This document shows, piece by piece, positions 1 through 61,749 of a stretch of 61,749 nucleotides of DNA. The notes under the pieces were generated by a model. That model did not search any database, was not told the origin of the DNA, and was given only the letters and a program-made list of their open reading frames with translations. Position numbers and translations under genes: made by a program. Position 1 is the stretch's first letter, and the number at the start of each line of letters is the position of its first letter. The DNA comes from Negaprion brevirostris (lineage: Eukaryota): positions 30,854,103-30,915,851 of the forward strand of contig JARDVH010000163.1 of the NCBI GenBank assembly GCA_030324005.1, written 5' to 3'.

Positions 1-190
1 TAGCAGGTTAGTTGTAAAGACTCACATTCTAATCAGTAATCTGTAAACTGTGTGTGCTGTTATATGCTCTGTCTGAGGCCAGAACTCTCCATTCAACTGA
101 CGAAGGGGCAAACCCCAAAAGCTTGTGAGCTTACTATCAGATAAATTGGTTGGACTTAAACCTGGTGTTGTCAGACTTCTTACTGTGTAC
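1..190 (+). mobile_element. Penelope-like element terminal repeat (pLTR) fragment, family 1
   Basis: Shares 'ggacttaaacctggtgttgtcagacttcttactgtg' with copies at 11.2, 16.6 and 52 kb; 11-62 is homologous to the reverse complement of ~16500-16560; carries a decayed hammerhead motif. Confidence 0.75.
92..128 (+). ncRNA. Decayed minimal hammerhead ribozyme motif
   Basis: CTGACGA(97-103)-A-GGGG caaa CCCC-AAAA(GAAA mutated)-GC-TT-gtga. Confidence 0.55.
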
Positions 191-654
191 ACTCATACCT
201 CAGCAATGTTATTCAATTCGTTTGAGATTTAAAACTAGGTATGCCGAAACATGAGTACCATCAACAATAATTCAACCCAATGATGATCCATAATTTAATC
301 TCCAGGTAATTATTTCAACAGTAATTAATTGATAAAACATCTGTATAGTTATCTTGGCCGGAATGAGATGTCTCTGTCCCTTAGGCTCATGCTCTGTGTT
401 CATCAAAGTACAATCTGTCACCTGAAGTGAGTTGAGATGTGTTGAGTGGTAAATTCAGGTCAATGAATTGCCTAACCAGTATCAAATCAGATCACGTCAG
501 TTGGAAGTGGTAGGGGCATGCATGGTGCATATGGTTAACCAGTACCCAGTGTTTCAAATTCTTTCCGATCACAATAATAGTGAAGGTAAGCAAGTGTGGT
601 ATAAAGGTTAACTGGAGGTCTCAGGTGTCATTGAAAAGCAGAGAAGCAGGCTGA

Positions 655-1200
655 TAACAATGAACAAAAAAAAGTACAGCACAGGAACAGGCTCTTTGGC
701 TCATCAAGCCTGCGCTGATCATGATGCCTGCCTAACCTAAAACCTGATGTACTTAAGAGTCTGCATCTTCCACTCCCATCCTATTCATGTATTTATCTAG
801 TTGCCCCTTAAATGTCACTATCGTACCTGCTGTCACCACCACCCTCTGAGTAAAAAACTTGCCTTGTACAACTCCTCTAAACTTTTCCCCATGCACCTTT
901 AACCTATGTTTACTCGATCTTGTCTTTTCTACTCTAGGAAAGAGCATCTGACTACCCACTCTGTCCAGGCCACTCATAATCTTGTACACCTCTATTAGGT
1001 CACGCCACAACCTCCATCGTTCCAGTGAGAACAAACTGAGTTTACCCAACCTCTTCTCATAGTTAATAATAACCCTCCAGAGCAGGAAAAGTCCTGGTAA
1101 GCCTCGTCTGCACCCTTTCCAAAGCATCCACATCCTTCCAGTATTGTGGCGATCAGAATTGTACACAATATTCAAAATGAGGCCTATCTAAGGATGTTAG
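655..1200 (-). mobile_element. CR1 LINE 3' fragment (ORF2 C-terminus plus 3' tail)
   Basis: ORF 753-1175(-) reads KRLGKLSLFSLERWRLWRDLIEVYKIMSGLDRV...FFTQRVV, typical of the CR1 ORF2 C-terminus. Confidence 0.9.
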
Positions 1201-1706
1201 CAGGATGTTGATGAGCTATGGTAACTCTTTCTTACCTGTTTTACATTTTGATTAATGTTTCAGTGACATTACATAACATAATTGCCCCATTTATCCTTGA
1301 AGTTTTAATAGTAGATATTTTTGGCACATTTTTTGGAAGCAATTTTTCCCTAAATTGAAGATTTTTTTTGTACACTTGAAATTAGAGCAATTAACTTGAT
1401 TTACTTCAGTTCTACTCTGTGTACCCCTCTAGGCAAAAGATTCTGCTGCAATGTCCTGTTCAACAGAAAAATGTCGAAACTCTGTGAGGAGAATCAGATT
1501 TGAACTACTAACCAATGAAACTAGAATTCAATCTCAGACCTTTCTTTCACTCTTTGCCTAAAGATGCAGGTCAATACCATTATCATCTTCACACATTATT
1601 TTTGTAAATTAACTATAATGATCAGACTCAGCCTGACTTACAACCACCATCATTGAAAAATAATAAACATTTCCAGAATTCTCAAAACAAGAGTCCAATG
1701 ATGTGT

Positions 1707-1976
1707 GGCGCGGTAGCACGGTGGTTAGCACTGCTGCCTCACAGGGCCAGGGACCCAGGTTCAATTCTGGCCTCGGGTGACAATCTGTGTGGAGTTTGCA
1801 CGTTCTCCCTGTGTCTGTGTGGGTTTCCTCTGGGTGCTCTGGTTTCCTCCCACACTCCAAAGATGTGCAGGTTAGCTGTATTGGTCATGCTAAATTGCCC
1901 CTTAGTATTCCAGGAGGAGTGGGCTGAGAGCTGGTGCGGACTCGATAGGCCTGCACCATAGGGATTCTATGATTCT
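1707..1976 (+). mobile_element. HE1-type tRNA-derived V-SINE with CR1-like tail
   Basis: A/B-box tRNA head (tagcacggtggttagc...ggttcaattc), V-domain 'gggtttcctctgggtgctctggtttcctcccac', 'gattctatgattct' tail; atgtgtg on both sides as candidate TSD. Confidence 0.9.
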
Positions 1977-2818
1977 TATGTGTGCCTTGTACAGGAATGT
2001 TGGTATATAGAACAAGAGTTTGGCTTCACTCTATAAACTTAATCCGTATATTTGTTTCCAGGTGCTATATTGTGTTGATAACGATGAATGAGAATTAAAT
2101 GTTGAGGAATGAAAGTAAATTAAGGGGATATTATTAGTTTTTACAGAATATGTCTACAAAACAGTCTGTCAGTTTCTGTGGCTGAAGCACTGACAGCAGA
2201 ATAATGATGGAAATAATTACACAAAATTATCTTGCACTATGTAATAATGAGCAGGTTACAGAGGTGAAACCTGGGCAGCAGGTAATTCCTTCATCTGTTT
2301 TTTCTTTGCTCAGTAAGATTCGGCAGGTTTACTTGGCACAAACTGTGGCTTGGTAAATGGAGGTCAGAGGCCATTTGCCACCAGCAGGTAATAACAAAAC
2401 CCCAGTCGTAAAAGCCTGGTATTAGTGCGTCTGTCATCAGCTGCTCTTTGTGTTGCGGCCTCAGACTGGAACATGAGTGGATCACTCATCAGTTAAGTGA
2501 GAGCTAAAATTACAATTCAAACAAAGTCCTCTTTTAGTGGGAATTGCAACTAATTAAAGCAGCTAATTAAGTAACGCAACACTCTGATTTGCTTCAAAAC
2601 AGGCATTTGAACGTTTGTTATGGGCACAACTTTCTAGACCAGGTGTGTTGCTCACTTTAAAGTAGGCTAAGAAGGGTCACAAACTGCATATTACATAAAA
2701 GTAATTTCAATAACTTTTGAACTTGTTAGAGGTGAGTACTGAATGAATTCTGAATCCAAGAACTGTGCCTTGGCCAGTTTAACTAATTCACTCATCCTGA
2801 CCCAGTTCAAATAGACAT

Positions 2819-2910
2819 AATGTGGAGGTGCCAGCGTTGGACTGGGGTAAACACGGTAAGAAGTCTCACAACACCAGGTTCAAGTCCAACCAATTTATTT
2901 GATAGTAAAC
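2819..2910 (-). mobile_element. Penelope-like pLTR end, family 1 (runs into gap)
   Basis: Reverse complement of the family 3' end 'cttcttac..tgtttaccccagtccaacgctggcacctccaca'. Confidence 0.8.
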
Positions 2911-3492
2911 NNNNNNNNNNNNNNNNNNNNNNNNNNNNNNNNNNNNNNNNNNNNNNNNNNNNNNNNNNNNNNNNNNNNNNNNNNNNNNNNNNNNNNNNNN
3001 NNNNNNNNNNNNNNNNNNNNNNNNNNNNNNNNNNNNNNNNNNNNNNNNNNNNNNNNNNNNNNNNNNNNNNNNNNNNNNNNNNNNNNNNNNNNNNNNNNNN
3101 NNNNNNNNNNNNNNNNNNNNNNNNNNNNNNNNNNNNNNNNNNNNNNNNNNNNNNNNNNNNNNNNNNNNNNNNNNNNNNNNNNNNNNNNNNNNNNNNNNNN
3201 NNNNNNNNNNNNNNNNNNNNNNNNNNNNNNNNNNNNNNNNNNNNNNNNNNNNNNNNNNNNNNNNNNNNNNNNNNNNNNNNNNNNNNNNNNNNNNNNNNNN
3301 NNNNNNNNNNNNNNNNNNNNNNNNNNNNNNNNNNNNNNNNNNNNNNNNNNNNNNNNNNNNNNNNNNNNNNNNNNNNNNNNNNNNNNNNNNNNNNNNNNNN
3401 NNNNNNNNNNNNNNNNNNNNNNNNNNNNNNNNNNNNNNNNNNNNNNNNNNNNNNNNNNNNNNNNNNNNNNNNNNNNNNNNNNNNNNNNNNNN

Positions 3493-4035
3493 CCATCTGT
3501 CACTCAACCCAACGTGCAGACTAGCAATGGGACCCCCCCCCCCCCTTAACTGATTGCCCCAGAAGCCCAGCCCCATCAGGCCCTGGTCCCATTAGGCCCC
3601 ATCCACTTGGCACTGCCTGATGCCCAATGGGCAGTGCTAAGATGCTTCCTGGGCATTGGCACTTTGCCCCTTGGGCAGTGCAGGAGTGCTGAGGCTGGCA
3701 CTGCCAAGGTGGCAATGCCTAAGGGGCAATCCCTGTCATCTGATCCTGGCCTCGATTCTCCCTCCCCCCTTCACTTCAGTGAGATCAGACCACCAGTTCC
3801 CACAAGTGGGGAGCTACTATAAACCCCGCCGGAGTGGGGAGAGAGAGGCTAAAGGGCCTGGAGATTTTAGTTCCGGGCCCACTAATGACACTTAAATTAT
3901 ACTAAAATGATGGTTTGTGATCTCTAGAGCTGACAACGCTGGAAATCCAGCTGCTGGAGACACATGAAGGCTATGGCACCATTAGAGTCTCCCGGCCACT
4001 GTGTTACAAAAGCAGCACAGCAGGAGAATTTTTCA
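3493..4035. mobile_element. GC-rich non-autonomous DNA transposon fragment (Harbinger-like MITE)
   Basis: 'ggcactgcc/ggcagtgc' motif-rich body shared with 7.3-8.0, 13.0-14.1, 47.1, 49.6-50.0 and 53.7 kb; 'ggagaatt' end. Confidence 0.5.
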
Positions 4036-4500
4036 CATGAAACAGTAACCCCAAAAAACAAGGGTAAGATCCATATTTATGTACACAATGCATTTGGCAG
4101 TTCCAGATATCAGCTTCCTTGCTCTCCATTGCTAATAGAAGTACTTAATGTTTTAAGAACATTTGATTCACTGTTGATTAATGAGAAGAAGATCACTATC
4201 ATATGGTGGCAATAAGTCTCCCCTCACCATCTTTAACTTCAGTGTGAAAGTTTGTTAGCTTTACTGAAGAAATCATTTTGAAAGTTCTAATGATCAATGT
4301 TCACTACCCACATTCCTCAATGCAGAAAACAACTACGTTCAAAACAAGAACTCAGTATTATGCTTCGGGTCAGAAATGCCAAAGTGTTTTATTTGGCTAA
4401 GATAAGCATGATATGGTTCACCTTGGTGTGATTCAAATGACTCACTTGCGAGCTTTCATCAAACAAAGTTCATTTAAGAGTATAGTTAACAAGTATAGTC

Positions 4501-4625
4501 AGGGTCATCCAGACTCGAAATGTTGGCTCTGTTCTCTCTCCACAGATGCTGTCAGACCTGCTGAGACTTTCCAGCATTTTCTGTTTTTGTTTCACATTCC
4601 AGCATCTGCAGTATTTGGTCTTTCT
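4501..4625 (+). mobile_element. Penelope-like pLTR fragment, family 2, starting inside a hammerhead motif
   Basis: GGGTC atcca GACTC-GAAA-TG-TT, then 'ctctctccacagatgctgtcagacctgctgag...ttccagcatctgcagtattt' shared with 21.7-22.1 and 32.6-32.8 kb. Confidence 0.75.
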
Positions 4626-5618
4626 CTGAGTATTTGTCTCATACTCGAATATAAAATGTTGGGAGGTTGCATTTGTGTTTGGTCCAAAAGGATTAGTCTG
4701 TGAATATACCTAAACTGTATGCTCTTAAATCATGTGTATTTCAACAAATCAAAAGATTGTTACAGCTGAGAAAGTCCATTTGGTTTGTTTAGTGATCCAT
4801 ACAAAAGCTCCCTTAAATGCAGCCCGGTTTAAATTAATTTATGGTTAGAAATTGGGAAACAAGAAGAGTTTTAGAGAGGAAGATATTTTTGTAATGAAAT
4901 TGGTTATGAGCAACCTTTCAGGAGATCAATTACTATAAAGGTTTTGTAAGTGGCTGCAATTAAGACTAAAACTTCACCAATGAGTTTACAGTTACATGGA
5001 TCAATCCAGGCATTTTCATCAAGTGATGTTCAAATGGAGACAAATATGCTTGAGTAATGTAGAGAGCCATTGTTCCTGAAAGTTACACGTGGATGGCATT
5101 GAAGGAACAGGAAACATGCTGCAGGCCACGCAGACGTTGCAAGTTAGCTCAGAGTTTCAATAGCACCTCACATCAAAGGTTTACATTTCATCCAAAGGGA
5201 TCAGTTGACAAGGCCTCAAGTGACTGTAATCTGACATGGTTTGACACATATCACATAGACCACTTGTAAATATATATCAAAGTCACCAGTACGGCAGATG
5301 AACTTCGTACCCACTTAGTCACTGGCTCACAATGCCTGTCCACAAACAGCTGGAAAAAACATTAGTCACGCCTTACTAAATGATCTGAAATAAAATAGGG
5401 TTTGAAAAAAACCACAATGTCGATAGGTCAGTACAGACTGTAGATTAAATATTTTAGGTCTTGTATTACACATACTCTGACAGTCTAACTAATGTAATAT
5501 TCCTGTGTGTTGCATTAAAGAATGGATAAATAAAATAGTCATCCAGCTGATACCTGTAATGATTTCCATACAATAACCTCATTGGAGGTTAGAATGATAT
5601 GGGAATATAGTTCAGTTT

Positions 5619-5870
5619 CAGTGGTACAGTGGTTAGCACTGCTGCTTCACAGTGCCAGGGACCTGGGTTCGATTGCCGGTTCGGGTCATCGTCTGTGTGG
5701 AGTTTGCACATTCTCCTCGTGTCTGCATGGGTTTCCTCCAAGTGCTCCGGTTTCCTCCCACAGTGCTAGTTAGGTACGTTGACCCGAACAGGTGACAACT
5801 CGGGGAATTTCACAGTAACTTCATTGCAGTGTTAATGTAAGCCTTACTTGTGACTAATAAATAAACTTAA
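5619..5870 (+). mobile_element. V-SINE with alternative ('gtaagcctacttgtgac-aataaa') tail
   Basis: tRNA head with B box ggttcgattgcc, V-domain, tail ttcattgcagtgttaatgtaagccttacttgtgactaataaataaac. Confidence 0.85.
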
Positions 5871-6502
5871 ATTTATAAGTTATTGACAGCTTTAAAATGT
5901 ATCCCTCGGACCAATAGTCCACTATCGATAAGACTGCTTTCCCTGCTTGGTTTCCAATGAGTTACCCCTCAGTTTGTTTTTGCAGGACCCATTTAGGCTG
6001 TTTTCCTAACCTGTACATGTGCCACGCTGTTGTTTTTGTTGTGAAGATTCTTTGCAGAGATATAACTATGGGTAACCNNNNNNNNNNNNNNNNNNNNNNN
6101 NNNNNNNNNNNNNNNNNNNNNNNNNNNNNNNNNNNNNNNNNNNNNNNNNNNNNNNNNNNNNNNNNNNNNNNNNNNNNNNNNNNNNNNNNNNNNNNNNNNN
6201 NNNNNNNNNNNNNNNNNNNNNNNNNCCAGCAATCTCATCCCTCGCCTCCCTAAGCAGGGAAAGGAAACACATCGAGCCAATTTTGGCAGAACCGGATAAT
6301 CCTGGTGGCAGGAATTCTGCCCTTGATTTGTTCAACAGGAGCTTTTACTATAATTACTACTTCTGTGGTGTGTGAGCAGAGTTTGATTCTTGGAAGACTT
6401 TGTACAAATGGGACTGCATTTATATTTTTATGTTAGTTAGACACAGAAGATGGGATCACGGAGAATCACTGTCATTTGTGCAGGGTGTAATAAGTAATCT
6501 AC

Positions 6503-8428
6503 TGTTAAGATCCCAGTTGATGTTGTAGCCGGATGGGAAGATCCCAGAATGGAACCCTGGCTCAAAAGGTGGTAACTTCTACTTTTCTTTAGAAAATATG
6601 GAGGAAGAGAGTCACCAGACCATTAATTAGTTTTAACAAAAAAAAGTATTAGACATGAAAAGTTTGATTATGATACTGTATTCCTTTTGTTTCTACTTAT
6701 CTTTACTAACATATGCATATTTTAAATTTAACACAGGTTAAAAGGTATATCTTAGGCTATAATGGGCTCAGTAACACATTGTTCCTTTAAACACACAGAC
6801 TGGGTGTGGTAGGACACACACACCCTCCACTCTGAACCCATGTGAATGCCTGTGGATTTCTATTCAAAGTCCCCCAGATGGTTGCTGCATGAAAATTTCC
6901 AAACTCCTCTCCCAAAAAAGATACACTTTAAAACCTTCACAACTGTGCTTTCCATCTTTACAAATCAGGTTTTCTAAATCTACTGTCAGTTTTTAACCGC
7001 TCTATTTTTAACAAGGAATCCAGAATCCAGATTTTACATCTACTCCCTTAAGGATTTCTTTGCCTCGACAGTTGCACTCTTTACAATTGCTTTAACTATT
7101 GACTCCCAGGTTGTATTAAGATGGCACTAAACTTTTGATTCACCTCTGAGGTCTGCACTCCCACTTAAAATCTGCTTATTGCAGCTATGTCTTTAACTTG
7201 GAATACCTTATCTGTTTTTCCCTCAAATTCTCCTGAATAGGATCATTTTCAGCTTCTTTGGCTGGATTGTCCCAAAAAAATCTAATTGTCAAATTTGCAT
7301 GAAAACTGGAGTAATTCATGCTTTTTTTTTTAGTGGGAGTTCACAGAAGAACCTTCCACACCCTGTGCACTGCAGAGTGCACTAGCCAGTATATCATTAA
7401 AAATCACTGAGTGGGGCCTATTCTGTTCTGGCAGCGTGGCAGCATAGAGCTGAGTGGGCCACTTTGGAAGCCCTGATCTGTCGAAGCCAGATTGCTGGTC
7501 AGCCCCACAACCCCCTGCATTCCCAGCCCCTCTGTCCCCCCACTGTCCAATCGCTGGCCCCCGACCGTTCCTGGGCCAGTCCTGAACATCCTCCTCCTGG
7601 CCCACCCCGATCTGCAGACCGCCTGATTCCTCACCCCTGCAGTCCTGACGCCCCCCTCCCCCCCAGCAGGATAGTTCCCCGTTAGTGGGGAGCTGTTGTA
7701 ACCCCTGCTGAAGTGAACCACTCTATCAGAGGGGGAGATGCTAGCAGGCCCGGAGATTTCAGTCCTGGGACTGCTATTCACATTTCTCTTACATTAAAAT
7801 GATCATTTAAATGGTCTTTGTGCCTCCGCTCCAATTTCTGGCATGGATGCGATGCCACTGGAAATCCGGCACTGGGAGACACTATCAGGAATGCATGTGC
7901 GAACCCCGTGACTTGGCTGATGTATGAATCTCACACTGATTTTTTAGTGCAGTGGGACAAGAGAATCTCCCCCATTCTTTCTGTCCTAATTGCTGGTTGT
8001 CTGGACTTTATCTGGTTCTCTGGGAAGTCTATCTTTTTTCAGCCCCCTAGTCCCTGCCTAGTTTTTCTTCTGGCAGAGTTAAGAGGTATTCACTCCCCAG
8101 TGTCTTATCTCCAACTGCCAATTAATTCAGCTAAAACTAAACTCAAAAGCTTGGCTACACTAAAGGGCCCCTGGTTGCTAAGCAAAATCTCCTTCTGCAC
8201 TTCTATTTACTTTCCATGCCTTAAGTTCTCCAAGCACAATAGGAGCACAGTTTGAATTGAAACCAAAACTTCCACACATATGAACACCTTTTCCAGCATG
8301 AATACAATGATAGGTTTACCCTTCCTTACACAGAAACTCTAAATTAAACCCACTTAGAGCTGAATCTCATTTATTATAAATAACAATGCAAATGTAAATC
8401 CCTTAAAACAACCTATGTTCCTCTCACG
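6503..8428. mobile_element. Possible solo LTR interrupted by a MITE
   Basis: Starts TGTTAAGA, ends near ...ctctCA; composition resembles fish LTRs; no second copy in the window. Confidence 0.25.
7325..7975. mobile_element. GC-rich non-autonomous DNA transposon (Harbinger-like MITE)
   Basis: 7325-7640 is homologous to the reverse complement of ~13730-14120; ends 'gagaatctcccc'. Confidence 0.55.
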
Positions 8429-8774
8429 CTATTGTGGACTTTCATTGCACTGAGAAAAAGCATCCGTGCACTAAGTGATGGAAAATTGACCCTCTGAAGT
8501 AGAGGATGTCTAATGAACAGTAATTGGCTCATCATATCCTGCAAAATCAGAAATGTTGACTGAGCCTCTGCAATATGGTCATCTGTCAGAACATTGTCAT
8601 CTAAGAAGCCATGCTAAATGGTTAAGATACAAGCGTACTGTAGAAAGAGAGAAATGGGTGCCTCTCTGTAGAAGCAGCAGAAGGTGATGACAATCACAGA
8701 AACTTGTCAGTTTTTGGAAGCATCCAAAATATATATTGTGCCTTTACCATATTAAAAAAAGCATAGATTCTTTA

Positions 8775-8950
8775 TGAAATCATTGAATCCCAACAGTGCA
8801 GAAAGAGGCCATTCGGCCTATCAAGCCTGCACCGACAACAATCCCACCCAGGCCCTATCCCCGTAACTCCATGTATTTACCCTGCTAATCTCCCTGACAC
8901 GAAGGGACAATTTATCATGGCCAATCAATCTAACATGCACATCTTTGGAC
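8775..8950 (-). mobile_element. HE1-type SINE, 3' half
   Basis: Reverse complement of the tail seen at 37530-37657. Confidence 0.85.
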
Positions 8951-8989
8951 AGAACTATGATCAGATATCTATACGTATCAATGGAGGAG

Positions 8990-9340
8990 ATATTGGGATG
9001 GTGTCAAAAGGCCTGGTCAAAGATATGGTTTAAAGGGCGTATCTAAGGATGAGTAGGAAGTCAGAGGCAAAGGGCTTATAAAGGGAATACAAGATACATG
9101 GAGTCTAGATGTTGGAGTCACATCGGCCAACAAAAGAGTGAGTGAGTGTAGGGAGAGGCCCAAAAGGCCAGAGAGGGATTTATGGGATTCTGGTGGGGAA
9201 AGGGTTGGGGGACAAATTATAAGGTTGTTGGTAATTACAGTGATAGGAAAATGCCAAGGCATGGAAGGATTTAAAATCAAGGATAAGAAATGTATAATAA
9301 AAGTGCTGGGAGCCTGGGAGCTAACACAGGTCAGCAAGAG
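8990..9340 (-). mobile_element. Old L2-like LINE remnant
   Basis: Purine-rich stretch resembling antisense L2 ORF2 3' region; heavily decayed. Confidence 0.35.
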
Positions 9341-9764
9341 CAGAAGTGACAGGAGTTTCGAAGAAGAGTCATATCGAGCTCAAAACACAGGGTGGAATTT
9401 TTCACTCTGTAAACCAAATGCAGTGGCTGTCAGGAAAAGCAGTACATTTCTCATCAGCATCCTTATCATCTACCATGAGATCTGTCCTCCACACAGTCTG
9501 TTGAATGGTGGGACGAGCCAGTAAGGTCACAGCCAGGGATCTTCAGAAAGCATTTGATGAGGTCGCTCATATGATTGATAGATCAAATCAACAAAACGGC
9601 AGAAGAGCGATTGTCACAGAAATTAGGTTGATGGATGGGATAGTTTATTTTCCTCAGTTAGGAAATAGATGATAGGGTTATTGATTTAAAATTTTTACTA
9701 ATAGAGTGAAAAGTAAACTTCAAAGAAATTGCTTTATATTTTCTTCCATTTACAACCTGAAAAT

Positions 9765-10060
9765 AGATCGTTTGGTCCAATCAATCCATGCCAGTGTTAA
9801 TGCTCCTTATGAACCTCCTCCCAAACTTTATCATCTAATCTCTTCAATGTGTCCTTCTATTCCTTTCTCCCATGTGAGTTCATCTAGTTTCCTGCCTTTA
9901 AATGCATCTATGTAAGTTACTTCAAGTAGTCCTTGTGGGATTGAGTTCTACATTCTAACCACTCCCAAGCTGAATACATTTCTCTTGAATAACCTATTGA
10001 ATTCATTAGTGACAATCTTATGTTCATGGCCCCCTAGTTCTGCTTTCTTCTGCAAGTAAA
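9765..10060 (-). mobile_element. Old CR1 3' fragment
   Basis: 'gagttctacattctaaccactc', 'ggccccctagttctg' match antisense CR1 3' region as at 800-940 and 50.4 kb. Confidence 0.65.
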
Positions 10061-10232
10061 ACATCAAACAGAACTTGATGCCTCTCCAACATCGAGTTTG
10101 GAGATGTGGAGAGGCGGTGGGGGTGCATTTAATTGGGCGGAGGGTGTGGGGTTGGGACCCTGTTGCCTTTCTGCTGCTGCCTGATTAAGCCTATAAGGTA
10201 GGGGGGTGGTGATGGAATGGCTCATGGACAAT

Positions 10233-10330
10233 CTTCTTTTTATGAAAAACAAAGCATTGGGATTTTTACAGGCATAGAATTAGGACACAGAAAAGCTATG
10301 TTAACTTGTACTGAACCTAGGTTAGACCAA
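10233..10330 (+). repeat. Inverted duplicate of 10926-11024 (CR1 fragment plus Penelope junction)
   Basis: About 98 nt reverse-complement match with 3 substitutions and 1 indel. Confidence 0.85.
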
Positions 10331-11065
10331 GAACTAATTGAGGCATTTGTGTATAATTAATGCTCACATAAGGNNNNNNNNNNNNNNNNNNNNNNNNNNN
10401 NNNNNNNNNNNNNNNNNNNNNNNNNNNNNNNNNNNNNNNNNNNNNNNNNNNNNNNNNNNNNNNNNNNNNNNNNNNNNNNNNNNNNNNNNNNNNNNNNNNN
10501 NNNNNNNNNNNNNNNNNNNNNNNNNNNNNNNNNNNNNNNNNNNNNNNNNNNNNNNNNNNNNNNNNNNNNNNNNNNNNNNNNNNNNNNNNNNNNNNNNNNN
10601 NNNNNNNNNNNNNNNNNNNNNNNNNNNNNNNNNNNNNNNNNNNNNNNNNNNNNNNNNNNNNNNNNNNNNNNNNNNNNNNNNNNNNNNNNNNNNNNNNNNN
10701 NNNNNNNNNNNNNNNNNNNNNNNNNNNNNNNNNNNNNNNNNNNNNNNNNNNNNNNNNNNNNNNNNNNNNNNNNNNNNNNNNNNNNNNNNNNNNNNNNNNN
10801 NNNNNNNNNNNNNNNNNNNNNNNNNNNNNNNNNNNNNNNNNNNNNNNNNNNNNNNNNNNNNNNNNNNNNNNNAACCTGTTCATTCCCTGATCAGCATCAC
10901 ATTTCAGTTCACAGTATTCTGAGGTTTGGTCTAACCTAGGTTCAGTACAAGTTTAACATAGCTTTTCTGTGTCCTAATTCTATGCCTGTAGAAATCCCCA
11001 TGCTTTGTTTTTTATAAAAAGAAGTCTCACAACACCAGGTTAAAGTCTAACATGTATATTTGGAA

Positions 11066-11102
11066 TCACAAGCTTTCAGAGTGCTGCTCCTTCATCAGGT
11101 GA
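11066..11102 (-). ncRNA. Minimal type I hammerhead ribozyme motif
   Basis: Minus strand: tcac-CTGATGA-A-GGAG cagca CTCT-GAAA-GC-TT-gtga; core intact, stem I tcac/gtga. Confidence 0.75.
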
Positions 11103-11166
11103 GTTCACAAACATAGCATATATAGGCAAAGACACATATATGACATGTTTGTGAACCTACCTCCAC

Positions 11167-11203
11167 TCACCTGAGAAAGGAGCAGCACTCCGAAAGCTCG
11201 TGA
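11167..11203 (+). ncRNA. Hammerhead motif with mutated core (CTGAGAA)
   Basis: tcac-CTGAGAA-A-GGAG cagca CTCC-GAAA-GC-TC-gtga; conserved G8 lost. Confidence 0.6.
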
Positions 11204-11639
11204 TTCCAAATAAACCTGTTGAACTTTAAGCTGGTGTTGTGAGACTTCTTACTGTGTCTACCCCAGTCCAACACCGGCATCTCCCCATCTTTGTTTTTAA
11301 TGGTACTGTATTTTTATTTTGTGTCACTATGTTTTGTGATTGTTTATCCAGACCACCAGATCCCTTTGTGTTCCTACCACATGTAGATGCTTATTTTTCA
11401 AGGAATATGTAGCCTTCTTATTCTTCTTACCAAAATGTATTGCCTCACACTTATCAATAGTGTAGTGCATTTGCCAAATACATTCTTCCAGTTTATTAAT
11501 GATTTCCTATACTTAACACGTAGGCTGTTGGAAAAAGGAATGTTTTGTCACAGGAAGTTATTGAGACAGAGATAAGTGGATCATTTAAGAGAATATTGAA
11601 TAATTACTTGAAACGAAAGAAGAGGTGAAGAAAACCCCT

Positions 11640-11945
11640 TTAAGTTGCATATTATTTTCATGATTCCAGGGTGTTTCAAACCTCTTTGCAAACAATGAAA
11701 TGTGGCTGTAATATGATGCAGGGAAACACAGCAGATAATTCACACCCAGTAAAAAGATAGGCACTGCAATACAATGAATGATGGATCATCTGTTTTAGTG
11801 ACATTACTTGAATGATGAATATTGATTAGGTCATCTGGAGAAATGAGTCCACCTGAGATATCTGCAAGGGAATCAGCTTCATGTCTTATTGGAGAGACGG
11901 CACCTCCAACAGTGCGGCTTTCCCTTATTGCTGCATTGGAGTGCG
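11640..11945 (-). mobile_element. Deu-domain SINE (SacSINE1-like), decayed
   Basis: 'gagacggcacctccaacagtgc...ctgcattggagtg' is antisense to the body of copies at 52.7 and 54.8 kb. Confidence 0.65.
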
Positions 11946-13049
11946 ATTAAGGAGAGAGATGACTCATGAAGAACATGAACAGCGGAGTGGATCAGCTGCT
12001 CTGAGTGACCTGTCTATGCAGTCTACATCCTATGTAGTTTTCCAGAGTGCAACCTGAACCCACGAACCTTTGACTCTGGTTCCACAGGAGTTCTGCAATC
12101 ACCTTTTTGAAGCAGGCAAAATGTTTGCTGATCAATGTTTTCGAGGACTGTGCACAGTCCATGACAGAGTGAATTATGCATGGTTTGTGAAATGAATCAG
12201 TTTAATGGGTGAAACGGCTTTGGCTTGATCTGTGCTCCTTTTATAAACAAAACTTTTCAATTTGGCAGACTGCAGCCTGCATTGGCAGTCTGGGTTTGTC
12301 TGTCAAAACTAGGCACAAACAGAAATATTCTAATGCCAGTGTTCCATAATGTTTAATACCTCTTCGGTAAACTTGCCTTCAAAACTCTTCTGGTTCTATA
12401 AAGAACATTGAATGTACAAGCATTTTAAGAAGATTGGGTCAGCAAGCTGAGCATTGTTTTATGGNNNNNNNNNNNNNNNNNNNNNNNNNNNNNNNNNNNN
12501 NNNNNNNNNNNNNNNNNNNNNNNNNNNNNNNNNNNNNNNNNNNNNNNNNNNNNNNNNNNNNNNNNNNNNNNNNNNNNNNNNNNNNNNNNNNNNNNNNNNN
12601 NNNNNNNNNNNNNNNNNNNNNNNNNNNNNNNNNNNNNNNNNNNNNNNNNNNNNNNNNNNNNNNNNNNNNNNNNNNNNNNNNNNNNNNNNNNNNNNNNNNN
12701 NNNNNNNNNNNNNNNNNNNNNNNNNNNNNNNNNNNNNNNNNNNNNNNNNNNNNNNNNNNNNNNNNNNNNNNNNNNNNNNNNNNNNNNNNNNNNNNNNNNN
12801 NNNNNNNNNNNNNNNNNNNNNNNNNNNNNNNNNNNNNNNNNNNNNNNNNNNNNNNNNNNNNNNNNNNNNNNNNNNNNNNNNNNNNNNNNNNNNNNNNNNN
12901 NNNNNNNNNNNNNNNNNNNNNNNNNNNNNNNNNNNNNNNNNNNNNNNNNNNNNNNNNNNNNNNNNNNNNNNNNNNNNNNNNNNNNNNNNNNNNNGGGGTG
13001 ATTCTATTAGCTCGCTGTGCTGATCTAGACTGAGGGACATCAACAGAGG

Positions 13050-14155
13050 CTGTTTTGTGGGCTTCCTGCTGGGCGCCATGGCCTCTACTCATCTCCGTGG
13101 TAAAGATTATCAGAGCAATCAGCTCCAAGCCGGAAATTGGTGCAAAACTAATTACAATATTCTAATCTACATTTCCATCTTATTAGTGGACCCGGGACTA
13201 AGGTCTTTGGGCCCAATTGCATCTTCCCCCTCTGCTGGGAGTGGTTCACTCCTGCAGGGTTTACAACCGCTCCCCAATAATGAGGAACATGCGACCTGAC
13301 TCCGCTGGAGTGAAGAGAGCCCATGAAGGACCCCCCCAGATGGTCAGGGATAAGATGGGATGCTGTCAGGGCAGTGCCAGCCTGACAGTGTCAGCATGGC
13401 CCCCTTCCATTCCTCAAGGGCAAATTGGCAATGCCCAGGAGGCATCTTGGCACTGCCCAATGGGTTTCGGTGGGGATGGGGGTCCCTCTGCCATTCTGCA
13501 TTTGGGATGGGTGGCAGAGGGAGGGAGGACAGTGATCAAAGCTGGCAATCCAGGTTGTGGGAGGGGGCGATTGGGACAATCATGGGGGTTNNNNNNNNNN
13601 NNNNNNNNNNNNNNNNNNNNNACTGGCTGGGTGGTGAGATGGGGAAATTGGAGCTGGCTGGGTGGTGGGGGGTGTAATGGGGAGATTGAGGCTGGCTAGG
13701 GAGTGGTGACATAGGGGTTAGCCTCTGGAGGTCCTGAAAGCCAGAGATCGGGGGTTGGAGGGGTTCAGAGTTGCAGCGATCAGGGTCTTTGTTGGGCTGG
13801 CCAGCGATTAGGCAATGGGAGGGTTGTAGGGGTGGTGATGCAGGGTCATGCGGTTGGCCAGCAATCGAGCTGGCCAGTGATCTGGAGGCTGGCAATGGGG
13901 GACCACTGCACATACACCAATATTGGCATTGACAGATTTTCGCGCGTGCAGTGGCCCGCTCAGCGCTATGCTGCCACCTGCTGGGGAGGAATAGGCTATG
14001 TCCTCTGATTTTCAAAGTGAATCCTGCTGGGGCATTCTGTGATGCACAGAGTGTGGGAGATTCAATCTGGAAATCCTGCTAAAAAAAAATTGGCACGAGT
14101 TACTCCTACTTTCATGCAAATTGGGGACTTAGGGTTTTTTTGGGAGAATCCTGGC
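13050..14155. mobile_element. GC-rich non-autonomous DNA transposon (Harbinger-like MITE)
   Basis: Same family as 3.5 and 7.3 kb; ends 'tttttgggagaatcctgg'. Confidence 0.55.
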
Positions 14156-14157
14156 TT

Positions 14158-14320
14158 ATGTCTTTGGATTGTGGGAGGAAACCAGAGCACATAGAGGAAA
14201 CCCACGCAGACATGGGGAGAATGTATGAACTCCACACACAGTCACCCAAAGCTGGGATTGAACCTGGGTCCCTGGTTCTGTGAGGCAGTAGTGCTAACTA
14301 CTATGCCACTGTGCTACCCC
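14158..14320 (-). mobile_element. V-SINE 5' half
   Basis: Antisense tRNA head and V-domain. Confidence 0.85.
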
Positions 14321-14388
14321 AAATATGAGAGGGAATTCAGTCCCTGATCGAAAAATTAATGTTATACTGCAAAACCGATGCATCTCTG

Positions 14389-14557
14389 TGTAATGTGTCA
14401 CATGTGGTGACATCCACATTTGGGAAATTTTCCCTCTCATCTTGGACTGCAAGTAAGTGGCCCCTCAATGCACTGGTTAAGTAACCTGCTATGTGGCAAC
14501 CTTTTCATTCTTTTACCTTTTGCTGTTGAAGCAATCTGACCAATTTAGTACATTACA
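14389..14557 (+). repeat. Candidate 5' LTR of Gypsy element
   Basis: Bounded by 8-bp inverted termini TGTAATGT...ACATTACA and followed by PBS-like TTGGCGATGAG (14571-14581) and gag; no 3' LTR found. Confidence 0.6.
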
Positions 14558-16379
14558 ATAAAAGACAAACTTGGCGATGAGAAAACTCTTCCTGTAAAAA
14601 ATAGTCAGAAGGAATAATTCAGACCTAGACCTGAAGTCAAGGATTGCTTTTCAGGAGACCACTTCTGAATACTCAAATGAAAAAAAAATTCTTAAAGTCA
14701 CAGTCCAAGCAAGAAAAGCTTTTAAAGGAACAACGACAGAGGTAGTACGCATTAAATTGGGAAAAAAAATTAGTGAGGAGGAAATACTTAAAAAATGCAC
14801 TGCAACTTAAGACCTGGTATTTGGGAAAAGATGGTGCGACAGAACCATTTGATGAGAATGTGGAATCACAGAGTACCTATGAAGAGATTTTTCAACATTA
14901 CCTTGCTGCAAACAGGGTACTGGATGAACTTTCTTGAGTGCAAGAAGATGGAAAATCTTCATCTTATTACAAAGTCTTGTCCAACCTGCCGAACCTGGTA
15001 CAAAAACTTATGAGGAATTGACCTTGAAGAACACTTTTTGCCCAAGTCTTTAATCGTAGCGGGGAGATGCAGATATCAAAAATGGAGCCAAGAAGAAGAT
15101 GAAATTAATCTACGATTTGTAGCTGTACTACAGAAATTAACAAAGAGTTGTGAGTTTGGTCCGATCCGCGAAGACACACTGTGAGATGGACTTGTTTGTG
15201 GACTTCAAAATGAAGCAAATCAAAGACAAATCAGTGAAAGCTCTTTGACACCAAAACTTGGTGTGAGCTAGCAGCGTCCATAGAATTAGCCGCTAAAGAA
15301 NNNNNNNNNNNNNNNNNNNNNNNNNNNNNNNNNNNNNNNNNNNNNNNNNNNNNNNNNNNNNNNNNNNNNNNNNNNNNNNNNNNNNNNNNNNNNNNNNNNN
15401 AGCTTCCCAAATCAAATCTGGCACCAAAATACACATGATGAAAACTGAAAAAAGAAAATCTCTCAACAAACAAGCGTGCCACAGGAATGTTGACGTTGAT
15501 GTTGATGTTGTGAAACAAATGTCATAGCTATGACAAGAAAGGTTACATAACCAAAGCATGTTGGACCAGACCGAATTCTCAACCTCAAAAAAGAGTAAAT
15601 GCAAGAGCTCATCCAAATCTATACAAAAACTCCATAGAATAACCAAAGACAATGAAGATTCCTAGGAAGACGTGGAGATCAAAGAACTAAAACTTGGTAT
15701 TTTATCAGTGCAAGAGATCTTGGGTCCATTCAAAACTGATTGGGAATGAAATTAAAATGGAAGTAGGTATTTCTTAGTTCTGAAAATTCATGTCAACAAA
15801 AGCTCAAGAACATATCATTAAAGCCTTCTAATATAATTTGCAAACTTACATGAAGAGGTGGTTCCACGGCAGGTTATATCACGATGCAAGTTGAAACAAA
15901 TGGTCAATCTGAAAAATTGCCATTACACATTGTTTAAAGAAATTTTTCTGCACTTTACAAAAGAGTGTAACTAAACAAAATCAAACTAAATTAGCAAGCG
16001 ATTAACCAACTGTTGATGGAACGTATAGAAACTCTTGGAAAAATACAAGAAGATATTGAAAATACTTGAGGGGAAATGACAAGATTCAAAGCATTACTTA
16101 AGATGAAACCTGATAGCACTCCAAAATGCCTAAAGGCAAGAATTGTGCCTTATACTATCGAGCCTAAAGTTGAATGGAATTTAAAAACGTAATCAAAGAT
16201 GAAGTGTTTGCATCCGTAACCACGAGCGATTTGGCAACTTCAATCATCCCTATCATTAAACTAAATAGTTTTGTAAGGATTTGCGGTGACTTCAAAACAA
16301 CAATAAATACAGTGATCTGCATCAACCAGTATCCCTTACCATTAACTGAGGGTCTATTTGCTGGATTGTCTCGTGGTAA

Positions 16380-16716
16380 GCACAGTAAGAAGTCTCACAA
16401 CACCAGGTTAAAGTCCAACAGTATTATTTGATAGCACAAGCTTTCGAGTGTTGCTCCTTCTTCAGGTACGTGGGAGTTGTGTTCACAANNNNNNNNNTAT
16501 AAACACAAACTCAATTTACAAGACAATGGTTGGAATGCGAGTCTTTACAGGTTATCAAGTCTTAAAGATACAGACAATGTGAGTGGAGAGAGGATTATGC
16601 ACAGGTTAAAGAGGCTCCGAAAGCTTGTGCTACCAAATAAACCTGTTGGATTTTAACCTGGTGTTGTGAGACTTCTTACAGTGCTTACCCCAGTCCAATG
16701 CCGGCATCTCCGCATC
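16380..16716. mobile_element. Palindromic Penelope-like element, family 1, inserted in Gypsy RT
   Basis: Inverted arms; 14-bp TSD ttgtct(c/a)gtggtaa at 16366-16379 and 16717-16730. Confidence 0.88.
16434..16468 (-). ncRNA. Hammerhead motif with shortened stem II
   Basis: Minus strand: tac-CTGAAGA-AG-GAG caaca CTC-GAAA-GC-TT-gtg. Confidence 0.6.
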
Positions 16717-17382
16717 TTGTCTAGTGGTAAACAGTACAGTCCCAAGCATTTCTTCAAATGAAGATGGCAACTGAGTCGCAACCATAGCTAACAATTGTTA
16801 CTGAAAGAATTGATCTGGTATAAATGTCGACTGATCAGAAAAACATTGGTGCCTGCTGTGTTCTAAAAGCCAATGGGTCAAATCCTAAGTCACTTCAATG
16901 GTGTCCAGTGTTATTTGGATGATATTTTAACGACAGGCAATGATGAACAGGAACATTTACAGAACTTAAAAACACTGGAATGTCTAGTGAAGCACACTCG
17001 TCGTGTGAAGAAAGAAAAGTATGAACTTTTCAAGTCATTGGTTAGCTTTCTAGGCTATGAAATTGATAAGGGCAGACTCCAGAAAGAACCTAAGAAAATG
17101 ACTGCGATTTTAGATGCGCCTAGAATATATCACAACTGAGATCTATTTTAGGGCACATCAATTATAATGGCAAATTTATTTCAAATCTTGCTAACACATT
17201 AAAACCATTTCATACATTATTATGTGCAAACCAACAATGGATTTGGATTAAAGACTGTGAAAAGGCATAGCGAAGTCAAAAATATACTAACAAAATTGGA
17301 AGAATTAGTTCACTTCAACCTTAATTTGAAAATTCATTTCACATGTGGCACATTTCTCCATGGGGTGGGTGCAGTTGTCTCT

Positions 17383-17747
17383 CAATCCATTGTCTCCCAT
17401 CCATTTACTCCATCTACACTTCCTCTGCCTCAGAAAAGCATAATCAAGGATCCCACGCACCTCGGACACTCTCTCTTTCACCTTCTTCCTTTGCAAAAAA
17501 GTTATAAAACTCTTCAATCACGTACCAACCGACTCAAGAACAGTTCTTCCCTGCTGCCATTAGACTTCTGAATGGACCTACCTTATATGAAGCTGATCTT
17601 TCTCTACATACTGGCTATATTCTGCACCTTCTCCTATCCTTCTCCCCTATATACTCTATGAACGGTATGTTTTGTCTGTATAGCGTGCAAGATGTAATAA
17701 TTTTCACTGTATCCCAATACATGTGACAATAATAAATCAAATCAAAT
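17383..17747 (+). mobile_element. Rex1/Babar-type LINE 3' end inserted in Gypsy RNase H
   Basis: SIIKDPTHLGHSLFHLLP..RTNRLKNS; 3' tail aataataaatcaaatcaaa, same as copies at 31.1 and 47.7 kb. Confidence 0.88.
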
Positions 17748-18045
17748 AGGCACGGTGGCACGATGGTTAGCACTGCTGTCTCACTGTGCCAGAGACATGG
17801 GTTCGATTTCTGACCTGGATTACTGTCTGTGTGGAGTTTGCACGTTCTTCTTGTGTCTGAAGGGGTTTACTCCAGGTGCTCCGATTTCCTCCCACAGTCC
17901 AAAGATGTGCAGGTTAGATGAATTGGCCATGCTAAATTCTACCTCAGTGTAACTGAACAGGTACCGGAGTGTGGCGACTAGGGGATTTTCACATTAGCTT
18001 CTTTGCAGTGTTAATGTAAGCCTGCTTGTGATTAATAAATAAACG
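17748..18045 (+). mobile_element. V-SINE with alternative tail
   Basis: tRNA head (ggcacggtggcacgatggttagc; ggttcgatttc), V-domain, tail gtgttaatgtaagcctgcttgtgattaataaataaac. Confidence 0.88.
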
Positions 18046-18794
18046 TTATTACTTTTTTTTAATGCCAAATGGAGATGAAAGACCAATAGCTTTCAGTTTG
18101 AGAACATTAACAATGAACAAAATGATGCTCAATTGGAAAATGAAGCCCTGAATATAGTTTTTGGAGTTAAGAGATTTCATCAATATCTGTATGGCAGACA
18201 TTTTAACTTGTTAACAGACCATAGGTCGTTATCTGCATAAGGCTCAGCAATGTAATACAATGTTATACACCCAACCCATTTACATGAAGAAAACATCTCT
18301 GGCATTGAATGCAAAATCAGAATTTAACCAGATAAATATGTTTTGATATAATTGAACATGTTTGTTTGAAAAAGTGATTTATCTATAGATAATTAGGAAA
18401 TACAGAATGAATAAATCAAAATAAAATTCTGAAAGAGCTTTAAAAATTTTAAGATTAAATGCTTCGTTAAGTGCCTTTCTATGTTAAAGGCACAATGTGA
18501 ATACAAGATATTGTTGTGGATGGGTGCGTAAACTACTTAGTTAAATCTTCAGCACATCCAACTCCATGCTATGTAATGCACCCTTCAATGGCTCAGAGAG
18601 TGCAATGGAATTAGGGCTGAAATGAACTGAAGTGTGCTGTAGCTAACTATTTACAAAAAACACAACAACTGTTAATAGGTTTCTCAAAGGCGGTAAATAA
18701 CACCCCACAAATTACAGTCAACAACATCCTCCCGCGTGGAAAATAGACTGGAAAGTGGTCAAGTAAAACAACAGATATCACATAGCTACAACAG

Positions 18795-18915
18795 AAAGGA
18801 AGAAACTGCTAAAGTTGGAAATTTGAGATAAAGCAGTAAATAGTGAAAATGCACAGAGGCATGTTAACATCGGAAAAGGGGAAACATAAGTTAACGTTCC
18901 AGGCCAGGACCCCAA
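18795..18915 (-). mobile_element. Old Penelope-like pLTR fragment (family 2-related)
   Basis: Diverged match to 'ctgcagatgctggaaatctgaaataaaa..gaaaatg'; 'gttaacgttccagg' is the antisense GAAACGTT hammerhead remnant. Confidence 0.5.
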
Positions 18916-19959
18916 ACTGAAATGACAAGTGAAACCCTGACTGCAACTGAATGGAGTGAAACAGAAAAAAGGAATTAGCAGTGAGGGTGCGGGCAGTGGG
19001 CGTGGGGAGGGTAAAACAGATTCAATGCTCATTTATAGGCGATGGTAGTCAAGTGGTATCTGTCGCTGCAGCCTGTGACCAGAATGGAGAGGTAATGATA
19101 TTCACGGGTGAAATGCTAGAAGTTAAACTTCTCCATCAGTTTTTGCTAAACACATTCTTCACGAATTTCCATTTACAATGAATATGGATGCAACTTCCTT
19201 TGTCCAAGCTGATGTGAAGAATCAATTTTTGGGGGCCCTCTACAACTTGTAATTTATTTTCTCTCAACTTTATTTAGCTGTGCTCATACTTTTCTTGTGT
19301 CTCTAAAGATATTCTGGCTTGTATTTTGAGTTCCTTTTATCCTCATTATTAAATATTATAATTAAATAGAAAGCGCAGGAATACTGTCCTCGATTTTTTT
19401 CTCACTCTTCTGAAGTCCAACTGTTTTGTAGCCCCCAGAAGTATTATCGCCTGCACTGGCGTGGAGAAGGTGGTAAATGGCTATTACTGCAAAATCAACA
19501 ATGCCTGCAGCAACATGAAAGGCCACACATCATTCCCAAAGGTTCCCATTGGATGCTGTAACCAGTCAGGAACATTGGCTAGAACATCCTCTCTTTTGTA
19601 CATAACTGCTGGACTGTTTTGAAGTTGTCACTACCTTCCTATCATGTGATAATGCTGGACACTTGGGTACAGACATGATTAGTTGCTGAAACAGTAATGA
19701 TGGAAAATGGATGACAAACACTATATTTTCACCCCTTCTTCTGCACACATTATCCTCCAGAGTGCTGACATTAGCATTTGACAGCAATGCTTCTCTGCTC
19801 CTCCGAGTAGTTTGTAGCAGTTACCGATTAGTAATTCGTAGAATCATCTCCCCATATCCCTCCAAATCTTTCTTCATCAGTAATAAAATGTCCTCTTGAA
19901 TGCTTTGATTGAACATCAGACTCTCATTGTTGAGCTTATCACTCGGCTAAACTAATCCA

Positions 19960-20085
19960 ATTTGGCTTAGTGGTGGTACTCTCAACCCTGAATTAGAAGT
20001 TACCGGGCCAGATCTACTCAAGGATTTGAGTACGCAAACTAGGCTGAGGGAATACCAGGTCGCTGAATGTTGTACCTTTTAACAC
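19960..20085 (+). mobile_element. Deu-domain SINE head, decayed
   Basis: 'tggcttagtggtggtactctc..ctgaattagaag..gatttgagtac..aggctga' matches the head at 54765. Confidence 0.5.
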
Positions 20086-20494
20086 CACATGCACATTAAG
20101 AGTTTAAATCCTATAAAGACTTGTTGCAAATTGGAATTCTGTATAGCAGTGGTAGATGCTATTTATTTTTAAAAGGTGCAGGTTGCTTTAAGAGCTGATC
20201 ACATGATTTTTCAGCAATGTTAATAAGGTGTGTGCTCAGCTTGCTGTTTTTACTTTCAGTTTTGTATTTTGCAGAGCAGAGAATAGCTTTCAATAAAACC
20301 TGTTGTGGTATTTGTGTGAACCAACGTGTACTAAACAAGCCTTTTCTTTTCCTGTTAAAACTCACAACCCCTATTATAATTCAGACATTACAGTGGGCTA
20401 GCTGTTTCGTTGCTTTACAGGCACAACTGGTTTAGGGAAAGGAACCTGCCATCTTTCAAGTGGCACTTACTGAGCATCAATCTGATTATCAATG

Positions 20495-21655
20495 CTCTGT
20501 GGGGGTCTCACCAGGGCCATTTGTGACCTCACTTCAGCCCTGGTTCAGACATGGAGAAAAGAGCAGAAATCCAGAGATGAGGTGAGAATATCAATCCTTG
20601 ACATCAAGGCAGCATTTGACTAGGTGCGGTATCANNNNNNNNNNNNNNNNNNNNNNNNNNNNNNTCCTAACTAAACTGGAGTCAAACTGGTTGGCATCAT
20701 ACCTACTTCAATAAAAAAGGTTATGGTTGGTGGTCATCCATCCCAGGATGTCACTGCAGGGATTACTCAGTTGGTTCTGGGACCAACCAACATCAGCTGC
20801 TTCATTGATGACCTTCCCTCCAACAAAAGGCCAGAAACGGAATATTTGCTGATGATTGGAAAGCATTTGGTACCATTCACAACTCTCCAGATCCTGAAGT
20901 AGTCTGTGCCTGCATGCAGCAAGACCAGGATAATACAGGTTTGGATCAATAAGTTAGCAAATGCCAGAAAAATACCATCCCCAACAAGAGAGAATCTAAC
21001 TTTTTACATGCAATTGCGTTATCATCACTGAATCCCTCACCATTAATATCCTGAAATGACCATTTTCCAGAAATTGAAAAAGACCAGCCACCTAAGTATT
21101 GTGGCTACAAGGACAGTCTGTTCACCATCTGCAAGGCACAAGTTGGGAGTGTGATGGAATACTCTCCACTTACATGGATGAGTGCAGCTCCAACAACCCT
21201 CAACAAGCTTGGCATCAGCAAAAACAAAGCAACACACTTGATTGATGCCCCATGTACTGTCTTAAACATTCACTCCCTGTACCTCCAGTACATAGTTGCA
21301 GCAGTATGTAGCATCCACAAGATTTACAGCAGCAACTCACCAAGGCTCCTTGGACAGTATCTTTCATACCTGCAACCTCTGCAATCTAAAAGACAAGGGA
21401 GCAGGTGCATGAAAACATCACTACCTACAGGTTCCCCTCCAAGTCAATCACCATCCTCACTTGGAACAATATCACCATTCCTTCATTGGGTCAAATTATT
21501 GGAACTCCCTTCCTTACAGCACTGTGGTGTCTCTGAATTCATCTCATGGACAGCAGTGGTTCAAGAAGGCTGCTACCATCACTGTCTCAGGGTATTCATA
21601 AATGGACAATAAATACTGACTATGTCAGCGACACCCATATATAAGAACAAATTTT
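20495..21655 (+). mobile_element. CR1/L2-group LINE (Crack/Zenon-like) RT and 3' end
   Basis: ILDIKAAFD, VLGPT..CFIDDL, IFADD, TICKAQVGSVMEYSPLTWMSAAPTTLNKL; clade assignment uncertain. Confidence 0.8.
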
Positions 21656-21740
21656 AAAATTTCCTAAGACTGATCAGATTCTTTAACTCATAGACCTCAT
21701 CTGCAGTTTCCCACCCAAAACCAGTGGGAAGTGGCAGCTG

Positions 21741-22104
21741 AAACAAAAACAGATAATGCTGGACAATCTCAGCAGGTCTGACAGCATCGGTGGAGAGAGA
21801 CTAGAGTCTCTATTACAGGCTAAATGGTAGGACTTACNNNNNNNNNNNNNNNNNNNNNNNNNNNNNNNNNNNNNNNNNNNNNNNNNNNNNNNNNNNNNNN
21901 NNNNNNNNNNNNNNNNNNNNNNNNNNNNNNNNNNNNNAATGGTTCAGCACAGACAAGAAGGGCCAAAAGGCCTGTTTCTGAGCTGTAATTTTCTATGGTT
22001 CTATGGTTCTATATCTGCAGATGCCGGCAGACCTCCTGAGGTTTTCCAGCATTGTCTGTGTTTGTTTCAGATTCCAGCATCTGCAGTATTTTGCTTTTAC
22101 CTTA
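21741..22104. mobile_element. Palindromic Penelope-like element, family 2, with central CR1-like insertion
   Basis: Inverted arms 21738-21810 / 22013-22100; 14-bp TSD ggaagtggcagctg at 21727-21740 and 22105-22118. Confidence 0.85.
21938..22012 (+). mobile_element. CR1 3' tail
   Basis: aagggccaaaaggcctgtttctgagctgta..(ttctatgg)n 8-mer tail. Confidence 0.75.
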
Positions 22105-22435
22105 GGAAGTGGCAGCTGGTTGGCAAAGGTGTAGAAACAAGAATCCAAGGAACAATGCTCAAACTCAGGGGGTCTTGTGGTGAGTGGATGGTAGGGCAGG
22201 GAGTGCATACATTTTATTGCTGATTCCAATGGAGCACCCCTGCTTTTCCTGGCTGTGCAAAGAAACTCAAAAATTACTTTGCTGCTTAAGATGCTTTAGT
22301 GGGCCTTCCTTTTCTACCCAGATCACATGCATCTCCTACACCAATTCAAATCTATATCTGAAACTCTCAAATGGGTTAATCTGGGAAGACGGACAGAAAA
22401 CTTCATTTCCACTTCAATCTGTCTAAACCTCTTTA

Positions 22436-22716
22436 TCATAGAATACAATCCCTATAGTGCAGAAGGAGGCCATTCAGCCCATCAAGTCGATACCAACCAC
22501 AATCCCATCCAGGTCCTATCCCCATGACCCTATTTATTTACCTTACTAATCCCCCTGACACTAATGGACAATTTAGCATAACCTAACCTGCACATCTGTG
22601 GGAGGAAACCAGAGCACCGGAAGGAAATCCACACAGACGCGGAGTGAATTTCCAAACTCCACACAGACAGTGACCCAAGCCGGGAATCGAACCTGGGTCC
22701 CTGCTGCTGTGAGGCA
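22436..22716 (-). mobile_element. HE1-type V-SINE
   Basis: Antisense B box (ggaatcgaacc), V-domain and CR1-like tail. Confidence 0.88.
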
Positions 22717-23591
22717 TATTACCCATTTTTACTGCCTTTACTACCCATTTAGGTTTGAACTGCACATATAATAACAGAGATTCTTGACTCGCTGCAGCTA
22801 AGTATTCAGAGAAGCAGTTTTCGTTACAAAAAGATTGTCCAAGGCAAGAGTATTGTTATGATCTTGTGATTCTTCTCCTATGTTTGTGTTTTCACATTAG
22901 AAAAAACTATGACTGACAATAATTGACATTGATTTACAATGCTTAATGTATCTAGCAAATAGTTCCAAGTCAAATATGTATTTGTATATAGTGAAATATA
23001 GTGAAATTTGTATATGTCCGCCATTGTAGTTTTAAAATACACTTTAAATGTAACACCAATTGATATTATGCTTGTGACATGATTCACATGCAACATAGGC
23101 CCTGATAGACTTCCAGTCAAGTCTCATTTCTGTACAACTATTTCTGCTTGCGGAAATTCTGTTTTCTCCCACACATGCTTCAGTTTCACTATGTAATTAG
23201 ATTTCAATCTGACACGTGCCTCGGTTGTGTTATCCCTCCAGTTTCCTCTTGCATTGCAGACTGACCTCTACATACTCGTGCTGTGCAATGTGTGCGCTGC
23301 TTTCTTATCTACTTCTCAAATAACGAAGATGTGGGTGGAACAAGTGCTGCCCATCTGCAAACAGACGAGAAAGCTTTGACCACATTGACTCTGAGATACC
23401 TGAAAAAAATCAGTCCCCAGCATATCATGATTAGTTTCATCTCTAAGGAATAGTCATACCAACCTCAATTGTATCCGAAACTGGTAACATTTATCTCTTG
23501 AAGCGCAGCCCTCATGTTTAGTACCAAACCACAATGTATTTTCCCCAGTCCCTCGAACAATCTCAAGTCAACAAAAGTCTTATTCCAATAA

Positions 23592-23770
23592 CGAAAGAAT
23601 TTGCATTTATACAGCATTGTTCACAACCTCAGGACACACCAAAGTGCTTTAGCCAATGAAGTACTTTTGATTTGTGCTATAATGTGGGAAATGTAGCAGT
23701 CAATTTGCATGCAGCAAGGTCTCATAAATCAGCAATGAGATAATGACCAGATCATTTGTTCTTGTGAATT
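23592..23770 (-). mobile_element. Deu-domain SINE 3' part
   Basis: Antisense of 55030-55195 ('ttgcatttatacagc..cacaacctcaggac..caaagtgcttt..agcaatgagataatgaccagat'). Confidence 0.75.
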
Positions 23771-24071
23771 GCAGCAAAAAAACACTTTTGCATTTAATTG
23801 AATTTTATTTAACCCAGTATTGTATAGATTTATAAGCCTTGGTGTACAATTCACCAGGAAGAAGAATCTGTATTTCATAGCTGAGTTAGTCTTCATTTAC
23901 AATGTCAACTCAAAGCCAGAGCAGAACTAGGATTTTACAGCCGTGCTTACCCCAAAATTGGAAAATCCCGCCCTTTGCATGGTCCACCTCTCCATCCACT
24001 ATGATACCCTTGGCAGGCAAGATGGGAAAATTACCTTCTCCCTGATCTTTGTGTGTCTTCTGAGCTACCAG

Positions 24072-24194
24072 CCATAGAATCGTAGAGCATGGAAACAGGT
24101 CCTTTGGCCCAACTTCTCCATGTCGCCTTTTTTTTAAACCTCTTAAGCTAATTCCAATTGCCCGCATTTGGTCCATGTCCCTCTATACCCATCC
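24072..24194 (-). mobile_element. CR1 3' tail
   Basis: catagaatcgtagagcatggaaacaggtcctttggcccaac..catttggtccatgtccctctatacc. Confidence 0.75.
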
Positions 24195-24324
24195 TAAGAC
24201 CAGCTGTACAAGCATTGATCAGATTAATCCCATTGGCACCATAATCACAAACTCACTTAAAGACCAAAATAGCTTAATATTATTTTCATTTTCAAATCAT
24301 TTTAATCCTGATTTGAACAGCAGG

Positions 24325-24430
24325 CGGGTAAGTAGAGCTGAGTCCACGGAAAGATCAGCCATGATCTTATTGAATAGTGGAGGGGCCAGATGGCCTATTC
24401 CTGTTCCTAGTTCTTGTTATGTTCTTATGA
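24325..24430 (+). mobile_element. CR1 3' tail
   Basis: agatcagccatgatcttattgaat..ggccagatggcctattcctgttcct..ttcttatg repeats. Confidence 0.75.
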
Positions 24431-25114
24431 ATTTTTTTTGGCCAGTGTATTTATATGTTTAACTTCTCCAGAAATTNNNNNNNNNNNNNNNNNNNNNNNN
24501 NNNNNNNNNNNNNNNNNNNNNNNNNNNNNNNNNNNNNNNNNNNNNNNNNNNNNNNNNNNNNNNNNNNNNNNNNNNNNNNNNNNNNNNNNNNNNNNNNNNN
24601 NNNNNNNNNNNNNNCTTTAGACTTAGTGATGATTCTATTGCGTGACAAAAAATTAATAGCCTGCAGTTTAAAAGATTTCTACTCATACCAACATCAGATC
24701 GAGTCACACTGAAACATGTTTAACTACCACAGTTTGCACTGGACCTACTAATCCAGCTGCTGTTGAGTCGTTTTCTATTTAGTACTGCATCTCTGTCAGT
24801 AACTCCTTCTTGAGATCAGCGCACTTAGCTGTTCATCTCGCCTGCCACGATGGTCATTGCATTTAACTCAAGAAATCTTTCTCTCAGGCTGCCTCCCCTC
24901 TGCCTATTCACAATTAATGTCTAAGCACGTGCATTTCCAGTTTAGCGAATTTTCCCCCTTTTTAACACAGAGGCACAGAACTGAGGTATGATTTTCAAGT
25001 GTAACTAGCAAAGGACTGCATGATATTACTTCAGGTGGTATATGAATTTTAATCATCAAGTTCCTGTAATGTTGACCATTTTGTAATTAAACAATTGGGA
25101 ATAAAGCATCAGAT

Positions 25115-25245
25115 GATATGGATTTCAAGGATATGGGACAAGTGCTGGAAAATGGAATTAGCGTGACTTTAGTTGCAGTAATTGTCGGTGCAGACTTGGT
25201 GGGCTGAAGGACCTTTTCTGCGCTGTATGACTCTACGACTCTACG
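25115..25245 (+). mobile_element. CR1 3' tail
   Basis: caaggatatggg..ggtgcagacttggtgggctgaaggacc..(gactctac)n. Confidence 0.75.
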
Positions 25246-25534
25246 GTCCTGCCTAAGTGAACACTGACTTTGTGACTCACAGAACACTTGCGTTAAATAA
25301 TTTTCAGTGAATTTCTAAACCGAGGGGAACTATAGAACTGTAAAGAACTGACCTGTAATTTTTTTACAGATGTATGAACTAAACTAAGACAAATATTATT
25401 AAATACATTTATTTTTGAGCAAATATGGTTTATTTCACTGAATGAAACAGAAATCCTCACTGCATAGTTTTGTTATAGATCTTACCATTTTATAATACAG
25501 CCAATTGAATCACAGGTGTTATGCTTTCTTAAAC

Positions 25535-25860
25535 TTTTCATGGGATGTGGGCACGACTGACAAGGTCAGAATTTGTTACCCATCCCTAATTGCCCTTTGG
25601 CCAGCTAAGCAGGGGGTAATTAAGAGTCAATCACATTGCTGTGGGCCTAGAATCACATGGAGAACCAGACCAGGTAAGGATGGCAGATTTAGTGAACTGG
25701 ATGAATTTTTACAACCATCAATGATAGTTTCACGATCACCATTACTGAAACTAGCTTTCAATTCCAGATTTTATTAATTGACTTAAATCCCCACACCATG
25801 GTGGGACTTGAACCCATGACCCCCTCAGCCTAGTGACATTACCAGTACACCATCATCTCC
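25535..25860 (-). mobile_element. Crack/Zenon-like LINE or derived SINE 3' fragment
   Basis: 'tcatgggatgtgggc..atttgttacccatccctaattgccctt' is antisense to the tails at 45130-45190 and 59690-59750. Confidence 0.6.
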
Positions 25861-28354
25861 CCTCCTGAGCATATCCTACTTCCTTCCAATAGCCTGGTCA
25901 TTGTTTCAGGAATGTAAAGCTTAGTAACTATTCCCACATCATTATAATATCCAAAAAAAAAGCTTAATTGTATGATCTACGCTCTATTAGAAAATTTCAA
26001 AAAGATACATGGGGACTCTTCGAAGCCAGAATAAAATGTAGAACATATTTAAATCGTGTATTGAAAGAGAAATAGAATAGGAAAGATTTACACCTAAAGA
26101 TGCTGGCCTAGAAGTTGAATCACGCTCAGAATAATGGAGTACTACATGTGACAGGACAACGACAAATCAGTCCTCTGGCCCCATGGGGGAGTAAAATGGT
26201 GAGCTCTTTATCCATTGGTAGCCTCAGAGGCAGCTTGCCGATCACAGGACCAGCTACCTAGCTGGTTCAGATGTCAGATGAGGGCCCCAGGGGAGACACA
26301 CAAGGAGGTAAACAGGAAGGGCAAGCACTCTCCCAGTTCCACAAAATCCACTATAAGCTTCTGGGTCTCAACCTCCAGTAATCCCATTAACACTGCATGG
26401 AACTCGCTGTTGTCATTTGCAAATTTCTCAAAACGACTTCAAACAGAAGCCATTGAATTGTGTGCACAGTGTATCGCAGTTAGAAGCACACGCCAATATA
26501 CCTGGGTGCCTACTGAACAACCTGACCAATATGGTACACTTCTGGCACAGAATGAATGCATGCACACCGGCCTGCCATGTTTGATCCTTATGCTTCCGTT
26601 TTGCATAGAGCATTTCAATTACTGGCTTGTTGTGTTTGTGAACTTCTCAAGGGTAACACAGTAAGCTGTAAAATAAATCTTTTGAGATGCATCTCAATCA
26701 CTGACTCCTTCAATGTTCTAATCTAGAATATTTTACACATAAACTCATGCATAAAATGTTGAGGAACCATAATGGGACGCCTACTTGCAAAGTTCAGGCT
26801 GCTATCAGCCTACTTTTGGAGCATAGAGAATGGGAAAGAAAAACGGCAAAGCATGTACAATTGATAAAGAGTCGCATGAAAGAAGAGGGTTGGCCAATGA
26901 ATAAACATTCAGTTTACCAGTAACCGTGTTTATATTGCAGTGAATAACTTTCGAGAGTACATGCATAGAGTTCAGATTCAGAAAATTCCTCCTTTGTCAA
27001 GGGGGAGTGGCTCACTATTTAAAGTTAAGGTGAGGGGACATGAGGGGCAGATGGAACCTGCTTTTGCAATGAAAGACTTTTTTATGCTATTTATGATAAT
27101 CAGTGGGAATGTTCCTCATCCATTTCAGATGATTCGGTAATGAGGTTGCACAGAATGTGCTCACATTGTTCTGGAGAGACCATTAAAACTCCCACTTGCA
27201 ACGTTAGCAGCCCCTCTCTTTACACAGAGGCCTTGGAAAGTTTAAAGCAACAATAAACTGAGAGTATCTTCAAACATACAGAGGAACGCCTTTGTTTTCT
27301 GCCTTTTGAACCTTTTCAAAACCCCATTTTGAAGGGTGTTTTCGTTCTGTTTCTCAGCATTACTGAACTCAAAACTCCCTGTTGTTTAGTAACACACAGA
27401 ATGTGAACTCAATTGTCTTGAGTTGCCATGCTCCATATGCTAAGTGTATGTAGGTATATGTTAGTGTGTTAGGAATAAACTTCATCTACATGTATAGTTA
27501 AAAATAAGCATAACTCAGCCTATAGATTTTCTGTTAAAATGACCACGCAATTGTGTACTAAACTATAGGTTTCACTCTGCAGCATTGATTTGGAAAAGAA
27601 AAGGAATGGAGAAAAAAACAATTAATGAACTACTCTTATCTTTCATAAAGTAACTTTGTTATTTTGTTACTAATTGCCACCAAACCATTTACGCTCATTT
27701 ATTTAGTGAGTGCTAATGACATAAAGCATACAGCATAACCGAGTTTCTTGTTTTAAATGCTTCCCTGAGAAAAGTCAAATAAAAACCTAGCAATTGCTAA
27801 TTCCCTGATGAGCTCACAACAATATTATCAGATTCATGCTGCATATATTTCAAAGTGAACAGTCTAATGAATAACGTCATTGCGATACAGAGGTCCTTTC
27901 TCATGCAAGCATCCTCATAAGTCACTATATTGCTCACAACTTTTTAATGTGTATTTATCCTTCAAACTTGTTTAATGATTTCCATGCTTGAATCGTCTTA
28001 CGATAAACGCAATGAAGGAGATGAACATATATTACTCTGTTGTGAATGCAGGCTATTGAACTCTCCTACATAGCATTAACTACGACCAGTGCAAAACAAT
28101 GTTATTTACTAGGTGAGGTATAAACAAGATCAGCCATTATGATTTTAAATAGCACTTTGGCTGTATTTTGATTCCTAAAAATGATCTTACAGCTGCAGAA
28201 TCTAGATTCTTTTTACTTTTCATACCTATCAACTTGATTCACAAAGATACTTAAAGCAAATATAAAATTGCTGAAGACTAAATCAGATTCACAGTCAGTT
28301 AGTTGTCTTTGGGCATTAGTAAAATAGTATGAGCCTAGACTTTCTGAGCAGTGT

Positions 28355-28420
28355 TATTTTTATTTATTAGAGTCTCAAGTAGGTTTACATTAACACTACC
28401 ATGAAATTACTGTGAAAATG
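28355..28420 (-). mobile_element. V-SINE alternative tail only
   Basis: tttattagagtctcaagtaggtttacattaacactaccatgaaattactgtgaaaat. Confidence 0.65.
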
Positions 28421-28949
28421 TTCCCTGGTTAATGCCATCGTTAATATAACCTTGATGGGTGAACGCCTGTCAGAAGAGATTGGAAAGAGAAGAGAACATT
28501 CAAAGTAAGTTTTCTAAAAAAAATTATTGGGTGACCATGGGACCAGTGCTCTATGCCCCAAAAACTTAGGGTTCTCCTAGCCAAGCTATCCCCAGAAAGG
28601 TGAAGCCTAAGACATTTTGGAAAGAGCCTTCATGCAACTACTATGTCAGAAAGAAAGAAAGCAGATTGCTTGCTAGGGTTAGAATTTGCAACAGGCACAG
28701 GGAAAGGCCTAACTCTTTCACAAGGCTTTGGAGGGGAGGGGAATAAGAGAAACTGGAGATCCATTTGCAACAAGTAAGGGGAATGGAGGGGAGGAGGTGA
28801 TGGTGGCCAGGCCATCAAACGGCAGTGCAGCAAGCAACTGGTATGTGTGGGGTTAGGTAATAAGGGGACGTGTCGTAAGGGAGTCAGGTTTAATCTATCA
28901 GGAATCCACAGTTTCATATGTGTTTGTAATGTGCTGATGTTTCAACACC

Positions 28950-29600
28950 TGGCTGGAGGCATTCTTGTTCTGTTGGCTGGTCAATCCAGTCTTGTTCTGC
29001 AACAGACCAACCACTCTGCTCCCCCTCAATTTCTAAGGCTTCATCTTCTCGAGATGTTGCCGCTTTGTTGCCAGCCACTCGTCTTTCAGTCTTCTCTCTC
29101 CCTCCAATTAAGAACTCCATATCCTGAATAACAAAGAGGAGACTTGTGCTGTTTCAAGAGAGACACATAACTCCCCTGTCCCTATGCATCCCCTTGCCAC
29201 GTGCGGGCCACATATTCTAATTGGCACCCAAACTCCTTATCACGTACTGATGGTCAGCATGCATTTCCTAGCCTGGTCTCTCTCCCCACTTGCAAAGTCC
29301 CTTTGCTTGATAACTTCAGGAGAGGTCCTTTGGTGCAATGTCCATTGTCACTTATCCTAGCTGATCGGAGAAGATCATTCATTCTTTTGTGGCACTGTGC
29401 TCAAGTTCATATTTGAACCACGTGGCTTCTCACTTCACCTGCAATCCCTACCCAGGTCACCTTGGTCAAGTAAGTGTGTCTTGTTTTGCTGACCTTTCAT
29501 AGCTTGTCGTGACCTGAAATTGAATCAGTAGAGGCATACACCTCCTGCTCACCCCACCTTCTAATTGCGGAAGCAAAAATGGGTGCCACTTATGCTCATG
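28950..29600 (-). pseudogene. PIF/Harbinger Myb/SANT-like gene remnant, two exons
   Basis: Exon 1 VAPIF...TKVTWVGIAGEVRSHVVQI*T*AQCHKRMNDLLRSAR, decayed donor ATAAGT, acceptor ctttgttattcag, exon 2 ...REKTERRVAG..REDEALEIEG. Confidence 0.7.
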
Positions 29601-30149
29601 TATCAGGAACTGCAATGTAAATGATGATTTGCAAATTTAGCCATTTGAGTACTAAAACAGTGAGCAGTGTCTTGTTTTGAATTGGGCCCCAGTTTGTATA
29701 GTAAATGTGCTTGTCACTTGCTCAGACAGGTCAAATGCCCAGTGATATAAATAACATCAGCTAGATCATTGACATTAATGAGTTGGAAGCTCAAACTCCA
29801 TCACTTCGGTAACCTTACTGCTTCATCTCTGCCCAGTGAATGTCCCATACCTGAGGCATTAGAAATTCTGTAGTGGTCCCAATGGTGAGAATTTTAATTC
29901 ATGTGAATGGGACCATAATGGAAACAAAGTACCTTGTTGACTGCCAACAGGTGTCAAACTAAACAAAACTAAAATGTTGTCAAGAAGCAAACTCTACATC
30001 TGAAGTTTAAAATCAAAATCTTTTATAATGGAAGCAATGATTTGAGTGCCTTCTCCCAACTAAAAATCAAGGCATTCAGAGAATGCTTACAAAACTCTCT
30101 GCAATAGCTGACGAAATGTATAGCAGGTAACTACTCCTCTATGTAAACC

Positions 30150-30480
30150 ACTGAAGAAAGAAATTAAACTTGCATGTAAATGTTATCATGAGAACAACTT
30201 GGATGTGTTCAAGTAAGTCATCTCAATCTTCATTACTGAAGTACTTGGGTAGTAGCAAGGACTGAAATTTGCTTGCAAATCACTATGATGACCGGGAGCA
30301 GAAAGATCTCCCATTGAAACAAATAAAGAATTGTTAGCCATTGTTTTTGATTTGGAAAGGCAACATGTTTTTGGGTAAAGAATCCCATTCAGAATAGATC
30401 AGAACTCTCTGGAAGCCATTTGTTAAAAACAGTCTAGTGCATTGAAAGTCTCCAAAGAATTATTTGAAGGTACTAATTTG
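30150..30480 (+). mobile_element. Heavily decayed Gypsy RNase H remnant
   Basis: FACKSL...KELLAIVFDLERQHVFG..IDQNSLEAI resembles FASRSL..EKELLAIVFG.ERFHQY.FG..TDHKPLEAI. Confidence 0.5.
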
Positions 30481-31055
30481 TTATTGGTTGTGAGAGGCAG
30501 GGAGATATTTTTTCCTGGCATGTCACTGGAAAGGTTGACACAGAGAAAATCATGATGGTGGAGGTTTGCAAAAAGGCTGTGTGCCGATGAGGTTATGGTG
30601 CCCTGGTGTAGTGATCAGTCATGCTGGAGTGGCCCGCTTTGGCTTGGTTGCATCAACTGTAGCCCCAGATTGGTTATCTCCCCAGTTACCCCCTTTCCCA
30701 TTTCAACTCTTCAGCTAGCACCGAACATTGGAAATAAGGCTCTCAGCAAGGTGCTTTTGGGCAGGATTTCTTCTATACAGGGGCTGTTTGAGTCAGAAAA
30801 AACTGACCTCCTTCAAGACCTGGAGACTTTTGGTCGTGGAGAGTAGCAGGATATTAGGCTGGCCAAGTGTGTGCCAATGGACTGTGATCACTCTGAATCA
30901 GAGAACATCCTAAAACTCTGCAGTTGCCTCATCAATTACCCCTCAATATACTATCAATGCTTACTTCAGAAGATGGTCTGGAGGACACAGTCCTACCACC
31001 AATTTAGCCATCATTATCAGATGCCATGGTCGTCACCAATTTAGCCATAGTTATT

Positions 31056-31546
31056 ACCAACTTTTACAAATACACCATAGAAAGCATTCTTTCTGGTTGT
31101 ATCACAGCTTGATATGGCTCCTGCTCTGCCCAAGACCACACGAAATTGCAAAGGGTTGTGAATGAAGCCCAGTCCATCATGCAAACCAGCTTCTCATCCA
31201 TTGAATCTGTATACGCTTGCCACTGCCTCAGAAAGACAGCCAGCATAATCAAGCATCCTGGACATGCTCTCTTCCAGCTTCTTCCATTGGGAAAAAGATA
31301 CAGAAGTCTGAGGGCATGTGTCAACTGGCTCATGAACAGCTTCTTCCCTGCTGCCGTCAGAACTTTGAATGGACTTACCTCATTTTAAGTTGATCTTTCT
31401 CTATATTCTAGCTCCGACTGTAACACTACATTCAGCACCACCCCCTTTCCTTCTCTATAAACAGTATGTTTTGTCTGTATAGCTCACTTGAAACAATAGT
31501 TTTCACTGTATGTTAATACATGTGATAGTAACAGATCAAATCAAAT
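31056..31546 (+). mobile_element. Rex1/Babar-type LINE 3' fragment
   Basis: TNFYKYTIESILSGCITA*YGSC..LQRVVNEAQSI..HPGHALFQLLPLGKRYRSL; (atcaa)n tail. Confidence 0.9.
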
Positions 31547-32560
31547 TGATGTACCTGTGCTGGAAAGCAGACATGAGGACCTAAGACTTTGACTCTTCTG
31601 TCTTTATCTTTTTATTCTCCTTGGCTATAATGTTGGTGTTGCACTGTAGCAACACGAGTTGTTAGCATTGCTATGTAATTCTTTCTTTCCTCCTTGTTGG
31701 TTTATGCATAAGCAATTGCAGCAAAGTAAATTTCCGTAGGACAATGAGGTGAATGGAATTGAATAGAATGTTCAATTCAAGCATGTTTGGAAGTGCAAAT
31801 AGAGATTGAGCCCATCAGTATACCCCAACCCTTATCCCTATTTCAACATAGAAGCATCAAGATTCAGCAAATAACTGGCAGTTGAAGATCTGAAATTACT
31901 GTGGAGGGTAACAAAGGATGACCTTATCACAAAAATGAAACGTGACAATAGAACGTTTGTTGTCTTAGTTAAAATATTTATTGGATTCTGCTTTACTGAT
32001 CTCAACATAAATAGGGCCAATATTGGTTAGTGCTCTTTGTTACTGCAATCTGTATAAGTATATATAACAGTCAACATTGTAAAGGATCACTTCAACTGCA
32101 TATTCCAAAGGACTACTTCTTAATGGTTCTCTGATAGGTTTCATTCAGTTCAATTTGATCAATTTGACACTTGGTTAGGTATAGCACGCTGATAGATGTC
32201 TTTGAAGTTTATTCTTAAGTCGCACAGACACCTGTGTGGACAAACATCCTCAGCAATTTACAACTTGTGATTGCCCACTATAATTATGAGAGATTTTTAT
32301 TTTGATGTAATTTATTCCGGCAAGTCTTCAGAAGATTCTGAATGGTGTATTTGTGGCTGATTATCTCAGTCATCAGAGACTGAGTTGTGTATCAATGGTT
32401 CTGTGGTTGTGTCCTGCCATGTAAGAAATGAGCAAGTGAATAGTATTTTAAGGATCGATTTTAACGTTGACCATTAACATTAGAAAACATCACTGATGCT
32501 TTGATGTTTCAAGGAGTGTATGAATTTGTAAAAATTTATTGTAAACAAATGTTGTACTGA

Positions 32561-32770
32561 GTATAAAGACAAAATACTGCAGATGCTGGAATCTGAAACA
32601 AAAACAGAAAATGCTGGAATATCTCAGCAGCTCTGACAGCATCTGTGGGGAGAGAATAGAGCCAATATTTCGAGTCAGGATAAAGGATCATCCAGACTTA
32701 AAATGTTGCCTCTCTTCTTTCTCCACAGATGCTGTCAGAGCTGCTGAGATTTTCCAGCATTTTCTGTTTT
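32561..32770. mobile_element. Palindromic Penelope-like element, family 2
   Basis: Inverted arms 32598-32680 / 32689-32773 meeting at two truncated hammerhead halves; tgttgtactga duplicated at 32550-32560 and 32771-32781. Confidence 0.85.
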
Positions 32771-34145
32771 TGTTGTACTGAACACTGTTCACTTAAAACA
32801 AAGATACTAAAGAGGTTACCAGTCTTTGAAAAGGAGAATTCAATCAACAGGAAGAGGGAAATGATGCCAACTCAATTGAAAAGTGCGAGTGGATATCAGA
32901 TTTGAGTGTAACATATGAAGTTGAGCGGTATTTAGTAGTAATAGGAAATACCTATGGAAGATGGAAATGGTCTGTGGAGAGACCTAAGTACCCAATTACA
33001 GTCCTCATTTCACAAGAGTATCTATCCAGTAAACAAACCATAACAACAACACATGCAGATTAAACAACGCGGCTGAAACTTCTGCTGGAAAAAGTTCCCA
33101 CCAACAATAGAGATCACTATCCCAAATAAAGTAGAATAAAGGTGCTTGATGGGATTGTTCTCCTCCTCTCAGGAAACCAGGGGCTGTGTGCTGGTGTTTT
33201 CCTGATTTACATTGTCTGCAGGGATTACTTCTGACCGGGAATGCTGGATCATGGTACCAGCTCTAATATTTGATGTAGCAGTTACTTCCACTTCTCTAAC
33301 ACAGCAATATGAAACAGTGTGCAAATTCTAAAATGGGGTGCCAACACTATTTTCATTCTAAGCAGACAAAAGGAAATACTCAGATACTTTTTTCCACTTT
33401 GAAAGGATTGGAATGCTTTTTATTTAAGTGCTTGGGGTCTATTCTCCACTTTAGCATCCAGAGAAATATTCTGCAGTCTCCACCTGAATAGATATATAAG
33501 CCACGTTTAGTATCAGTCAGCAGAAGTTGTAAATCTTGTCAAGGTGCGTCAAATGGTTTCTTTTTTTTAAATCAACCAATAAATGAACTATGTCTATCGA
33601 ATGGTCTGGCTGAAAACTAACAAAATTTAGTGATCATTACTTGGAAGATAATAGATTCATCTTGCTCTGAAATGCACCCCTTAAACCTCTCCTCCCACAA
33701 TCTAAGGGTATAATCTTACCAGCCATTTTCACTGCGCTCCGGCTGCAGCTAGATCAGAGAAATTGACACCCAGCTGAACTCCGTTCACTACAGTGGGATG
33801 GGAAAATCCCACCAGCATGAATGGTGGTAACATCTCTTCTTCAAGTTGTTCATAAAATCCTATCTCTTCAGGCAAGGTTTGGTCACCAGCACCAGTTCCC
33901 ATCTCGCTTTATGAAGTTCGGTGTCAAATATTGTCCGATAACAAAGAGTCTTGAGGTGTTTATCTACATTAAGGGTGCTATATAAATACAAGTTATTGGT
34001 GTTTAAGTGGCATCAGCCCCAACTAAACAAATTGCTTATTTTCTTAACCTAGAAGATACACACCAAGTATAGCCATTTCACTGCGGCACAAAGGCTGCTG
34101 GCATTTTGGAACTATGGCTACAGGAGATGTCATACTCAAAGACTT

Positions 34146-34450
34146 ATAGAATCCCTACAGTGCGGAAGAAGGTCATTCAGTCCATCGAGCCTGTCCCGAC
34201 AACAATCCCACCCAGGCCCTATCCCTGTAAACCCACGCATTTACCCAGCTAATTCCCTCGACATTAGCATTGCCAATCAACCTAACCAGTAAATTGTTGG
34301 ACTATGGGAGGAAACCAGAACACCCTGGAGGAAAGCCACACAGACAGGGTGGGGACAATATGCAAACTTCACAGAGACAATCATTCAAGGCTGGAATTAA
34401 ACCCAGGTCCCTGACACAGTGAGGCAGCAGTGCTAATCACTGTGTGCTGT
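34146..34450 (-). mobile_element. HE1-type V-SINE
   Basis: Antisense head, V-domain and CR1-like tail. Confidence 0.88.
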
Positions 34451-37391
34451 CTTTATACTGGAAAGGAAAACCTACAAAAAAGGAGAAAAATCAGGCCAGG
34501 CAAGAAAAAACATCCAACATTTTTGATCTGAAGTCAAACCTCTACATTTTCAGTTGCAAAGCTGACCTGTGAGGCAACAAAAAAAAACTATTTTCATTAG
34601 GCAAACTATACTTCACCCAGCAAAAAGAGCGGAAAACTTGCCTTGTGAGCAATTTAAATTGAATCTTTACGCTCTCCTGTGCTGGAGTATTGGCACAAAT
34701 AAAATGAATATGTTGTTACATTTGTTTTAAATGGTAATCTTCAATACAACCTTATTATTGGTCAAAATAAGAAGGGAAATAAACCACTTAAGAGAAAGAT
34801 ATCTGCGTTTTTTCTAAATGTGATTTTAAAAGTCAACAAAGTTTCCTAAAAGCAATATTTTAGTTTTTAAAAAATTAATATTATAATGAAGTTCAGAACA
34901 TGGTTTACTTTTTATTTCAAAGCATTTACACTCCTACATTTGCAGTCCTATGATTGGCATATATTCTAACAGACAACTTATTTGTTTGATACCAGGGGGC
35001 TGATAAATTTAACAGATATAATTTGTCATCTCCTGAGGAGAGGTTAAGGGCTAAGAGCAGAGATTCCTTTGAGTTGGCTCTCCGCCACTGTGNNNNNNNN
35101 NNNNNNNNNNNNNNNNNNNNNNNNNNNNNNNNNNNNNNNNNNNNNNNNNNNNNNNNNNNNNNNNNNNNNNNNNNNNNNNNNNNTGCAGCGCAGACAAATT
35201 TCTAGCAGCAGGAAGTTGGAGCGTTCCCGCCTGGCTGTATGAAAAGTACCTGTAACCTCCACACAACCTCTCCTCTCCCTCACGCTGAGAGTTCACATCG
35301 TGTGAGTCTCATGCTGCTCTCTGCAATCAGTCAGCAGCCTCTGATTAAGCCACTAAGAGGGAGCTGCTATTAATTTCAAAATAACATTTTCACCTTATTT
35401 CAATAGACCCTTGAGCTTTAAAGGCTCAGTTCTGAAATATAATTTGAATCACCAAATAAATGTCAGGTTGCAAATTGCTCACAGCATTATAGCACTTTGT
35501 GTATTTAATTAAGCTGAAGAAATTAAACAATCTTATTTTCCTCTTGCAAGAATTTAACAAGTAAGCATAAAGAGCACAAAGAATTTAAAAATGTGAGTAC
35601 AACACAATATAGCAAACTATCTTCTCCCCGGCATCCATCTTGAAAAATGGTGATAATGAATTTAGCAAATGATTTATTAAATAGTCAGGTTTGATTAATT
35701 TAAATATTTTACTAGGGTGTGTTTGAATGCATTGTGAAAATAGGACTTAGGTTGTGCCTATCTTTGATACCAGTTAAAAAAAAGCAAACATAAGATTAAC
35801 AGTCAAACAAATTTCTTCAGATTTTAAACAACATATTATTTTATAAATGGAATGCTAATGGTTAAATATTTCTGGATGAAGCGGCAGTAAGCAGCCTTCC
35901 AAGGAAAAATCAGATTTCAGACTTCCCTGGCACTTGTAACAAAAGCCCAGGTATGGAGCCTCTGCTGGAGAGTGACCTTTCACATCTGCAGCTAACATGC
36001 TGCGAGCAGCCTGCACAATGGAGCTCAAGGCTGGTCAGTGCACTGACCCTGGCTGCCAAAGCTACCTGCTGCTCTCTTCAAAGAAATCAAACACAGGGGC
36101 TGCCCTCAGAATGATGAAAAACCCCTGCGATAATAACAAGGCAGCTAATGCGCTCAGAACTCGTGGTGGCTATTTTATCTGCCATCAATAAGATTTATGC
36201 TCCAGAAGCTATTATTTCCTAAACATTTTGGAATTGCTTTGACTTATTTTTTTCTTCTATTGTGTAGCTAGTTAGTAATGCCCTCTAAGCATCACTAACT
36301 GATTATGTGCACTCCATAAAGACTGAATCCCTATTAACAATGGCTAATACCAGCACGCAATTATAAAGTGCTCAAGCCTTTCTGTCAGATAAAACAACGC
36401 TCCAACACTGAACTATCTTTCTCCAGAGGAAAGTGATACTTTAATATGTTATAAAACTATTTAAACCACAGTGCATTTTTCTGCTGGAGGTGTTATTTTT
36501 CATAATATGTTCAATGAACAAAAATATTGTAAGTAACTGAAATTGTGATTATATTTTGCTGAGTAAATATCTTTTTTTCCTTACAAGCTGTAAACAGCTG
36601 TTTAAAACTTGTATAATCAATGTCTCGTTGTTTGAAATGTTCTCAGGCTTGTACTGTTTGCTGAGATTGACACTTAGTGAGATAATCCGGAGTGAATCAA
36701 AGGAGATTGCAGATCTATGATTTAAGAATCTTGATTTAATTCTGCTTCATAAGATTATGCAATAGCATTGCTTTGTAGATGTTTTGCAACACAATAAATG
36801 TCAGATTAAATGGAAATGGCTCTGACATGTCAGAAGTGAAATTATCTGATTGTATTACTGATTAAAATTTCAGATACTAACTTCAATCTTTTGATTAATT
36901 TGAAAATGTATTTAAACAAAATAGGCTTCAGAAATAATTGAATCAAAATCAAATCGCCTGAAATAAACTGTTAAAACAAAGGTCAGAGAGACTGTTAGAC
37001 AGAATCCTACACCACTCAGCACAGCAGTAATTTTGTATCCATTTCTGTGCTTGTTTACTTGACTTAGGTAATGAATCAAGTAAAATTTTGTTTGCAGGTA
37101 TTTTTGGATTTTGTGGGGAGGGATATAAAAATAGATCATCCAAAGTGATTGGCACAGAATGATCAAGTTAGGATTGAGGAACCAGCTCGACATCCATATT
37201 GTCCAGCCTTTGGCTAAATTGGAGAGCATCTAATTGTCTTGCAATATTCCTGGTTAGGAGTTTCATCTTAACATGAAAGTCATACCTTCGTGAAACAATA
37301 CTTTCCCTGCTGTGCTTGTTGGGAATACCCTGTATGTTCACCTTGCCCCTATAAAATAGGTAGGAAAAGTTTAGATATAGTTGAGAGGGAA

Positions 37392-37657
37392 GGGCAGTAC
37401 AGTGGCATAGTGGTTAGCACTGCTGCCTCACAGCCTCGGGTGACTGTGTGTGGTGTTTGCATGTTTTCTCCATGTCCGCGTGGGTTTCCTCTGGGTGCTC
37501 CAGTTTCCTCCCAGAGTCCAAAGACGTGCGGGTTAGGTGGATTGGCCATGCCCCTTAGTGTCAAGGGGGATTGTGTAGGGGATAGGGCCTGGGTGGGATT
37601 GTTGTCCGTGCAAGCTTGATGGACTAACTGGCCTCCTTCTGCACTGCAGGGATTCTA
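37392..37657 (+). mobile_element. HE1-type V-SINE (B-box region deleted)
   Basis: gggcagtacagtggcatagtggttagc head; V-domain; tail ggcctccttctgcactgcagggattcta. Confidence 0.88.
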
Positions 37658-39394
37658 AACGCTGAACTGTGGCATTTTTGATAATGAGATTTCTGATTGC
37701 AGGATCTTTTTTCGTTCTTTGTTGCTACATTCAAATAAAAGAACCTGGAAGCATCATGAACGCACCTCTCTCTGTGCTTTTAGAGGCAGAAGAAGAAGAT
37801 GAAAGGAAACATCTGAGATACATTCAATTATAAATAGAAACAAAAAGTCCGTATTGAAGCATTCGTATGTACAGCCTCAATTACACCGTGATGGGAATAT
37901 CCAAGGACAATCATCTTGATAGGTTCTGAAAATGCTGGAAAAACTCAGCAGTTGATGGCCAAAGTTGAGCAGATTATCAAGGTTGTGATCTGACCAGGAC
38001 ACTGTGCAGTTCCAAAATGACATCTTCTAATTTAAATTCAGCAGATTGAATGGGATTTACAATCCACATCTTTTTACACAGTGCTGATTTAAGTTTTCGG
38101 GCAGTCTTAACAGTTATACCAGAAGCCAATTGCACCAGGTCCATGTCTGGCTATTTCTGCCTACAGTACCAACAGTTCCTATTTTAGATGGTGGGGCTGG
38201 CATATGGATCACACAGACAAGAAATCCAAACACATCAGGGCCATTTGAAGTGTGATCACCATTTGAGTACTGATCTCAGACAAGTGGCATTTTCACACTA
38301 GGATTCAACCTAAATCCAAAGTGTGAGTGTCACAAATTTATGGAGATGTAAATGTCCTTGAAGAGTGGATAAGGTCTGTTAGTGTCATGATTTGAAATTT
38401 TTAAATCCCCAGCCATTTAAACATGAAAAAAGATGAGTTGTGGCTGTCAGGGTTCAAAACAAATATTGGCTACTGATCTGCCTTGATTGCCAGGCCATCT
38501 GGCTTTGCTTAGAAAAATCATTACGATCTGGTTTTATAGNNNNNNNNNNNNNNNNNNNNNNNNNNNNNNNNNNNNNNNNNNNNNNNNNNNNNNNNNNNNN
38601 NNNNNNNNNNNNNNNNNNNNNNNNNNNNNNNNNNNNNNNGCTCAATAGAATTGTTTGTTGACATTTCCCAAGTGTTATTATTATAGCTGAGCCCATTATA
38701 AATGATTGGATGAGTTTCAAATGCTCCAAAAACATTTAACTCTGCAAGAGGGCTGACTTCATATTTTAAGAAGCTATTAAAGGATTAGCTGCCTTTGATT
38801 CGTTAATGGAAAATAAGTCTATTTTTATAACATAGTCAATACTTGAGGAGATTTAAAATCTTTGAATGCCTATATAAGTGAGATTTTTTGGATCAAGTAT
38901 ATATGATAGAGCTCACCAGATTAATAAATTTTTTGTTCATCTCCATATGGCTCCTGAGGTCTGCCCATTGTCAATACTGCATGAGTGACAATGGAGGAGG
39001 AATAGGAGTATAACACATAGGAGTATGAGGGATCACTGTGAGGGTGGGGACCTGAGCTGACATGGAGGAGGCTTGGGGGCATGGGAGTGAGTGGAGGTGA
39101 GGGAGTGTGAGGGGCTAGGGCTAGAGGGTATAAAGCTTTTAAAACAATTGGGATAAGACCTAAGAGAACAAAAATGACCTTCTAATCAGCCCACTTTAGC
39201 ATTCACCTGTGCCCATAGTTATCGTCAATCTGCTTCTGGACTTGGCAGGCTTAGTTTCTGTTTCTACCTCCCCAGTGTGAAAATTTTGTGTGATGGGGCC
39301 CTTTATAGTGAGAGAGGTCTGGGAAGTTCCCAACTCAAGCTACCTGTCTCAGTAGCAATATGTCTGGCCCACTGTTTACTCTAGCTGGGGTACA

Positions 39395-39672
39395 TTTTCA
39401 GCATAAGAGAATGATTATTTAGGACTGGAGTAAGGAGCAATTCCTTCACTCAAAGGGTTGTGGGAATTTCCTATCCCAGAGGTTGTTGTTGTGTTATAAT
39501 TTATTATCTTTTAAGGATGGGATAGACAGACTTTTGGTTTCTCAGGGAATCGGGGTATATGAAGAGTGAGATGGAAATGAGTTGAAACCAAAAGTCATCC
39601 ATGATTATATTGAATCGTGGAGTAGGCTCGATAGGCCTTAGGGTCTTCTCCTGCTCATATTTCTTATGTTCT
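39395..39672 (+). mobile_element. CR1 3' fragment
   Basis: ttcactcaaagggttgtg (FTQRVV) ... ctcctgctcatatttcttatgttct tail. Confidence 0.8.
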
Positions 39673-39834
39673 CCTATTAATTGTATCTATTCATTATTTT
39701 CCCTACCCTGATCTTATTTGTTGCACATTCTTATGTTTATACCCTCTGTGTTTTCCTACCCTCTGGTTAACATTACCTATATCACTGCCTATATTATTGC
39801 CTTATCCTTTTTCTTTAACTTTGCAAGAATCACC

Positions 39835-41070
39835 TCACATGAACCCTTCCCCACTATTTAGTTTAAAATGTTCCCAATAGCTCTGGTTTCATGATTCAGC
39901 AGAACATTGTCTCAACATTCAGATGAAGACCATCCCAAGGGTACATCTCCTCTTTCTCCAGTGCTGGCATCAATGCCCCATATATTGAAATCCATCTCTC
40001 TCACATCAATCTCTGAGCTCATGGACAAAGCTCTGACCTTATTTACCCAACGCCAATGTGCTCGTGGCTCAAGTGGTATCCAGAGATTGTGGTTCTACCT
40101 TTTAATTTAGTTCCTAGCTCTCATACTCCCTCAGCTGAGTCTCTTTCCTGCTCTTATGTACATCATTGGTACCCACATTGTGATGACTGAATTCTTCCTC
40201 CCCCAGTCCATGTCCTTTTCAGTCCGGAGGAAATGTCCTTAACTTAGGTACTGGGTGGGCAACACAATCTTAAGGACTCATGTTCTTGGCTGCAGAGAAT
40301 AGTGTTCATTCNNNNNNNNNNNNNNNNNNNNNNNNNNNNNNNNNNNNNNNNNNNNNNNNNNNNNNNNNNNNNNNNNNNNNNNNNNNNNNNNNNNNNNNNN
40401 NNNNNNNNNNNNNNNNNNNNNNNNNNNNNNNNNNNNNNNNNNNNNNNNNNNNNNNNNNNNNNNNNNNNNNNNNNNNNNNNNNNNNNNNNNNNNNNNNNNN
40501 NNNNNNNNNNNNNNNNTTCTTACAATCACACCATCCTGTCCCTGACCACAGACCAAACCTAAAGTACCAAGCAAAAGGGATGTGACTGCCTCCTTGAACA
40601 ATGTGTCCAGCTAACTCCACCCGCCCATCTCCTTCCCCCAATGCACCATAATGTCCAAAAGCTCAGACTCAAGCTCATCAACTCAGACCCAAAGTTCCTT
40701 AAGCTGCTGACACTGTATTTGTGGTTACTGTGGATCACACAGGTGTCCACCATCTCCATCTGCTACATGCAGCACATCACACTCCCCACCAAGTTCATTG
40801 TGTTTTTCGTTTCAAGTTTAGAAATACCACTTAACAATCACTTGTCGTTATATATCAAGTTGTTTCACCAGTTAAACTATAAATTTAGTACAACATTTAT
40901 ATCTCCAGTTGCCAAATAAATCTACAGGCCAGTAAATGAATGTCTCAAGACCTGCTCTGCTCTTAAACCCACACACCTGCTGCTGTTCTTTTATCCTCCC
41001 TGCTGGTCTCCTTCTGTTCTCACTCTCACACCTACTGCTTCTCTTTTATCCTTCCTGCTGGTCTCGCTCT
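39835..41070 (-). mobile_element. CR1 5' region: ORF1 (zinc finger/leucine zipper plus SGNH esterase) remnant and 5' UTR
   Basis: Minus strand: VMCCM*QMEMVD..CQQLKELWV*VDELESEL..LDTLFKEAVTS and LCCPPST*VKDISSGL..NVGTNDV. Confidence 0.7.
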
Positions 41071-42366
41071 CATTGAATCATTGTTTCAGAGAGTGCAGAA
41101 GAAGCCCTTTCTCTGAGATGGCTACAATATCGCGATTCCACGTGCCAATTGATGTTTAGCTGACAATAAACATCCAGCCTTGCCAAACCTTCTAGTGAGC
41201 TTGATAGGTCATTCACCAGTCTCCTGCCATTCACCCAGCCTGCCAAAGTGAACGGCACAGGCAGGCTTCATACGCACTATCCACAAGCAGGAACATAATG
41301 TGCCTGGCTCTGAGGATTCAGGGGAGTACCAGAAACCCCATAGAAAAGACGAGCAGCTTCCTTCCCACCCCACAAACCATGCAGGCATGGGAGTAACCCG
41401 CCCAACTCCCCCTCAGCACCCTTCTCCCTCACAGTCCCAAGCTCAGACACCCTTCCCTTCAGACCCCACTCAGCCACCCTTCCCCCCAGAAACCCAACTC
41501 AGGCCCCTNNNNNNNNNNNNNNNNNNNNNNNNNNNNNNNNNNNNNNNNNNNNNNNNNNNNNNNNNNNNNNNNNNNNNNNNNNNNNNNNNNNNNNNNNNNN
41601 NNNNNNNNCCCCCAGAAACCCAACTCAGGCCCCTTTTCCCCTCAAGCCCCCTACTCAGCCCCTATTCAGAAGACACACCCTGGCGGTGCCCTTGATGTAG
41701 TCTGTGCTACCTTGGCACTGACACACTAGGCTGACACCTTAGGCCCTGAAAGGGTTCAAGGAAGTAGTTCCAGTGGCCATTTGACTCCCTGCTGCTGCTA
41801 ATATCCAGAGGAAGGGTCTGTCAGGGGTCCTGGGTTCAAACTGGGATGGGTGTGTCATGGCTGGACTGCCCCTTCTAGCGCTGGCAGCCCTGAAGACTGC
41901 CCCTGGCATGGTGATTTCAGGCAGCCCTTTGATCACCATCTGCATTCCTGCCTGTCAGCTGTGAAAATTCTGAAGTGGCTGGATCACTTCAATCACCATG
42001 GCCCCTGGTAACCTGGCAGGATTTAAAATTATTGCAGCACTCCATTCTACAGCAGAGGTTTTCTGTATCATATAGATTGTGGACAGTTGCTTCCTCACAG
42101 GCTAGCCTTTATTTACCAACTTGAAGAATAAAACCAAATTTTTGCTAAAGGGATTTGACTGTACCTCCACTAAAATGAAGCCAAAAATCTCTTGCACTGC
42201 AAATCCTTCATCAGAAACTTCCAACCTCAATCTCTTCAGTGGACCAGAAGGAAATTATAGACCTGCAATATTTCAAGGCTGCATCTTGACAGGATCAAGA
42301 CCGAGGGTAAAATTTTGGACTTTTAAAACCTAAGTGCATGCCACTTCATTTGTAATCATCCTTTCT

Positions 42367-42445
42367 TGTGTGTCTGTGTGTGTGTGTGTGTGTACGTATG
42401 TGTATGAGTGTGTGTATATGTATGTGTGTAGTGTGTGTGTGCGCA
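42367..42445. repeat. Imperfect (TG)n microsatellite
   Basis: Direct observation. Confidence 0.9.
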
Positions 42446-43837
42446 TGTATTTGCTGTTGTGAATACATTAGGGTATTGAGTGATAAACATTTATTGTTTC
42501 TTCTTTAATGAACAACGAGACCTGTATTTTGCCTGTTGTTGAGAGTTACAGCACTGTAGCAGTCAAGGGTTAAAGCACTTTTGTTCTTTAAAAAAATCAG
42601 CAAAATAAAAAAGGGGGAATCATCCTAGTATCTCTCTCCCGTCTAAAACAGTGTATAATTTTAAAATATTGAAAAAGAAAGAGCCAAATATAGCTTGGAG
42701 CAATTGGAAAACAAGTGATGTGCAATGTAACTGAGACAATAAAAAAGAGTAAGTGTGTGGTACGGTGTGAGGGGGATGGGACTGAGGGATAAAACTTTTA
42801 CCAGCTGCGTCTGCTGCTGTCATTAAAAGAATTTCATTACCCAAGGAGCAGGAGAATCAAAACCAGCAGGCCAGTGCCACAGACAGGAGAAACTAGAAAG
42901 CAGAGATTGATGGAGACCCCCTCCATAGGTCATAGATGCAGAAATACTTCCTGAAAGATCACTGCTCATTGTAATAATTCATTCCATTAGTGTTATCAGC
43001 CGTGTGAAGCAAACTGTTGCCTCGCTGAGAAGAAAATATTACAACGGTATATTTACAAAATGCCAAAGGCTGATTGATTTATGGAGAATACGAGGAAAGG
43101 ACACTTGCCTGGTGAAAAACACATAAAAATTGATAGTAAGACTTGGTATGGCAATGATGTTTTGTTTTCGCAATGTTTTTGGTAGGTTGGAAGTTATAGA
43201 TGAGCATCTACAGTAGATATTTATTGTGGTAAATTGAAAGTGGAGTTCACTCTCATGAGAAGTGAACAAAGGCTAAATGTTTTTAATGGTACAGTATAAA
43301 AGAAAGTTATTTCAGAGATTATATGGACTGCAGAATGTCGGGGGGAATTTTGGTGCCATTTTGCTAAATTGAGGTAACTTCAGTGACAGGTTAGCAAAAC
43401 CCAGGAGAGGGTATAGTCTAAGCGGCTGTTTCTATCACTTACATCATTGTCCTTGGGATTCTGTAGCTCTTCCATTGAAGTGCTCCTGACAACTATTCAC
43501 CTGTGCTCAATCACTCTGCATGTTCTCTCATAACTTACCTTATTTCAATTTCTGAGACCCCTAACCCAGCTCCTTAGTTGAGATTCTCCCTTCTTGCCTG
43601 CCACAGGAATCATAGTAGGTGAGACAGAAAATTCGGCGGACCATTTAAAAGTCCATTGAGCTCAAGCAGGAATTTCCAGTCTTGGGGTGGCGCGGTCGGA
43701 GAATTCCGCTCCATATATTGTTCTCAGTTATCTCTGACCAGTTAGCTAGTCATGGATTCACACTCATGGGAACACTGCAGGTAAAATAGATTACTAAATA
43801 TCACAGTTATCCTCTTTCTTTCAAAATCTCATTACCA

Positions 43838-44133
43838 TTTAAAGTTTATTTATTAGTGTCACAATTAGGCTTACAATAACACTGCAATGAAATTACGGTG
43901 AAAATCCCTTAGTCGCCATCCTCTGGCACCTGTTCGGGTACACTGAGGGAGAATTTAGCATGGCCAATGCACTAGCCAGCACACCCTTTGGACTGTGGGA
44001 GGAAACGAGAGCACCTGGAGGAAATGCATGCAGACACAGGGAGAATGTGCAGATTCTACACAGACAGTGGCCCAAGCCAGAAATTGAAAGTGGGTCCCTG
44101 GAGCTGTGCTAACCACTGTGCCACCATGCTGCC
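43838..44133 (-). mobile_element. V-SINE with alternative tail
   Basis: Antisense of the 17748-18045 type. Confidence 0.88.
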
Positions 44134-44304
44134 CATCTGACCTTTCTAATTCCCTGTCCATGTCAAATTTCAACATGGTGGTTGATCTTATCATTGTTTT
44201 CTTCCACATTCATGGCCATCTGTTCCAAAACCTACTACATCCTGGCATTATCCTGTTTATTGCTCCAAGATGGTCCTGGCCAAAATCACAAATTACACCA
44301 ATGC

Positions 44305-44437
44305 CAAAACAAAGTATTTTGAATTCTGGAAATCTGAAATGAAAATAGTAAATGTGGAAACTACTCAGCAGATCTGGCAGCATTTGAGGAGAGAGTTACA
44401 GAGGAACACTTCAGGTTGATGAACTTTCATCAGTTCT
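44305..44437 (-). mobile_element. Old Penelope-like pLTR (family 2-related) with decayed hammerhead
   Basis: Minus strand agaa-CTGATGA-AAGTT catc AACCT-GAAg-tgtt, followed by ctctcctcaaatgctgccagatctgctgag. Confidence 0.6.
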
Positions 44438-44704
44438 ACTTGTGTGCTTTCTTTGACCTCACTGTCCAGAATTCCCTCACTAAATCCCTCCAAAGCTCTC
44501 CATGTCTCCCGCCTTCTCACAACTCATATACTTGACCAGATTTTCAGTCACCCTTCCTAATCTACTTCCATAACTTAACGTATATTCCATTTTTGAAGCA
44601 CTCTATCTTTTTTTGTAAAAGTGTTATGTGACTAGAAACCCTACTGGATAAAGAACATAAATACTGTGGTTAAAAGAGTAATCAAGGTTAGGAACTCTGA
44701 CTGC

Positions 44705-45195
44705 CCAAAATCATGGCACAATCAAGAGAGTGATGGAATACTCTCCAGTTGTTTGGATGAGTGCAGCTCCAACAATATTCAAGAAGCTCAACACAAATCA
44801 GGACGAAGCAGCCCACTTCTTTTGCACCATCCACCACTTTAAACATTCTCTCCCTTCACCGTCAGCACACAATGCTGCAGGGTATACCAACTACACCAAG
44901 GCTTCTTCAACAACCTTTCCCTGTGCCACCCAAAAGAACAAGAGCAACAGACACATGTGAGCACCATCTTCTGCAAGCTCCCCTCACATTACACACCTTC
45001 CTCACTTGGAATTATATCATTGTTCCTTCACTGCAGCTGGGTCAAAATCCTGGAATCCACTGCCGGTGCACCTTCATCACACATTCTGCAACAGTTCAAG
45101 AACAAATCTCATCACCATCTACTCAAGTGCAATTAGGGATAGACAATAAGGGCAGGGCTTGCCAGTGACACCTACATCCCACAAAAACATAAAAA
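44705..45195 (+). mobile_element. Crack/Zenon-like LINE 3' fragment
   Basis: VMEYSPVVWMSAAPTIFKKLNTNQDEAAH; same family as 20.5-21.6 kb. Confidence 0.8.
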
Positions 45196-45281
45196 TGCAC
45201 ATTCTTGTTTGTAGCTTTATTTTAAAAAAATACTCTTTCAAATTCATTATGCCAAAGTTTCACAGCTTAGGTGAACATATG

Positions 45282-45527
45282 ATGGCACAGTGGTTAGCAT
45301 GACTGCCTCACAGTGCCAGGGGCCCAGGTTCAATTCCTGGCTTGGGTTGCTGTTTGTGTGGATTTTACACATTCTCCCTGNNNNNNNNNNGTCTGGTTTC
45401 CTCCCAGAGTCCCAGAATCCAAAGATGTGAGGCTTAGGTGGATTGACCATGAGAAGTTAGTGTCAGGGGATTAGCAGGGTAAATGTGTTGGTTTACAGGG
45501 ATAGGGCCTGGGTGGGATTGTTTTCGA
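45282..45527 (+). mobile_element. HE1-type V-SINE
   Basis: tggcacagtggttagc / ggttcaattcc head and V-domain. Confidence 0.85.
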
Positions 45528-46407
45528 TGGGTCAAATCTTTACTATATTTGAATGTCGAATTATGCAATTGACCATTTTTGCAATTAACTCAATTACAAA
45601 AATAAAAGTCACAGTTAGAAAATATAAAACATTAGGCAACCATAGGAAGAGGCTAATGCGTATAAAATCAGCGCTGCAGTTGAACTGAAAGTGGGGAGGA
45701 AGCTAAACATTGAAAGGACAGAAAATTGGAAACAATAGTGTTTGGATTTCATTGTTGTGCTTGGATCAGGAGCTCTCTGCTTTATTAAGACAACAGAGAG
45801 AAAATAATCCAGTATAATGGAAATTTGTAGTTTCACAAATAATTACGCTGAAACTAAACATATTCATTACCAACTTAAGTGAGTTCCAGTGCCAGAGAAG
45901 TAAGCTATTAAAAAGTCAGTTATATAACACAATAACTATCTCCACCTAGAATTTCTTCAGGAGTTGTAGGGTGTGGACAGTACAGGGTTGGTGAAACTTA
46001 AAAACTAACTTCAATGGAAGATACTCAAAAATGTTGTTTCCGCCATTTCTTGCGGTTTTCTGCTGCGCTCTCGCTGAAGTTTAATCAGGTGGTCAGCAGG
46101 ATGCTGTAGCAATTCTCCCAGATACCTTTCAGCTCACCGAATCTTCCAAACAACTTGATTTTTTTTAAACAATTACTGTACCATTCGTGCATACTAATGC
46201 ACAGATGTAATCATTTGATTCGAAAGTGAACTCTGAGTACTTCCTAGAAAACCATTATTGCATGAAGGTAAAATAACAGTACAAAGAATATCTGGATATG
46301 CAAATATGCATAGAGATATGGGCCAGATGGAGGGGTAGAGACACGCTGTGAAGGTGCTATAAAANNNNNNNNNNNNNNNNNNNNNNNNNNNNNNNNNNNN
46401 NNNNNNN

Positions 46408-47095
46408 CATCAATCCCATGCCAGCTCTCTGTAAATCAATCCAAACAGTTCTATTCCCCTGCCCTATCCATGTAGCCCTGCAAGTTTATTTCTTTTATGT
46501 GTCCACGCAGTTTCCATTTGAAATCATTGATGAAATCCACTTCCACCACTCCAATAGACAATGAATTGAAGCTTATTACCACTCACTTCGTAAAAATAGT
46601 CTCCCTCACATCCACTCAGAATCTTTGGCCCAAGTACTTAAATCTGGTATCCCCTAGTCTTCGTACCAGCAGTTTCTTTGCTTCAACCAAACTGTAATCA
46701 TCTCCCTATACCTATCAAACCTTCCCTCAATCTCCTTTGATCGAAAGAGCACAGCTCCAGTTTCCCTTACCTAGCCTTGTTAAATCCCTGAACCTTAGAA
46801 CCATTCTGATAAATCTCCACTGCACCTTCTCAAGGACCTTCACAGCTTTCCTAAAGTGCAGTGACAAAGCTGGGTGCAATACTTCAGTTGTGCCTTAATC
46901 AGAATTAATAAAGGTTCAGTATAACTTCTCTGTTTTTGTTCTCAATATTTTTGTTTATGAATCACACGTTCGTACCTGCTTTTCTAACCACTTTCTCATC
47001 TATCCTGCCTCCTTCAAAGATTGACGCGCATACACCATGTTTCCTCTGTCGCTGAACACTCTTGAGAATTGTGTCATTAAATCTACATTTAATAT
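46408..47095 (-). mobile_element. CR1 3' fragment
   Basis: Antisense ORF2 C-terminal region homologous to 760-1190. Confidence 0.8.
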
Positions 47096-47703
47096 ACCTC
47101 ACCTGCTTAACACTGCCAGTGTGCCAGGCTGGCAGTTCCAGGGTGCCCAATTGGTAGTGCCAGGCTGGCAGTGCCAGGGTGCCACGCTGACAGTCCAAGG
47201 GTCAATCCCCCTTGCCCCTGACTTCCTGAGGGTCCTCAAGGGCCTCCAGTCCCACCGGCGAGGCCAATGTGGCAGGTCCGCATTCCATGACAGAAATTAG
47301 GAACTCAAATCCGAGCTTGATTCCAAATTAAGAGATGGGTCAAATTAGAGATTCAAAAAATCACCTGGAAACCAAAAGAGGGAAACTTGGTGACTGAAAC
47401 TTATTTTAAAAAAAGTAATGTATCGCAGCAAATTATTTTAGAACAACATTGTAAATTATATTACAAAGATGGGTATGGAAGAACTAACTAGTGAAACCAT
47501 AGCCTCCATAAATTGGGGAGGATTAAGATTTTTAGCCAGAAAAATACTCAAAAAATGTTCTTCCTGAGGCCCAAAAGCCTGAGGCACTCCTAATACTATT
47601 GGAGATGTTGGACTTCAGTCCAGAATTAATAGAGGAATCAGAACCAAACAATGATTGGAGACTCTGAATTCAAGATAATTGCCCGAGCCACAAAATAGCT
47701 GGT

Positions 47704-49550
47704 ATTTGATTTTGATTTGATTTATTGTCACATGTATTAACATACAGTGAAAAGTATTGTTTCTTACACAATATGCAGACAAAGCATTTCGTTCATAGTG
47801 AAGGAAACGAGAGAGTGCATAATGTAGTGTTACAGTCATAGCTAGGGTATAGAGAAAGATCAACTTAATGCAAGGTAAATCTATTCAAATATCTGACAGC
47901 AGCAGGGAAGAAGCTGTTCTTGAGTTGGCTGGTATGTGATCACAGACTTGTGTATCTTTTTACCGATGGAAGATGATGGAAGAGAGAACATCCAGGGTGC
48001 GTAGGGTCCTTAATTATGTTGGCTGCTCTGCTGAGACAGCAGGAAATGTAGACAAAGTCAATGGATGGGTGGCAGGTTTGTGTGATGGATTGGGCTACAT
48101 TCACAACCTTTTGTAGTTCCTTGCAGTCTTGGGCACAGCAGGAGCCATACCAAGCCGTGATACAACCAGAAAGGATGCTTTCTATGGTGCATCTGTAAAA
48201 ATTGGTGAGAATGGCAGCTGAAAAGCCAAATTTCCTTAGTCTTCTGAAAAAGTGGACTGACATGCCAAATTTACTTAGTCTTCTGAGAAAATTGTAATAT
48301 AACTTACAATGTNNNNNNNNNNNNNNNNNNNNNNNNNNNNNNNNNNNNNNNNNNNNNNNNNNNNNNNNNNNNNNNNNNNNNNNNNNNNNNNNNNNNNNNN
48401 NNNNNNNNNNNNTTCATGCCATGACTAGCCTTTTGAAGCACTTCATAACGATAGATGTCAGAGCCACTGGCCGATAGTCATTAAGGCACACTGCTTGATT
48501 TTTCTTAGGTACCAGGATGATGGTCATCTTCTTGAAACAGATTGGGACCTCATATTGTTGCAAAGATAGATTGAAGATGTTTGCGAATACTCCCACCAGC
48601 TGGTCTGCACAGATACTGGATACCACATCCGGGCCAGTTGCTTTCTGTGGGTTGACCTTCAAGAAAGCTGCTCTGACATCTACAACGATGACCTCAGATA
48701 TATGTTCATCCAGAGCTTCCAGGGTGGAGGGCATGCTCTCGCTGACCTCCTGCTCAAAAAGGGCATAGAATGCATTGAACTCATCAGGGAGGGATGTGTT
48801 GAAGCTGACGATTTTACATGCCTTCATCTTGTAGCCTGTTACATCTTGCAGACCTTGCCACAGTCGGTGGGGGTTGGTGTGGCTACCTTGGGGCTCTAGC
48901 TTGGTCCAGTACTGAATTTTGGCATCTTTGATGGATCTCCTTAGATCTTATCTAGCTTTCTTGTATAGGTCAGTGTGCTTGACTTGGATGCCCCAGACCT
49001 GGATTTCAACAAACAGTGGATTTTCCTGTTCATCCATGGTTTCCGGTTGGGGAACACATGGATTTGCTTCCTTGGCACACAATCTTCTACACATTTACTA
49101 AAGAAGTCAGTTACTATAGTGGAGTACTTGTTCAGGCTGGGTTGCAGAGTTTTTAACTACTGACCAGTCCACTGACTCCAAGTAACCCTGTAGGAGATCA
49201 TCCAATTCCTCAGACCAACATTGCACAAATTTCTTTGTGGGGTTCTCCGCTTCAGCTTTTGCTTGTAAGCCGGGAGCAGGAGCACAGCCTTCTGGTCTGA
49301 TTTGCCAAAGTGTGGGCGGGCGATAATGCTGTGGGTATGTTAGTTATTTGTGTAGCAGTGGTCGAGGATATTTGGGCTTCTGCTGGAACAGGAGACGTGT
49401 TGCTGATAATTTGGTTGACCTGATTGAAGTCTCCGGCTACAATGAACAAGATCTCGGGATGTTTTGTCTCAAGGCTATTTGTAATGGTACATATTTCGTC
49501 CAGCAAGATCTTCATGTCTGCAAATGATGGGATGTAAACTGCCATCAGCA
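47704..49550 (-). mobile_element. Rex1/Babar-type LINE, 5' truncated (APE end, RT, 3' UTR)
   Basis: ORFs 49252-49551 (AVYIP..FIVAGDFNQ), 48414-48827 (KATGPD..LNDYRPVALTSIVMKCFKRLV), 47940-48263 (NFYRCTIESILSGCITAWYG); (atttg)n tail at 47704-47725. Confidence 0.93.
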
Positions 49551-49552
49551 TA

Positions 49553-50000
49553 AGGGGGCAATCTTACCATTGTGCCCCATTGGCCAATGGACGGAGCAAA
49601 CCAGTAAGATCATGAGAGAGCCCAGGTTTATGCCCAATTTCTCGCCTCTTGTGATCTTTCTAGCACTGGATATCCGGCCCATTCAGCCTCGTGCCAGAAA
49701 AGGGTCCAAGGCTGAATATATCATTTAAATGAATTTAAATTCTAGTTTAAATGTAATTACTGAGACCAGAAGTAAATCATCCACAATCACTGGCCTCTGT
49801 GGCCTTGCCGGGGAAGGTTCTTGCCGGTGAGGATCGCGTATGGTCCCCACGAATGGGGATCAGTTGTGATGGTGTCACTGGTAGAACTTGAGACCATTGA
49901 GGTCCCCCTGGGAGGTTGGGGTCAAGGGTGTGCCTCTTGGGCAGCGCCAGCCTAGCATTACCAGGCTGACGTCCTGGCACTACCCACCGGTAAAGGAAAA
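49553..50000. mobile_element. Harbinger-like MITE fragment
   Basis: Starts gggggcaatcttacc (TIR-like), GC-rich body of the same type as 53.7 kb. Confidence 0.5.
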
Positions 50001-50196
50001 AACAATGTGTGGGTGTGAAGATATGCTTATAATAAATGCAGTTCTAGTCTTCCATTTCCAGCACTATCCAAAGCTTTCATTGGTATATCTTGTTCCTTTT
50101 TTCTATTCCCGCGCTGGTGCCATTCCCCATTTAAACTTTTCCCAAGCACATTAATAACATCCCCTCGAGGATATTGGCCCCAGTCCTATTGAGGCA

Positions 50197-50690
50197 GAGC
50201 ATAAGGAATAGGAGCAGGAGTAGGCTATTCAGCCCTTCAAATCCACTCTGCCATTCAATGAGTTCATGGCTGATGTTTTACTTCAATACCATTTTCCTGC
50301 ACTACCTCACATCTCTTAATGTTATTATCATATAGAAATCTATCGACTTCTGTCTAGAACATACTCAGAGACTGAGTCTCCATGGGGTAGAGAATTGCTA
50401 AGATTCATCTTCCACCCTCTGAGTGAAGGAAGTTGTCCTCATCCAGTTCTAAATGGCTTGCCCCTTATCCTGAGACTGTATCCCTGATTCTAGACTGCCA
50501 CCAGCTGGGGGAAACATCCTGCATCTACCCTGTCAAGACCTGCAAGAATTTGGTACGTTTGAATGAGGTTACCGCTCGTTCTTCTAAACCCCAGGAAATA
50601 AAGGCCCAAGCTATTTAACCATCACTCACAGGACAATCCCTCCATCCTAGGAACTAATTTTGCGAACCTTTGTTATACTGATCTCAAAGC
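50197..50690 (-). mobile_element. CR1 3' fragment
   Basis: cataaggaataggagcaggagtaggctattcagccc tail and antisense ORF2 end. Confidence 0.8.
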
Positions 50691-50705
50691 CTCAAGAATC
50701 TAGAA

Positions 50706-50825
50706 TGGGCAGGATTTTCCAGTGGCTTGCATCCCAAGACCAGAAGTTCCTTCCCATGGTTGACAGACTTTTAAATAATCTGTTGTATTTTCTGTCCCTC
50801 CCTTCTGAATGGGAAAATTACACCC
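50706..50825. mobile_element. Short MITE
   Basis: Imperfect TIRs gggcaggattttcc / ggaaaattacaccc; related short elements at 23925-24040, 33710-33835, 43590-43715 and 54515-54652. Confidence 0.5.
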
Positions 50826-51983
50826 ATTATTATACAATAGAAACTTGTGAAATTAAGGTTTGTGAACAATTATGTGTAAAAGAGAATGTGTATACTAGAG
50901 TATATTTACTTTTGAAAATTGCTGAGTTAAAAATATCTAGCAGTTGATTACTTGTGCACAGGGAATGATTGAAGTCAGAGCTATAGAAGTTTAAAGAACT
51001 AAATATACTCCACAGGCAGAATCCTTTGAAGGCCTCATACTCTGTGGCATAAAGTATCTCAAATAGTTCTACAAACATTTCAGGATAGAAAAAAGTCATG
51101 TTCATTTCTAGAACTTTCTAATTTTCTTTTAAATAGGAAAGAACACATCAAGAGGAACAGAAAACCACACTCCAACTATTTTTAACCTCTTCTGAAAGAG
51201 CTTAATACAGACAGCCGTTTGTGCTTTATTGTTCAATGATTCAATTCTAGTAACACAAAGCTCTTGGCATAAATTTATTCATCCTCTATTTTTCACTCTA
51301 AGGAATGGTAAACAAAAGGGCAAAACAAGAACAAGGCTGTTGCATGCCAAAATGAATAACAATATACCATTAAAGTATTGAATATTCCAAAATATTGTTT
51401 GAACATTTTTTTGCTGGTGATCCATTGAACAAAGATGCCTGTGGCCAACGTTTAGGAGTGTGGGGCATCAAACCGACTGCTGAAAAGGCAGGACAAATTT
51501 ATTGCACTAACCAAATGGAACTTTCAACCTAATGCTTGAATAGATGTACACTGTGCGACTTTGTTGGATTACTTTAGTTGCTGGACTTGAATTGGTTTCT
51601 AGAACCATTGGAAAAGCAATAGAAGAATTTTTAGACTTATCCGTTTCAAATGGTTTGAGTTGAGATTTGAAATGTGAATTTCTTCGCCTTCTTATACAGA
51701 TTGGCATCAAATTCTGTTTCGCTTTTAGCTAAGATTGAACAACAGAGAAGCAGATGACTCACTTTTCTATTTTTCCCTAGTTAGCATTAATGTATCTACA
51801 TAATAAAAAGAAACCATGAGAAGAAGAAAAAGTTCTTTCCAAAAAGCTTATTTAATGAGATAGTCTAAATTATAATTAGGCAGGAACTATCATTATGTGG
51901 GTATGCTGGCGTTGGACTGGGGTAAACACAGCAAAAAGTCTGACAACACCAAGTTTTAGTCCAACCGATTTATTTGATAATAA

Positions 51984-52025
51984 ACTCACAAGCTTTCAAG
52001 GGGACACCCTCTTCGTCAGGTGAAT
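51984..52025 (-). ncRNA. Minimal type I hammerhead ribozyme motif
   Basis: Minus strand: attcac-CTGACGA-A-GAGGG tgtc CCCTT-GAAA-GC-TT-gtgagt. Confidence 0.75.
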
Positions 52026-52169
52026 GGAGNNNNNNNNNNNNNNNNNNNNNNNNNNNNNNNNNNNNNNNNNNNNNNNNNNNNNNNNNNNNNNNNNNNNNNN
52101 NNNNNNNNNNNNNNNNNNNNNNNNNNNNNCAACACCAGGTTTTAGTCCAACCGATTTATTTGATAATAG

Positions 52170-52206
52170 ACTCACGAGCTTTCGAGGGGACACCCTCTTC
52201 GTCAGG
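52170..52206 (-). ncRNA. Hammerhead motif with perfect stem II, 5' stem I arm truncated
   Basis: Minus strand: c-CTGACGA-A-GAGGG tgtc CCCTC-GAAA-GC-TC-gtgagt. Confidence 0.7.
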
Positions 52207-52218
52207 CCAGAACTCTCC

Positions 52219-52260
52219 ATTCACCTGACGAAGAGGGTGTCCCCTTGAAAGCTCGTGAGT
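52219..52260 (+). ncRNA. Minimal type I hammerhead ribozyme motif
   Basis: attcac-CTGACGA(52225-52231)-A-GAGGG tgtc CCCTT-GAAA(52247-52250)-GC-TC-gtgagt; 6-bp stem I with one GU pair; predicted cleavage after 52254. Confidence 0.8.
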
Positions 52261-52681
52261 CTATTAGGAACTATCATTCACAGAGAACTTTGGATTTACC
52301 TTATACTTGCATTTTGTTTTACTTTTGTGTAAGAATATTTTTGTATAAATGTAACCAACAAGTGAATTCAAAGACTCCTAAATCATTTCACTGATGAATG
52401 TTAGTACGAATTTGTTGAGAATGGCCCATATTTGGAAATCAGTAACAAAATCCACACTGACTTTACACTTAAAGGACAGGGTTATAATAGGAACATTAGA
52501 TAAGAGAGTGTTTGCTGGAATGGCTACAAATCTAGTCCCCATCTACAGCCTGAAAACATAATAACTGAATTATACTGAGTATATATTTTGAGTCTCTTTG
52601 GTATATATTTTTGAACAATTTCTATGAATTTGCTTTTATATTCACCCACTGATTTAAATACTTTATATTTGGAATCCAATT

Positions 52682-53000
52682 GCATCAGCTGTGGATCAGT
52701 TGATAACACCTTCATCTCTGCACTACAAGGTCCTGGGTTCACGTCCCATTCTAGGGATTGAGCACACGAAAACCAAGGTTGATACTCCAGTGCAGTACTG
52801 AGGGATCACTGATGGGAGCCTTTCTCTTGGGGTGTTAAACTAAGATCCCACTTGCCTGTTCAGATGAATTTAAAAGATCCCTTGGTACTATTTGGAAGAA
52901 GAGCAAGGGAGTTAACCTGGAGTGTTAGTCAATATCTATTGTTCAATTGACATCACAAAAGAACAGATTATTTGGTCACCATCACATTGTGAACTACAGA
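52682..53000 (+). mobile_element. Deu-domain SINE (SacSINE1-like)
   Basis: tRNA-like head (gggttcacgtccc), 'ctccagtgcagtactgaggga', 'aaaagatccc..tatttggaagaagagca' Deu-type body. Confidence 0.78.
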
Positions 53001-53101
53001 TNNNNNNNNNNNNNNNNNNNNNNNNNNNNNNNNNNNNNNNNNNNNNNNNNNNNNNNNNNNNNNNNNNNNNNNNNNNNNNNNNNNNNNNNNNNNNNNNNNN
53101 N

Positions 53102-53229
53102 AACATCAGGTTAAAGTCCAAAATATTAAGAAGTCTCACAACATCAGGTTAAAGTCCAAAATATTTACAACTGTACAGGTTTAGAACAGCTTTGGACTTT
53201 AACCTCGTGTTGTGAGACTTCTTACTGTG
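53102..53229. mobile_element. Penelope-like pLTR fragments, family 1 (direct and inverted)
   Basis: aagaagtctcacaacatcaggttaaagtccaaa and its inverse tttggactttaacctcgtgttgtgagacttctt. Confidence 0.75.
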
Positions 53230-53515
53230 ACTATCTAGAAGGACAAGAGCAGCAGATACCTGGGAAGATCACCACCCGAAGGTTCCTCTCCAAGCCACTC
53301 ACCATCTTGACTTGGAAGTATATTGCTGTTCCTTCACTGCCTTTGGGTCAAAGTACTGGAACTTCCTACCTAACATTACTGCGGGTGTACCTACATCTCA
53401 GGGATTGCAGCAATTCAAGAAGGCAGTTTATCACCACCTTCTCAAGGGTAACTAGGAACAGGCAATTAATGCTAGCCTAGCTAGTAATGTCCACATTCCA
53501 CAAACAAATAAAAAA
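53230..53515 (+). mobile_element. Crack/Zenon-like LINE 3' fragment
   Basis: Homologous to 21385-21650 and 44935-45190. Confidence 0.78.
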
Positions 53516-53651
53516 AGCTGTTAGAAAATTTGTTCATCTTGTGCCCTAGTCTGCAATGTATTCTACGTTTGAAACAGCTGTTCAAAACATACCACTTGGG
53601 ACTATAAATGTATTTTACTTAAATAGTATTTATGTAACATGCAAAAGTATA

Positions 53652-54170
53652 GGGTGGAACTTTCCCAAAATTAGTCCAAGTGTCAGGTTCAGACTAAAAA
53701 CCCCATCACAGGCATCCGGCACCCCAGCCTTCCCTCCACACATAAGATGAACCTCCTCAATGGGACACTCCAGAGGGTGCAGCCCTGGCAGTGCCAACTA
53801 GATACTATGCCAGGGGGCATACCAAAGCACTACCCAGCCCTGTCCCTCACCACCTGGTGGCTATACTTACCTGTGCACCACCCCTCCCCCCAGTGTGTCA
53901 TCATGACTGGGTTTTGTGTTTGCAAACCAAGAGTGATTCACGCCATTATGACATATTGCTAGGTGGCTGGAATGATACAATGAAGGCAGACATTAAACCC
54001 TATAATGACATTCAAATTTATTACAAAATATGCAAATATGGCTTACACTCTTTCTGGGGGTGAATCTGTTCCAGTCTTTGGAGCGGGGGGCTGGGAAGAT
54101 TGCGTTGGAAATCTTGCTGGTGCAAACCCGTTGTTTATTTCTCACGAGATTTAGTGCCGCTTGGGGTATT
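53652..54170. mobile_element. Harbinger-like MITE
   Basis: Starts gggtggaactttccc; GC-rich 'ggcagtgcc' body. Confidence 0.5.
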
Positions 54171-54759
54171 TGCATTCACAGCTAGTGCCACTGCTCAATT
54201 GTGGTCATAGTTCTGAACGTTGCACACCTGGGCTTTGGAACAGAGGCAACAATCACAGAACTGTGCCACTAGCTGCTAGGAGGAGTTCTGTGAGATGAGG
54301 TTGGCCAATGGGTTCGACAATGAACACCCAGTCTAAATATGAAATTTCTAACATAAGTGTTAAATTATGTGGGAAAAATTTTCTCCATGATGTCCTTTTA
54401 TTTATTAAATATTAAATGATTAAAAACTGCAACGCATTTAATTGGATGCACTATTAACAATGTTTCAAATGCGTACAAAAATTGTGAGACATTTACACAA
54501 TCAAAAGAAAGGTTTTGGCCGGAATGTTGCTGCCATTCGTGCCGGTGGGATTTTCCCATCCTGCCGCAGTGAATGGAGATTTAACAGGCCACCGAATTTC
54601 CCGACCCCGGTGCAGAAGGAGCGTGGCATGAATGGCCAGTAAGATCGCACCCTTTGTTTAAATGAAGATTTTGTTTTAGTTTGATTAAGGCACTGTTTGA
54701 AGCTTAAACGTTAAATGAAACACACTGTACAATACATACATTATTCAGCTGTTTATGTC

Positions 54760-55195
54760 AGTGGTGCCTCAGTTGGTAGCACTCTCGCTTCTGATTCATA
54801 AGGTTCTGGTTCAAGATACATCGGAACATCAAAGTCAAGGATAAATCCTCCAGTACAGTACTGCATTGTTAAAGAAATCAGCATTTAGATGCGTTGCTGA
54901 ACTGAGGCTCCACCTGCTTGCTAGTGTGGATGTAAAGGACCCTGTGGCACTATCTCAAAGTAGAGCAGGGGAGTTATCCCTGGTGACCTGGCCCATACCT
55001 GTCCTTCAATCAACATCGCAAGAAACAGATGACCTAGCCATTTTAACATTGCTGTTTGTGGCTGTTTGCAGTGTGCAAATTAGCTGCCACATTTTCTCTG
55101 CTGCAGTATTGCACTTCAAACAGTATCGTTGGCCTTCAAGTGCTTTGGGACGCCCAGTGGTTATGTAAAGCGCTATCTATATATGTTCAAGTATT
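54760..55195 (+). mobile_element. Deu-domain SINE (SacSINE1-like), near full length
   Basis: Head cctcagttggtagcactctcgcttctgattcataagg..ggttcaag, Deu-type body, tail gtgctttgggacg..aaagcgctat. Confidence 0.82.
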
Positions 55196-57949
55196 TATTT
55201 TGGTCGTGGCGATGCCTTTGATTTTTTTGCTTATGTATAATTAGGATCCTCTATGTGACTATCTGAGGGAAGCTATCCGGATTACAGTTTACAATGTGAG
55301 ATAATGCAAGTATTGATACCGCCATAGCCTGACCAATGTTAGTGTCAGGATTTTTTTTAAATAAAAGCAAAGTAAATGGAAAAAGAGAGACTTCTGTTTG
55401 CATATCGCGCCTTTCACAGCCTCAAAATGGCATGCAGGGCTTTAGAAATGTAGGGTGAAATTCTCTGATGTCCCAGCTGATGAGATCAATGGTGGGTGGG
55501 GAGGGGAGGAGTGTGGGGTCGGGGGGAGTAGAATTCAGCGCGAGGATCAAAATTTTGTTCCTCACTAACATGAATTTACAATGAGATCTTCTGACGCTGC
55601 CTGCCGTGGCTGATCGGGAATCCTGCTTGAGCTAAACTGATTTGCATCCGGCTAATTGGAGGCAAATGAAACTCCCCCCCACACCGATTTGCTGTTACAC
55701 AAGTCAGGAACATCTGGACCAGTGTGATGAACCAAAGTCTGGACTTACCGGCATAGCCTAATCAATACTTGTGTCAGGGCCTTGCTCAGATGGTGAATAT
55801 CCAATGAGAAGAAGGTTCATAGGAGGTGCACAGCTATCAGACCCTGGAGGGACATATGAATAGCATAGTGGGTGGGTGGGTGCACCTGACCACCCAACCA
55901 TGTAGCTCTCCAAAGGTGGGAGGTCTCCACGCAGCAACTTTGACTTTGCTTCTGCTTTGGATCTTCAGGGACTTTGACATGGGCTTGCATCATCTTCCAT
56001 GGCTGATGCTTTGGGCCCACTTTGGAACTTCAGCGACTTTACCATGAGTTAGTAACATTGCAACAAAGTCAAAGGGGATTGGGGTGGGGGGGGGTNNNNN
56101 NNNNNNNNNNNNNNNNNNNNNNNNNNNNNNNNNNNNNNNNNNNNNNNNNNNNNNNNNNNNNNNNNNNNNNNNNNNNNNNNNNNNNNNNNNNNNNNNNNNN
56201 NNNNNNNNNNNNNNNNNNNNNNNNNNNNNNNNNNNNNNNNNNNNNNNNNNNNNNNNNNNNNNNNNNNNNNNNNNNNNNNNNNNNNNNNNNNNNNNNNNNN
56301 NNNNNNNNNNNNNNNNNNNNNNNNNNNNNNNNNNNNNNNNNNNNNNACATACAAAGAAGGGGCTTATGGAGTCAGTAACTACATTTGGGGGGAGGAGGGG
56401 TGAACGCAAAGTGGACATGGTAGATGTGGATGGTTACAATAACGGGAGACAGAGGGAGCCAGTAGTGTGAGAGGACAAGGATGTGACAGTATCAATAGAA
56501 GGGGCACCGAGGATTGTTGATGGGGATACAGTGTGGGGGGTGGGGGGTGGCGGCGGGGGCAAGAGGGTGGAATGAGGAAGTCAATGTGGATAGGGGTGGG
56601 TGCACCTTCACCTGGACATTTGTGGAGAAGTGTTTTGGCTGTAGGATAACAGTGAGGAGATCAAAGGTGGTGCTGGGGTGGTGGGGCAGAGGGGAGCTAA
56701 ATAAAACATTGACAATTTTTCCAAATGGAAAGTGAGGAGACTGTTGCATTGGACAAGCACAGAACCTGCATGGGAGTGAGTGGACAGAGACACTGGTAGC
56801 TCAGGTGGACAACTGCAGGAGAACCCCCGTGGACAGCACTGGAAAAGCTGGGGACAGTTGGGTGAGTGTGATGGATGGAGGATCTTTGTGCAAGGGGAGG
56901 AGGGCGGGAAGGGGGTGGTGATCTGTTTGAACATGGCTCTGGAAGGCTCTGCCGCAGACATTTTCCTCTGGAGTCACGACTGCCTGTAGCTAAACCATTA
57001 GTGTTGGCAGGAGGGGGGGGGGTGGGGGCGGGGGGTGAGNNNNNNNNNNNNNNNNNNNNNNNNNNNNNNNNNNNNNNNNNNNNNNNNNNNNNNNNNNNNN
57101 NNNNNNNNNNNNNNNNNNNNNNNNNNNNNNNNNNNNNNNGAGGGGCCTCGCAAAGCTGATCTGATGATGCTGAAAATCAAGAGTAGACATTATTTAGTGA
57201 GAGTGAATGTATTTGTAGATAATACAGTGACAGTGTTCACCTGTGCACTCATCACTTGTGATCTGAATTTCTTGATTTTATGTGCCTCCTCGTTCCTCTA
57301 GTCACTACTTTAACATCCAGAACTGGGTTGCAGGCGGCCTGTAGATTGTTTGCCATGTTGCCTCTGATGGCTTCAGCAGCACCATTACATCAGAGAGCAG
57401 GCAGGCTGACTCCTCTGCCTTGCGTGTCTCTTTCTTAATTGAATCCAACAGCTCTGCCCGATGTCACCCAGCCTCCTGCTCACCATGAGCTGGAAAGTTA
57501 ATTCCAGAGGTTTGTCATCGAACCAAAACCCTCAGCTGCCCATCGAGAGCTGGGAAATTTGGCTGATCCTGCCTCCTCCTGCTGCGGGCATGGATCTGTG
57601 CCGTGACCACAGTTTGAGAGACCTTTCCTGAATTGGTACTAATACCCACTGAGTGTGTGTTCCTGAGCTGGTGGGGGTGGGGTGAAAGAAATGTGCTGTG
57701 ATGCCTCTACAGCTGGGGAGCTCTCCTCTTCTCCTCCCTCCTGGCTAATCGTTGGGCTGGGGTTGAGGTCTGATTGGGAGTCCTCCTCTTCCTCCTTAGG
57801 CCTGGGTCTCGTACTGGAGGTACCTTTAAGTGAGATAAGAAACTGTAAGTGACAGCATCAGCTGCATTCAACAGGGAGGCACGATCAACCCTCATATTTA
57901 CATTGAATGGATGAATTCTTTCTGGGAGGACGCTCAAGGCCGAGCTCCT

Positions 57950-58375
57950 CCTTGCCAATGGCTCTTTCCTGCTCCACTCCTGTGAGCTATGATGCCCTCT
58001 CCCTGCGTTCTGTCATAGACCTGAGAAACATTGCCTTCAATAACTCTACCAACACTGTCTTCCCACGTTTCCTATGATTGTGACAGAGCTTTTCCTGCGC
58101 AAAGAAAAGAACATGTTTGTGAGGATTCACAGGGATTGGAGCTTTGGAATGATTTTGGAATCATTCCTCCCCTGGTAAGATAGCCCACTTCTGAGTGGCT
58201 GGTCATCACTGCTGTGAATTGGGCAGAAGGTTTATGGATTAGCTCTCTCCAGAACGCTGAGCACATCCACATGTAAAGGCAAGGCTCATGTGATTTGCTG
58301 AGGTTGCTGGTTCCCCCCCATGCCTACGCCAGTCTCAACTCAGCCCACTTCCTCTGTGCCCATGCCACCCGCCCA

Positions 58376-58413
<38 letters not shown>

Positions 58414-58720
58414 ACACTGCCATTGTCACTGGTCTTTGGACCTAGACTTATTGAAGTCTTTGTGGTTTATGTAACTCTCAATGAGCTTCCCTGGCAGAGC
58501 CAATAAAGTAATTCATCCTCTTCTGGTACTGTGTTAGCTGAATCTTGTGACCCTTCGGGCACTGACACCATTGTCTACCTGCACTAATGCAGCATCAGTT
58601 TCCCTGCTTGACTTCCTCCTCCCATTAGATGTGTGGAACACATTCCTGAACATCTCACGTGGTCGAGAAGGACACGTAAGGAAGTGTCATTGAATTTCAG
58701 AGCAGTGCCAGTGGATGACT
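57950..58720 (-). pseudogene. PIF/Harbinger Myb/SANT-like gene remnant, two exons
   Basis: LKFNDTSLRVLLDHVR / VFHTSNGRRKSSRETDAALVQVDNGVSARRVT / TQYQKRMNYFIGSAR, acceptor ttttctttgcgcag, exon 2 EKLCHNHRKRGKT. Confidence 0.7.
58376..58417. repeat. (CA)n microsatellite
   Basis: Direct observation. Confidence 0.92.
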
Positions 58721-58754
58721 GTGCAGACAATTTTCTGTGTGGCACAGCAGTGCA

Positions 58755-59120
58755 GGGCAGCACGGTGACACAGTGGTTAGCACTGCTGCCTTGTAGCGCC
58801 AGGGCCCCGGTTTCAATTTCAGACTTGGGCGATTGTGTGGCATTTGCACATTCTTCCTGTGTCTGTGTGGATTTGCCTTGGATGTTCTGGTTTCCTCCCA
58901 CAGTCCAAAGATGAGTAGGTTAGGTGAATTGCCCATGTTAAAATGCCCCTTAGTATCCAAAGGGTTTATAGGTAAAGTGAATTAGCTGTGGTAAAGGCGC
59001 AGGGATAGGGTTTTTGGGGGGTAGGAGGGATGTAAGATACTCTTTCGGAGAGTTGGTGCAGAATCGATTCAGCCATTTGGCCTCCTTCTGCACTGTATGG
59101 GTTCTATGAATCTATGATTC
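58755..59120 (+). mobile_element. HE1-type V-SINE, full length
   Basis: gggcagcacggtgacacagtggttagc head, V-domain, CR1-like (ttctatga)n tail. Confidence 0.9.
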
Positions 59121-59514
59121 TGTTTTTGGTCTGATATTGTGGGCACCGTTTCACCTTTCAAATATGGAGCCCAATTATGACAACGGGACATATGCCACCA
59201 AGTCTGGCCCATCATGGAAAATGGTGCAAAATCCCCAAATGTATAATTAATTACGTCGGGGCCGCCCCGGCAGGAAACATTTCCCTCTCCCACCCCCAAC
59301 CCCACACCAGATTTGGTCCCAGCTGGAAGGAGTCTCCCTGTAGTCACTGTCGTAATATGTATACTATGTGGTATACATGGCATACATTATTCATTTTTCT
59401 TTTATGTTCAGGATCTGCTCTCCTTTCCTGCATTTCTTGGTAGCAGGAGTTCTAAAGTAACTTCAATAATTGGCCATGCTTCATTGATGCACATAGTCCA
59501 AACTAACAATTTCT

Positions 59515-59760
59515 ATCAGCTACAAAGACAAGGGCAGCAGTTACTTGTTAACACTACCACTTGTTCCCCTCCCAGACATACATCACCCTAAGCTTGGAAA
59601 TATATCACCGTTCCTTCATTGTCACTGGAACTCCTTTCCTGACAGCACTGTGGATGTACCTACATCACATGGTTGTTACCACCATCTTCTCAAGGGCAAT
59701 TAAGGAGACAATAAAAATGCTGGCCTAGCCCATAATGTCCACATCCCATGAAAGAATTTT
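59515..59760 (+). mobile_element. Crack/Zenon-like LINE 3' fragment
   Basis: Homologous to 53240-53515. Confidence 0.72.
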
Positions 59761-59821
59761 TAATACAGTGAAATAATAATGTCTGTAATCCTACAGAGCT
59801 GCAAAAAGATAAAAAGTTAAA

Positions 59822-60113
59822 AAAGTTGACTTGTTAGTCACAAGTAGGCTTATATTAGTATTGCAATGAAGTTCCTGTAGAAATCCCCTAGTCGTCATGC
59901 TCTTGCGCCTGTTCAGGTGCATTGAGAGAGAATTTAGCATGGCCGATGCACCTAACCAGCATGCCTTTCAGACTGTGGGAGCAAACCAGAGCACCCGGAG
60001 GAAACTTGCTCTGACATGGGAGAACATACAAACTCCACACAGACAGCGACCAAAGCTGGGAATCAAACCTGGGTCCCTGGCGCTGTGAGGCAGCAGTGCT
60101 AACTACTGTGCCA
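59822..60113 (-). mobile_element. V-SINE with alternative tail
   Basis: Antisense of the 17748-18045 type. Confidence 0.88.
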
Positions 60114-60261
60114 GATTTGAAGAAAATCATTTAGTTTTCAAAACTGCAAAATGTTTCTTTAAATATTCTTGCAGAACGAAAGTTTAGTTGAAGCACATTG
60201 CTACATGTGGGCTTTGTTGTAACCATTAAGGACAGCAGTTGGATTGAAAAAGTAAACCTGT

Positions 60262-60485
60262 ATTGTATCTATCTGGGTTTCCTCTGGGTGCTCTAGTTTC
60301 CTCCCAGACTCCAAACGTGTGCAGATTAGGTGGATTGGCCAAGTTAAAGTGGTCCTTAGTATCTGGGGGATTCACAGGGTTAATACATGGGGTTAAGGGG
60401 ATAGGATTTTGGTGGGATTATTGTCAATGCAGTGTCAATGGGCCAAATGGCCTCCTTCTGCGCTGTAGGGATTCTATGATTCTAT
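60262..60485 (+). mobile_element. HE1-type V-SINE lacking head
   Basis: V-domain through gattctatgattcta tail. Confidence 0.85.
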
Positions 60486-61749
60486 AATTTTTTTACTCAA
60501 TCTTTACTATAGGGAAAATATCTGATCATTATTAAAAATGAAGTCAGACTAACATAAATAATGCATATATCGTATGGCAAAGACTACATAAGAGATAGTT
60601 ACCTACAACGGATGTAATTGCTTCAAAGCAGGTGGCCTGAGATAAAGCAGAGACAATCAGAGCTATTAACCATTTTCTACCTCAGTTCAGAAAACAAACA
60701 CTGCCCAGTGGTGCAGAGACAGCTGAGAGCTGAGCCAATTCACTTGGAAAGGAGAACAAACAAGAGAAGCTCTAAAGCTTCATATTAAATTGAAACCATT
60801 GTCATTGAGTGTCCCATCCACCTTTCGACAATAGCCTAGGCAAGCCCCTTTTCTTTCAGTGCACCTCAGCTTAATGAAACATAGTACAGTGTCTGGGGTC
60901 CCAGACAAGTCATTTTTTTTTACAGATTCTGTAAACAATCTGGGTAAACAAGAGGTTTGAGTGTGCACTCTTCCCCAGTCATGGGTTATTTCCTGGAGAG
61001 ACTAATTGGGCTGTCCCTTCATTCCACAGGTTTACTNNNNNNNNNNATTTCTTTGTGTTATCACTTCACCTGCATCTAAAGGTTCACTCATCACGTTGTT
61101 TTAATTTCATGCAATTTGATCAAAAGTTATTATGTTAGTCAGTTATTGAGTCTTAGATTTCAAGGAATTTGTAGACAACAAGCTTTTGCTGACAATGCAA
61201 TTGGTTTATTGTGCCTAAGAGTTTCCCACAATTTCTACTCTAAATATATTTGCTTTAGGATTGTCTTAAGATGGAAATTGAAATGCAAAGAGCAATGGAA
61301 ATTCACACACAATAAATATATATAACCTCATTGTAAAAGCAATTTTGTTTCATGCTTTTATTTTTAACTATCATATTGGCCCATAACTTCTGGTTTTCCT
61401 AACATTGCATTTAGGGGGCACCCCAGTGAAGTGCTAGGAAATTCCTCCAGGAAGTTCCCACGTAAGAGTTTACCTGGCAACTGTCCAGAAGTGCTGATTT
61501 TCCCTAGACAATTGCACTGGAGAAAAGCATCGGACAGAAGCAATTTAAATTGCTAACTTCAGTTGGTTCTGCCAGTTTTACCCTGATGTTACTCTGAAAG
61601 AGAAGGAGAAAAAATACTTCTAATTCCAGGGTAACTATCAAAACACCCAGACCCAACCTTACAAAGGACACCACACAAACACACAACCCTCCAAAAGGAC
61701 CTACCACAGCACCCCACCCGTGGCTCACCCTCCCTAATCCTGATCTGAC

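Follow-up and report, generated by a model that had tools for sequence, protein, structure and literature searches.

Can a minimal hammerhead ribozyme still cleave its RNA once the element that carried it has been inserted in truncated and inverted form? This question is raised by a motif at positions 52219-52260 on the plus strand of the window, i.e., the whole stretch of 61,749 nucleotides of Negaprion brevirostris DNA that was analysed. Minimal hammerhead ribozymes (min-HHRs) are found in the pLTRs of metazoan Penelope-like elements (PLEs) (Cervera and De la Pena 2014, PMC4209133). The analysis leads, with good confidence, to the reading that the motif is a min-HHR from the pLTR of an endonuclease-bearing PLE, copied in inverted orientation as the 5' piece of a short lineage-specific insertion; a predicted hairpin would lock it there, and it is likely inert.

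Anatomy of the motif

The motif and its parts are the following:

52219..52260 (+): minimal type I hammerhead motif; core complete, closing pair of stem II G-U
52219-52224 (+): 5' strand of stem I, sequence read at these coordinates
52225-52231 (+): core C3-A9 (CUGACGA), followed at 52232 by an extra A, between positions 9 and 10.1
52233..52246 (+): stem II, 5 bp (52233-52237 with 52242-52246), with a 4-nt loop
52247-52250 (+): GAAA, part of G12-A15.1
52251-52254 (+): GC-U-C; the palindromic AGCU replaces stem III, C17 is 52254 and the predicted cut is after 52254
52255-52260 (+): 3' strand of stem I

Each piece that a preliminary description of this DNA had named was found in its place, and both stems that it proposed, stem I of 6 bp and stem II of 5 bp, form when the 42-mer is folded alone, with predicted probabilities of 0.89 and 0.97, respectively. 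The isolated 42-mer is not more stable than its shuffles (z -1.4; 18/200 shuffles fold as well). The hammerhead core pattern has five matches in the window, for 0.07 expected by chance (0/100 shuffles reach 5). Rfam hammerhead models, the check that the preliminary description had recommended, gave no hit at gathering score in the whole window, and among the five hits obtained at E values up to 10 in 51700-52500 there was no hammerhead. Hits to miRNA families in this interval were rejected, as they lie far below the gathering score and reflect a long hairpin only.

Several features had been overlooked. The insertion contains two further hammerhead copies, both on the minus strand (C3 at 52205 and 52019); the motif is one arm of a 43-bp inverted repeat; and pair 10.1-11.1 is a G-U in the motif, whereas the sister copy has a G-C. 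The G-U closing pair of the motif is likely a product of CpG decay. The extra A, previously considered a tolerated variant, is instead the norm of the class: an extra base is a conserved feature of the min-HHRs of PMC4209133, and A occupies the place between positions 9 and 10.1 in 127/130 sampled family copies.

Architecture and age of the insertion

The motif is part of an insertion spanning 51895-52265, with the following layout:

51882..51894: left target-site duplication, 13 bp
51895..52029 (-): third hammerhead copy (52025-51984, U17, G-U closing pair) and full PLE tail to the longer 3' end
52030..52129: assembly gap of 100 N, in the middle of the insertion
52130..52206 (-): second hammerhead copy (C3 at 52205, G-C closing pair, C17 at 52176), truncated, then part of the tail
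52164..52266: inverted repeat, 43 bp with one G-U, whose arms are the motif and its antisense twin; predicted sequestration of the ribozyme
52204..52265 (+): inverted 5' piece bearing the motif, with upstream element sequence from family copies
52266..52278: right target-site duplication, 13 bp, identical to the left one

The sense of the insert is the minus strand, along which come the antisense of the motif, the second hammerhead (devoid of the 5' strand of stem I), the 100-N gap, the third hammerhead, and the tail. As the motif stands on the plus strand at the 5' end of this minus-strand insert, it is the inverted 5' piece, which meets the minus-strand copy through a 3-base overlap (52204-52206). 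A search with the core pattern found no second plus-strand hammerhead copy elsewhere in the insertion.

Inverted 5' copies, partial tandems, and an optional tail of 30-40 bp are typical of PLEs (PMC8557442), and the insertion combines 5' truncation, a partial tandem, an inverted 5' copy, and the optional tail. Pairs of hammerheads on opposite strands had already been noted in 2014 (PMC4209133). Where a non-LTR retrozyme would be a tandem array of at least two complete units, there is here one partial tandem across the gap, with one unit truncated. Base differences diagnostic of subfamilies were also seen between the left copy (51895-52029, U17 haplotype) and the right copies (52130-52265, C17 haplotype). 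This haplotype mismatch across the gap suggests that either the insertion drew on two templates or the assembly is chimeric.

In the sequencing runs X2, X6, and X7, single contigs join 51881 straight to 52266, i.e., the site is empty, with flanks that differ from the window by about 3.5% (21/617, 14/390, and 22/617). The insertion is, therefore, lineage-specific and not a conserved host element; a domesticated host hammerhead would be kept at its locus across related genomes. X6 carries the same organism code as X1, yet it is as divergent as the other runs. A contig of X1 reaches 26 bases into the insert, for a bridging rule that required 31 bases. Young copies of the family differ by 2.2% on average from their majority.

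The element family and its clade

A 30-base word from the tail has 4,735 exact matches in the 2.69-Gb genome, and the reversed control word has none. The copies are dispersed, with two recurring 3' ends about 40 nt apart, which fit the optional tail of PLEs. Assembly gaps lie very often within or beside family insertions (35/60 copies; 22 gaps in the window), and the genome counts given here are, therefore, lower bounds.

The link to an endonuclease is provided by a gap-free copy (L073), in which the C-terminus of an endonuclease is followed by a non-coding repeat of about 230 nt and then by a hammerhead of the motif's subfamily and the tail. The Pfam GIY-YIG model matches copy L065 with 25.2 bits, above the cut-off of 22.6, and copy L182 with 20.8 bits, below it; L074 gave no GIY-YIG hit. 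Upstream in copy L181, broken frames resemble the end of a reverse transcriptase when judged by eye; a Pfam search with this reverse-transcriptase-like piece gave no hit. A CX4CXXC linker precedes the endonuclease in L181 and L182, which belong to sister subfamilies and not to the exact subfamily of the motif. Since a CX2-5CxxC linker is the mark of Neptune and Nematis (PMC8557442), the linker motif, taken alone, points to one of these two clades for the family.

Conservation and covariation across the family

Family copies were picked by anchors located upstream of the motif, so that the core itself was not selected for in the sampling. Two anchor samples were used, the first 91 of 376 and the first 92 of 3,796 matches listed, yielding 66 and 69 complete copies, respectively. 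Gaps, deletions, or truncation removed 25/91 and 23/92 anchors, and one duplicate and four unparsed copies were then dropped from the 135. The final set thus holds 130 parsed copies of 134 distinct ones, among the matches listed.

The core is complete in 68/130 of these copies and in 48/64 young ones, values slightly inflated by a parse that allowed up to two mismatches per core block. Core positions outside CpG deviate in 0-6% of copies, for 5-72% at twelve flank positions. G8 and G12 deviate in 12% and 16%, respectively, rates resembling that of a control CpG in the tail, and a C precedes 14/16 of the G8-to-A and 20/21 of the G12-to-A changes. The palindrome is well kept (G15.2 in 124/130, C16.2 in 123/130 sampled copies). 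Position 17 is T in 82, A in 39, C in 8, and G in one of the 130 sampled copies, and G was absent there from 100 copies counted by eye among the matches listed.

Compensatory variation is found in stem II. The closing pair 10.1-11.1 is G-C in 97 and G-U in 23 of the 130 sampled copies, pair 10.2-11.2 is G-C in 76 and A-U in 35, and pair 10.3-11.3 is G-C in 67, A-U in 35, and G-U in 22. The paired counts of the last two pairs were reached by 0/2,000 shuffles, which ignore the relatedness of the copies, and by mutual information pairs 10.2-11.2 and 10.3-11.3 rank only 37th and 78th among 1,326 column pairs. No covariation was found in stem I among the 130 sampled copies: only its inner 3 bp are kept family-wide, and pair 5 is paired in 69/130 of them. 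A conserved fold between the motif and the tail was not consistently found among family copies. In young copies (e.g., L118, L124, and L129), the predicted folds often bring the stretch located 15-30 nt upstream of the core into pairing with the end of the short tail, thus enclosing the hammerhead.

The excess conservation of the core, which the preliminary description had named as one test of its proposal, held for shared variants and not for private changes. Among 66 young copies, examined without the core mismatch filter, shared variants affect 0/12 non-CpG core and palindrome columns vs. 16/52 flank columns (p=0.028), while private changes amount to 5/778 in the core and 44/3,421 in the flanks, a difference that is not significant (p=0.19). 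In this modest sample, the shared-variant pattern, an indirect line of evidence, is the one expected if source elements are under selection and inserted copies decay freely. With a core fixed across subfamilies except for CpG decay, a covarying stem II, and a position 17 that is rarely G, source elements have, therefore, likely kept a working ribozyme. Endonuclease link, family conservation, and empty site also agree with the initial identification as a minimal type I hammerhead whose stem III is a palindrome, carried by a young insertion of Penelope type.

Insertion ends and the state of the template

Whether the RNA that is copied into the genome has been cut can be read from where the insertions start. 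Nested patterns sharing a common tail end, and starting 5 nt after the cut site, at it, or 5 nt before it, have 6,855, 5,085, and 4,467 matches genome-wide, respectively. The step across the cut site keeps 4,467/5,085 young copies (88%, a loss of 12%), whereas the control step just downstream keeps 5,085/6,855 (74%, a loss of 26%). A pile-up of 5' ends at the cut site was thus rejected: with a smaller loss across it than at the control step, copies do not begin at the cut. Since 4,467/5,085 copies run through this site, insertions are likely templated by uncut RNA.

Further upstream the counts fall smoothly, with 3,299, 2,363, and 1,729 matches for 21-base words that start about 12, 35, and 65 nt before C3, respectively; no sharp edge of 5' ends is seen in these counts at the upstream boundary of the motif. 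An apparent drop to 376 matches upstream was discarded, a longer and haplotype-specific word being responsible for it. For 60 copies crossing the cut site, 35 ends were scored as hidden by a gap, and a small excess at the cut site could, therefore, be missed. The other 25 comprise 8 copies ending inside the motif, 14 ending at scattered positions up to 25 nt upstream, and 3 ending further away; one copy with an internal deletion (L317) was reassigned by eye in this 14-vs-3 split.

Six of the 60 copies (L279, L281, L285, L290, L310, and L318) have their end only a few bases away from the stem III palindrome, and in four this end is an inverted junction. Fold-back may start from the palindrome; the excess is small and the search anchor lies at this very place. 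Inverted junctions near the motif that were retrieved with a palindromic query were excluded as evidence.

Folding of the motif in its context

The preliminary description held that the copy at 52219-52260 cuts after 52254, a claim that folding in context does not bear out. Paired with its antisense twin, the motif is predicted to form a hairpin of 43 bp and -86.7 kcal/mol (z -16), and in a plus-strand read-through transcript the antisense arm is made before the motif. The predicted probability of stem I accordingly depends on the transcript start, falling from 0.68 for a start at 52206 to 4e-7 at 52197 and about 1e-40 at 52130. About 20-30 nt of upstream sequence are enough to bring it from 0.89 to below 1e-6, and the motif would fold in a transcript that begins in the hairpin loop (about 52207-52218), with stem I at 0.68 and stem II at 0.85. 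As the insertion also offers no plus-strand partner, cutting at 52254 in place is unlikely, a call that is based on equilibrium folding.

Dimers are not favored by the calculated energies either: the double hammerhead reaches -20.1 kcal/mol vs. -23.2 for two monomers and -27.9 for an alternative duplex, in a nearest-neighbour model that omits tertiary contacts. With its downstream sequence, the third copy is predicted to misfold for the most part (stem I 5e-5). In the family, when 40 nt upstream and 52 nt downstream are included, both stems exceed 0.5 in 16/49 young and 2/20 old copies with an intact core.

Other features of the window

The inverted layout recurs in two older PLE insertions, at 11019-11104/11165-11250 and 16345-16439/16630-16723, which have other forms of stem II. 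Complete hammerhead cores stand at 11098 (-) and 16465 (-), and the plus-strand partner near 11180 is damaged. Two further members of the young group are present, one at about 60-200 (+) with a G12-to-A change and one at 2812-2910 (-) that is cut off by a gap. A tail-only PLE insertion, made of a short tandem and an inverted copy with no visible hammerhead, occupies 53102-53229, about 840 nt from the motif.

An abundant tRNA-like SINE family, which we take to resemble shark HE1, is found at 1707-1908, 5615-5816, 17749-17950, and elsewhere. None of the 30 open frames of at least 105 aa in the window has a clear match to a host gene family. A weak RNase H-like hit, below cut-off, was obtained at 17203-17568 (+), and an ALKBH8_N hit at 47943-48311 (-). 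The latter frame lies in a repeat present again at 31051-31481, so both hits are likely remnants of retroelements.

Mechanism and alternative explanations

In active source elements, the AGCU palindromes of two hammerheads on a tandem transcript would pair, completing stem III, and cleavage after position 17 would follow, likely at a slow rate and likely assisted by the element's protein. The endonuclease of the element would nick the target, and reverse transcription would begin within the tail, some 50 or 90 nt 3' of the cut site. Copying would pass through the uncut hammerhead, stop early, and be finished with an inverted piece. The copy at 52219-52260 would have been silenced by the formation of the hairpin.

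Could this locus nevertheless cleave? Plus-strand RNAs might pair through AGCU and be cut after 52254, for the core and C17 are complete, the isolated stems I and II are predicted to form (0.89 and 0.97), CUC is a listed cleavable NUH triplet (PMC3138052), and thousands of family copies could supply a partner in trans. However, the upstream antisense arm, made first, is predicted to capture the motif, the insertion holds no plus-strand partner, and the closing pair is G-U. The minimal hammerheads tested in PMC4209133 were, moreover, inactive as monomers and of low activity as dimers, and a site that is empty in three other runs indicates no conserved host role. We thus consider an active copy very improbable. 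The minus strand offers the only same-strand pair at the locus, arranged head to tail: the 5' half of the third copy, which provides the stem I strand missing from the second, could join the 3' half of the latter into one hammerhead cut after 52176, an arrangement derived from the double-hammerhead model of PMC4209133. Yet the second copy follows the antisense of the motif and, judging from the plus-strand fold, should enter the same inverted repeat, while the third copy mostly misfolds with downstream sequence (stem I 5e-5). Besides, the two copies differ at four bases and are separated by the gap, so the tandem itself may be a product of the assembly; of all the readings weighed, this one appears the least probable.

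A more general objection is that the motif would no longer be a ribozyme even in source elements, and would persist as a protein-binding or promoter structure, or by hitch-hiking. Insertions indeed do not start at the cut site; in the anole system, mutation of the catalytic site did not abolish insertion in vitro, and RNA reads with an end at the cut site were absent (PMC11167929); and related PLE clades spread without hammerheads (PMC8557442). Nevertheless, the conserved bases are the catalytic ones, the U, A, or C at position 17 avoids G as the cleavage rule demands, and the anole hammerhead does cut when its protein is present (PMC11167929). Loss of catalysis in the source elements is, therefore, given scarcely better chances than the minus-strand unit, and slightly poorer ones than activity of the plus-strand copy. 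We retain the min-HHR of an endonuclease-bearing PLE, inverted and probably inert at this locus. A further and more speculative proposal, which we put forward tentatively and regard as rather unlikely in its entirety, would reconcile a core selected in source lineages with insertions made from uncut RNA: the hammerhead could be a gated switch acting outside the insertion step, which would cut only tandem or protein-bound transcripts and thereby sort RNA between template and other fates. If so, the stem II and position-17 variants of the AGCU/CUH form would constitute a library for studying PLE hammerhead function in vivo.

Significance and comparison with known systems

Taken singly, the locus matters little: truncated copies of this known motif number in the thousands, and the one here is likely inert. 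The purpose of PLE hammerheads is described as an open question (PMC8557442), and the family-level result is of modest value in this respect. The lack of an insertion-end pile-up at the cut site genome-wide agrees with the in vitro result obtained for anole, in a different clade and in vivo. No paper on this hammerhead family was found in the literature searched, and supplement file 2 of PMC4209133 makes no mention of shark, Callorhinchus, or skate. In PMC6155905, 'shark' refers to the shape of a motif only.

The class of the motif, its extra base, its palindrome, and the opposite-strand pair are already known from PMC4209133. Like the min-HHRs described there, the family combines CUGANGA with one extra base, a G10.1-C11.1 pair, a palindrome in place of stem III, and a short stem I; it sits in a repeat after a reverse transcriptase-endonuclease frame, mostly as single truncated copies, with another copy in opposite orientation at the 5' end. 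Stem II, with 4-5 bp here, is shorter than in those min-HHRs. Most vertebrate rows of PMC4209133 have ACGU and GUH, unlike the present family, which has AGCU and CUH; the painted turtle row shows the same G-C-U-U after GAAA (AGCU-U end). The small PLE hammerheads of Lunse et al., as reported in a review (PMC6765202), cleave as dimers, as is proposed here for the source elements, and share with the present family a palindromic and extremely short stem III.

Non-LTR retrozymes, which Li et al. (bioRxiv 10.64898/2026.07.22.740005) report from a single Chondrichthyes genome, share with the family a type I hammerhead related to those of PLE pLTRs. They differ from it as tandem arrays of at least two complete units, in contrast to a dispersed, truncated, and inverted insertion of a family joined to an endonuclease frame. 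As for the Neptune and Nematis clades of endonuclease-bearing PLEs (Craig et al. 2021, PMC8557442), the insertion described here stands out against them by a clean 13-bp target duplication in non-repetitive DNA.

The closest functional parallel is offered by the Poseidon element of green anole (PAc), for which uncut RNA is the main substrate and whose hammerhead needs the element's protein to cut (Frangieh et al. 2024, PMC11167929). Unlike PAc, which belongs to the Penelope/Poseidon clade, the present family has the linker zinc-finger motif of Neptune/Nematis. It nevertheless shares with PAc a pair of 3' ends separated by a few tens of bases, which delimit the tail, and, probably, insertion templated by RNA that is uncut at the hammerhead, as judged in vitro on one element for PAc and from a genome-wide count here.
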